From contig JBEPVF010000012.1 of NCBI GenBank assembly GCA_041691135.1, forward strand, positions 1 to 47,019: 47,019 nucleotides of DNA. The letters are read 5' to 3'. The DNA is from Candidatus Peribacteria bacterium (GTDB lineage: Bacteria > Patescibacteriota > Gracilibacteria > Peribacterales > Peribacteraceae). The notes beneath the pieces were generated by a model. It worked only from the letters and a program-made list of their open reading frames with translations. It searched no databases and was not told the origin of the DNA. This document shows, in pieces, positions 1 through 47,019 of the stretch. The translations under genes and the position numbers were made by a program. The stretch's first letter is position 1. The number at the start of each line of letters is the position of its first letter.

Positions 1-54
1 AAGTGTCTCTCCGCCCGAGAGATTCATCGCCAATGCGAGAGATTCGCCGCACTT

Positions 55-545
55 CCGACGATGTTGCTGACGACTATCCTGCATTCGCATACTGTTTCGA
101 TCTGCAGAAGCAACCGCTCATCCTCGAAAATAAGCAGACGATCTTCTCGAATCACGGGTTCCGACACCCGGAGAAACATAAATGGGAGTGGAGCTGGCGA
201 TCATTCTACGCGGTTGTGCATCACTTCATGGAAAGAGTTGAACTGAGAGACATTCAGAATGGAGACGTAGTGGTCTATCTCGCAGAACCCTCGGATGACA
301 TCCGGCAGATGACCGTGATACATGCTGGGAAAGTCATGGACGGCAAAATCATCTCGAAGTGGGGACGCGGAAAGGAGGGGGGTGATAGCACAAATATTTG
401 GAGTCACGATGTAGATCAAGTGCCGGACTCCTATGAGGATAAGACCGGAGACATTTCCGTCGCCTACTTCAGACCGAAGCTCAAAGACATTACAGAATAC
501 TTCCTGCGCGGCTGTGAGATACGACAAAAACCATTGGTGCGTTGA
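55..545 (+). pseudogene. 5'-truncated copy of the 208-aa hypothetical protein at 46283..46909
   Basis: Near-identical from DDVADDYPAF onward. The promoter, start codon and first ~45 codons are deleted. The ORF-track N-terminus (3..54) is unrelated read-through. Confidence 0.8.
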
Positions 546-674
546 TACGATCTACGGCACTTCAGGCGACAGGGTCTCTTCTGATGTTACTGCCCCTCTG
601 GGGCGGGCAAAACTGTCCATAGTGAATGTTGATTTTTTGGCTAACCATAGCGGTCTTTTGACCATAGCCAGTGT

Positions 675-749
675 TGGTAGCCCCACCGGGAGTCGAACCC
701 GACTTTGCAGGATGAAAACCTGCTGTCCTAACCGATAGACGATGGGGCC
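675..749 (-). tRNA. tRNA-Glu (anticodon UUC), CCA encoded
   Basis: Reverse complement reads GGCCCCATCGTCTATCGGTTAGGACAGCAGGTTTTCATCCTGCAAAGTCGGGTTCGACTCCCGGTGGGGCTACCA. Cloverleaf with anticodon loop TTTTCAT and T-loop GTTCGAC. Confidence 0.97.
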
Positions 750-891
750 GTGAGAAAAGAACAACGCCTGAGAGGCAGATGTGCGCAGAGGATACAAAAG
801 AACGGCGCTGAGTAGAAGAGGAATATCGAGAGATATGCGAATAGGAGCCTTATTGTGAATATATCGAATGTATGGTAGAATAATAAGAAAT

Positions 892-1293
892 ATGACACAC
901 AAACCTCACCATCATTTTGCCCTCAAAAACGCGACGGTCACGGCTCTCGTACTTGGTATCGCGATCATTTCAACCTCCACAGATGCCCTGCTGACCGCCC
1001 AGCTTACGGAAGGCGGTGCGACAATGCTGCATGCGAGTGCTCCGATGCTACAAGAAGCAACGATCACAACGCCACTCTACGGCGCTGCGCCGCTCCAGAC
1101 TGTTGATCCGTCCGTCCAGGCTCGCCTGCTTATTGGCATGCTGATGATCCTGCTCGGTTTTACCCTGCACCTGTTCAATCTCCGCCGCATGACGCAGATG
1201 CACCTGGAACCAGTGCAGGCAATTCAAACCAAGAAGATGTTCCAAATGAAGGCGTGGTACCTCAAATACCTCGATAGACATTTAGGCATCTAA
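892..1293 (+). CDS. Hypothetical membrane protein (two hydrophobic helices, repeated LHASAP/LYGAAP motif)
   Basis: ORF preceded by TGgTAGAAT and followed by a terminator. Start at ATG 892 is inferred. Confidence 0.7.
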   Translation: MTHKPHHHFALKNATVTALVLGIAIISTSTDALLTAQLTEGGATMLHASAPMLQEATITTPLYGAAPLQTVDPSVQARLLIGMLMILLGFTLHLFNLRRMTQMHLEPVQAIQTKKMFQMKAWYLKYLDRHLGI

Positions 1294-1319
1294 GCATTGA
1301 GCCTCAATTTGAAGCAAAG

Positions 1320-1345
1320 AAAAAGCGGCCTACTGGCCGCTTTTT
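1320..1345. terminator. Bidirectional intrinsic terminator
   Basis: AAAAAGCGGCC-TACT-GGCCGCTTTTT hairpin with A/T tails on both sides, between convergent ORFs. Confidence 0.85.
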
Positions 1346-1367
1346 GTTGTGAGATAAGTAATGGTGC

Positions 1368-1412
1368 TTAGCAAGCGCCACCACAGCCACAACTTCCGGA
1401 GCCATCTGACAT
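1368..1412 (-). CDS. Putative 14-aa Cys/Gly-rich peptide MSDGSGSCGCGGAC
   Basis: ATG...TAA after a pyrimidine-rich leader, downstream of a strong promoter and directly before a terminator. Confidence 0.4.
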   Translation of the reverse strand: MSDGSGSCGCGGAC

Positions 1413-1554
1413 AAAATAAGGATGGAAAAAGAAATAACAACGAAATAGTAGCACGCCACTTGATGATTGTCTATCACTCAATACCGAAGAGTGATAACTA
1501 TCTTCCAACATAGTCAGCAAATTCCCTCTCGAAAACACGAGTGGTACCTGAAAA

Positions 1555-1753
1555 TTTTCTTTGCATTTTTCCGTGCGAAATCTCTCATCGGTTTTATGGC
1601 GACGTAGCGGGATCGCCGTCTTACCAGTTTTGTATTCGCCAAGAATCCCGCTATTCCCCACCCCGCGTAGTCGCAAAACCGTCCCTATTCTGAGGAACGG
1701 TGTTTGTGTTGGTTACTTGCCTGTTCCGTCTTGCGACCGATGCAGGAAATAAC
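1555..1753 (-). ncRNA. Putative structured leader or ncRNA of unknown family
   Basis: Nested complementary segments: 1586-1592/1736-1742, 1670-1679/1728-1737, 1604-1613/1645-1654, plus hairpin 1679-1700. Lies directly downstream of a promoter. Confidence 0.45.
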
Positions 1754-1759
1754 ATACAT

Positions 1760-1788
1760 ATTATAACATAAATTAGTAATTTCTGCAA
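1760..1788 (-). promoter_or_regulatory. Sigma70-type promoter with extended -10
   Basis: TTGCAG-17 nt-TATAAT with TGn extension (tatgtTATAAT) on the minus strand. Confidence 0.75.
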
Positions 1789-1818
1789 ATAGACCGCCCC
1801 AGCCAATTCTCTGCTTTT

Positions 1819-2739
1819 TTACCTAGTGACCGCCCCCACTAACTCGCTCACATCGTTCACTCCCTCTTTCTTTCCCCACTCTTTCATCTCGTCACACACC
1901 GTGCGGAATACATCATCGCCGCGTTCCCAGATGGCAGTGCCGATAGCGACGAGACTGGCGCCGGCCATCATGAATTCAATCGCATCTTCGCCTGTGCGCA
2001 CACCGCCCACGCCGATGATCGGCAATTTTCCTCCCGTCGCTTTATAAGCGTCCGCAATACAGCGTACGGCGATAGGTTTGACGGCAGAGCCAGAGACGCC
2101 GCCAACTTTATTGCTGAGGATCGGCTTGCGCGTCTTGAGGTCGATGACCATGCCTGGACCTAGCGTGTTGATCAGCGTGAGCCCGTCAGCCCCAGCATCG
2201 GCACACGCCTTAGCGATGGCACCGATGTTATCGACATTGGGTGAGAGCTTGAGAAAGATCGGAATCTTGCCTGCATGCTGCTTCACGATCTTCGTGACCG
2301 CCGCTGCGTCGACTGGGCTGCAGGCGAACGGCCGGCCGAGCTCATCGTGCACGTTGGGGCAGCTGATGTTCACCTCAAACGCATCCGGCTTGAACTGTGC
2401 AAACACCTCTGCCGTCTCACCGAACGCTTCGACCGATTCAGCCATGATGCTCTGGATGATGGGGACCGGACGCTCGGTATAGAGGGGCCCGAATTCTTCG
2501 CGAATCTTGTCCATGCCCGGACTCGGCAAACCGACTGCATTGAGCGTGTAGTGCTCTCCGCGCACGATGATCGGATCCGGATGTCCCGGCCGCACTGCCA
2601 GGCCAAATGACTTAATCGTGAGACCCCCCGCACCAGCCGCATACCGTCGACAATCTTCCGCATGCAATCCCCAAATGCCCGATGCCAGGAGGGTCGGGTT
2701 GACGAAGTCGATACCGAGGACGGTTTGCGCAAGGTTCAT
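1819..2739 (-). CDS. pyrD: Dihydroorotate dehydrogenase, family 1 catalytic subunit
   Basis: NPTLLASG, NAVGL, EVNISCPN (catalytic Cys), KLSPN, LINT, GGVSG and IIGVGGV motifs. Start MNLAQ inferred. Confidence 0.95.
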   Translation of the reverse strand: MNLAQTVLGIDFVNPTLLASGIWGLHAEDCRRYAAGAGGLTIKSFGLAVRPGHPDPIIVRGEHYTLNAVGLPSPGMDKIREEFGPLYTERPVPIIQSIMAESVEAFGETAEVFAQFKPDAFEVNISCPNVHDELGRPFACSPVDAAAVTKIVKQHAGKIPIFLKLSPNVDNIGAIAKACADAGADGLTLINTLGPGMVIDLKTRKPILSNKVGGVSGSAVKPIAVRCIADAYKATGGKLPIIGVGGVRTGEDAIEFMMAGASLVAIGTAIWERGDDVFRTVCDEMKEWGKKEGVNDVSELVGAVTR

Positions 2740-2804
2740 TGGAAGGAGCTTAGCACTAGAGAAGTATCCAAGGGAATCGAGAGATGCAAGGGAGATGCGG
2801 CAAT

Positions 2805-2858
2805 TGCTCACGATGAATAGGCTCCCTCGCCTCAAACGACGAAGAAAGCGACAGCGCC
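2805..2858. repeat. Solo end module of a dispersed repeat family (GCTCACGATGAAT-N20/21-CGAAGAAAGCGACAGCGCC)
   Basis: Same two blocks at 22987-23039 and 44138-44189, and inverted at 22722-22781. Confidence 0.85.
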
Positions 2859-2897
2859 ATCATCAGACGACTGAAAAAGCTAGTCTTCACCCATTTC

Positions 2898-3752
2898 TTA
2901 CACACTTCTCTTCACCGGAAACAACGTATCTCTTCGCCACCACACCGCGATCAGGAGAATAAGACCGAACAGCAGCAGGCGCAACGGACCCAAGGCTGTG
3001 ATAGGTAGCGGCAGAAAGCGAAGCGATTCGCGGAGGATCGTCAGGGCGATTGTCGAGATCGTCACACCGATCACGCTCCCCGGTTTACCCGCGACAATGA
3101 TGGCGATGTAGAAGATGAAAAATACGTACTGGAAATTACTGGGATGTACGAGCCGGAAGTACTGCTCGGAAATCAGATTGCTGAGCAGCGCTCCGACGGC
3201 AGCCAGTGAGAAGGCAACGATGTAGATCGTCGCACGACGTATGCCGAGGGCGCTGGCATACCATTCCTGTTCGGCCAACGCCTCCAGTTTGCGTCCGTAC
3301 GGCGATCGATCGATCAAAAAAATAATGATGAACCATACAACCGCAATCACACACGAAACCACGGCGAACGACTCGATCGATTCCAATCCGAACATTCGCG
3401 GTACGTTCGTGATGCCACCGGCCCCATGCGTCACCGAAATCCAGGTAGCGACGACCGACAGCAACGTCAAATGCAACGCGATCGTCAGAACGCCAAGGCC
3501 GTCGGGCGCCAAGCGCAATGCCAGCAGCGCGATGAAGAGCGACAGGAGTAACGCCCCGACCAGACCGGCGGTAATGCCATACATGTAACTGCCCGTCGCT
3601 TCGACCACCAGATACATCGGATACGTGGCGGCAATCGATACGGCGACCGATCCGAAGTGGAAAATCTTCCCTTTGCCGAACACCAGGTTGATCCCCAGCG
3701 CATTGCATAGCGTGGAAGCAATGATAATGATGACATGCAAAATGTAGTCCAT
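2898..3752 (-). CDS. livM: Branched-chain amino acid ABC transporter permease (LivM-like)
   Basis: Multi-TM protein with THGAGGI and SPYGRKL..L......A.ALGI motifs; operon context. Confidence 0.85.
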   Translation of the reverse strand: MDYILHVIIIIASTLCNALGINLVFGKGKIFHFGSVAVSIAATYPMYLVVEATGSYMYGITAGLVGALLLSLFIALLALRLAPDGLGVLTIALHLTLLSVVATWISVTHGAGGITNVPRMFGLESIESFAVVSCVIAVVWFIIIFLIDRSPYGRKLEALAEQEWYASALGIRRATIYIVAFSLAAVGALLSNLISEQYFRLVHPSNFQYVFFIFYIAIIVAGKPGSVIGVTISTIALTILRESLRFLPLPITALGPLRLLLFGLILLIAVWWRRDTLFPVKRSV

Positions 3753-4631
3753 TCAGGCTGTGCGGGAACGGGGAGTAAACAAGCCATTGGGCAGAAAAAG
3801 CAGCACGACCATCACGACGACCAGCGCAACGCTCCCCTGATACCCCGCTGGAATGTACGACCCAAACCACCACGGCAAACCGACGGCCATCTGCTCGAGC
3901 AGAGAAATGATGTACGCGGCCAGAACGGTTCCCCACAGATTATCTTTGCCACCGGCAATCACGGCCGCATACGCGCGGATGGTGAGCGGGAATGAGAAGG
4001 CCGGCGAGATGTTCTGATCGATGCCCATGTAAATGCCTGCCAGTCCGGCGAGCACGCCACTGCTGATGAAGACAATGCGATGCAAGCGCCCCGACGCGAT
4101 GCCCAAACTCCGTGCCGCTTCCGGCTGCTGCACACTGGCCCGCACGCGGCGACCGAACGGCGTGGCAAACAGAATCAATCCGGTGCAAGCCAGAAGAACG
4201 AGCGTGAAGGCGATAAGAATGAGCTGGTGATACGTGATCAGAGCATCGCCGATTGCCATCGTACCGCCGCTGGAATTGACGATGGATTTGGTGGATTCGC
4301 CGAAGAGCAGCGGGAAGAACGCATCGAGAATAATGCTGAAAGCGATGGTCGACACGAGCGGGAGAAACGGATGCCGACGGTAGAACGGTGCAATCGCCAC
4401 TTCAAAACAAATCCACGTGACGAATGCAGCGGTCAGCACACCGCCAAGAATGCTCGGCACTAAGGGGACATGCGCTACCTGATGCAGCCACCAAGTCGTA
4501 TAGCCTCCCACCAGCGCCAGTTGCCCGTGCGAAATATTGAACACACGCAGCACGCCATAGACCAACGTCAGCCCGCCTGCCAACAGCGCTGCAAACGAAC
4601 CGCCGATGAGAGCGTTAATCAGGAGTTGCAC
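3753..4631 (-). CDS. livH: Branched-chain amino acid ABC transporter permease (LivH-like)
   Basis: GLTLVYGVLRVFNISHG and TPFGRRVRA motifs, C-terminal PNGLF. GTG start inferred. Confidence 0.9.
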   Translation of the reverse strand: MQLLINALIGGSFAALLAGGLTLVYGVLRVFNISHGQLALVGGYTTWWLHQVAHVPLVPSILGGVLTAAFVTWICFEVAIAPFYRRHPFLPLVSTIAFSIILDAFFPLLFGESTKSIVNSSGGTMAIGDALITYHQLILIAFTLVLLACTGLILFATPFGRRVRASVQQPEAARSLGIASGRLHRIVFISSGVLAGLAGIYMGIDQNISPAFSFPLTIRAYAAVIAGGKDNLWGTVLAAYIISLLEQMAVGLPWWFGSYIPAGYQGSVALVVVMVVLLFLPNGLFTPRSRTA

Positions 4632-4662
4632 GTCTGGGAGAATAGCGGGTTCTGAGACTTTG

Positions 4663-4782
4663 TGGGAAGAGTCCGAAGAAGCCAACGAATCCCTGGAATC
4701 CGAGGAAAGGATTCAGAAGATCTGTATGCCCGCGTTTTAGTCGTCGGTTTCCTCGGCGCCGTCGGATTCCGGGGAGTCCTCC
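4663..4782. repeat. Inverted pair of degenerate 9-mer tandem arrays
   Basis: AAGAGTCCG AAGAAGCCA ACGAATCCC TGGAATCCG faces an inverted array (rc AGGACTCCC CGGAATCCG ACGGCGCCG AGGAAACCG). Same family at 24938-24981. Confidence 0.7.
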
Positions 4783-5922
4783 TTAATCAATAGGTACCAA
4801 CTCCGACTGCTCAAGCACTCCTCCCTTAAACTCCTTCATGGCGAAAGGAATGCCCTTTACATCGCCATTCTTGTCGAAGGAGATGGTAGCCGCAGCACCT
4901 TTGTACGGAGGCATCGCATAGAGCGCATCGCGGATTTTCTCGCCGTCGGTACCTGTCGTTTGCATCGTCTGGAGGATGATGCGTGTCGCGTCGTAGGTGA
5001 GGGCGGCAAAGAAAATACCGAACTGTGCATCACCGTACTTGGCGGTAAAGGCTTTGGTGAACGGGTCATCGCTGCTGAGCGATGGTACCGACAACGGCTT
5101 GAGGCCTTCCACCGCGTCCTTGGCAATCTTGCCAAGATTGACCGTGTCAGACGTATCGGTGCCAATGATCTGCTGTTTCATGCCAAGTCCACGCATTTGC
5201 TTTGCCATCTCGGCGACCGTCGCATCGCTCTGGCCATTGGCGAGGAACACGTCGAATTTTGTCTTCTTCAAACGCGTCATAAGAGTACGGAAATCTTTGG
5301 TACCCTGATCCACTGATTCATCGAAGACAACCGACGCACCGGGCGCCAAGTTCGCCTTCACCGAATCGCGGATACCCTGGCAGAAATCGGTATTCTCGCC
5401 GATGATGGCAATCTTTGTGTACCCAGCCTGCTTGAAGTAATTGCCCAAAGCCTTCCCCTTGAGTGCATCACTTGGGTAATTGCGGAACACAAAATCTCCG
5501 GCATCCGTCACTTTGGGACTGCTGGACGCAGGCGACAGCATGACGACTTTGGCCGCATCGGCCAATGGCGCCACGGCCAACGTTTCCGAGCTGCAGATGC
5601 CGCCGATGATCGCGACCACGTGATCGACGTTGATCAGTTTCTGACCTGCGGCAACGGCATCGCCGCTTTCGCAGCGTCCATCCTCGGCGATGATCTCGAC
5701 CTGTTTGCCGTTGATCCCGCCTTGCGTATTCACCTCATCCACCGCCATCTTCACCGCATTGAGCGTATCGGCACCCAGGCCCGGAATATCACCGGTGAGC
5801 GGACCGACATACCCGATCTTGATCGTATCCGTCGCAGCACTAGTGCCGGATCCGGTGGATGTGGTTTGGCATGCGCCAAACAAGAGACTCAGAACCGAAA
5901 CCGCAGCGAGAGAGCGCTTCAT
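4783..5922 (-). CDS. Branched-chain amino acid ABC substrate-binding lipoprotein (LivK/LivJ family)
   Basis: Lipobox LFGAC, IKIGYVGPLTG, GGINGK, SSSPKVT and FRNYPSD motifs. Confidence 0.93.
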   Translation of the reverse strand: MKRSLAAVSVLSLLFGACQTTSTGSGTSAATDTIKIGYVGPLTGDIPGLGADTLNAVKMAVDEVNTQGGINGKQVEIIAEDGRCESGDAVAAGQKLINVDHVVAIIGGICSSETLAVAPLADAAKVVMLSPASSSPKVTDAGDFVFRNYPSDALKGKALGNYFKQAGYTKIAIIGENTDFCQGIRDSVKANLAPGASVVFDESVDQGTKDFRTLMTRLKKTKFDVFLANGQSDATVAEMAKQMRGLGMKQQIIGTDTSDTVNLGKIAKDAVEGLKPLSVPSLSSDDPFTKAFTAKYGDAQFGIFFAALTYDATRIILQTMQTTGTDGEKIRDALYAMPPYKGAAATISFDKNGDVKGIPFAMKEFKGGVLEQSELVPID

Positions 5923-5977
5923 ACAAAAGGGGGAAAGCACTACCTACGGTAGGCAATCCCCCTTTTCGAGGCAAGAA

Positions 5978-7138
5978 TTATTTCACGGGCACCAACTCTT
6001 TCTGCTCCAGTTTGCCATCGTGGAAGACTTTGATGGCGAACGGAATGCCAATCACATCTCCGTTCTTGTCGAACGAGATATCGCCAGAGACGCCTGGATA
6101 CGGCTGCATAGCGTACAGACCATCGCGGATAGCTGAGCCATCGGTACCGTCCTTTTCAATCACACTGAAGATGATGTTCGCCGCATCGTACGAGAGAGAC
6201 GCAAAGTAGTAACCGAACTGGGGCTCACCGTACGCATCGTGGAACTGGGTCATAAACGTCTTACCCTTGTCGGTGTCACCCTGGAGCATCGGCACCGAAA
6301 GCACCTCGAAACCTTCTACGGCATCTTTGGCAATCACGCCCAAGTTCTGCGAGTCAGCTGCATCGCCGCCGATCATCTGCTGCTTCATACCGAGGGCACG
6401 CATCTGCTTGGCCATTTCAGCCACCGTCGCATCGCTCTGACCGTTCGGCAGGAAGATATCAAAATTCGTCTTCTTCAAGCGCGTCATCAGAGTGCGATAG
6501 TCCTTGGTACCCTGGTTCACCGTTTCGTCGAAGACAACCTTCACGCTGGCAGGCAGTTCCTTCAGGACCGCCTCGCGGAAGTTCTGAGCGAAGTCAGTAT
6601 CTTCACCGATGATTGCCAGTTTGGTGTAGCCCTTCGCTACCAGATAAGAAGCCAAGGTCTTGGCCTTATTGGCATCGTTCGGATAGTCGCGGAAGACGAA
6701 GTCACCCGCATCGGTCACTTTGGGACTGCTGGACCAGTAGGACATCAACACCACTTTGCCCGCTTCGGCGATAGGAGCCGCGGCCAATGTCTCGGAGCTG
6801 CAACTGCCACCGAGGATGGCGGCGACATGATCCACGTTGACCAGTTTCTGTGCCGCACTTGCCGCCTCCGGACTCTGACACTGTCCATCTTCCACGATCA
6901 GCTCCACCTTGCGACCATTGATACCGCCCGTGGCATTCACCTGGTCGACAGCCATCTTGACGCCATTCAGCGTATCGGCGCCGAGCGTCGCCACATCTCC
7001 GGTAAGAGCACCGATGAAACCGATCTTGATCGGCCCCGTATCGGCGGAAGCGGATGAACTGCCTGTACCGGACGTTGCCGGCTGACAAGCGACAAGAGGA
7101 AATGCAAGCGCCAGGCTCAGTGCAAATAATCGCTTCAT
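5978..7138 (-). CDS. Branched-chain amino acid ABC substrate-binding lipoprotein (tandem paralog)
   Basis: Lipobox LVAC and IKIGFIGALTG; long stretches shared with the adjacent paralog. Confidence 0.93.
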   Translation of the reverse strand: MKRLFALSLALAFPLVACQPATSGTGSSSASADTGPIKIGFIGALTGDVATLGADTLNGVKMAVDQVNATGGINGRKVELIVEDGQCQSPEAASAAQKLVNVDHVAAILGGSCSSETLAAAPIAEAGKVVLMSYWSSSPKVTDAGDFVFRDYPNDANKAKTLASYLVAKGYTKLAIIGEDTDFAQNFREAVLKELPASVKVVFDETVNQGTKDYRTLMTRLKKTNFDIFLPNGQSDATVAEMAKQMRALGMKQQMIGGDAADSQNLGVIAKDAVEGFEVLSVPMLQGDTDKGKTFMTQFHDAYGEPQFGYYFASLSYDAANIIFSVIEKDGTDGSAIRDGLYAMQPYPGVSGDISFDKNGDVIGIPFAIKVFHDGKLEQKELVPVK

Positions 7139-7269
7139 GGGAAGGGGGAAGAAGTTAGGCAAACGATAGGTGGTTTCTTGGAAAAAGCAACTTGATGAGA
7201 TTCAAGGGAAGAGATGAAGGGGAAAGAAAAATTAAGAGATCCCCTGACTCTCTTGATTCCCCTGAATCT

Positions 7270-8004
7270 TCAGTCCGTTGGATCTGCTCCAAAATAAATC
7301 TCCTGCAGCTTCTTTTGCTGCTTCACCATCGCAGGCGTGTCCTGAATAACAATTTCACCTACATCGAGAACGATCACGCGATCGCAGATACGTGAAATAA
7401 ACGGTAAATCATGTTCGATGATGAGGACCGTTTTGCCTGCATTCTTCAAGTCTTTGATCAGATCCGATACCTGCTGCGTCATTTTTGGCGAAACACCGGC
7501 CGTCGGCTCGTCGAGCAGAAACAATTCCTTCTTGCTCGTCAGCGTGCGGGCGATCTCCAAAAGCCGCATCTGACCGCCAGATAAGGAGCCGGCCTTCATC
7601 TTGGCACGATCACTGAGTCCGACCATTTCCAGTGTCCCCTTCACCACTTCCTTCAGATTGCCGAGCTGTTTGCGCTGCTCCCGCGACATCGCTTCGAGCG
7701 CCACCAGAATGTTTTCTTCCAGTGTCATGTCCCGAAAGATGCCGAAGTTCTGAAACACCCGACCGATGCCGGCATGCGCCCGATACGAAGGTGAGGCAGT
7801 CGTGATGTCCTGATCGCGCAACATGACAGTGCCGCTGGTGGGCTTGAGAAAACCGGACAGCACATTGAACAGCGTCGTTTTGCCGCTGCCGTTTGGACCA
7901 ATGAGGCCAATCACCTCACCTTGCGCCACGTCAAAAGTCATATCCTTGAGGATCTTCTGGTTCTGGATGGCGAACGACAAATGAGAAACCGAGAGGAAGG
8001 GCAT
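7270..8004 (-). CDS. livG: ABC transporter ATP-binding protein (LivG-like)
   Basis: GPNGSGKT Walker A, LSGGQ signature, LLDEPTAG and IEHD motifs. Confidence 0.9.
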   Translation of the reverse strand: MPFLSVSHLSFAIQNQKILKDMTFDVAQGEVIGLIGPNGSGKTTLFNVLSGFLKPTSGTVMLRDQDITTASPSYRAHAGIGRVFQNFGIFRDMTLEENILVALEAMSREQRKQLGNLKEVVKGTLEMVGLSDRAKMKAGSLSGGQMRLLEIARTLTSKKELFLLDEPTAGVSPKMTQQVSDLIKDLKNAGKTVLIIEHDLPFISRICDRVIVLDVGEIVIQDTPAMVKQQKKLQEIYFGADPTD

Positions 8005-8039
8005 AGACGTAGTGTAGCACCCCATCTGCCCGCTGGCGC

Positions 8040-8110
8040 CCCTCACCCCGGCCCTCTCCCTCCGCCCACCTGCCCTGCCGGGAGAGGGAGATGTGTATGT
8101 TTTGTTTTTA
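8040..8110. repeat. Palindromic repeat CCTCACCCCGGCCCTCTCCC...GGGAGAGGGAG; internally shortened inverted copy of the 22860-22980 and 44010-44130 module
   Basis: Direct sequence comparison. Confidence 0.8.
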
Positions 8111-8114
8111 CGAA

Positions 8115-8427
8115 CTCTCCACTACTCCCAGGCGGCTGCAGCCGCCCCTCTTCGCACCTTCGCTATTCCAGGGAACAGTCCCTCCGCCTATGTGGTGGGG
8201 ATAGGTGGGTACGAACTTCCTTGTCGCAAACCGTTAGGCGCGACAAGGAAGTGAGGTGGGTCATAGAGGCGGCCTGTCCGGCGTAGCCCGCAGGCGAAGT
8301 CGGATGCGCTTCTTTTTGGTTCTTTTTCTTGTCGCGGGGAGACAAGAAAAAGAACACCAGTGGTGACGGGAGAGGTTGGTGCTGGGGCATATCTCAGATA
8401 TCGCAGCGGGGATGGCTGCCACTACAG
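8115..8427. repeat. ~290-nt structured intergenic element, copy A (with a 32-nt REP-like insertion at 8273-8304)
   Basis: Colinear with 24982-25266; several hairpins, one with compensatory changes. Confidence 0.9.
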
Positions 8428-8434
8428 GTGATAG

Positions 8435-10213
<1,779 letters not shown>

Positions 10214-12511
10214 TCAGGCACCCACCGCATCCAGTCCGTGTTTCTTGCAGGCTCGTCGCAGAGGCTCTGCAATGCGAAGACCTCTCATATGAGCCTGATG
10301 CACGCGACCTTCCAGTCCTTTTTTGAACGTTTGATCCGGCACACCCTTTTGCATTCGCCATACATCGGGGTCACTCAAAAATTCCCGCATGTCATTTCTC
10401 CATTTGTCAAAATCTGCGTACGGATCCTGTGACTCCAAATCCATGCTAAGTAGGTGCGGCATGAATTCGCCGCATAACCGCACTCGTGTCCCATCCACAT
10501 CGTACGCAGTCGATTGATAGGCTAGCTGCTCAGATGTATGAAGCCAGTTATGCTGTCCACCCATGCGCACCGGATCGAGCATTCCGAAAGGCGCAGGGAG
10601 TGCCAGACCAACGTGCGACTTCACTGATCGGGTCGCGCGCTCTTGGTCGGATCCCACACCACCATTCAAGACTGCAGCGGCGTCAGCCGAATGCTCAAGT
10701 TCACTCTGTCTCACATCCAGGTCTCGTCCCTGGAAGACAGCGATGCCATCAGAATTAAAATCGGGACGAAGGTTACGGGCATCGTGGAAGACCGTCGAGA
10801 TGCCGTACGACATCATGTCGAGTTCCAACGCAGTTTGACTGATCGTATGCATCAGGCCGGCGTCCTCGCCCCCATGGACGAAACCGATCTCGACTCCCAT
10901 TTCAGCGGCATCTTGCGAAAGTTCGGAGAGTAAACGTACCAAGTGCGGCTTCACTTTTTCTTCCAGTCCTGGCTTGTGGGAGCACATGAACATGTAACGA
11001 AATGTGGTGCGCAGATGTCGTTCAAGCCTCGGCATTTTCACGAAGTTACGTCCATGGAAAACACGTAATTGCTCGAGGGGATCGCGCCAATAGAATTGCA
11101 TTTTTCCTTCCTTCCATAAGCGACACATGGCCATGAACTGCTCGGCATCCATACCGAATTGAGACCAATCCTTTCCATTGATGGAACGAGGTGCCGTAAA
11201 ATTTCCAAAGACCATCGAACCAATCCCTCTCTGCGTGAGTCGGTTGAAGTCCTCTACAGGCGGCAAACTCTCGCCTAAATACGTCGCATGATGGTTGTGC
11301 TGCGCACAGCCTTCCAATGCTTTCCGTAGGTTATGCGCGCCACCCGTCGGCAATCCGTACTCGCGACACAAATCATCAATCGAATTGGCGCGACCAGTAT
11401 GTAACTGTTCAACCGCAAAACAGAGACGATCATGGAGTCCTTCGCGCGCTCCCGGCTGCACACGGATCATGGAACCGTCTTCGCCGATGATAAAAGCAAG
11501 TTCTCTTCCGGGCTGCAAAACAGCGTTCACGAACTCGGTGACATTGCCATTCCCCGCTTCGATCTGTCCGGGATGGGCCGGAAGTGCAGACAGACCCGGC
11601 GCAACGCTGACTGGTGTCGGTCGTTGCAACGGATACGCACTGATATTGATGCGCACGTCTTCTGCCAAAACAGGCGCGTCGCTATACAATTCGACATGTC
11701 TGGCATCTCCGCCTTTGGCCATTTCGATGAGTTGACTCGCGCCATGGCGAAGACCAGGAATATTCGTTTGTTCATCAACCAGAAAGACATGATGCCGGGT
11801 ATCATGGAACGCCAACTCACCGGTATTGTTACCACCGATGCTCCTCAAGTTAAGGCGCTGATCTCCTCGTAATAGTGGAGATGATTCCTTCAATCGTCGC
11901 TGATGCGCCTGCGCGTATCCTTTTCCATCGTGAAGCAAATCACGATAGTCTCGTGACGAAAGAAAATCCCCGCCGTGATGCCATTCGATACCATCAAGTG
12001 GTACCGATAATTTTCCCGACTCCAGTCCTGATTCGCTGAATGTCGTTCCCCGTGGCATGGAAGCCATATGGGGTGACAGTTGATCATACGTCAATGACCG
12101 CACATCCGTTGGCAATGCGAATAATCGCCCAATCCTCACCTTCTGTGCCGCACTCAGCGCAGCAAAAAAAGGAAACCGCTCTTCGAGATCATTTGAAGTG
12201 ACAGGTGCACTTTCGTGAAAAAGAAACGTGGCATCGGCTGCCAATCCTTGGCCGTCGCGATGTAAGCAGTAGTTCGTTAAATCCAAACCATGGCGCGCAT
12301 ATGCACTACGGAGTGAATGAATAGCGGTCGTGATTTGACCACTGGAAACAGCACCCAATAGTTCATCTCGTTGCCGGGGGTCTTTGCCGAGCATTGGTGG
12401 TGGATAGACAATCGTTCCGGCCACCCGCAAAATGCCGTGCTCATCGAGCAATGCACTCGATGCCTGGAGTGAAGCCAAGTACCCATCGCCTGTACGAAAA
12501 GAAGAATTCAT
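10214..12511 (-). CDS. Large multidomain protein with a C-terminal LOG/SLOG-like nucleotide phosphoribohydrolase domain
   Basis: HGGEDAGLM...SYGIS and RQSELEHSADAAAVLNGGVGSDQE resemble the LOG motifs GG.GxM and RK...SDAF..LPGGxGTxxE. N-terminal ~490 aa not confidently assigned. Confidence 0.7.
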   Translation of the reverse strand: MNSSFRTGDGYLASLQASSALLDEHGILRVAGTIVYPPPMLGKDPRQRDELLGAVSSGQITTAIHSLRSAYARHGLDLTNYCLHRDGQGLAADATFLFHESAPVTSNDLEERFPFFAALSAAQKVRIGRLFALPTDVRSLTYDQLSPHMASMPRGTTFSESGLESGKLSVPLDGIEWHHGGDFLSSRDYRDLLHDGKGYAQAHQRRLKESSPLLRGDQRLNLRSIGGNNTGELAFHDTRHHVFLVDEQTNIPGLRHGASQLIEMAKGGDARHVELYSDAPVLAEDVRINISAYPLQRPTPVSVAPGLSALPAHPGQIEAGNGNVTEFVNAVLQPGRELAFIIGEDGSMIRVQPGAREGLHDRLCFAVEQLHTGRANSIDDLCREYGLPTGGAHNLRKALEGCAQHNHHATYLGESLPPVEDFNRLTQRGIGSMVFGNFTAPRSINGKDWSQFGMDAEQFMAMCRLWKEGKMQFYWRDPLEQLRVFHGRNFVKMPRLERHLRTTFRYMFMCSHKPGLEEKVKPHLVRLLSELSQDAAEMGVEIGFVHGGEDAGLMHTISQTALELDMMSYGISTVFHDARNLRPDFNSDGIAVFQGRDLDVRQSELEHSADAAAVLNGGVGSDQERATRSVKSHVGLALPAPFGMLDPVRMGGQHNWLHTSEQLAYQSTAYDVDGTRVRLCGEFMPHLLSMDLESQDPYADFDKWRNDMREFLSDPDVWRMQKGVPDQTFKKGLEGRVHQAHMRGLRIAEPLRRACKKHGLDAVGA

Positions 12512-12650
12512 GTGCTTTAGGGAGAGGACAGTTATAAGTTTTTTAGACGGAAAGTCAAAAAATCTGCTATTCGATAGGACGATTAGGCTGATTTGCTCGG
12601 GATTTCTTTACACGCTTTATACGAGTGTCTACGCTTGCAACCTTTCTGTT

Positions 12651-13496
12651 ATGAGAAGTCCAGAAACTGCTTTCGAAGGTGGCATGTACACGATTGCCGA
12701 GGAACAGGAGAACGGCAATATCGGAAATCGCTTCGTTGTAGGCCCCATTTGGAAGACAAAAATCATAGAAGCGGCATCGGAAATGCCCGGTCAGTTAACC
12801 ACAATCGACTTCGGTGGCCGATCTGGTTCAGCAGAAGTCGATCTTCTGCTGCGAGATATCTCGGAAATCCCAGGACTGGAAGAAATTGCTGACAAAGTCG
12901 ACAGTTTTCGTAAGCGCGTAGTTGCAGCTCACGTACTTGATATCGATGACCATTCCCTGCAAATGGGACAAGAGCGTCTCCAGCGACTGGAAAGCTTTCA
13001 TCCCCATGCACAAGACCTGATCAAGCTAACAAAACTGAATGTAGGAAATACACGTTTTGATCTGGACGATAACTCAGCGGACATCGCGCTATCACGGCAT
13101 TTCTTGATGTATCCTTCGAAGGAAGAATTAGAGTTTCATTTAAATGAAGTACACCGTTTACTCAAAGAAAATGGCCAGTATGTGTTTGCCCTTCTTAATC
13201 CACAGTACGAGATTATGAAATGGAGAAAACATTATCCAAACCATCCACACCCCGAAGACCACGACCCCATTGATTTTCCTCATCATGGAACGAACGGCGA
13301 CAGCAAAGAATTCATGCTCCCCCATCACTATCGTCGCCTGGTGACACATATGAAGATGATGCAAGCAGTCGGACTTGAACCAACATCCTTACAGAAAGCG
13401 ATGCCCATCACCGATGCATTCAAAGAGAAATATCCTCGTTACTACGATGAGAGGTGCCCGATGGCAATTGTGGGAACGGCCAAGAAAGAACGTTGA
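12651..13496 (+). CDS. Class I SAM-dependent methyltransferase
   Basis: IDFGGRSG motif I, LDID, SADIALS and EVHRLLKENG. Start at ATG 12651 inferred. Confidence 0.8.
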   Translation: MRSPETAFEGGMYTIAEEQENGNIGNRFVVGPIWKTKIIEAASEMPGQLTTIDFGGRSGSAEVDLLLRDISEIPGLEEIADKVDSFRKRVVAAHVLDIDDHSLQMGQERLQRLESFHPHAQDLIKLTKLNVGNTRFDLDDNSADIALSRHFLMYPSKEELEFHLNEVHRLLKENGQYVFALLNPQYEIMKWRKHYPNHPHPEDHDPIDFPHHGTNGDSKEFMLPHHYRRLVTHMKMMQAVGLEPTSLQKAMPITDAFKEKYPRYYDERCPMAIVGTAKKER

Positions 13497-13500
13497 GTTT

Positions 13501-14244
13501 TCAACGCTCCCGTATCAATCGCTGATGCCGATTATCAAAAAACCTGCGTCCCTTCCTTCGTATCTCGGTCTGAATATCCCGTAAGAGCATATCACCGTCG
13601 GGTAAGTACAACTGTGTAACGACTGATCTAACACCCGTACAATCCATCTGAGCAATGAGACGTGGCTGAATGCCAATCTCCCGCTCCAGACGTTCGGCGC
13701 CACCACTTCCCTTATCAGCAACCAACACAACACCCAGGATTTCATGCCGAGTCTGCTCGCGAATGGCACGGCACTGCGCCACCATCGTACCGCCCGTACT
13801 GATAAGGTCGTCAACAATCGCTACTTTCTTCGTCGGCTCACGTGTTGTCATGCCATCAAAATGCAACTGTGCATTTGCGTACTCCATTGTAAGCGGAATC
13901 GAAGGTCTATCTTCTTTAGGCTGCGTGACCCAGCGGGAAATTGCCAACGGCAAATTGACTCTATTCTGCACCGCTGCGGCCAGGATCGCGCCCCGATCTT
14001 CTTCGCTACTCAAAAGATCAGCGCTCTCAAAAATATCGCGTCCCACAGCATGCATAAGACGAGCTACCGCCTTGAGCAAGTATCGTGGAGTCGGCGGTGT
14101 TTGTTCGGTTAAGGAGTTCCATACAAAGTTGTGTGGCGTACCTGCTACAGACGTCATCTCACAATCATGCAACGCCTCATAGAGAATGTGTGCGTCTTGC
14201 CGCAAGTGCCGAGTGTCATAGGTATTGGAATCGAGTTGGGACAT
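13501..14244 (-). CDS. Type I purine phosphoribosyltransferase (archaeal Hpt/Apt-like)
   Basis: PRPP loop VAIVDDLISTGGT; NSLTEQTP and EEDRGAILA resemble the archaeal HPLTDGVP and EAMGIPLA segments. Confidence 0.85.
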   Translation of the reverse strand: MSQLDSNTYDTRHLRQDAHILYEALHDCEMTSVAGTPHNFVWNSLTEQTPPTPRYLLKAVARLMHAVGRDIFESADLLSSEEDRGAILAAAVQNRVNLPLAISRWVTQPKEDRPSIPLTMEYANAQLHFDGMTTREPTKKVAIVDDLISTGGTMVAQCRAIREQTRHEILGVVLVADKGSGGAERLEREIGIQPRLIAQMDCTGVRSVVTQLYLPDGDMLLRDIQTEIRRKGRRFFDNRHQRLIRER

Positions 14245-14269
14245 AGGAAAATGTTACGGAATGAAGAAC

Positions 14270-15946
14270 TCACGCACGTGGCTTCCCTTCTTGAAATCCA
14301 CTATTGGTTTGCACACCAATATGCGCAAAACGCCTGAACTCATCTAAGTTTTTGGCGCCCGCATAGGTCATGGACGAAGTAACACCATCCATAATACGAT
14401 GAATTTTTTGAGCGACGGATCGTTCAGTCCCCTGGTAGACCCGAGCATTGCTCACGCCCTCTTCTCGTTCGCCAACGGTGCTTCTGAAAATTTGCATAAG
14501 ATCATCCTCCAGCGCCCGGCGGCGGCGCAAAGTTGCTGATTCGCGTGAGGCCATACCGGCATGCTTCTTATAAGAACGGTTCCCGTCTGGCTCTAACTCT
14601 GGTGGACTTTCCAAAAGAGGTACGAAATCACTGCCGATCATCACCTGTGATGCTCCGGCCGCCAGTGCAAGCGCAACGTCTCGTGGATGTTTGATGCCAC
14701 CATCGGCCCAAATATGACCACCGCAGATCTCTGCCTCTTCCGCACATTCCAGCACAGCACTCAACTGAGGACGGCCGACACCTGTTTCCATCCGAGTCGT
14801 ACACGCAGCTCCAGGTCCAATGCCCACTTTCACGATATCAGCACCGGCCGCCAATGCATCACGGGTAGCCTCGGCTGTCACCACATTGCCGGCAATGATG
14901 GCAATACGCCTCCCACTTTGCTCAACAAGATCACGCGCGCTTTGAATATTCCTATACGGTATAAGTCCTTGGTCTAAATGCGCAGTATCCAACACAATGC
15001 CACGGACACCGACACTAATAAAATGCTTCATCCGACCAACGGGATCCTTATTCACCGCACCCACGGTCGCAAGAACACTGAGTCCGCCAAAATCCGCATC
15101 TACATACGGACGATAGCGCAATTGCATAGCAGCCGACTGTTCTGTGTACGCGCCAAGAACTTTCCCATCAGAACCAAGGACGGGGAGAAAATGAACATGA
15201 CCCTCCTGCATTCTTTTTATGGCATCCTGTGGAGTGATACCTTCGTCTCCGGTCACAAGATTCGACGACGAAACATAGTCGGAAATAGCAGCATCTGGAT
15301 TCACACCCTCCGGAATGTCTTTTTTTTGCAAGACACCCATGAGCTGTCCCTGCTGATTGACTACGACAGCCGCGCTGAAATCTCTTTTTTGAAGAACTCG
15401 GTGAAATTCAGAAACAGATGTTTGCGGCGTGACGCTAATCGCAGTCGGGTAGCGGGTATCTCGACTATGGATATAGTCAGCAATGCGTTCGATCTCGCTA
15501 TCCGGCATATCCTGCGGCAAAGCTCCACTGCCACCCATGCGAGCCATCGCTTCCGCCATACGTTTTCCTGTAACTGTATTCATATTGGCGGAAACAATCG
15601 GCAGATTTCCGAATCCATCAATAGGAGAGACGTCGACATGGTCACGAGACGTGACGGTGACGGCACCCGGATACTTTGCACCGAGTTCTAAAACATAATC
15701 CCTAAACGCCCGGTGTACACTGAGTGCACTTTTTTGCAACGTTAGGTCTTTTGTACCCGCACGAATGCCTTCTAAAGCCACTGTACGCGCCTGACTACTT
15801 TCGTGATGTAGTGTATGTAATTTCGCCATTTCATCTCCCAAAGCATAACTTTGCAACCGATCCAAAATTGAATTATGAGGCACAAGAAACGCATCTTCAT
15901 ACGTCAGGTCTGGATGCCGTGCCGGATCGAAGAGAAGTTTTGGCAT
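14270..15946 (-). CDS. guaB1: GuaB1-family IMPDH-related protein (probable GMP reductase) with CBS pair
   Basis: [45 protein letters not shown] and EEGVS motifs; CBS subdomain. Confidence 0.88.
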
Positions 15947-16044
15947 ACGTAATGAAAATGAGAAGGATGTTGATTCTTCGATATAGTGAAATTAATGTCA
16001 ATTCTTTCAAGGCCTTACGAGATTTAAGAACGAATGCGACACAA

Positions 16045-16076
16045 GAAAAGCACTTCGGAGGACCAAAGTGCTTTTC
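16045..16076. terminator. Intrinsic terminator hairpin
   Basis: GAAAAGCACTT...AAGTGCTTTTC, downstream of the 16096 ORF. Confidence 0.75.
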
Positions 16077-16095
16077 CCCATAAAGTACAAGTTAC

Positions 16096-16473
16096 TTACG
16101 CCGCCTTATGCGGTTTCGGCATCACTTTTTTAACAACCTTCTTCACCGCCTTTGCCTCTTTCTTCATCATCGAGGCAGCCTTCTTGCCGCTGGACTTCAT
16201 CATATCCTTCATGCTTTTCTGGGCTTCATCGTACTTCTGCATCGTGTACTTCTTGGCCTTCTCTAGATTCTTCTGCACGTCATCGCTCTGGACGAATTCG
16301 TTCACATGGTGAACCAATTTCTTGCTGTCTTTCTGCAAGTGCTTGCCGAGGATTTTGGCGCCGGCTTCGGCGTCCTTGGCTTTGGAGAGTTCCTGACGCA
16401 ACGTCTTGTTACCGAGAACATAGGCACCGAGCGCGCCGCCGAGTGTGCCGAGGAGGAGTGAAACTTTCTTCAT
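16096..16473 (-). CDS. Small Lys-rich membrane-anchored protein (YtxH-like architecture)
   Basis: MKKVSLLLGTLGGALGAYVL anchor followed by amphipathic helices; paralog at 37819. Confidence 0.75.
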   Translation of the reverse strand: MKKVSLLLGTLGGALGAYVLGNKTLRQELSKAKDAEAGAKILGKHLQKDSKKLVHHVNEFVQSDDVQKNLEKAKKYTMQKYDEAQKSMKDMMKSSGKKAASMMKKEAKAVKKVVKKVMPKPHKAA

Positions 16474-16578
16474 ACAAGTGGAGGGGAAAGTGGAGAAAAT
16501 CGTACGATAGTATGCAGACGTTTGCAAAGCGGAAAAGTTGCAGGGAAAGACTGAGTGCCAAAAAACTAAGATCGGGGA

Positions 16579-16656
16579 AAATTCGAAATTCGAAGCACGA
16601 AGCACGAAAAAATGGAACAATAAATTTTCGAATTTCGGATTTCGTGCTTCGAATTT
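16579..16656. repeat. Inverted pair of 7-mer tandem arrays (AAATTCG/AAGCACG)
   Basis: AAATTCGAAGCACGAA is perfectly complemented by TTCGTGCTTCGAATTT; overlaps the uvrC stop codon. Confidence 0.85.
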
Positions 16657-19072
16657 ATTCGCGGCCTATCTTGTCCCGTAATCCGATCAGCTGTGCTTCG
16701 TTTATGAACACCATCAGCTCTTGATCTGTCGCGCTCTTCATCGCGCTCACTGTCTTGAAGTACGCCAGCAGTGCACGCCTAGTTTCGTCGCCCATGCCCG
16801 GCACATCGTCGAGAACTGATTCCTTCACCGCCTTTAAGCCACGGCCTTCGCGGTGACGATTAGCCGAGCGGTGCGCCTCGTCGCGCAGGCGCATCAGCAG
16901 AAATTTCGCCTGCGAATCTTTGGGAAAGATTACCGGCTCCGATACCTCCGGCACGAACACTTCTTCCTCGCGTTTGGCGAGGCCGATCACCGAAATCTGC
17001 AGTTTGAGTTTGCGCAAGACGTCGACGACGGTGGAGAGCTGCCCCTTGCCGCCATCGATCACGAGCAGATCGGGCACCGAAGTGAACGATACATCGGCTT
17101 TGTTCTGCACCGCCTCGTACATCATCACGATGAGCGTATCGTCGGAAAAAGGCTGCAGGCGCTCGCGGCGCTCGTCGATCGGCTTCGGCGAAGTTTTTAC
17201 GTACCGGAAGCCGAGTCCTCCGTACGACATTTCCAATGCCGACGGCACGACGGCGTACATTTTCCCCTTCTTCAGACTCCGCAGAATTTTGCGGACCATG
17301 AAGCGCGGCAGCATCGTCTGGGCAAGATCGGCATCCGCCCACGTGCAGCGCAGTTCCATCACATTCTCCGAATGCGAAAAACTCTGCACCGTCGCGACAA
17401 TTCCTTGTTCGCGCCGCGCCAGCAGAAAACCATCGGGGTCAAAATGTTCCTCAGACTCATGGCAGTGCTGCAGAGCGAGTTCCTTCACGCGTTCCACTTC
17501 GTCTTTGTGCGCTTTGCCGAAGCCAATGCCTTGCTCTTTCCAGTTCTCCTCCTCTTTCGCGATGTCTTCGGTCAGATACCGCAGCCGCCGCGTGAGGACT
17601 TCGCGCAGCGCCCAGTAGTCGTCGATCTCGCCGCGCTTGAGCGTGCGAATGGTGAACGATCGGTAATGATCGTTGGCCGCTTTGCCCTTCCGCATCACCA
17701 CCATACTGCCCACCGTTTCGGTGCCACCCAAATGCGAGATGTCGTAGCCTTCGATGCGCTCCGGAAGCGACGGCAGATTGAGACGTTCTTTCAGCTCTTC
17801 AAGTGCACTGTCGGTGTTGCGTTTGTCAGCCTCCCACTTCGCCTCCTGTTGCTTGGCTTTCTGCTGAGCGTTCTTTTCGGCGAGTAACAGCAGATTCGAT
17901 TTCTTCCCCCGCTCCGGCACGACGATTTTCACCTTTCCACCGCGGCGGGCAGTGAGCAATTCCTGCAGTACGCCGAGCTCTTCCAGTTCTTCACCGATGA
18001 TGATGACCGGCGGAATTTCGGCTTCTTCGTCGTAAAATTGGGCCAAAAACTGCGTGATGACTTCGGCCAGCGACTCGGCATTGCCGACCAGGTTGTAGCT
18101 ATGTTCGCCGATCATGCGGCCGGCCCTCCGGTGGAACACCACCACATGCGAGCGATTGGCCAGCTGTGCGATGCCCACGATGTCGCTGTCTTCGCCGGAG
18201 GTGTCCGATACCAATTCGACATCGTCTTTCTTGTGCTCCAGATACCGTAGATGATTGCGCAGCTGCGCCGCGATTTCGAACTTCTTATCCGCCGCAGCCT
18301 TCTGCATTTTTTCTTTGAGCAAAGTTTTGACCGTATCTTCATTGCCTTTCAAAAAATTGATGACGCCCTCGATCGATTGGTGAAAATATTCCTCCGGCGT
18401 CACGCGGCCGATGCACGGCGCACTGCACTGATCGATGTGAAAATCGAGGCACGGGGTCTTGCGATCTTTGTGGTAGCAAACAACCGGAATACGTTGCGCT
18501 TGCCCATCCTCTTCCTCCTCTGCCTCGCCGTAGCCCGCAGGCGAAGGCGGGTCCGCCGTTTCTATTTCCATCTTACACGTCCGATACGGATAAATTTTCC
18601 GCAACAGATCCAAAATTGTCCGTGCTTCCTCCGCAGTTGTTTTTGGTCCGAAATATCTGGCACCGTCGTTGAAGATACGCCGCACGATATCGATGCGCGG
18701 ATAGGGGTCCTGCATGCTGATGCGGATGTAGACGTAATTTTTATCGTCTTTCATCAGCACGTTGTACTTGGGCTTCAGCTGTTTGATCAGATGCGTCTCG
18801 AGCATCAGCGCCTCGAGTTCGGTATTGGTCACCGTGACATCGAAGTCGACGATCTGCTGTAGGAACGACTGCCGCCATGGCCCGATATTTCCCTTGGCCG
18901 GCACCACATACTGCGCCAGACGTTTGCGCAAACTCTTGGCTTTTCCCACATACAGAACATCGCCGTTCTTATTGAGCCACCGATAGATGCCCGGACCCAA
19001 CGGCGCTTGTTTGACGCGTGTGCGGAGCAGCGACAGCGGATCGTTGGCGGAAGGAGAGGCTTTGCGAATCAC
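16655..19072 (-). CDS. uvrC: Excinuclease ABC subunit C with internal insertions
   Basis: GIY-YIG (PGIY...LYVGKAKSLRKR), UVR domain, RIEGYDISH, DGGKGQL, RDEAHR and HhH. GTG start at 19072 inferred (TTG at 19087 possible). Confidence 0.96.
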   Translation of the reverse strand: MIRKASPSANDPLSLLRTRVKQAPLGPGIYRWLNKNGDVLYVGKAKSLRKRLAQYVVPAKGNIGPWRQSFLQQIVDFDVTVTNTELEALMLETHLIKQLKPKYNVLMKDDKNYVYIRISMQDPYPRIDIVRRIFNDGARYFGPKTTAEEARTILDLLRKIYPYRTCKMEIETADPPSPAGYGEAEEEEDGQAQRIPVVCYHKDRKTPCLDFHIDQCSAPCIGRVTPEEYFHQSIEGVINFLKGNEDTVKTLLKEKMQKAAADKKFEIAAQLRNHLRYLEHKKDDVELVSDTSGEDSDIVGIAQLANRSHVVVFHRRAGRMIGEHSYNLVGNAESLAEVITQFLAQFYDEEAEIPPVIIIGEELEELGVLQELLTARRGGKVKIVVPERGKKSNLLLLAEKNAQQKAKQQEAKWEADKRNTDSALEELKERLNLPSLPERIEGYDISHLGGTETVGSMVVMRKGKAANDHYRSFTIRTLKRGEIDDYWALREVLTRRLRYLTEDIAKEEENWKEQGIGFGKAHKDEVERVKELALQHCHESEEHFDPDGFLLARREQGIVATVQSFSHSENVMELRCTWADADLAQTMLPRFMVRKILRSLKKGKMYAVVPSALEMSYGGLGFRYVKTSPKPIDERRERLQPFSDDTLIVMMYEAVQNKADVSFTSVPDLLVIDGGKGQLSTVVDVLRKLKLQISVIGLAKREEEVFVPEVSEPVIFPKDSQAKFLLMRLRDEAHRSANRHREGRGLKAVKESVLDDVPGMGDETRRALLAYFKTVSAMKSATDQELMVFINEAQLIGLRDKIGRE
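18522..18551. repeat. REP-like hairpin lying in frame inside uvrC
   Basis: Shares CGTAGCCCGCAGGCGAAG with the intergenic insertion at 8273-8304; encodes PPSPAGYGEA. Confidence 0.8.
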
Positions 19073-19223
19073 AGGAACATCATACAAGAAAGGACGCAGA
19101 AATTAGGACATAGGGAAAAGGAAAATGAAGTTTGTCATTCTTTTGACCTGGTAGCGTCCTCAGTCCCAATCCCCAATTACCCCGCCCTAACCATCACTCC
19201 AATGACCTCTATTCGCCTTGGCA

Positions 19224-19251
19224 TTGACAAATACATGCCCTCCCGTACCCT
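19224..19251 (+). promoter_or_regulatory. Sigma70-type promoter of hppA
   Basis: TTGACA-16 nt-TACCCT. Confidence 0.55.
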
Positions 19252-19308
19252 CTCCCTATTCTGAGATTCCGGGGCTCTGCTCCTTTTGTGTTTCCTCACC
19301 ATCATTGT

Positions 19309-21462
19309 ATGTCAGTCGCATCACTCGAAATATTCATTCCCGTCGTGGCCCTTGCCGGGCTCCTGTATTCACTCGTCTTTTGGAGCGGTGTTACTCATGC
19401 TCCGGATGGTAATGCTGCCATGCAAAAAGTGGCTGATGCCATTGCAACCGGTGCCCGCGCGTTCATTCGCCGTCAGTACCGCACGATCACCTTGCTCTCG
19501 TTGGCTGTCGGCGTGGCCATCATTCTGGTCTACGGACTGACCAGCGGTCACAACAATATCCTCGCCGGGGACGGCGTAGATCAGACAACCGCATCAGGTT
19601 GGCATAAAGGTTTGCAGGTCGGACTCTCGTTCCTGCTCGGTGCCTTCTTCTCGGGCTTGTCGGGCGTCGTGAGCATGGTCGTCGCCACCAAGGCCAACCT
19701 CAAGACAGCCGGTGCCGCACATAAAGGACTCAATGCAGCGCTACGGATGGCGCTGCGGGCCGGTGCTGTCTCGGCTCTGATCATCACGGCTCTGTCCATT
19801 CTGGGCGTGAGCGGTTTGTATCTTCTGTATGTCTACGTCTTCCATATCAGCCCATCGCAGATCCCCGCCCTCATCGTCGGTTACGGATTCGGCGCATCGT
19901 TCGTCGCACTGTTCGCGCAGCTGGGCGGCGGTATCTACACCAAGGCCGCCGACGTCGGCGCTGACCTGGTCGGCAAAATCGAAGCCGGTATTCCGGAGGA
20001 TGACCCGCGTAACCCGGCAGTGATCGCCGACCTCGTGGGCGACAACGTCGGTGACTGCGCCGGTCGCGGCGCGGACCTGTTCGAATCGATCTCGGCCGAG
20101 AACATCGGCGCCATGGTGCTGGGTGCGACATTGGCTCCCGTGTTCGGCGCACAGGCAATTTTGCTGCCGTTGGTCCTGGGTGTCTGCGGCATCGTCGCCA
20201 GCGTCATCGGCATCTACTTCGTCAAAGCCAAGGCCAATGAGTCGCCGATGAAAGCCATGCAACGCGGCTTCTGGGTGACGACCGCTCTGATGATTGTCGC
20301 GCTGTTCGTGACTACGCGCTTCCTGCTGGCGGGTGCCACCATTCACTATCTCGGTCGCACAGCCACCACCGTCGGCACGGATGCATGGCGCTGGTTCTTC
20401 CTGGCCGGACTCGTAGGTATCGCCACGAGCGTGGCCTTCGTCTATCTGACTGACTACTACACCGGCAAAGACTTCCGACCGGTACGATCGATTGCTGATG
20501 CATCGACCACCGGGCACGCCACGAACATCATCGCCGGCGTGGCCATCGGTATGGAATCGACCGGCCTGACTGTATTGAGCGTGTGTGCCGCCCTCCTTGG
20601 ATCGTTCTGGCTCGGCACGCACAGCGGCGTCCCTGCCGGCGGACTGTTCGGCACCGCCATCGCCACGATGGGCATGCTCTCGACCGTCACCTACATCCTG
20701 GCTATGGACATGTTCGGTCCGATCACCGATAACGCCGGCGGCATCGTGGAGATGTCGGGCGCATCGGAAGACATCCGAAAAGTGACGGATGAACTCGACG
20801 CCACGGGCAACACCACGAAAGCTCTGACCAAAGGCTACGCCGTCGGCTCAGCTGCCCTGGCCGCCTTCCTACTCTTCTCCGCATTCCTCAGCGAAGCCAA
20901 ATTGACGGTCGTGAACCTGGCCAGCGTGCCGGTATTCGTCGGCGCCTTCTTCGGCGCGATGGTTGTCTTCTTCTTCACCAGTCTTACGATCCGCGCCGTC
21001 GGCAAGGCCGCCGGTGTGATCGTCGAGGAAGTCCGCCGTCAGTTCCGCGAAAAGAAAGGTCTGATGGATGGCAGCGAACAACCCGACTACGCCGCCGCCG
21101 TCGACATCGCCACCAAGTCCGCGCTCCACGAAATGATTCTGCCCGGCATCGTGGCAGTCGCCGCGCCGATTCTCGTCGGCGTCACCCTCAAAGCCGAAGC
21201 CGTCGCAGGCATGCTCATGGTGAGCACCATCGCCGGTGTGCTCCTCGCCGCGTTCCTCAACAACGCCGGCGGTGCATGGGACAACGCCAAGAAGCTGATC
21301 GAAACCGGTTACCACGGTGGCAAGAAATCCCCGGCTCACCAGGCATCGGTGACTGGCGATACCGTTGGCGATCCGTTCAAGGACACCGCCGGTCCGTCAC
21401 TCCATGTGCTCATCAAACTGTTCAGCACACTGACGTTGGCATTGGCGGCGTTGTTTATGTAG
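19309..21462 (+). CDS. hppA: Membrane-bound proton-translocating pyrophosphatase, K+-independent type
   Basis: DVGADLVGKIEAGIPEDDPRN, DNVGD, DNAGG, GNTTKA, WDNAKK and DTVGDPFKD motifs. Confidence 0.96.
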   Translation: MSVASLEIFIPVVALAGLLYSLVFWSGVTHAPDGNAAMQKVADAIATGARAFIRRQYRTITLLSLAVGVAIILVYGLTSGHNNILAGDGVDQTTASGWHKGLQVGLSFLLGAFFSGLSGVVSMVVATKANLKTAGAAHKGLNAALRMALRAGAVSALIITALSILGVSGLYLLYVYVFHISPSQIPALIVGYGFGASFVALFAQLGGGIYTKAADVGADLVGKIEAGIPEDDPRNPAVIADLVGDNVGDCAGRGADLFESISAENIGAMVLGATLAPVFGAQAILLPLVLGVCGIVASVIGIYFVKAKANESPMKAMQRGFWVTTALMIVALFVTTRFLLAGATIHYLGRTATTVGTDAWRWFFLAGLVGIATSVAFVYLTDYYTGKDFRPVRSIADASTTGHATNIIAGVAIGMESTGLTVLSVCAALLGSFWLGTHSGVPAGGLFGTAIATMGMLSTVTYILAMDMFGPITDNAGGIVEMSGASEDIRKVTDELDATGNTTKALTKGYAVGSAALAAFLLFSAFLSEAKLTVVNLASVPVFVGAFFGAMVVFFFTSLTIRAVGKAAGVIVEEVRRQFREKKGLMDGSEQPDYAAAVDIATKSALHEMILPGIVAVAAPILVGVTLKAEAVAGMLMVSTIAGVLLAAFLNNAGGAWDNAKKLIETGYHGGKKSPAHQASVTGDTVGDPFKDTAGPSLHVLIKLFSTLTLALAALFM

Positions 21463-21485
21463 AAACAACTCAAACTCTGATTAAG

Positions 21486-21517
21486 AACAAAAGGGTGACT
21501 CGGTCACCTTTTTGTTT
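21486..21517 (+). terminator. Intrinsic terminator after hppA
   Basis: AACAAAAGGGTGAC-TCG-GTCACCTTTTTGTTT. Confidence 0.85.
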
Positions 21518-21520
21518 GCC

Positions 21521-21739
21521 TGCTCTGCCTGCGGGCGTACCCCATCCGCTCTGCGGGGCACCTTCCCCGGCCCTCCCGCACGCCAACGCGGGGAAGGACG
21601 ACAGAACAAAACAGAAACATTCCCTTCCCCGTGAAAGTCTCTGGAGAAGTGTTATCTGCAAAAAAGACTGATCCTCTCAGGAACAGAATGGAGGAGGCGG
21701 GGGAAGGGTTAGGGATGGGGTACGCCCGCAGGCAGAGCA
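21521..21739. mobile_element. MITE-like element with 27-bp perfect terminal inverted repeats
   Basis: TGCTCTGCCTGCGGGCGTACCCCATCC at 21521-21547, reverse complement at 21713-21739. Internal modules shared with 22780-22980. Confidence 0.7.
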
Positions 21740-21869
21740 AGCGCAAGAAACTTTATGAGGGGAGCCGAAAGAATCTTCGATTGAATCTGAAAACTTCTTA
21801 TCATGAATGTAATAAAAACTATACATTATAAAGATAATTCAGAGAACCAAGCTGCTACACTCCCTCCAG

Positions 21870-22685
21870 ATGAATCAGCCTCTCGTCTCCGCACTGGTCC
21901 TGAACTACCGCTCGCCTGCCGAGACGGTACGGTGCGTGAAGGCACTTCTGGCGCAGACTATCGCTGATCAACTCGAGATCATCGTGATCGATAATCATTC
22001 CAACGATGATTCGATCGGCCGCATTCGCAATAATCTACGAAGCTATCCGCAGGTACGCATCGTCGAGACGCCGCGGAACATCGGCTACGGCAAAGGCAAC
22101 AATCGAGGCGAAACGTATGCGCATGGCACCTATGTTTTGATCATCAACCCCGACAATGAACTCGAAGCGAATGGTATCGAGCAGATGGTTGACGCCCTGC
22201 AGCACGACCCGGCCATCGGCATCATCGGACCGAAGCTCATGCATCCCGACGGCACGCTGCGCGATTCGCAACGCAGCTTTCCGACTCTTCTGAATGTCTT
22301 CATCAAGCGCACGCCGCTTCGTCATCTGTTCCGCGAACGCATGGAGCACTATCTGCAATGGAATCACGACAGCAACCAGGTCCGCGACGTCGACTGGATC
22401 GCCGGTGCCTGCTTTCTCATTCGCCGCGATTTGTTCGGGCAGCTTGGCGGCTTCGATCCGCGATTTTTCCTGTTCTTCGAGGACACCGACCTCTGCCGCC
22501 GCGTGTGGCAGGCCGGCAAGCGCGTCGTGTACTTCCCATTGGTCCAGGCAACCGATCGCAAGAAACGCCTGAGTGACGGCGGATTTTTCGCAATCTTCAC
22601 CAAGTGGACGGTGCGGGAACATCTGAGAAGCGCCGTGCTGTATTTTTGGAAATGGCGGGGTCAATCTGCGAGCAGATCTCATTGA
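21870..22685 (+). CDS. Glycosyltransferase family 2 (rhamnosyltransferase WbbL-like)
   Basis: LVLNY, VIDNHSND, NIGYGKGNN, INPD, GACFLIRR and FFLFFEDTDLC motifs. Confidence 0.93.
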   Translation: MNQPLVSALVLNYRSPAETVRCVKALLAQTIADQLEIIVIDNHSNDDSIGRIRNNLRSYPQVRIVETPRNIGYGKGNNRGETYAHGTYVLIINPDNELEANGIEQMVDALQHDPAIGIIGPKLMHPDGTLRDSQRSFPTLLNVFIKRTPLRHLFRERMEHYLQWNHDSNQVRDVDWIAGACFLIRRDLFGQLGGFDPRFFLFFEDTDLCRRVWQAGKRVVYFPLVQATDRKKRLSDGGFFAIFTKWTVREHLRSAVLYFWKWRGQSASRSH

Positions 22686-22721
22686 TGTCTGGAAACAGAC
22701 AGTATTGCAGTTTGATGATTT

Positions 22722-23039
22722 GGGCGCTGTCGCTTTCTGCGCGGTTATTGCAAAGAGCATATTCATCGCCGGCTGGTGAGCACCCCATCCGCCCTCTGGG
22801 GCACCTTCCCCGGCCCCCACACGCCAACACGGGGAAGGACGTGTGATCTATTTGTCTTACTATTAAAAAACATACAACACACATCCTCCTCTCCCGGCGG
22901 GTCTCTGGAGTTCAATCGCGTACGCATGACCAAGACTTCCTGCGCGACAGCGGGCTGAGGGAGAGGGCCGGGGTGAGGGCGCACCTGCTCACGATGAATC
23001 GAACAACTTGCACACACTGCGAAGAAAGCGACAGCGCCC
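22722..23039. mobile_element. Composite MITE-like palindromic element
   Basis: 17-bp perfect terminal inverted repeat GGGCGCTGTCGCTTTCT (22722-22738/23023-23039), inner ATTCATCG/CGATGAAT pair, nested hairpin modules. Confidence 0.7.
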
Positions 23040-23143
23040 TACTGAAAAATTTCTTAAATGCCCATGGAGCAACAAAATTGAACTCATTGAGAAAATAGGT
23101 TTATAAAACCCTCTATTCATAGGCCTAGAAGCTTATATTCAAC

Positions 23144-23172
23144 TTGACCATGCCTTGTCTTCCCCTTACTCT
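23144..23172 (+). promoter_or_regulatory. Promoter of rplY (predicted leaderless transcript)
   Basis: TTGACC-17 nt-TACTCT, then 8 nt to ATG. Confidence 0.65.
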
Positions 23173-23180
23173 AGCCGCCC

Positions 23181-23840
23181 ATGGACATGATTCCCCTGTC
23201 TGTTTCGGCGCGTGATGCGCAGAAAACGGCGAAGCAACTTCGCACGTCCGGCCACGTGCCATGCGTGGTGTACGGCAACGAGGTCGAAAATATGTCGCTT
23301 CAAGCCACTGCGAAGGATCTACATAAAGCCTTCCAGAAGGCCGGCGAAAGCACGCTGGTGGAATTGGAGATGGAGGGAAAAAAGATTCCCGTGCTATTCA
23401 AAGACATCAGCTTCCACCCCGTATCCGGCGCCGAGATGCATGCCGACTTCTACGCGGTAAATATGAAGGAGGAGATCGAGACAGGCGTGCCGATTCAGTT
23501 CGAAGGCGAATCGCCGGCAGTCAAAGACTTCTCTGCCATCTTGGTGACGGCTCAGGACGAAGTGACGGTTCGTTGTCTGCCAAGCAACCTGCCACATGCA
23601 CTCACGGTTAATTTGGAGAAACTGAAGGAATTCGGCGATGTGATCACGGTCGCCGATCTGACGCTGCCAAATGGCGTGACGATCACGAACAGCGCCGATA
23701 CCGTCTTGGCCACCGTACAGCAACCGCGCGAAGAGGAGGTCATTGCTCCGACGACACCTGCCGAAGGTGCTGATGCCGCCGCAACGGCTGAGGGTGCTAC
23801 TCCAGCGGAAGGTGCTGCAGAGGACAAGAAAGGCGAATAA
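23181..23840 (+). CDS. rplY: 50S ribosomal protein L25 / general stress protein Ctc
   Basis: LRTSGHVPCVVYG, HPV...HADFY, C-terminal Ctc domain and acidic tail. Confidence 0.95.
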   Translation: MDMIPLSVSARDAQKTAKQLRTSGHVPCVVYGNEVENMSLQATAKDLHKAFQKAGESTLVELEMEGKKIPVLFKDISFHPVSGAEMHADFYAVNMKEEIETGVPIQFEGESPAVKDFSAILVTAQDEVTVRCLPSNLPHALTVNLEKLKEFGDVITVADLTLPNGVTITNSADTVLATVQQPREEEVIAPTTPAEGADAAATAEGATPAEGAAEDKKGE

Positions 23841-23900
23841 CAAAAGCACACCGGTTGGTTGGCCAGTTGCTTTTTGCCGAACGATCGGCATGATGCCCGT

Positions 23901-24938
23901 ATGTCGAACTCACAGCGCACTGCTGCGCTTCTCGCGGTATTCACCTTTCTGGTCGGCGGACTTGGCGCCACGCAGCTCGTTCTTTCGACCCGCGCTCCGT
24001 CCGCTCTTGCCGATGAAGAAATCAACGATGGTTCGGCCGTGCAGTACCTGGCCAGTTTGCTACGAAGTACCGTTAGGCGCCGCCCCAAGCCAGTCACCAA
24101 GGCGAGCGTCAGTACGACTCGTCAGATGGTCGCCGTAATGATCGAAAATTCGGCCGACGCACGGCCGGTCATCAAAGGAATTGAGAAGGCCAAGATGGTC
24201 GGCGAGTTCACGGTGGAGGGCGGGATCACACGCCTCGTAGCGCTGTTCGACCGTGCTGATTTTCCGGATGTCGTCGGTCCGGTGCGTTCGATGCGCCTCT
24301 ATTTCGCACAGTCTTTTCTGCCCTACAGTTCAGCCATGCTCTTCGCCGGCTGGAGCCCGGATGCCGAAGCATTCATCGCCAAAACCGTACAGCCGCTCTT
24401 CTTCAATGGACTGCAATACGGTAACAACTTCTACCGCGACACGACGATCCCTGAACCGCATAACTACTTCACCAACCGGCAGAAAGTAGAAGATCTTCTG
24501 GCCAAACAAACATTGCGATCAGTCACATGGCCAGCCTTCACCACGCCAGAACGCACGCTTACCGGTTCGGCGGCCACCACCATCGACGTGAATTTTTACG
24601 CCCAGCGTTCGAACGAGCAGTATGTCTATCAACCAACTTCAGACTCCTACACCCATACGACCGGCCACGACATCGGCGCCTCTCATCCTTCGACATTCAT
24701 TGTCCTCGAAGTCCCCGTCACGGCAACCGGCGAAAAGGGCCGCATGACGATGGATCTCCTCCACGGCGGCAAACTCCTCTACTTCCGTCACGGCAAAGCC
24801 ATCACCGGTACCTGGTCCAAACCGAGCATCGAGCAAGTCTTCACTTTTGCCGACAACACTGGCGCACCATTACCGATGGGAGACGGACAGATATGGATCT
24901 TGGCATTGCCTGATGTAGGAAGGGTAAGTTGGAAGTGA
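23901..24938 (+). CDS. DUF3048 (YerB-like) exported protein
   Basis: AVMIENS.DARP, VEGGITRL, GPVRSMR and EPHN motifs; N-terminal TM segment. Confidence 0.88.
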   Translation: MSNSQRTAALLAVFTFLVGGLGATQLVLSTRAPSALADEEINDGSAVQYLASLLRSTVRRRPKPVTKASVSTTRQMVAVMIENSADARPVIKGIEKAKMVGEFTVEGGITRLVALFDRADFPDVVGPVRSMRLYFAQSFLPYSSAMLFAGWSPDAEAFIAKTVQPLFFNGLQYGNNFYRDTTIPEPHNYFTNRQKVEDLLAKQTLRSVTWPAFTTPERTLTGSAATTIDVNFYAQRSNEQYVYQPTSDSYTHTTGHDIGASHPSTFIVLEVPVTATGEKGRMTMDLLHGGKLLYFRHGKAITGTWSKPSIEQVFTFADNTGAPLPMGDGQIWILALPDVGRVSWK

Positions 24939-24981
24939 GAGGACTCCGAAGAATCCGACGGCGCCGACGACTCCGAGGACT
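24938..24981. repeat. 9-mer tandem array
   Basis: AGGACTCCG AAGAATCCG ACGGCGCCG ACGACTCCG AGGACT. Confidence 0.8.
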
Positions 24982-25266
24982 CTCTCCACTACACCCAGGC
25001 GGCCTTAAGCCGCCAAACCTCTTCGCCTGCTCGCTATTCCAGATAATGATCCCCTCCGACTATGTGGTGGGGATAAGTGGTTACAAGCCCTGCTGTCGCC
25101 AGCCCACAGGCGCGACAGCAGGGCGAGGTGGGTCATAGGCGGTGCGCTTCTTTTTGGTTCTTTTTCTTGTCGCGGGGAGACAAGAAAAAGAACACCAGTG
25201 GTGACTGATGCTGCTCATGTAGGAGAATATTTCAGACATCGCAGCCGAGGACGGCTGCTGCTACAG
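24982..25266. repeat. ~285-nt structured intergenic element, copy B
   Basis: Colinear with 8115-8427; identical 15-bp hairpin GTTCTTTTTCTTGTC/GACAAGAAAAAGAAC. Confidence 0.9.
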
Positions 25267-25273
25267 AGAATCA

Positions 25274-27658
25274 TTATTTGTCTTCATCCTTCCGCCTCAA
25301 AAACCCCGGCACCAACAACGGCGCTTTAATACCGGGCACTTTTTCAGCTAATTCCAAATCCTCAACCGCTACTTTACCGATGTACAGCCGCCGTAAATCA
25401 CCGCCATTTTGCACAAAATTCTCCACGGCGAGCTGGCCGCGGAAATACACCAGTCCTTTGGTGAAGCTGCCAACCTGGCTGGTATCACCCAATCCCCGCT
25501 TAAGTTCGATGGCTTTCGTCACCGCCTTCTCGGTCGTATAGCCCAGCTCCTTCTCCAAATACTGTCGTGTCTCGACGAATGGATGGTGCAAGCTGTACTC
25601 CACAGCCAGCACGCTGCGCGCCGGACCGTAGCGCTTGTCTTCGAACGGCGGAAGAATACGATTCTGGTTATACACGGCCAATCCTTCCTGCGTATCTAGA
25701 TAGTTGGCGAAGCCGCGCCGGAACAGTTCGTACGGCTGTTGCTCGCCATTTTCAAGTGTGAGCACATGTGTCTCGATCTCGTGCGCCACCAACGATGCCA
25801 CATGCTGTTTTGTAAATCGCGCGTCGCTGCGAATGTAGAGATGCTTCCAGCCCACGGTGCAATCGGCAATCAACGTATCACGGATGGTGACGTGCCAATC
25901 GTGCAATCCGTAGCGACGGAAATGTTCTTCGAACAGAGGAGCGGCGCGTTCGGCCGAGAGCCACTCTTTGGCCGGCGGCGGTAGTTCACAGGCAATGCGT
26001 GACTGCAAGGCGGCATCGGCTAGCAAGAGGAGATGCGCAGTCGGCGCGCCAAACAGCGCCTTCGATGCTTCGGTAAACCGGGCGGCATCACCGCGACTTT
26101 TGAGCGCCTCGAGGCGCATCACCAGCTCCAGACGTTTCTTTTTAAGCAACAATCCCAAGGGCGATTCGTCGATCGAGAGTGACCACAGGCGCTTCTCCAC
26201 ATCATCAGGATCGAATTCCAGCGCGGCGTATGTGAATATCGGCGTATAGAGCGGATCATCTATAATTCTCTGGCGCTCATCCTGAAGATTCAACGGTTTC
26301 AAATGCCGCAAGACCAGAAGATCACGATCGAACTGACTCAGGATCCGGTCGACGGAGCGAAGATCGGACACCACGCGCGTCGGCACAACCGTGTTATCGA
26401 CCGGTCGCCGCGACGGATCGATCAGAAAATCACGCAGATCACGCCGGCCGAGTATGGCTCGCACGCCGTCGATATTGATCGGCGACGATTCCACCACCGT
26501 CTGGATTTTGCGACCGCCCAGCGTGAACTTGGCCCGATACAAACCCGTTTCTTCATCGTGTTCGATGGCTTCCTGTTGCAGTAAATCCCGAATCAGATCG
26601 GGCGCGAACTGACTGCGTTCGTATACACCCGGTGCCAACGCCGCCCGCACTTTGATGGTGCTGCCGTCACCATGGATCAAAATGGATTCCTGCAATCCGA
26701 GGCGCGGCCGGTCATCGGTATCCTGTGATTTCTGCACGCGTTGACCGAACAGATCTTGGGCCAGGCGCACGCCTTTTTCGGGCGACCCGACATCGATGCC
26801 TTTTACGCGTTCCAAACGTGCCCGCAATGGCGCCAGATTCGCCAACTGCACGCCCAAACCGGCTCGTGCATTCACTTCCAGCAAGACAGGACCTTGATCT
26901 TCGTCGATCGTCAGATCCACCGCCAAATAGCCGATGTTCGTAATGGTCTGGATGCGCGACGCAATCAGCAGCAAGTCCTCCCAGAACGGAATGGGAATCC
27001 CCGCCACCGGCGCGCCGTGTGGCAGCTCTTTGATCAGATGATCGTACTGAAATCCATGCGTGGTGATTCCCTTTGCCAGATCGATGCCGATGCCGATCCC
27101 TCCCTGATGCACGTTCGCCTTGCCGCCGCTGAGTGCCGTGGGCACGCGCACCATCGCCATCACCGGCACCAGGTTGAAGACGATAATGCGAACATCGGGC
27201 AACCCGGCCGGACGAAACGGCGCAAATCCTTCGTGTGCCACCAGGATCTTCTCGAAGAACGCCGTATCCTCGCGGCCGTTCACCGAAAATTTTCCATCCA
27301 GAATATCTTCGATGTGTTCGCGAAGCCGTTCGTCGGTGATCGGCGTGCGACCGTTTTCGAAAAACACGCCGTTTTTTCGTCCTTTCAAAATCACGATCCC
27401 CTCGCCGCCGAAACCGTTGTTCGGTTTGAGAACGCATTCATCCGGCAGGCTGCCAAAATCGAATGCACGCAGCTGCACGCGATCTTCCACACGCGCATAA
27501 ATCTTCGCCACCGGAATGCCGCGCGCCGAAAGATACGCTTTCGACTTCAGTTTGTTATCGGCAAACGCAACCGCCTTCTTGGGATTATAGGGCTTGAGGT
27601 AGAGGAGATTCCTCGCATTCAGACCGAGAACGCCGTGATTGGAGAGGAAGGGAAACAT
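25274..27658 (-). CDS. Fusion of alpha-L-glutamate-ligase-like ATP-grasp, degenerate RimB-like retropepsin and DUF1704/MATCAP-like metallocarboxypeptidase
   Basis: LGLNARN, KPNNGFGGEGI, DVRIIV, KANVHQGG and LEVNARAGL (ATP-grasp); ILGRRDL.FLIDPS (retropepsin-like); HEIETH, QEGLAVY, FTKGLVYFRG and LYIGKV (peptidase). Confidence 0.88.
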   Translation of the reverse strand: MFPFLSNHGVLGLNARNLLYLKPYNPKKAVAFADNKLKSKAYLSARGIPVAKIYARVEDRVQLRAFDFGSLPDECVLKPNNGFGGEGIVILKGRKNGVFFENGRTPITDERLREHIEDILDGKFSVNGREDTAFFEKILVAHEGFAPFRPAGLPDVRIIVFNLVPVMAMVRVPTALSGGKANVHQGGIGIGIDLAKGITTHGFQYDHLIKELPHGAPVAGIPIPFWEDLLLIASRIQTITNIGYLAVDLTIDEDQGPVLLEVNARAGLGVQLANLAPLRARLERVKGIDVGSPEKGVRLAQDLFGQRVQKSQDTDDRPRLGLQESILIHGDGSTIKVRAALAPGVYERSQFAPDLIRDLLQQEAIEHDEETGLYRAKFTLGGRKIQTVVESSPINIDGVRAILGRRDLRDFLIDPSRRPVDNTVVPTRVVSDLRSVDRILSQFDRDLLVLRHLKPLNLQDERQRIIDDPLYTPIFTYAALEFDPDDVEKRLWSLSIDESPLGLLLKKKRLELVMRLEALKSRGDAARFTEASKALFGAPTAHLLLLADAALQSRIACELPPPAKEWLSAERAAPLFEEHFRRYGLHDWHVTIRDTLIADCTVGWKHLYIRSDARFTKQHVASLVAHEIETHVLTLENGEQQPYELFRRGFANYLDTQEGLAVYNQNRILPPFEDKRYGPARSVLAVEYSLHHPFVETRQYLEKELGYTTEKAVTKAIELKRGLGDTSQVGSFTKGLVYFRGQLAVENFVQNGGDLRRLYIGKVAVEDLELAEKVPGIKAPLLVPGFLRRKDEDK

Positions 27659-27719
27659 ACGGGAATGATCAGCGATACGTGATCAGTGGTCACCTTGAGG
27701 AGAGCGAAAGGTCGAAGGA

Positions 27720-29234
27720 TTATTCTTCTTGCAAATGACGGAACAGTTCCCTAAATCGGAAATATTCCACGATTCTGAGGCCGGTCCATTTTCCCAGAAA
27801 CACATTGATGAACAGCGTGAGCAGAATGAGTTCCGGATAGGCAAGAATCAGCGACTGGAACGATGTCCACTGGACGATGAGCACGCACAGCAGCGCCGAT
27901 AAGATCGTCTGTCCCACGCTGAACACCGCGCCGATGAAACCCTTTTCGGTCTTGGCAGTGAGGAAACTTTCGCCGAGCGTAGAGAGGATCAGTAGGATGA
28001 AGATGCTATCGCGCGAGAGGATGATGCCGAACGCCGCGCCAATGCTGAGCAAGACGAGAAGTGTGATACTCACGGCGGTGAGAATGATCGCCACTTTGGG
28101 AATGTAGAGCAGGCGAAAACGCTGCATCGCCGCGCGCGTCAGATACCCCGTCGCCAAGATGAAAATGAGGAAAAGCAATCCAACCCACCAGCCCAGCGCC
28201 AGGAAGCTGAGAGCCACGATAGATGGCGCAAACAAGCCAAAAGTCGTGAGTCCTACCACCTGCCGCAACAGCGCCAGAATCGTCGCAATCACCGGCAACA
28301 TCAGCAGCAGGACGATGCTCTGACTCGAGACACCTTGGATGAGCATGTAGTTCACCAGCCACGACAGGACGTTCCACGGCCGTATCGAGACAGTGGTACT
28401 GTCGAGTACCAGGTAATCGATGCCACGCTCCTTGGCCGACACCAGAAAACTTTCACTGTTTGGGGACAGTAAGAAAGATCCCAATGCTTCGACACGCGTG
28501 AGGATGATGCGCTTGGGTTGCAGCACCGAGAACGGACCGTTGGCTGCACGTGCCAGCGTGTGCAAGTTGTGCTCGGTCACCAGGACGATTGTCTGCTGAT
28601 GCATTTCGCTCAGCCCATCGACATTGTTCTTCACCGCTTCCATCAGTGCCTGTAACGCCGGAATACCTTCGGTCCACAGAATGACCGAATCGGCATTGCG
28701 GAAAATCGTCTCGTCCTGCGCGAGCAACGTCGCGAGCACTTCTTCGGGTCGGCGCGACAACGATGCCTCAGGCAGATTCAGCACGCGAAGATACGTCCCC
28801 GCTTGCTGGGCCGCATTCACCTGATAACTCAAACTGCTGGCCGGCACCGTCGCATCGGCGATCATCACGATTTTGCGACGATACGCGATCACCTGATGCA
28901 CCGCTTCGGACCGCAATTCCGTTCCATTCTGCGACCACGTCATCACCAACCGGAATGTGAGTGTACCGGGTTGTTCGGGCGTGAAGATGGCATCGACTGC
29001 GCGGCTGATGGGATCTTTGCGTCCCTCCACGAACCACTCGTATTTTACCGGCCCGGGCGGGGCCAGACTTTTGGACGCATTCAGAATCATCGTACGAACC
29101 ACCGGATTATCGTCGGGACCGTCGATGATGGCTTGCAACACGGGAGTGGGCAGCACCGTATCCCCCGTCGCAGCCAGAGCGGCAACCGGACTGATCAGGG
29201 CGAGAGCAAAAAGGAGAGGGAGGAGACGATTCAT
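27720..29234 (-). CDS. 7TM_transglut-family membrane protein with signal peptide and PKD-like N-terminal domain
   Basis: LLMLPVIAT..ALLRQVVGLTTFGLFAP, YPEL and GKWTGLRIVEYFRF match the 7TM domain found next to alpha-L-glutamate ligase-like genes. Confidence 0.85.
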   Translation of the reverse strand: MNRLLPLLFALALISPVAALAATGDTVLPTPVLQAIIDGPDDNPVVRTMILNASKSLAPPGPVKYEWFVEGRKDPISRAVDAIFTPEQPGTLTFRLVMTWSQNGTELRSEAVHQVIAYRRKIVMIADATVPASSLSYQVNAAQQAGTYLRVLNLPEASLSRRPEEVLATLLAQDETIFRNADSVILWTEGIPALQALMEAVKNNVDGLSEMHQQTIVLVTEHNLHTLARAANGPFSVLQPKRIILTRVEALGSFLLSPNSESFLVSAKERGIDYLVLDSTTVSIRPWNVLSWLVNYMLIQGVSSQSIVLLLMLPVIATILALLRQVVGLTTFGLFAPSIVALSFLALGWWVGLLFLIFILATGYLTRAAMQRFRLLYIPKVAIILTAVSITLLVLLSIGAAFGIILSRDSIFILLILSTLGESFLTAKTEKGFIGAVFSVGQTILSALLCVLIVQWTSFQSLILAYPELILLTLFINVFLGKWTGLRIVEYFRFRELFRHLQEE

Positions 29235-29293
29235 ACCAGAAAGCAGACGGACAGGTGATAAAGAAGAATCAGCGTGACGGGAACGAAGCTGCG

Positions 29294-29686
29294 TCAGGCA
29301 GCCGGACGCGCGCGCTTGCCGAAGGCAAACATCGAACTGCGCTTCTTGCGATCAACCATCTTTTCCTTGTAACGCTTGATCTGCGGCTCCAGTTTTTCGA
29401 TACAACGATCTAACGCATCAATCGGATTGGGGCGGCGCGACTCGGCGCGGAGCTTCTTGTGCGGCAATTCCACCGTGATCATCACCTTCACCTGATCACG
29501 CTCTTTTTTGGTGGCCCGCCGCTCGGCTTCGACCCGAATCGAAGACGCCGGATCACGCAGGCTCTTACAGTACGTCGCCAACTTCCCGATCTTCCGGGCC
29601 AGGAGGATCAAGTCGTCGCTGGTGTACCGGACCCCTTTTTCAAAATGTTCCACATGAATCCCCGTTTCAGGCTGTTTTGCTGCCAT
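29294..29686 (-). CDS. hpf: Ribosome hibernation promoting factor (short HPF/RaiA)
   Basis: RKIGKL and LRAES...IDALDRCIEKLEPQIKRYKEK motifs. Confidence 0.88.
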   Translation of the reverse strand: MAAKQPETGIHVEHFEKGVRYTSDDLILLARKIGKLATYCKSLRDPASSIRVEAERRATKKERDQVKVMITVELPHKKLRAESRRPNPIDALDRCIEKLEPQIKRYKEKMVDRKKRSSMFAFGKRARPAA

Positions 29687-29751
29687 AGAGAGAAGGAATG
29701 AGGAAGAAAACTAGATGAGGATAGCACACTTTCGCTCCAGTTCGTCTGTTC

Positions 29752-29780
29752 TTGGAGAAAAAGGCGTTTTGTGCTATAAT
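29752..29780 (+). promoter_or_regulatory. Sigma70-type promoter of the orphan three-gene cluster
   Basis: TTGGAG-17 nt-TATAAT with TGn extension. Confidence 0.7.
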
Positions 29781-29806
29781 TATTGGAATTCTTCACACAA
29801 ATACCT

Positions 29807-31102
29807 ATGGCAGCTCCCGCAGGAATACCGCCGGAAAATCTGTTTGATAGGGCAGTGACTGAACTTGGGAAAATAAAGGACAACGTAGTAAATAAATTGC
29901 CTCTTACAGACGATACGGTCAAGGAAGCAGGCAAGCATATTTCGTCTGCCAGAGATCACATTAAGAAAGCTACAAAAGAGCGCTGGCATGAGCTTCAATC
30001 GCATATAGAAACCATCCAGCAGGCAGCTGAAGGAAAAATCGACGTAAACGTATTACAGGAGGAAGTAGGAAAACGTGTGATTAGCCTTATGGATGCCGCA
30101 CGTGCGAACATGAGCGATATTTTAGACACGACAACGTCCACTGCTGCGTCAGCGCAAGAAGGATTGACCGGCCTGCTCGCCAAAGGAATGGAGCAGTGGG
30201 AAAAGGTATCGCAGAAAGTCATGGATTTTGCCGCCTCGATCGGTGCCGGCGGGCTGAATCAAATTGCCGATTTTCTCAAAATGATCGGCAGTCCCTGGGC
30301 CGAAACGGTCCGCAGTTTCGCCGAAACTCCGGCCCTGAAGCTGCGAGCAGTGTACAAAATGCTAGAAAAGGAAAATGACCTGAACTTCCTGCGCGCAACA
30401 AATGACAGCGATACATTCAACGACATTCTGACGATTTATACCGGCGTTGAATTCAACAAAGAACAGCGTCGCAAAACACCGCCCAATGATCCTAAGAATG
30501 CAGCTATGACCAAAGACCAGTTCTTTGAAATGCTCAAAACAAAGTTACTGGCAACAAAGGGAGCCAGACCGGCAACTCTTCTCTCGGATGTCAAAAAAGA
30601 GGCAGTGATCTACAGCAACGACTTTCCCCTGCCCATTGCACCAGCACCCGCCGTCGCACCGCCTGCTCCTGCACCCGTACCTCCGGTTGCGCCAGCACCG
30701 GCACCAGCTCCTCCGGCAGCTCCAGCTGCGGCCCCTGGCGGCGTAGAAAAAGATTTGATTGGAAATAATGTACCAGTCGAGGGCCATATCGCGATGGTAG
30801 ATGGACCCCGTGGAATTGTTCTCATAGATGGTGCAAAAAGATGGAGACTCGAAGGACGAGGTGCTATGGGCGTCAAACTTTCTGTAGAAATTTTGGAAGC
30901 AAAACTAACTTCCGATGGGAACTTGAGCTTTAAATTGAAGCACCCTGTAAGCGGAGAACTCATTACAAAAACTATTCCTAAACCGAAGGTTGGAGAGCTT
31001 ATTACCTATCTTTCGAACGATGCCAACACTGAATACCCCCTACCAAACATCGACGCGAGTGGGGCTGCCCTGCCTCCTACTGCATTTTTCGTAAAATTCT
31101 AA
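29807..31102 (+). CDS. Hypothetical protein (helical N-terminal part, Pro/Ala linker, beta-rich C-terminal domain)
   Basis: Long ORF with APAPAVAPPAPAP linker; no family recognised. Confidence 0.8.
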   Translation: MAAPAGIPPENLFDRAVTELGKIKDNVVNKLPLTDDTVKEAGKHISSARDHIKKATKERWHELQSHIETIQQAAEGKIDVNVLQEEVGKRVISLMDAARANMSDILDTTTSTAASAQEGLTGLLAKGMEQWEKVSQKVMDFAASIGAGGLNQIADFLKMIGSPWAETVRSFAETPALKLRAVYKMLEKENDLNFLRATNDSDTFNDILTIYTGVEFNKEQRRKTPPNDPKNAAMTKDQFFEMLKTKLLATKGARPATLLSDVKKEAVIYSNDFPLPIAPAPAVAPPAPAPVPPVAPAPAPAPPAAPAAAPGGVEKDLIGNNVPVEGHIAMVDGPRGIVLIDGAKRWRLEGRGAMGVKLSVEILEAKLTSDGNLSFKLKHPVSGELITKTIPKPKVGELITYLSNDANTEYPLPNIDASGAALPPTAFFVKF

Positions 31103-31506
31103 TGACCGAAGTAAACGCATCATCTTCACCAGCAGAAACCGTTCTCCCTCAGCATCTTCAGGAATTCTGGAAACTGACGAAGGAGCTTGATGCGGCGGTG
31201 CGCATTAACAATGCCGAGGAGCAAGCAAAGGTGAATGAGCGACTCACATTTTTACTGGGTTCTCTATCCCCCGCTGAACGTGCCCAGATTCTTTCGGCGA
31301 TTGAACAGGAAGGTGTATCGGCAAAGATCGCCTATACGCGCAGCAGCGCCCGAAAAAATATACTCAAGGTGATATATGGAGCAGGGCAAATTATGAGCGA
31401 TGCTGCCGATATGGTTCCCCCACTGCTCGCAAAAACGTGGGAGCTGATTTGGACGACGATCATGAAGATTAAAAAGGCTCATCAAGAAGCATCTGCTGCC
31501 GCTTAA
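31102..31506 (+). CDS. Hypothetical helical protein
   Basis: TAATG translational coupling with the upstream ORF; next ATG directly follows its stop. Confidence 0.75.
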   Translation: MTEVNASSSPAETVLPQHLQEFWKLTKELDAAVRINNAEEQAKVNERLTFLLGSLSPAERAQILSAIEQEGVSAKIAYTRSSARKNILKVIYGAGQIMSDAADMVPPLLAKTWELIWTTIMKIKKAHQEASAAA

Positions 31507-34500
31507 ATGTTTGACCACATCGTCAGCCACCGGCTGTCCACACTGATCTGCGAACACCGTTTGCTGTTTAATAAAATTGATGTGGTGCCGGAGACGAAAG
31601 TGGAACCTGCTGTCGAAAAAAAGCCGGATGTCGCGGCTGGAGCTCCTACCATTGAAGCGGCAATAGAGCCGCCACCCGTCAAAGGAATCATCGACGCAAA
31701 CTTACAAAATGCGGAGCAACGTGTCGACGCGAAGCTGGATGCTCGCCAGCAGAACCAAGGAAGGCGTGTCGACCTGCTCAAAAAAATTACAGAACCGCCG
31801 CAGCCGCTCAATGCCCAACCGGCTGTATCGGCCGAGCAAATGCAGGCCGTGCAGCAGACTGCCGAAAAACTGGCACAGAGCGCGCCGAACGCCACAGTCG
31901 AGCAAAAGAAGACATTTCTGGGACAGGTACAGAAGACGGTAACGGACGTGTACCAGGATTTCCGAACCGGATCCAATTGGAAAAAAGTCGGTTACATCAC
32001 CACAGGCGTCGTAGGCTTGCTGGCTGTACGTTGGCTCTGGAATAGCATCAGAAATACCATCGTCGGTACGGACGAAAAAGAGGGAGCGATCAGCAAAACA
32101 TTGGGATGGGGGTTGAGCCTGGCCGGGGCTGCCGCAGGTGTCTTGGGACTCAAAGTCGCATTTAATTTCGTCAACGATCCACTTGGATTCAAAAAAGCAA
32201 TGGACTCCGCTGGTAACCCGGATAATTCAAAGGAACCACGCATCGGTGACCGCCTCGGTCTGCCAGGCCTCGATACGGCCATCGACGCAGCAGGCGCTGC
32301 GGGCAATCTGGGATTAGGCGCAATGGCTGCCGGGACAGAGCAAGGCAAAAACGCTCTTCCTATCGGAGCGGATGTGGCACGGCTTGCTGAGTCATTCAAC
32401 GCTCTTCTATTGAGCGACAAACTGCCGGAAGCGTTTGCCCTGTTCGTTGCAAATGGCTGTATTTTGGCAAAAGATACGACCGGATTCGTATTGAATATAG
32501 GTGGGAAACAATGGAAATTGGCAAAAGAACTGCATGAAAAATTTGTAAAATACTGCGGCTTAGAAGAGAAGGCCGGCAATGTCCTCTTCGTATACGGTGA
32601 ATTCGGCGCCACATATTTGATGTCTAAAGCAACGTGGCAACTTATCCTGACTGGAAAATTGCGCATTCCCTCGCGTATGACGGCTCTTCGCCTTCTTGCC
32701 AGTCCTATAATGCTCGCACGCGACACGATGAGCGGCATGCTGACCATCGCGACACCCAACGGTCGTAAGCTCTTGGCGTTACAGTTAAAACGCTACGGCC
32801 TTGCCCCCCTCTTCCAAAGTGTGATGGATTACCGCGATGCGTTGTCCGGTGATCCACAGCGCTTTGCAAGAGCCATTGAAAAATGGGCGCGTCTAAAGGA
32901 AGCAGAGAACATCGTAGCATTGAACCAAGAGGGTTTTCTCAAGGGACTCTCGTCCAGGCAGGCACTGGAGGGAATCACACGCGAGAAAAATTTACTCTTA
33001 CAGCGCTTGCAAAAGGGGTTGGCAAAATTCAAAGGACGGACCGACTTACCCGAAGTGATTCAAAAACTGATGATGAAGGGCGAACTTAAAGAAATGCACA
33101 AATTTGAAGAATATCTGGATGCGACAAGAAATGAGTTGAAACTTGGCTCTGCCGTTGCAGACGATGCAATCGACATGGCTACCGCTGGGGCAAAAGGATC
33201 AGCTACTGAACTTGCCGACGATGTGATTGGGGACGCTGATGATGCGGTTAAAAAAACTCCTGTGGCCAAAGCGCCTCCCGCAAGCGGTGTCATTGATGAT
33301 ATTGCCTCCGAAGCAGACGACGTTCTTTCCAAGTTAAAGGGCCGCGCTTCGAATTTCGTCGACGCATTGGAAGCATCCAAACTCGATCCGGCTGACAAAC
33401 TGAGACGTGCCCATTCGTACACGCAATTGCTTGAAAAATACGGCGATGAAGCAGCTGACTTACTGAGTGACAGCGAGTTCATTGAAGCATTCGTATCCCA
33501 TGGCGATCACCCGTTGCTGCGCAAACTCATTCTCTCACGTGCAGCGAATGGAGCTGAAGGTCTGGAGGCAGGCATTCGGTCCTTCGCAAAATGGTCAAAG
33601 AGATTGAATTTCACGCTCAAGGGCGGCAAATATTTCCTACGTGGCTTAGGAGTCGTAGGAAGCGGATTCGAAATTGGCCAGGGTATTATGTCTCTCAGTG
33701 AAGCATATCAACTCACCCAACAGTTGGAAAAATTGGAAGCGGCTGGTCTGGATGTGGAGAAAGATGTTCAACTGGCTGCAGTCAGCACCATGCGCAATTG
33801 GAAAGCGGTTGCGGGCGTTGCGGGCGTTGCGGGTGGGGCGGTCGGACTGATTGGCTCATTGCCTTTCGTGGCTGCGGGAGTTGGAGCATGTGGCCCAGTT
33901 GCATTGGTCATGACACCGATTATCCTTGCGAAAGCCGGATACGAAATACGCCAAGCAGAATTGGAAACATTCAAGACGCCCGAGGAACAGCTAACGTATT
34001 TGTTCGAATTGATACAGAATAAATCGCCCGTCGAATCGCTGCGCGACGAAGAAGGACTCTCGTTGGCCGAGTACTTCGATATCTCGACAGGTTACTTGAA
34101 AATTGGATCACAAGGACTATCCAACCGCGCTTCGACACGCGAATGGCTGCATGCGCACATGCGTCAGCAAGAATGGCGCGAAAAAGTGATGCGAGTGATC
34201 GTGACGCGCGCCCTTATGGCTCGCGGAATCAATCTGCCAACGAGGACTGTACAGATCGGCAAAGAGCAGAAGCAAATCGCCAATATAGATAGCGTGTATC
34301 CCCTGATCGAAAACTACATTCGCATCAGTCTGTTTTCGGAAACCGGTGAAAAGGGAAATGCATGGGGCATGCGGCTCGGAGAAGTTGAAGATAAAGATCT
34401 TGAACATATCTTGAACGAAGCGATTGATCTGGCTGAACAAAAACTTCTGGTTGAACAGCTACAGAAAAGCGCTCCGAATTCACCGGAGCGAGTGACCTAT

Positions 34501-34767
34501 GCCGATCGGGAAACCTTCCTAGGCACAAAGTTCGACAAAACAAAGGCATCGGATTTTGCCAATGCCGATGTCTTCCGTCCGCTGCGCGAATCAACAATCG
34601 AGCCCATCGCACCGTACCGCTGGGAACGCTGGTTTGGTAGCGAGAAGGCAAAGCTGTATGATGGTTACCGTTTGCGCAGTAAAAAAGAAAGTGAGCAATG
34701 GGAGAAGCAAATCAATAAATTCAGGACTAAAATCTGGAGCTCCGAGGGCTCTTCATCCGCCGCATAG
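31507..34767 (+). CDS. Large (1086 aa) hypothetical protein with several Gly/Ala-rich hydrophobic helices
   Basis: Long ORF with segments YITTGVVGLLAVRWLW, LGWGLSLAGAAAGVLGL and AVAGVAGVAGGAVGLIG. Confidence 0.85.
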   Translation: MFDHIVSHRLSTLICEHRLLFNKIDVVPETKVEPAVEKKPDVAAGAPTIEAAIEPPPVKGIIDANLQNAEQRVDAKLDARQQNQGRRVDLLKKITEPPQPLNAQPAVSAEQMQAVQQTAEKLAQSAPNATVEQKKTFLGQVQKTVTDVYQDFRTGSNWKKVGYITTGVVGLLAVRWLWNSIRNTIVGTDEKEGAISKTLGWGLSLAGAAAGVLGLKVAFNFVNDPLGFKKAMDSAGNPDNSKEPRIGDRLGLPGLDTAIDAAGAAGNLGLGAMAAGTEQGKNALPIGADVARLAESFNALLLSDKLPEAFALFVANGCILAKDTTGFVLNIGGKQWKLAKELHEKFVKYCGLEEKAGNVLFVYGEFGATYLMSKATWQLILTGKLRIPSRMTALRLLASPIMLARDTMSGMLTIATPNGRKLLALQLKRYGLAPLFQSVMDYRDALSGDPQRFARAIEKWARLKEAENIVALNQEGFLKGLSSRQALEGITREKNLLLQRLQKGLAKFKGRTDLPEVIQKLMMKGELKEMHKFEEYLDATRNELKLGSAVADDAIDMATAGAKGSATELADDVIGDADDAVKKTPVAKAPPASGVIDDIASEADDVLSKLKGRASNFVDALEASKLDPADKLRRAHSYTQLLEKYGDEAADLLSDSEFIEAFVSHGDHPLLRKLILSRAANGAEGLEAGIRSFAKWSKRLNFTLKGGKYFLRGLGVVGSGFEIGQGIMSLSEAYQLTQQLEKLEAAGLDVEKDVQLAAVSTMRNWKAVAGVAGVAGGAVGLIGSLPFVAAGVGACGPVALVMTPIILAKAGYEIRQAELETFKTPEEQLTYLFELIQNKSPVESLRDEEGLSLAEYFDISTGYLKIGSQGLSNRASTREWLHAHMRQQEWREKVMRVIVTRALMARGINLPTRTVQIGKEQKQIANIDSVYPLIENYIRISLFSETGEKGNAWGMRLGEVEDKDLEHILNEAIDLAEQKLLVEQLQKSAPNSPERVTYADRETFLGTKFDKTKASDFANADVFRPLRESTIEPIAPYRWERWFGSEKAKLYDGYRLRSKKESEQWEKQINKFRTKIWSSEGSSSAA

Positions 34768-34770
34768 TCC

Positions 34771-35184
34771 ATGCATTCACTCTTCTCCACCTACATCTTC
34801 CTCATTCCCCTGCTCGTCCTCTTTTTGGCTGAGCTGACGAAGGTGGCCATCGAGATGATCCATGATCACACGTGGCACGAGAAGCTGTTTCAACCGGGTG
34901 GCATGCCCAGCACGCACTCGGCGTTCGTCACCAGTCTGCTCATCGTGGTGGCCCAGCGCAGCGGCACCCAATCAACCGACTTCGCCATCGCCTTCGTGTT
35001 CGCCTGCGTGATGTGGTACGACGCCATGAGCAGCCGCAAAGCCATCGGCGATCAGGCCAGAATCCTCAACCGCCTGCAGAACTGGGAACACTTCAAAGAA
35101 CGTCTTGGGCATTCGGCAATCGAAGTGGCGGCAGGAATAGGATTTGGAGCAGTGGTGACATGGGTGGGAATGTGGATCTTTTGA
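34771..35184 (+). CDS. Divergent PAP2 family (DUF212) membrane protein
   Basis: GGMPSTHSA, VMWYDA..R...G.QA..LN and E.LGH..IEV..G motifs. Confidence 0.93.
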   Translation: MHSLFSTYIFLIPLLVLFLAELTKVAIEMIHDHTWHEKLFQPGGMPSTHSAFVTSLLIVVAQRSGTQSTDFAIAFVFACVMWYDAMSSRKAIGDQARILNRLQNWEHFKERLGHSAIEVAAGIGFGAVVTWVGMWIF

Positions 35185-35226
35185 GAGGTGACCGAGGTGG
35201 CAGAGGTGACCGATGGGACCGAGGAG
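35185..35226. repeat. 9-mer tandem array, left arm around the four-helix-bundle gene
   Basis: GAGGTGACC GAGGTGGCA GAGGTGACC GATGGGACC GAGGAG; 35188-35213 is the perfect reverse complement of 35714-35739. Confidence 0.9.
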
Positions 35227-35230
35227 ATTT

Positions 35231-35587
35231 TTAGAGAAAAGAATTTCTGAGCTTGTAGAGAAGATAGCCGACACCATTGATTTGCGAGTGTAAGGCATCT
35301 TTTTGATCGGCTGAAATATAGGACAGATCATAAGAGAGTGTGCACTGATAGTGCAGTTCTTCCAAAGAACCTACTGCAATATCAATAAAATGTATTTTTT
35401 CCTTCTTCGACCGTCTCCCGTTTCCTTCAGCTATATTCGTCGGAACACTGTAGCCGGAGCGTCGCATCTGATTCGTAAGACCAAATTTTTCTTCGGCAGG
35501 GAATGACTTTGTCACTTGATAGATCGATACACACAATTCATGTGCCCTCTTCCAGACAATAAGTTTTTCATAAAGTCGTATACGCAT
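35231..35587 (-). CDS. Four helix bundle protein (23S rRNA intervening-sequence protein / Avd-like family)
   Basis: L.VWKRAHEL...IY..T..FP.EEKFGLTNQMRRS..SVPTNIAEG.GR...F..IA.GSLEE pattern. Confidence 0.95.
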   Translation of the reverse strand: MRIRLYEKLIVWKRAHELCVSIYQVTKSFPAEEKFGLTNQMRRSGYSVPTNIAEGNGRRSKKEKIHFIDIAVGSLEELHYQCTLSYDLSYISADQKDALHSQINGVGYLLYKLRNSFL

Positions 35588-35708
35588 ATCGATAGAGTCT
35601 CTCGCAGCATGGAATTTAAAAAGGCGGTGAGAACAGATCGGAAAAGACAAAATTGTTTTTGCTTTTATATATGGAGCGAAAAACAGTTCTCTACATCAAC
35701 AGAACGCC

Positions 35709-35749
35709 GATCCTCGGTCACCTCTGCCACCTCGGTCACATCGGTCGCC
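35709..35749. repeat. 9-mer tandem array, right (inverted) arm
   Basis: CCTCGGTCA CCTCTGCCA CCTCGGTCA CATCGGTCG. Confidence 0.9.
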
Positions 35750-35798
35750 TTTTCTAGTCTCTCTTCACAAAATCCCGGCTGGCCTCTAGCCTATCCCC

Positions 35799-37229
35799 AT
35801 GCCCCGCCTTTCCAGTCAATCCGACGATTTTTCCCAGTGGTACCTCGATGTGATCGAACAGGCCGATATGGCCGATTACAGCGATGTAAAGGGCTGCATC
35901 ATCTTCAAACCGTACGGATATGCTATTTGGGAGAATATTCAGCGCGAGATGGACCGCCGCATCAAGGAACTAGGTGTTGAGAATGCCTACTTTCCGCTGT
36001 TCATCCCGGAATCGATCATGAATAAGGAAAAGGAGCATATCGCAGGATTTGCGCCAGAGTGTGCGGTGGTGACCATCGGCGGCGGCAAAGAACTGGCCGA
36101 GAAGCTCTACATTCGTCCGACCAGCGAGACGATCATGTACAGCACATTCGCCAAGTGGATCAAATCGCACCGCGATCTGCCGCTCAAGATCAACCAGTGG
36201 GCCAACATCGTCCGATGGGAGATGCGCACGCGTCCTTTTCTGCGCACCACCGAATTCTTGTGGCAGGAAGGACACACCGCCCACTCCACCGAAGACGAAG
36301 CGGATGAGATGGCCGAAGCTGCACTGCAAATGTACGTCGATTTCGATCGCGACTTCCTGGCGCTCCCCGTGATGCATGGCCGCAAACCGGATCACGACAA
36401 ATTCGCCGGTGCCGAGTACACCCTGACCACCGAAGCGCTGGCCCGCGATGGCAAAGCGATCCAGGCCGGTACATCGCATGGCCTGGGACAGGGATTCTCC
36501 AATGCTTACGACATCAGCTTCCTCAACGAAACCGGCGAAAAGAGCCGCCCGTGGATCACGAGCTGGGGAGTTTCCACGCGTCTGATCGGTACTCTCATCG
36601 TCGTCCACGGTGACGAGAAAGGTCTGCGTCTGCCGCCAGCCGTCGCCCCGATCCAGGCGGTGATTGTCCCGATCTACAAATCCGAAACCGAACGCGAGAT
36701 GATTTTGACTGCCGCCGAAACGTTGGTGGAATCGTGGAAGAAACGTGTGCGCGCCAAGGTCGATCTGCGCGCCGAAAAATCTCCCGGCTTCAAATTCAAC
36801 GAATGGGAAGTAAAAGGCGTTCCTCTGCGCATCGAGATTGGTCCCAAGGACATGGCGGCCGCCTCCGTGACGATTGTGCGGCGCGACACGGGCACCAAAG
36901 AATCAATTCCCCTAGCCACCTGCACGGCTGAGTACATCGAAAGTCTGCTCGCCGACATCCAGGGGACGCTACTCGAAGATGCACGGCTGTATATGGAATC
37001 CCATACCCACGAAGCGCATTCGCTGGAAGAGATGCACAACTTCCTCTCGCAGAGCGGCGGCTTCGTCTGGGCCCCCTGGGACGGCTCCTCAGCCACTGCC
37101 GACCGCATCAAGGAAGCCACCAAAGCCACCATCCGTATAGTGGATCATGAGCGCGACATACGTGACAAAAAGGATCTGCTGTCGGGAGCAGACGCGAGGT
37201 ACATGGCAGCGTTTGCGAGAGCGTATTAA
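35799..37229 (+). CDS. proS: Proline--tRNA ligase, archaeal/eukaryotic type
   Basis: RPTSET, NQWANIVRWE, FLRTTEFLWQEGHT, QAGTSH and SWGVSTR motifs; C-terminal FARAY. Confidence 0.97.
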   Translation: MPRLSSQSDDFSQWYLDVIEQADMADYSDVKGCIIFKPYGYAIWENIQREMDRRIKELGVENAYFPLFIPESIMNKEKEHIAGFAPECAVVTIGGGKELAEKLYIRPTSETIMYSTFAKWIKSHRDLPLKINQWANIVRWEMRTRPFLRTTEFLWQEGHTAHSTEDEADEMAEAALQMYVDFDRDFLALPVMHGRKPDHDKFAGAEYTLTTEALARDGKAIQAGTSHGLGQGFSNAYDISFLNETGEKSRPWITSWGVSTRLIGTLIVVHGDEKGLRLPPAVAPIQAVIVPIYKSETEREMILTAAETLVESWKKRVRAKVDLRAEKSPGFKFNEWEVKGVPLRIEIGPKDMAAASVTIVRRDTGTKESIPLATCTAEYIESLLADIQGTLLEDARLYMESHTHEAHSLEEMHNFLSQSGGFVWAPWDGSSATADRIKEATKATIRIVDHERDIRDKKDLLSGADARYMAAFARAY

Positions 37230-37318
37230 AAAGTGACAGAGAATAAGACGATGAAGAATAATCCTCTTTTTTTGTTATCCTCTGTCACCTCGGTCACCTC
37301 TGCTTCTTCGGCCACTTT
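37230..37318. repeat. Empty 9-mer array locus of the same family
   Basis: CCTCTGTCA CCTCGGTCA CCTCTGCTT CTTCGGCCA, with a remnant inverted arm GTGACAGAG at ~37232. Confidence 0.75.
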
Positions 37319-37350
37319 AATAATCACTCTCTTTCCGTTAATCTTTCCCC

Positions 37351-37782
37351 ATGCCCGATCGCCCCAGTGTTGGCATTGCTGTGTTGATCCGCCGCGAAGG
37401 CAAAGTACTCCTCGGCTTGCGCCGCAATGCGCATGGCGATGGCACATGGGCGGCACCAGGCGGCCATCTGGAATTCGGCGAAGGGTTCGAGGAATGCGCG
37501 CACCGGGAAGTGCTGGAAGAAACCGGCCTAGAAATCGCACACCTGCATCAGGGCATCGTCACCAATGATGTCTTCGAAGACGAAGACAAGCACTACATCA
37601 CCATCATTATGATTGCGGACTACATCGAAGGTGAGCCGACCGTTCTTGAGCCCGAGAAATGCGAAAGCTGGCAGTGGTTCCGCTGGAATGAACTGCCCGA
37701 CAATTTGTTCCTGCCGCTGCAGAATGCCATGCAGGAAGGATTCAATCCGTTTGAAGAGAAGCAGATAACATCCTTTCTGTAG
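37351..37782 (+). CDS. Nudix hydrolase (NUDT15/MutT-like)
   Basis: GGHLEFGEGFEECAHREVLEETGL Nudix box; EPEKCESWQWF..LP..LF.PL. Confidence 0.93.
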   Translation: MPDRPSVGIAVLIRREGKVLLGLRRNAHGDGTWAAPGGHLEFGEGFEECAHREVLEETGLEIAHLHQGIVTNDVFEDEDKHYITIIMIADYIEGEPTVLEPEKCESWQWFRWNELPDNLFLPLQNAMQEGFNPFEEKQITSFL

Positions 37783-37818
37783 AAACCAGAGACCAATTGG
37801 CCTCTGGCATCTGGCTTT

Positions 37819-38130
37819 TTACTGCCCGGCTTTCTTCAGGTCCTGCCTGAGCATCTCTCCACTATGTTTTGCACGGCTTTCGATATCGTGTCCTGCCTGC
37901 TTCATCCGCTGAGCAACCGGATTGTGGCGGGCGAAATCTTTCACATCATCCGCTAGTTCATGGGCATGGATTTTCATATGCCGCTGAAACACTCGCATGG
38001 CGCCTGTAGCTGATGGAGCCTTCTGCATGTCTTTTCGCAGCTTGGGATGGCTAAGGACATACGCGGTAAACGCACCGGCCGTGGCACCCAAGACACCGAC
38101 GGCGCCGTACAGATACATTCGTGGTTTCAT
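37819..38130 (-). CDS. Small membrane-anchored hypothetical protein, paralog of 16096..16473
   Basis: Shared G..G...AYVL....LR....KA..A..G......H......L...V..F pattern. Confidence 0.7.
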   Translation of the reverse strand: MKPRMYLYGAVGVLGATAGAFTAYVLSHPKLRKDMQKAPSATGAMRVFQRHMKIHAHELADDVKDFARHNPVAQRMKQAGHDIESRAKHSGEMLRQDLKKAGQ

Positions 38131-38304
38131 AGAGGTAAGGGGAAGAATGCATATACTGACGGGTGATGCCAAAAAGACTTACGAACTGGAGCGGAAACGT
38201 GAGGGACACAGGACTTTGTGGACAAAATTTAATTAATATTTTACCGTTATAAAGAAGTCTGCAACCGTTCCATCACATCACCACTCAGAAAGCTCAGGAT
38301 TCCC

Positions 38305-39207
38305 ATGCGCCTCTCTACCGTGCTCTGCATGTCTTTAATGCTTCTTACGGGATGCATCGAGTCACCATCACCCGCGGAAACAGACCTGGCGGTTAGTATC
38401 TCGAGAGTTCTACCGCGTGTGCCCCCCACCATCAAGGCGGGGCCTCCGGAACTCTACAATTCTGTCTCGCAAGAGGAATACATCGAGCGGACGAAACCGG
38501 ATAGAAGGCTTATTTGGTTTCGTACCGTCGACGGTGGTTGGCACATCGATTGGGACGCCGAGCGGGCTCCCTTTCGAAAAATCGTGATCCATCATTCGGC
38601 GACGGACGCCCAGGCTACGCCGAAAAACATCGACAAGCTGCAATACGACCGGCTGTATGTAGGCCGATACAATAGCAAAGACGATGAGCCTTACGTCAAA
38701 GGCCTCGTGCCCCACTCAGGGCACACTATCAACAATGAAGAAGCCTTCACTGGCTACCATCATCTGATATACCAAGACGGCAAGATCGTCACCACGCTGT
38801 CCCCGCTTTTGAAGAAGCAACGAGTACAGTACGGGGCCAAGGAGGACGGTACGTACGAGACGATCATTCCTTTAGATGAATTTCCCCAGAAACATCTGCG
38901 GGAAGACCAGACCTTCATCCGTAAGGTCGGCTCGCCACTCTACTACGTAGACATGGTCGGCTGGCACAGCGGCAAATGGGAAGTGAACTGCGAAAGCATC
39001 GCCATCTGCTTGGTCGGCGAATTTTCGACTCATGAACCAACCGACGCGCAGTTGAACGCACTAGCAGGTGTCATCGGCTACTACCGGGTGATCAACCCGG
39101 CAGTGACGGTTCACCCGCACAACGAATTCAAGCCAACGGAATGCCCGGGCAAGTCCTGGGATTCGTGGCGCAAGAAACTGGCGGCCCTCGCAGGCCTGCC
39201 ACAATGA
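38305..39207 (+). CDS. N-acetylmuramoyl-L-alanine amidase (Amidase_2/PGRP family) lipoprotein
   Basis: Lipobox LLTGC; IVIHHSAT, GYHHLI, GWHSG, SIAICLVG and H.EFKPTECPG zinc-site motifs. Confidence 0.88.
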   Translation: MRLSTVLCMSLMLLTGCIESPSPAETDLAVSISRVLPRVPPTIKAGPPELYNSVSQEEYIERTKPDRRLIWFRTVDGGWHIDWDAERAPFRKIVIHHSATDAQATPKNIDKLQYDRLYVGRYNSKDDEPYVKGLVPHSGHTINNEEAFTGYHHLIYQDGKIVTTLSPLLKKQRVQYGAKEDGTYETIIPLDEFPQKHLREDQTFIRKVGSPLYYVDMVGWHSGKWEVNCESIAICLVGEFSTHEPTDAQLNALAGVIGYYRVINPAVTVHPHNEFKPTECPGKSWDSWRKKLAALAGLPQ

Positions 39208-39268
39208 TCAACAACGTGCAGACTTCACCAGCGGCTCCTCTGAATTTTCAGAAGGGCCGCTTGGACGA

Positions 39269-41185
39269 TCATAGGTTTTCAATCGCCACCGGCTGCACCG
39301 GATCCGCCAACTCAAATTTGAACACGCGTGAGTAGAAGTAGAGTTCGCTATCCATGGCGTGTTTGATGTTTTCCGCTTTGCGGAAGCCATGCTGCTCGCC
39401 TTCGTATGCCACATACGACACGGGGACATGTTTTTTCCTCAGCGCATCGACCATCTTTTCGGCCTGATTCGGCAGCACGATTTTGTCTTCGAGCCCCTGG
39501 AAGAAAATCACCGGTACCGTCAGTTGATCGGCGTAGTGAATCGGCGAACGCTGTTCGTACAGCGCTTTTTCGGCCGGATACTCGCCCACCAAATTGATCG
39601 TGTACTGCGATTCGAACTTGTGCGTCTCGAGCAGCAATCCCTCCATGTCGCTGATACCGAAGTGGCTCGCACCGGCATTGAAGGTATGGCGAAACGTGAG
39701 TGCGCACAGCGTGGTATAGCCGCCGGCTGATCCGCCGCGAATCGCCAGTCGTTTCTCGTCGACCAAACCTTTCTTTACCAAAGACAAAGCAGCATTCACA
39801 CAGTCGTCCACGTCCACCACTCCCCAATTTTTATTGAGGCGCTGACGATATTTGCGCCCGTACCCGGTACTGCCGCCATAGTTCACATCGATGACGGCAA
39901 AGCCACGGCTGGTCCAATACTGGATTCCAGCCGAAAAGTTGCTGCTCGTCGCATGTGTGGGCCCGCCATGGCTGAGCACCAACAACGGCGGTTTGTCGCC
40001 TGCGGGCGCAGCAAAATCCTTATTCGTAGGCGCGTAATAGAACCCATGGGCCGTGAGCCCGTGCTCGGTGGGAAACTCGACCGGTTCGGGAATCGAAATG
40101 TATCCCGGTTCGATGCGTATCGAAAGGGCCTGCTTGAGTACTTCTACCTCATGTGATGCGAGGTCCAACAGAATCACTGACCGCGTATGCAATGGCGAGC
40201 CGGCAATAGTGGCAAGTTTGTCCTTGAACAGAACGATGTCGTCGAAACTGTCGTACGGACATTCGATCTGGCGCAGCTTTTTTGAGACAAGATCGATCGA
40301 AGCCAACGACCATAGTCCGCGCTGCGTATAGGTGCATATCATTGTCTTCCCATCCAAAAAACCGTACGTCGTATTGCCGAAATTCCATGCCGGCAAACCG
40401 AATTCGGCATTCAGATCGACCACGTGTTCCACTTTTCCCTCGCTCAATCGATACAGGTTCCACCAGTCAGTTCGATCGGACACGAAGTACAGTATCCCAT
40501 CCGGCGACCAGCGTGGATCGACAACAGATTCATCGTTGCCACCTGCGATGTGCGTCGGCTCGCCAAGCGATCCGTCCTCTAGCACATCGGCCATCCACAA
40601 CGACGTATCGTCCCATGGCATATTCGGATGATTCCAGCTGACCCACGCCATTTTTTTGCCATCGGGACTCAGGCGTGGCGACATGTAGAAGTCAGCGCCC
40701 GACATAAGTATTTGCGGGTCTTTTTTACCATGAACATCCACGGCTACGATCGTGTTGTCGGGGTACTGTCCTTCCGTCGTGTGATCCTCGCGCACACAGA
40801 TGAGCCTGCCACGCGCCTCATCCATTTCGTAATCAGCGAAGCGCCATTCTACATCAGGAGTGATCGGCTGTGGCTCGCCATGCTCAACACGATATACACG
40901 CTGGTCGTCGAAATTCGAAAAATACGTGATGCCGCTATGAACCAAGTACGACCCGCCGCCATATTCATGCACACGAGTCCGGGCATTCCATGGCGCAGCA
41001 ATCACATCCTCTGTTTTCCCATCTGGCGTCCGGCGCACAATCACATAACGTCCGCCCTCACTCGGGCGCATTTCGAGCCAGTACACATTCTGCCCATCGG
41101 CATGCAATCCACTGAGCCCGATGGATGACTGGACAATGAGGTCGGAGGTGACCGGTGATTTCCAGGAGCCGTAGGGGGCAATCAT
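39269..41185 (-). CDS. S9 family peptidase (acylaminoacyl-peptidase-like)
   Basis: APYGSWKSP, HGGPT, GGSAGG (Ser), QGLEDKIV (Asp) and EQHGF (His) motifs. Confidence 0.95.
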   Translation of the reverse strand: MIAPYGSWKSPVTSDLIVQSSIGLSGLHADGQNVYWLEMRPSEGGRYVIVRRTPDGKTEDVIAAPWNARTRVHEYGGGSYLVHSGITYFSNFDDQRVYRVEHGEPQPITPDVEWRFADYEMDEARGRLICVREDHTTEGQYPDNTIVAVDVHGKKDPQILMSGADFYMSPRLSPDGKKMAWVSWNHPNMPWDDTSLWMADVLEDGSLGEPTHIAGGNDESVVDPRWSPDGILYFVSDRTDWWNLYRLSEGKVEHVVDLNAEFGLPAWNFGNTTYGFLDGKTMICTYTQRGLWSLASIDLVSKKLRQIECPYDSFDDIVLFKDKLATIAGSPLHTRSVILLDLASHEVEVLKQALSIRIEPGYISIPEPVEFPTEHGLTAHGFYYAPTNKDFAAPAGDKPPLLVLSHGGPTHATSSNFSAGIQYWTSRGFAVIDVNYGGSTGYGRKYRQRLNKNWGVVDVDDCVNAALSLVKKGLVDEKRLAIRGGSAGGYTTLCALTFRHTFNAGASHFGISDMEGLLLETHKFESQYTINLVGEYPAEKALYEQRSPIHYADQLTVPVIFFQGLEDKIVLPNQAEKMVDALRKKHVPVSYVAYEGEQHGFRKAENIKHAMDSELYFYSRVFKFELADPVQPVAIENL

Positions 41186-41292
41186 AGGCAGATGATGCAG
41201 TGGACGGATGACAGATGCAACGCATTGCAAAACAAGTACGGCATGGAAGTGGCAGCGCCCTGGTGGTTATCACTTAACAGAGTAACGAATGA

Positions 41293-41676
41293 TTACCGTC
41301 TGCCTCGAATAAATGCTTCGAAAGCCTCACGCACCTCATTGCGATCAATGCCGGGGCGAATCTTTAGGCGCTCGGGATCCCTAGCTTGGGCATAGGCTAC
41401 GACTCCCACTTCAGACCACGCAAGTGCCTTATATACGTCTCTTGACTGAGCATTTCGCCCCATGGCACTGTCGTTGTCCCGTGCCTGTTCAGCGGCCCGC
41501 ATGACAGCCTCTGGCGTCGGTTTTTGAAATACAACAATAAGATTCGCCATGACCAATCGCCAGTGGTTGATTCGTGCTTCCCATTCCGCTGGATTCTTTG
41601 GCGGATCACTGGTAGTAGCGGCTTCCACCGCTGCAACGCCGATGCACTCATTGCCTGTTGCCAAACCTGCTCGCAT
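41293..41676 (-). CDS. Hypothetical protein
   Basis: Only plausible ORF in this gap; pyrimidine-rich upstream region; no family recognised. Confidence 0.55.
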   Translation of the reverse strand: MRAGLATGNECIGVAAVEAATTSDPPKNPAEWEARINHWRLVMANLIVVFQKPTPEAVMRAAEQARDNDSAMGRNAQSRDVYKALAWSEVGVVAYAQARDPERLKIRPGIDRNEVREAFEAFIRGRR

Positions 41677-41775
41677 TTTTTCAGAGAGGAAAATACAAAG
41701 TACCCGAGCGTAGGTTGGCCTACATGGAAGGTCAACAAATGTAAGAGAAGGCTCTCGACAAAATCACTCCGCATC

Positions 41776-41901
41776 TCATAAACCGCCATCCACCATATCC
41801 GCATCTTCGCCGTCTTTTTGGCCCTCTTCAGCCGCATCATCCGCCGGCGACACCGTTTTTCCGGAGCCATCCGGATCCTCAGGGTAATCATAGTCAAACA
41901 T
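41776..41901 (-). CDS. Putative 41-aa acidic peptide MFDYDYPEDPDGSGKTVSPADDAAEEGQKDGEDADMVDGGL
   Basis: Translated manually (below the ORF-track cut-off); strong GAN codon bias. Confidence 0.4.
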   Translation of the reverse strand: MFDYDYPEDPDGSGKTVSPADDAAEEGQKDGEDADMVDGGL

Positions 41902-42055
41902 AGAGGTACGGACGACTCTCGCTGATGACTCTTACCAGTCAATGGCGTGGCCAAACAGTACGGCAAAAGAATTTATCACCGCCGAAAAGCTCTGATGGTT
42001 CCAGACACGGAAACTTAAACGTACACTGGCTGTCGTCTCCTCTTCTCTTAGTTGT

Positions 42056-42670
42056 ATGCGTAAATCTTTTCCCGCCTTGCTGCTCTTGCTGGTTGCAGCT
42101 GTTGCCGTGGGTTTGCAGTTGCCACCTCGCGGACAAACGCCGCAGGATGCATCGGTGGATACGGCATTGCTGATCAACAGGTTTCATCTGCTCTCCCACT
42201 CTTCCTCATCAGGAAAGAGCAAGATTCAACAGTTGGCTACGGCGCGCAAAGATCAACGGATCACCAACATCAATGCACGAAAACGACCCGACCCCCGCGT
42301 TCTCCACGGCGGCACGGGAACAGTTGTCCCGGCCACATTCGCGGATCTCAAAGAAACAGGCTGCGGTGACGGTCTCATCATCGGCAAGGAACAGTGCGAT
42401 GACGGCAACCCGCAGAAGAGTGATGGCTGCAGCGAAACCTGCCAAGTCGAAGCCGGTTACCAATGCGGAACATCGCAACCCAGCCATTGTTGGACCGTCT
42501 GTGGCGACGGCAGCGTAGCCGCAGTTGAAAAATGTGACGATGGGAATATGGCCGACGGTGACGGCTGTACCGAATGTCGTATCGATGTCGGATACAATTG
42601 TTCGGGCTCGCCCAGCGTCTGCTCTCCTATCTACAACATCTCCAGCGCTTCATCGTCATCGTCTTCGTAG
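42056..42670 (+). CDS. Exported protein with Myxococcus cysteine-rich repeats (DUF4215)
   Basis: Two CGDG....E.CDDGN....DGC...C....GY.C repeats; signal peptide; Ser-rich tail. Confidence 0.9.
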   Translation: MRKSFPALLLLLVAAVAVGLQLPPRGQTPQDASVDTALLINRFHLLSHSSSSGKSKIQQLATARKDQRITNINARKRPDPRVLHGGTGTVVPATFADLKETGCGDGLIIGKEQCDDGNPQKSDGCSETCQVEAGYQCGTSQPSHCWTVCGDGSVAAVEKCDDGNMADGDGCTECRIDVGYNCSGSPSVCSPIYNISSASSSSSS

Positions 42671-42767
42671 AAGAACAGTGAAGCTGTGTTAAAACGGCTG
42701 CGTAGCCTTGTATTTCGTCATAGAATGCCTCGGCAAAGCAGCGGAATCTGTGCTACCGTCTGCCACC

Positions 42768-43952
42768 ATGGCCACCTACCCCGTCCTCCACCTCAAAACC
42801 GACCGCGAGATGCACCTGAAGAACAGGCATCACTCGGTGTTCAGCCATGCAATCGCCGAAGATCTGCGCACGTTCGAAACCGGATCGATCGTCGAAGTAC
42901 GCAGCCACGACAACCAATTCCTGTGCTACGCCACCATCAACACGCGCGCCTACATCGCCCTGCGCGCCATCAGCTTCGAACCGGGCGATCCGCTGCAGAC
43001 GCTGCGGCGCAACATCAAGCAATCGATTGAACTGCGTCAGACGTTTTTCCAGAACGAAGACACGACGGCCTTCCGCCTGGTAAACGCCGAAGGCGATGCC
43101 ATTCCCGGTCTGATCGTGGATCAATACAACGACACGCTGGTGATCCAGCTGACGACACTCGGCATGGATCGGCTGCGAAGTTGGATCGTCGATGTCCTGT
43201 GGGAATTGGTCCAACCGGCCGCAATCTTCGAAAAATCCACCGGCCCGGGACGCAAAAAAGAGGGCCTCGAACCACGCGAAGGTTGGGCCAAGGGCAAAGG
43301 AGAAGGAACTGTCACGGTGACCGAACGAGGATTGAAGTATCTGATCGACTTGGAAGGCGGACAGAAGACCGGTCTCTTCATCGACCAGCGCGAGATGCGC
43401 TCACTTGTGCGAACGCTGGCTGCGGGCCGCACTGTTCTGGATGTATGCAGTTATGTCGGCGGCTTCTCGCTGTCAGCTCTGATGGGCGGCGCCGTCTCGG
43501 CTGATGCAGTGGACTACGACGCCCCGGCACTGGAGCGCGCGAAACAACACATGGTGATGAATGGCATCGCCGCCGACCAACTCAACACCTACGCCCAGGA
43601 TGCCTTTGATTTTCTCCGCCAGCGCCCGCTCCCCCATCAGTACGACTTCATCATCCTCGATCCACCCGCCTTCGCCAAGCGCTCAACCGATCTGGATCAA
43701 GCCAAAGGCGCTTACACTGACTTGAATCGTCTAGCCTTCCAAGCGCTCACGCCGGGCGGCATGCTGCTGACGTGTTCGTGTTCGTACCAGATGGATCAGC
43801 AATTGTTCCAAACAGCAGTCTTCCATGCCGCACGACAAGCAAATCGATCAGTGAGAATTCTTCAGCGACACCGCCATGCGTTCGATCACCCGATCAATTT
43901 GTATCATCCCGAAGTGGACTATCTGAAAAGCTTATTGTTGTGGGTGGAGTAA
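42768..43952 (+). CDS. rlmI: RlmI-like 23S rRNA m5C methyltransferase
   Basis: RLVNAEGDAIPGLIVD, GQKTGLFIDQR, SYVGGFS, ILDPPAF, TCSCS and YLK motifs. Confidence 0.88.
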   Translation: MATYPVLHLKTDREMHLKNRHHSVFSHAIAEDLRTFETGSIVEVRSHDNQFLCYATINTRAYIALRAISFEPGDPLQTLRRNIKQSIELRQTFFQNEDTTAFRLVNAEGDAIPGLIVDQYNDTLVIQLTTLGMDRLRSWIVDVLWELVQPAAIFEKSTGPGRKKEGLEPREGWAKGKGEGTVTVTERGLKYLIDLEGGQKTGLFIDQREMRSLVRTLAAGRTVLDVCSYVGGFSLSALMGGAVSADAVDYDAPALERAKQHMVMNGIAADQLNTYAQDAFDFLRQRPLPHQYDFIILDPPAFAKRSTDLDQAKGAYTDLNRLAFQALTPGGMLLTCSCSYQMDQQLFQTAVFHAARQANRSVRILQRHRHAFDHPINLYHPEVDYLKSLLLWVE

Positions 43953-44009
43953 ATGAGGTAACCAAAGAAACCGAGGAGCTGGCCTCACCCGTCTGAGGAG
44001 TAGGTAACT

Positions 44010-44189
44010 ATTTTTAAAAACAACACAAAAACACACCTCCCTCTCCCGGCAGGTCTCTGGTGTTCTATTGCGAACAAATAATCGCAGCTTCCTCTGCGAC
44101 TGTGGATGTGGGAGAGGGCTGGGGTGAGGGCACACCCGCTCACGCTGAATATGCTTCAGCCCACCAACCGCGAAGAAAGCGACAGCGCC
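44010..44189. repeat. Half copy of the composite element at 22860-23039
   Basis: CCTCTCCCGGC.GGTCTCTGG...GGGAGAGGGC.GGGGTGAGGG...GCTCACG.TGAAT...CGAAGAAAGCGACAGCGCC is colinear with 22860-23039. Confidence 0.85.
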
Positions 44190-44222
44190 ATAATGATCAA
44201 ACTGCACTAACGTGTGTTTCTA

Positions 44223-44822
44223 TTAAAACAGTTTCGTATATTCCCCATACCCATCCTTCTCCAAATCCTCTTTCGGGATAAACCGGAGCGATGCTGAGTT
44301 CATGCAATAGCGCAATCCAGTCGGCTTGGGACCGTCGTTGAACACATGGCCGAGGTGCGAATCGGCATGCGCACTCCGTACTTCGGTACGCGCCATGAAG
44401 AGTGAATTGTCATCCTTGGTCAGCACATTTTCGGGTACCAAAGGTTTGGTAAAACTCGGCCAGCCGGTGCCAGAATCGTACTTATCTTTGGAACTGAACA
44501 GCGGTTCGCCCGATACGACATCGACGTAGATCCCATCAGCATGATTGTTCCAATACTCATTGTCGAATGCCGGCTCGGTGCCATCGTTCTGCGTCACATC
44601 AAACTGCTCCGACGTGAGCTCCTGTTTGAGCGCCGCGGCATCGGGCTTGTGAAAATCCTGCCAGCCAGCAGCGGAAGAAGCATGATCGGTCATACGCGAA
44701 GAGGAAGAAAGAGACTGAACCGATGACGACGAAGCGGCGTCGGATGACACGACTGTTTGCTGGGTCGTGCAGGCAGTGCTGAGCAGACAGAGACTGAAGG
44801 CGAAGAAGTACAATAGCTGCAT
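44223..44822 (-). CDS. msrB: Peptide-methionine (R)-S-oxide reductase, lipoprotein
   Basis: [25 protein letters not shown] and RYCMNS motifs; lipobox LSTAC. Confidence 0.96.
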
Positions 44823-44872
44823 AGGCAGATAGTGTGCTCGTGTTTGTAAAATTTGAAAAGAATCATACGAAA

Positions 44873-44910
44873 GCCCCCTCCGTCGTCCCGAGTGGGAGAA
44901 CGGAGGGGGC
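44873..44910 (-). terminator. GC-rich hairpin or terminator
   Basis: GCCCCCTCCGT...ACGGAGGGGGC followed by TTT on the minus strand. Confidence 0.7.
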
Positions 44911-44935
44911 GAGTATCAGCAGGACAGCGAGTGCC

Positions 44936-45241
44936 TCAAGCCTTGGCAATCAGACGGCCCGTACTGATATAGGGCTCATCCCTGATGTGCCGAAGTGTTT
45001 CCTGAGGTGGCGGATCTTTCCGCTGCAAAGCATTGCGCGCGAAGCGGTCGGAAGCCCGCCTGGAGAGATAGGCAGGCACTCCGTGCGAAAGGACCGCCGC
45101 CCCCAAACGGTCGTCATCGAAGAACTCGAAGTCACCGTCCGCAGGCAGATCTTCAAGCCTGCCCCCATAGCGTCGACCGACTTCGCCCTCGTGGAGAAAA
45201 CCCAGATACTGAGCCTGGGAAAGCGGAACGAAATGCGTCAT
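44936..45241 (-). CDS. Hypothetical protein (101 aa)
   Basis: ORF MTHFVPLSQ..., ends just before the hairpin. Confidence 0.55.
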   Translation of the reverse strand: MTHFVPLSQAQYLGFLHEGEVGRRYGGRLEDLPADGDFEFFDDDRLGAAVLSHGVPAYLSRRASDRFARNALQRKDPPPQETLRHIRDEPYISTGRLIAKA

Positions 45242-45421
45242 GGCTGAACCTCGACTGTGACGATGTGACAAGAAACGATGTGCTGACTAAGACACATTTA
45301 CATGTAATGTAAAGTATGTCGAACATTCCTCAGTTGCACGAGGAAAAATTGGCATCAACAAGATAAAAAAATGCTGTATCTAATTACGTTTACGCTTTCA
45401 TTTTAGTGCTATGATAGAAAC

Positions 45422-46006
45422 ATGCGTCGACTCTGTTTTCTCTCACTGGCCCTCCTCCTCTGCAGCTGTACAGCACAGACAACGAATAACTCGTCCTCGT
45501 CCGCCAGCAGTGATTCCACGAGCACCTTATCTTCTGCCGAACCCGAAACAACATACGTCAGTCCAAACGATGGATACAGCATCAACTACCCCGCAACATG
45601 GACGGTGAACGGGAATGACACGCTCATTACGCCTGATTCACAACGGACCGGCACCGCGTTCATCGGCACCGACGTGCAACCCGGAACTGTCCTGATGGAG
45701 ACGAAAGTCCATGTCGCCAAACAGTCGGGTACCTGCACATTGCAGCCGAATGAACAGACACAGGACCCCGTCACAATCAATGGCACGACTTTCAACCGCA
45801 GTACGTGGAGCGATGTGGGCGCCGGGAATCTGTACGAAGGCATGGTCTTTTCAACCGAGAAGAACGGCAGCTGTTACCTGCTCACACTGTTCACACACAG
45901 TTGTAACCTGGGTTTCGACTGCAGTGCGGGCCATCAAAACCCCGTGGACAAGAAGCTACTGGAGAAGAACTTCGTGCACATGATGCAGACGTTCACCCTT
46001 CAGTAA
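45422..46006 (+). CDS. Hypothetical lipoprotein (PsbP-like YSINYPATW motif, Cys pairs)
   Basis: Lipobox LCSC and Ser/Thr linker; TGcTATGAT 6 nt before the ATG. Confidence 0.8.
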   Translation: MRRLCFLSLALLLCSCTAQTTNNSSSSASSDSTSTLSSAEPETTYVSPNDGYSINYPATWTVNGNDTLITPDSQRTGTAFIGTDVQPGTVLMETKVHVAKQSGTCTLQPNEQTQDPVTINGTTFNRSTWSDVGAGNLYEGMVFSTEKNGSCYLLTLFTHSCNLGFDCSAGHQNPVDKKLLEKNFVHMMQTFTLQ

Positions 46007-46038
46007 GGCTCTTGAATGGCTAAAATAGCCTCTCTGTG

Positions 46039-46066
46039 TTGATCCTTTGTGCTTTTTTCGTATACT
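46039..46066 (+). promoter_or_regulatory. tRNA promoter
   Basis: TTGATC-16 nt-TATACT just upstream of the tRNA. Confidence 0.6.
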
Positions 46067-46077
46067 TCCCTGGCTCT

Positions 46078-46152
46078 GGCCCCATCGTCTATCGGTTAGG
46101 ACATCAGGTTCTCATCCTGAAAAGCGGAGTTCGATTCTCCGTGGGGCTGCCA
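46078..46152 (+). tRNA. tRNA-Glu (anticodon CUC), CCA encoded
   Basis: GGCCCCATCGTCTATCGGTTAGGACATCAGGTTCTCATCCTGAAAAGCGGAGTTCGATTCTCCGTGGGGCTGCCA. Confidence 0.97.
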
Positions 46153-46282
46153 ACACTGGCTATGGTCAATAGACCGCTAGGGTTAGCCAAAAACTCAATA
46201 TTCAGCATGGACACTTTTGCCCAACCCAGACGGGCAGTAACATCAGAAGAGACCCTGTCGCCTAAAGTGACCGTAGATCATA

Positions 46283-46909
46283 TCAACGCACCAATGGTTT
46301 TTGTCGTATCTCACAGCCGCGCAGGAAGTATTCCGTGATGTCTTTGAGCTTCGGTCTGAAGTAGGCGACGGAAATGTTTCCCGCTTTATCCTCATAGGAG
46401 TCCGGCACTTGATCTACATCGTGACTCCAAATATTTGTGCTATCACCCCCCTCCTTTCCGCGTCCCCACTTCGAGATGATTTTGCCGTCCATGACTTTCC
46501 CAGCATGTATCACGGTCATCTGCCGGATGTCATCCGAGGGTTCTGCGAGATAGACCACTACGTCTCCATTCTGAATGTCTCTCAGTTCAACTCTTTCCAT
46601 GAAGTGATGCACAACCGCGTAGAATGATCGCCAGCTCCACTCCCATTTATGTTTCTCCGGGTGTCGGAACCCGTGATTAGAGAAGATCGTCTGCTTATTT
46701 TCAAGGATGAGCGGTTGCTTCTGCAGATTGAAACAGTATGCGAATGCAGGATAGTCGTCAGCAACATCGTCGGGGCCGAGTTCAACGAGTTCGCAGGAAT
46801 GGGCCCATTCACCCTGGAGAGCATCCATCGCAGATTCCTGCTCGTCGCGCGGTTCTTGATTGATCCTGCTTAGTGCCTGTCGTAATTCATGCAGCTCTTT
46901 GCTATCCAT
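46283..46909 (-). CDS. Hypothetical protein (208 aa), possible papain/NlpC-P60-like fold
   Basis: Intact ORF with TAAAAT 6 nt before the ATG; GDVVVY, HAG and SKWG...H motifs. Confidence 0.75.
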   Translation of the reverse strand: MDSKELHELRQALSRINQEPRDEQESAMDALQGEWAHSCELVELGPDDVADDYPAFAYCFNLQKQPLILENKQTIFSNHGFRHPEKHKWEWSWRSFYAVVHHFMERVELRDIQNGDVVVYLAEPSDDIRQMTVIHAGKVMDGKIISKWGRGKEGGDSTNIWSHDVDQVPDSYEDKAGNISVAYFRPKLKDITEYFLRGCEIRQKPLVR

Positions 46910-46938
46910 AGGCTTATTTTATTGTGTATAGTGCCTGT

Positions 46939-47019
46939 ATGGAACCTTTTTCTATGAAGTGTCCGAAGTGCGGCGAATCTCTCGCATTGGCGATGAATCT
47001 CTCGGGCGGAGAGACACTT
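46939..47019 (+). CDS. Partial ORF beginning MEPFSMKCPKCGESL (zinc-ribbon-like), runs off the window
   Basis: TATAGT 6 nt before ATG 46939; CxxC knuckle; open to the window end. Confidence 0.6.
   Translation, partial: MEPFSMKCPKCGESLALAMNLSGGETL

Follow-up and report, generated by a model that had tools for sequence, protein, structure and literature searches.

On the evidence of sequence and gene order, the locus described here, from Candidatus Peribacteria bacterium (assembly GCA_041691135.1, contig JBEPVF010000012.1, positions 1 to 47,019, the whole of this 47,019-nucleotide stretch being called the window; genome 92% complete), is a two-gene module conserved across Patescibacteria. It pairs a membrane protein, P0002, with P0001, a single chain that carries an ATP-grasp ligase, a degenerate retropepsin and a MATCAP-type metallocarboxypeptidase (Table 1). 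We put at about one in two the probability that ligase and carboxypeptidase act as a cycle on acidic C-terminal tails, that of the 7TM protein being the candidate acceptor; we infer the acceptor, the chemistry and the way in which any signal would run. The first-pass annotation had read the chain as one three-part protein next to a 7TM protein, and the open reading frame and all three of its domain calls proved right.

Table 1 Features of the two-gene module and its flanks (positions in the window).
Feature	Position	Strand	Basis
P0001, 794-aa three-domain protein (ATP-grasp, degenerate retropepsin, MATCAP)	25274..27658	(-)	ORF and profile matches
ATP-grasp domain, residues 16-286, RloC/RimK-related	26801..27613	(-)	PF14397, TIGR02291
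Degenerate RimB/RloA-type retropepsin, residues about 318-420	26399..26707	(-)	hhalign and intermediates
A342-P343-G344 in the catalytic D-T/S-G column	26627..26635	(-)	alignments with relatives
ILGRRDLRDFLIDPS, conserved C-terminal retropepsin motif	26411..26455	(-)	alignment with active relatives
MATCAP/DUF1704 gluzincin, residues 471-772	25343..26248	(-)	PF08014
HEIETH, HExxxH zinc and catalytic motif	25766..25783	(-)	aligns with HEIGTH of KIAA0895L
QEGLA, third metal ligand Glu in EEG-type motif	25676..25690	(-)	aligns with EEGLA of KIAA0895L
P0002, 504-aa membrane protein: signal peptide, PKD-like and uncharacterized outer domains, then RloB-type 7TM module	27720..29234	(-)	ORF and profile matches
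Predicted cytoplasmic C-terminal tail of P0002, 24 residues, terminal -EE at 27723-27728	27723..27794	(-)	hydropathy and positive-inside rule
HPF/YfiA-like 130-aa gene, upstream	29294..29686	(-)	PF02482, E 2.7e-10
Terminator-like hairpin and T run, just past the P0001 stop	25191..25212	(-)	consensus scan only (10 sites observed, 5.2 expected)

In the architecture and neighborhood survey that the first-pass annotation had proposed, the fusion emerged as a lineage trait: 201 genomes of the source bacterium's class were sampled, and 144 carry it. Of 99 loci examined, 83 have a PF14402 7TM gene immediately upstream in the same orientation, its stop codon often overlapping the start codon of the next gene; the other 16 have no 7TM gene inside the flanks searched. 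The ligase, peptidase and 7TM parts are fused, adjacent or nearby throughout Patescibacteria, and ligase and peptidase are linked in four ways: an ATP-grasp with an active retropepsin (e.g. L052-L055); the same pair with a fused MATCAP (L043 and L045, in which PF05618 and PF08014 both exceed their cut-offs); a separate adjacent MATCAP gene (L062-L065), divergent in L056, L058, L059 and L061; and an ATP-grasp with a dead retropepsin and MATCAP, the form taken by 52 of the 60 fused loci. Loss of the catalytic DTG is confined to MATCAP-bearing loci (38 of 57, against none of the 26 without MATCAP). Database searches returned 1104 homologues of P0001, the best 120 of which are all 788-839 aa long and carry both PF14397 and PF08014. 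Given family-level profile matches and lineage-wide conservation, chance similarity is dismissed as a source of the domain calls.

The ligase assignment rests on a match of residues 16-286 to PF14397 (ATPgrasp_ST, E 9e-56, 189.5 bits against a Pfam cut-off of 31.4) and on TIGR02291, "alpha-L-glutamate ligase-like", which covers residues 5-306 over model positions 7-315 of 317 (E 1.6e-72); despite this full-length alignment P0001 scores below the NCBIfam equivalog level (244.2 bits, cut-off 314.2). K78, D248, E261, N263 and R265, which we take to be the Lys, Asp and E-x-N residues that bind ATP and Mg, are conserved at 90% or more in an alignment of 49 diverse homologues. Of 39 loci compared, most retain them, with a few substitutions (F follows the D248 position in L044 and L066; the R265 position is variable in L069 and L065). 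A relative matches the RimK structures 7qyr, 5zct and 4iwx (E about 2e-3), and LLEVNARAG aligns with LVMEVN..PG of RimK. By these alignments the ATP-grasp motifs of P0001 are intact.

The same holds for the metallopeptidase. Residues 471-772 match PF08014 (E 3e-45, 155.1 bits, cut-off 27), P0001 falls short of the NCBIfam equivalog cut-off of TIGR02421 (169.7 bits, 338.65 required), and the domain matches the KIAA0895L structures 7z5g and 7z5h (E 0.0056). H626, E627, H631 and E658, together with G659 and A661, show no variation among the 49 diverse homologues, and the first three are also unchanged in the close-homologue alignment; the part of the HExxxH motif in MATCAP has been described in PMC10499314. 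According to that paper, TMCP/MATCAP enzymes trim the acidic tails of tubulin by single C-terminal residues and also make poly-Glu chains shorter. The domain occurs in a single copy in the genome.

The middle domain requires a longer route. On its own it has no Pfam match even at E<=10, and the whole of P0001 has no PF05618 match at E<=0.1, so that the first-pass call of a RimB-like retropepsin, correct as it turned out, was missed by the Pfam search of P0001 alone; of the domains which that annotation wished to see checked by profile, DUF1704 cleared its cut-off directly and the retropepsin was reached through intermediate sequences. Against DTG-bearing relatives the domain aligns with an hhalign probability of 98.9% (E 2.8e-17); relatives with the homologous domain keep AK[IV]DTGA, and several exceed the PF05618 cut-off (L026 40.3, L027 39.1, L014 37.2, L029 34.7 and L016 33.2 bits). 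The family profile of the middle domain matches PDB 9g59 (E 6e-6), 9g58 (5e-4) and DDI1 (0.026). Its C-terminal strand motif aligns with I[IV]GR[RK]DLK.FL[IV]DP of active relatives, and G404, R406, D407, D414 and P415 are invariant across 42 close homologues. These intermediates identify the middle domain as a homologue of the PF05618 (RimB/RloA) retropepsins. Since the DTG reads APG in P0001, the domain is predicted to be inactive; in RloA, the D48A and D48N forms are inactive (PMC11957051). The first-pass annotation had cast the dead protease as a reader, but a scaffold role fits as well or better, because the Lys two positions before the catalytic Asp (K46 of RloA, a poly-Glu contact) is replaced by Ala while the C-terminal strand motif stays conserved. 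A profile search of the 92%-complete genome at E<=1 found no PF05618 protein, leaving the fused dead domain as the only copy of this family.

In P0002, residues 302-497 match PF14402 (7TM_transglut, E 1.3e-25, 90.8 bits, cut-off 25), a module present in all 50 of 50 orthologues. NF052267 (RloB) aligns to the 7TM part only and scores 46 bits where 900 are required; PKD domains were found in 45 of 50 orthologues and a transglutaminase family in none of the 50, so the N-terminal inactive transglutaminase domain of RloB was not found here. P0002 resembles RloB in its 7TM part alone, and its outer domain is PKD-like.

We observed, for the first time in this analysis, a conserved -EE end on the predicted cytoplasmic tail of the 7TM protein. 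The C-terminus of the 7TM protein is -EE in 38 of 83 loci and in 114 of its 120 best database homologues; in the host genome the same ending is carried by 5 of 1629 ORFs (0.3%), four besides P0002. A MATCAP gene is present at all 38 of the -EE loci, most of which have lost DTG, and one lineage (L115) encodes a poly-E tail outright. The tree shows few independent changes behind these associations (7, 7 and 8), and tree-aware sign tests of -EE with DTG loss and with MATCAP were not significant (p 0.5-1). Because 45 of the 83 loci keep the module without an -EE tail, the 7TM tail could not be a universal acceptor.

The module consists of a membrane protein that joins an outer PKD-type domain to an RloB-type 7TM bundle and, encoded directly downstream, a cytoplasmic ligase bearing its own peptidase domains. 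In the mechanism we propose, the RimK/RloC-like ligase would add amino acids, most likely Glu, onto a free acidic C-terminus at the expense of ATP, and the fused MATCAP-type zinc carboxypeptidase would take the added residues off singly. The ancestral poly-Glu-cutting retropepsin, its catalytic Asp lost in this lineage, would survive as a structural, dimerizing or binding module. The best acceptor candidate would be the conserved -EE end of the 7TM cytoplasmic tail, whose length one enzyme would both write and erase; the "writer-eraser" activity of P0001 is something we infer. In the first-pass annotation the 7TM protein controlled the enzyme; given the conserved -EE C-terminus, a role as acceptor seems at least as likely. 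The full version, in which the ligase lengthens and MATCAP shortens the 7TM -EE tail, giving a membrane sensor a reversible "tail code" and prokaryotes a precursor of the tubulin tyrosination/glutamylation cycle with a carboxypeptidase of the same family, we advance only tentatively.

Three known systems offer partial parallels. Like RimK-RimB, the locus pairs a cytoplasmic RimK-clade ATP-grasp ligase with a PF05618 retropepsin, the RimB type of which cuts poly-Glu, and the candidate acceptor is again a protein C-terminus with a Glu-Glu end, but in P0001 the two share one chain, the retropepsin appears dead (APG), a MATCAP metallocarboxypeptidase is added and a 7TM partner lies upstream. RloABC of Pseudomonas aeruginosa (Lormand et al. 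2025, PMC11957051) likewise pairs a PF14402 7TM protein with a TIGR02291-type ATP-grasp in an operon and includes a PF05618 retropepsin. As described there, RimK glutamylates the RpsF C-terminus, RimB and RloA cut poly-Glu of at least 8 residues, deletion of rloB or rloC suppresses loss of the rloA1-3 retropepsins, the peptidase counteracts the product of rloB and rloC, and the rlo operon affects antibiotic tolerance and biofilm. Carboxypeptidases, fusions and Patescibacteria go unmentioned in that paper. RloA is separate and secreted, in contrast to the fused, cytoplasmic and predicted inactive retropepsin of P0001, and no other PF05618 gene that could supply a separate retropepsin with a signal peptide was found in the 92%-complete genome; P0002 differs from RloB in its PKD-like outer domain, and the MATCAP domain is a further departure. 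With the tubulin tail cycle (TTL/TTLL against MATCAP/TMCP, PMC10499314) the module shares a PF08014 peptidase with HExxxH and the EEG Glu, of a family acting on acidic C-terminal tails, the pairing of an ATP-grasp ligase with a carboxypeptidase, and an -EE end resembling that of detyrosinated alpha-tubulin. It differs in that the ligase belongs to the RimK/RloC clade and not to TTL, the two predicted activities sit in one polypeptide, and the tail of a membrane protein takes the place of tubulin as candidate substrate. The single-protein analogue of the tubulin-code cycle envisaged by the first-pass annotation holds in part: that ligase, peptidase and 7TM protein are functionally coupled is supported, because the parts are fused, adjacent or nearby across Patescibacteria and rloB/rloC deletions suppress RloA loss, while the relation to the cycle is one of analogy and shared peptidase ancestry, not membership.

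A possible though doubtful alternative is that the ligase makes free poly-alpha-glutamate or a short peptide, which the 7TM protein exports or anchors and the peptidases trim to length or recycle, in Rlo-like homeostasis and not protein tagging. RimK also makes free poly-alpha-Glu, and free polyE is one substrate that the Rlo study contemplates for RloA (PMC11957051). The Pseudomonas eraser RloA is periplasmic and so could not act on a cytoplasmic tail, which favors an exported Rlo product; moreover, the 7TM/ATP-grasp pair is retained in the 45 loci that lack a terminal -EE. In P0001, however, both peptidase domains are joined to a ligase whose translation contains no transmembrane segment and no signal peptide, which argues that trimming would precede any export. 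A free polymer also leaves unexplained the near-invariant -EE among the 120 best homologues and its restriction to MATCAP loci.

S6, the acceptor of RimK, has a C-terminus that ends in Glu-Glu. That the target is some other protein of the cytoplasm (a ribosomal protein, for example, or the HPF-like factor), modified as S6 is by RimK, the 7TM protein only anchoring or regulating, has the RimK/RimB precedent (PMC11957051) in its favor, as well as the HPF-like gene 59 nt upstream on the same strand and the four further ORFs ending in -EE; but the S6 of this genome, unlike that of RimK-RimB systems, ends in ...SDSTDL and the HPF-like protein in ...RARPAA, and among 39 loci with wide flanks the HPF-like gene adjoins only in this locus and L034-L036, all of one family, a weak linkage. 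This reading is improbable. Least probable of all is action of the ATP-grasp on a small molecule or a surface-glycan or cell-wall precursor with an unrelated role for MATCAP, as the Pfam name "sugar-transfer associated" and a family-2 glycosyltransferase gene at 21870-22685(+) might suggest, since that gene is on the opposite strand, about 2.6 kb off and not among the conserved neighbors, the conserved partners are two peptidase families acting on peptide tails, and among curated models the RimK-related TIGR02291 comes closest.

Should the tail of the 7TM protein indeed be the acceptor of the ligase/carboxypeptidase cycle, it would bring the kinds of bacterial protein known to be polyglutamylated to just three, RpsF and SdeA being the only two reported (PMC11957051). 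The module offers a candidate ligase and eraser in one chain together with a concrete candidate acceptor, a 24-residue tail ending in -EE, and could open the chemistry of the RloC/7TM family to study in vitro. With a bacterial MATCAP family already beside an ATP-grasp ligase and an -EE terminus, it also bears on the origin of the enzymes that act on tubulin tails.

The 794-aa protein P0001 had been read in the first-pass annotation as a RimK-related ATP-grasp ligase joined to a DUF1704 gluzincin with HEIETH and QEGLA motifs, and both assignments were borne out by profile searches. Pfam places ATPgrasp_ST at residues 16-286 and MATCAP (formerly DUF1704) at residues 471-772, and full-length NCBIfam alignments were obtained to TIGR02291 (RimK-related) and TIGR02421 (QEGLA family), with both scores below the equivalog cut-offs. 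The sole solved structure matched by the P0001 sequence was human KIAA0895L (MATCAP1/TMCP1), whose HEIGTH and EEGLA align with HEIETH and QEGLA, respectively. Across 49 diverse homologues the peptidase residues H626, E627, H631 and E658 were invariant, and ATP-grasp residues K78, D248, E261, N263 and R265 were conserved at 90% or more, so that both domains, judged by sequence, look catalytically competent.

Between them, residues 300-440 matched no Pfam model even at E ≤ 10, and PF05618, the RimB/RloA retropepsin family, had no match in the whole genome to which the window belongs (1.74 Mb, 92% complete). A search of this middle domain against 1.8 billion representatives returned only 15 matches, mostly of the same architecture; the multi-stretch matches P0128, P0135 and P0137, repeat or low-complexity by Pfam, were dropped. 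The identity of the domain was nevertheless settled, because relatives from other Patescibacteria carry a recognisable retropepsin. In an alignment of 29 homologous ORFs, AK[IV]DTGA is intact at the same place in the Patescibacteria relatives, accompanied by the motif I[IV]GR[RK]DLK.FL[IV]DP, and the PF05618 cut-off was exceeded in five of ten relatives scanned, two of the five also possessing MATCAP. When 42 middle domains from Peregrinibacteria were combined in a profile, this matched one of 14 DTG-bearing domains with 98.9% probability (E 2.8e-17), and the best matches of the joint profile were two structures of PF05618 type, 9g59 (E 6e-6) and 9g58 (5e-4), followed by DDI1 retropepsins. In the window the catalytic DTG reads APG, and the counterpart of RloA K46, a poly-Glu contact at position -2 from the catalytic Asp, is Ala. 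The earlier description of this part as a dead RimB-like retropepsin thus holds.

By the names of its database homologues, the organism falls in Candidatus Peregrinibacteria/Peribacteria. Of 301 genomes sampled from the phylum, 101 had a match to P0001, as had 144 of 201 from the class, where nearly all are fusions of 770-830 aa, TGA-recoded lineages included. Within the family of the window 13 of 22 genomes had a match, and the sole other sampled genome of its genus (G105, 99% complete) had none; the distribution is thus uneven even between close relatives. Homologues from several families of the class, among them those at G332:C2, G363:C6 and G431:C6, have 10-55 TGA codons in frame, in keeping with the recoding of TGA in Gracilibacteria, and the fusion is kept there; genetic code table 25 was applied only to the nine loci with in-frame TGAs in their matches. 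One homologue (G376:C4:26769-29133) is divided between two ORFs that overlap, covering residues 5-537 and 521-789, possibly through a frameshift or an assembly error.

In all, 99 loci were examined, the window and 98 others. MATCAP is fused in 60 of these, 52 with DTG lost and eight with DTG or DSG kept. A separate canonical MATCAP gene accompanies a kept DTG in five loci and a lost one in a single locus. No canonical MATCAP occurs in 13 loci, all with DTG kept, four of which are followed directly by a divergent MATCAP gene; a further 20 loci also keep DTG, and three of them have a MATCAP gene nearby. Across these architectures the constant theme is therefore a ligase plus a peptidase, and which peptidase varies. 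The divergent paralogue (438-575 aa) lies directly downstream of the ATP-grasp in L056, L058, L059 and L061, and a second, divergent MATCAP copy is found nearby in L043 and L045-L047. The paralogue scored 40-70 bits against PF08014 in the three ORFs scanned and escapes single-sequence search at E < 1e-10.

In the window, P0001 is the last of three ORFs in series on the reverse strand, spaced 59 and 61 nt, with a terminator-like hairpin 3' of it in a consensus scan. It is preceded by the PF14402 seven-transmembrane (7TM) protein P0002 and, 59 nt upstream of the latter, by a gene for an HPF/YfiA-like ribosome hibernation factor. The HPF gene was adjacent only here and in three further loci, all from this family, and its linkage was rejected as a conserved feature. 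A defence-system reading was also rejected, P0001-P0003 having no PADLOC match. Three consecutive ORFs divergent from the operon had no Pfam match at E ≤ 0.001, and the module showed no conserved association with its opposite-strand neighbours, which encode a DUF3048 protein, ribosomal protein L25/TL5 and an H+-pyrophosphatase.

Features of the module and its surroundings in the window
Feature	Position	Strand	Length (aa)
H+-pyrophosphatase	19288-21462	+	
Ribosomal protein L25/TL5	23181-23840	+	
DUF3048 protein	23859-24938	+	
P0001, ATP-grasp/retropepsin/MATCAP fusion	25274-27658	-	794
APG at the DTG column of P0001	26627-26635		
P0002, 7TM membrane protein	27720-29234	-	504
HPF/YfiA-like protein	29294-29686	-	130
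ORF	29783-31102	+	439
ORF	31102-31506	+	134
ORF	31507-34767	+	1086

Of 38 loci examined with wide flanks, 36 have a co-oriented PF14402 gene as the immediate upstream neighbour; so do 26 of 40 examined with 2.5-kb flanks and all 20 further loci. Among the nine TGA-recoded loci, five or six (L079-L081, L088-L090) had no 7TM gene within 2.5 kb, and L093-L095 had one. Of 50 orthologues of the 7TM partner, 45 have PKD domains in the outer part; an inactive transglutaminase was found in none of the 50. The 24-residue C-terminal tail of P0002 is predicted to be cytoplasmic (hydropathy and positive-inside rule) and ends in Glu-Glu (-EE), an ending found in only 5 of the 1629 ORFs of the same genome. 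This terminus is shared by 114 of the best 120 database homologues of the 7TM protein, mostly as [KR]H[LM]QEE(E). One short 7TM homologue of ~230 aa (L115, G207:C8, ORF 3244-3939(+)) has a genome-encoded acidic C-terminus (...EEEEEEEREEE) and adjoins an ATP-grasp with intact DTG and, on the opposite strand, a divergent MATCAP gene.

Tails were counted in the 83 loci where a 7TM gene was detected, the other 16 (L042, L064, L072, L075, L079-81, L083, L088-92, L099, L101, L106) being left out. The -EE terminus occurs in 38 of the 83, all with MATCAP; the remaining tails accompany MATCAP in 19 loci and its absence in 26. DTG is lost in 34 and kept in 4 of the -EE loci, and kept in 41 and lost in 4 of the others. 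On the ATP-grasp-domain tree these traits are inherited in blocks, with 7-8 changes each, and independent-pair sign tests of -EE against MATCAP or DTG loss gave p 0.5-1. The association is suggestive, not demonstrated.

According to PMC11957051, RimK adds Glu to the RpsF C-terminus, RimB and RloA cut poly-Glu of at least eight residues, and loss of the RloA proteases is suppressed by loss of rloB or rloC; according to PMC10499314, TMCP/MATCAP enzymes clip single residues off acidic tubulin tails and also shorten poly-Glu chains. The simplest reading is that the ligase/carboxypeptidase pair of P0001 would work on an acidic C-terminal tail, MATCAP having replaced the retropepsin as peptidase and the latter being retained as a scaffold; the best candidate acceptor is the -EE tail of the 7TM partner. 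The main rival is that free poly-Glu is made, turned over and passed to the 7TM protein, which better fits the periplasmic Pseudomonas RloA. A ribosomal target of the ligase is weakened, because the S6 encoded in this genome lacks an -EE terminus and the HPF linkage is confined to one family.

The component families are known, and published work already covers the logic of RimK/RimB and of RloABC. Neighbourhoods combining ATP-grasp, 7TM and peptidase genes were reportedly first described by Iyer et al. in 2009. In a literature search whose coverage did not extend to that survey, no paper was found on the three-domain fusion, on retropepsin decay where MATCAP is present, on the PKD-type 7TM partner or on the -EE tail. 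The -EE tail of the 7TM partner is a new observation, and what gives the finding its real interest is that it can be put to a defined test in vitro.
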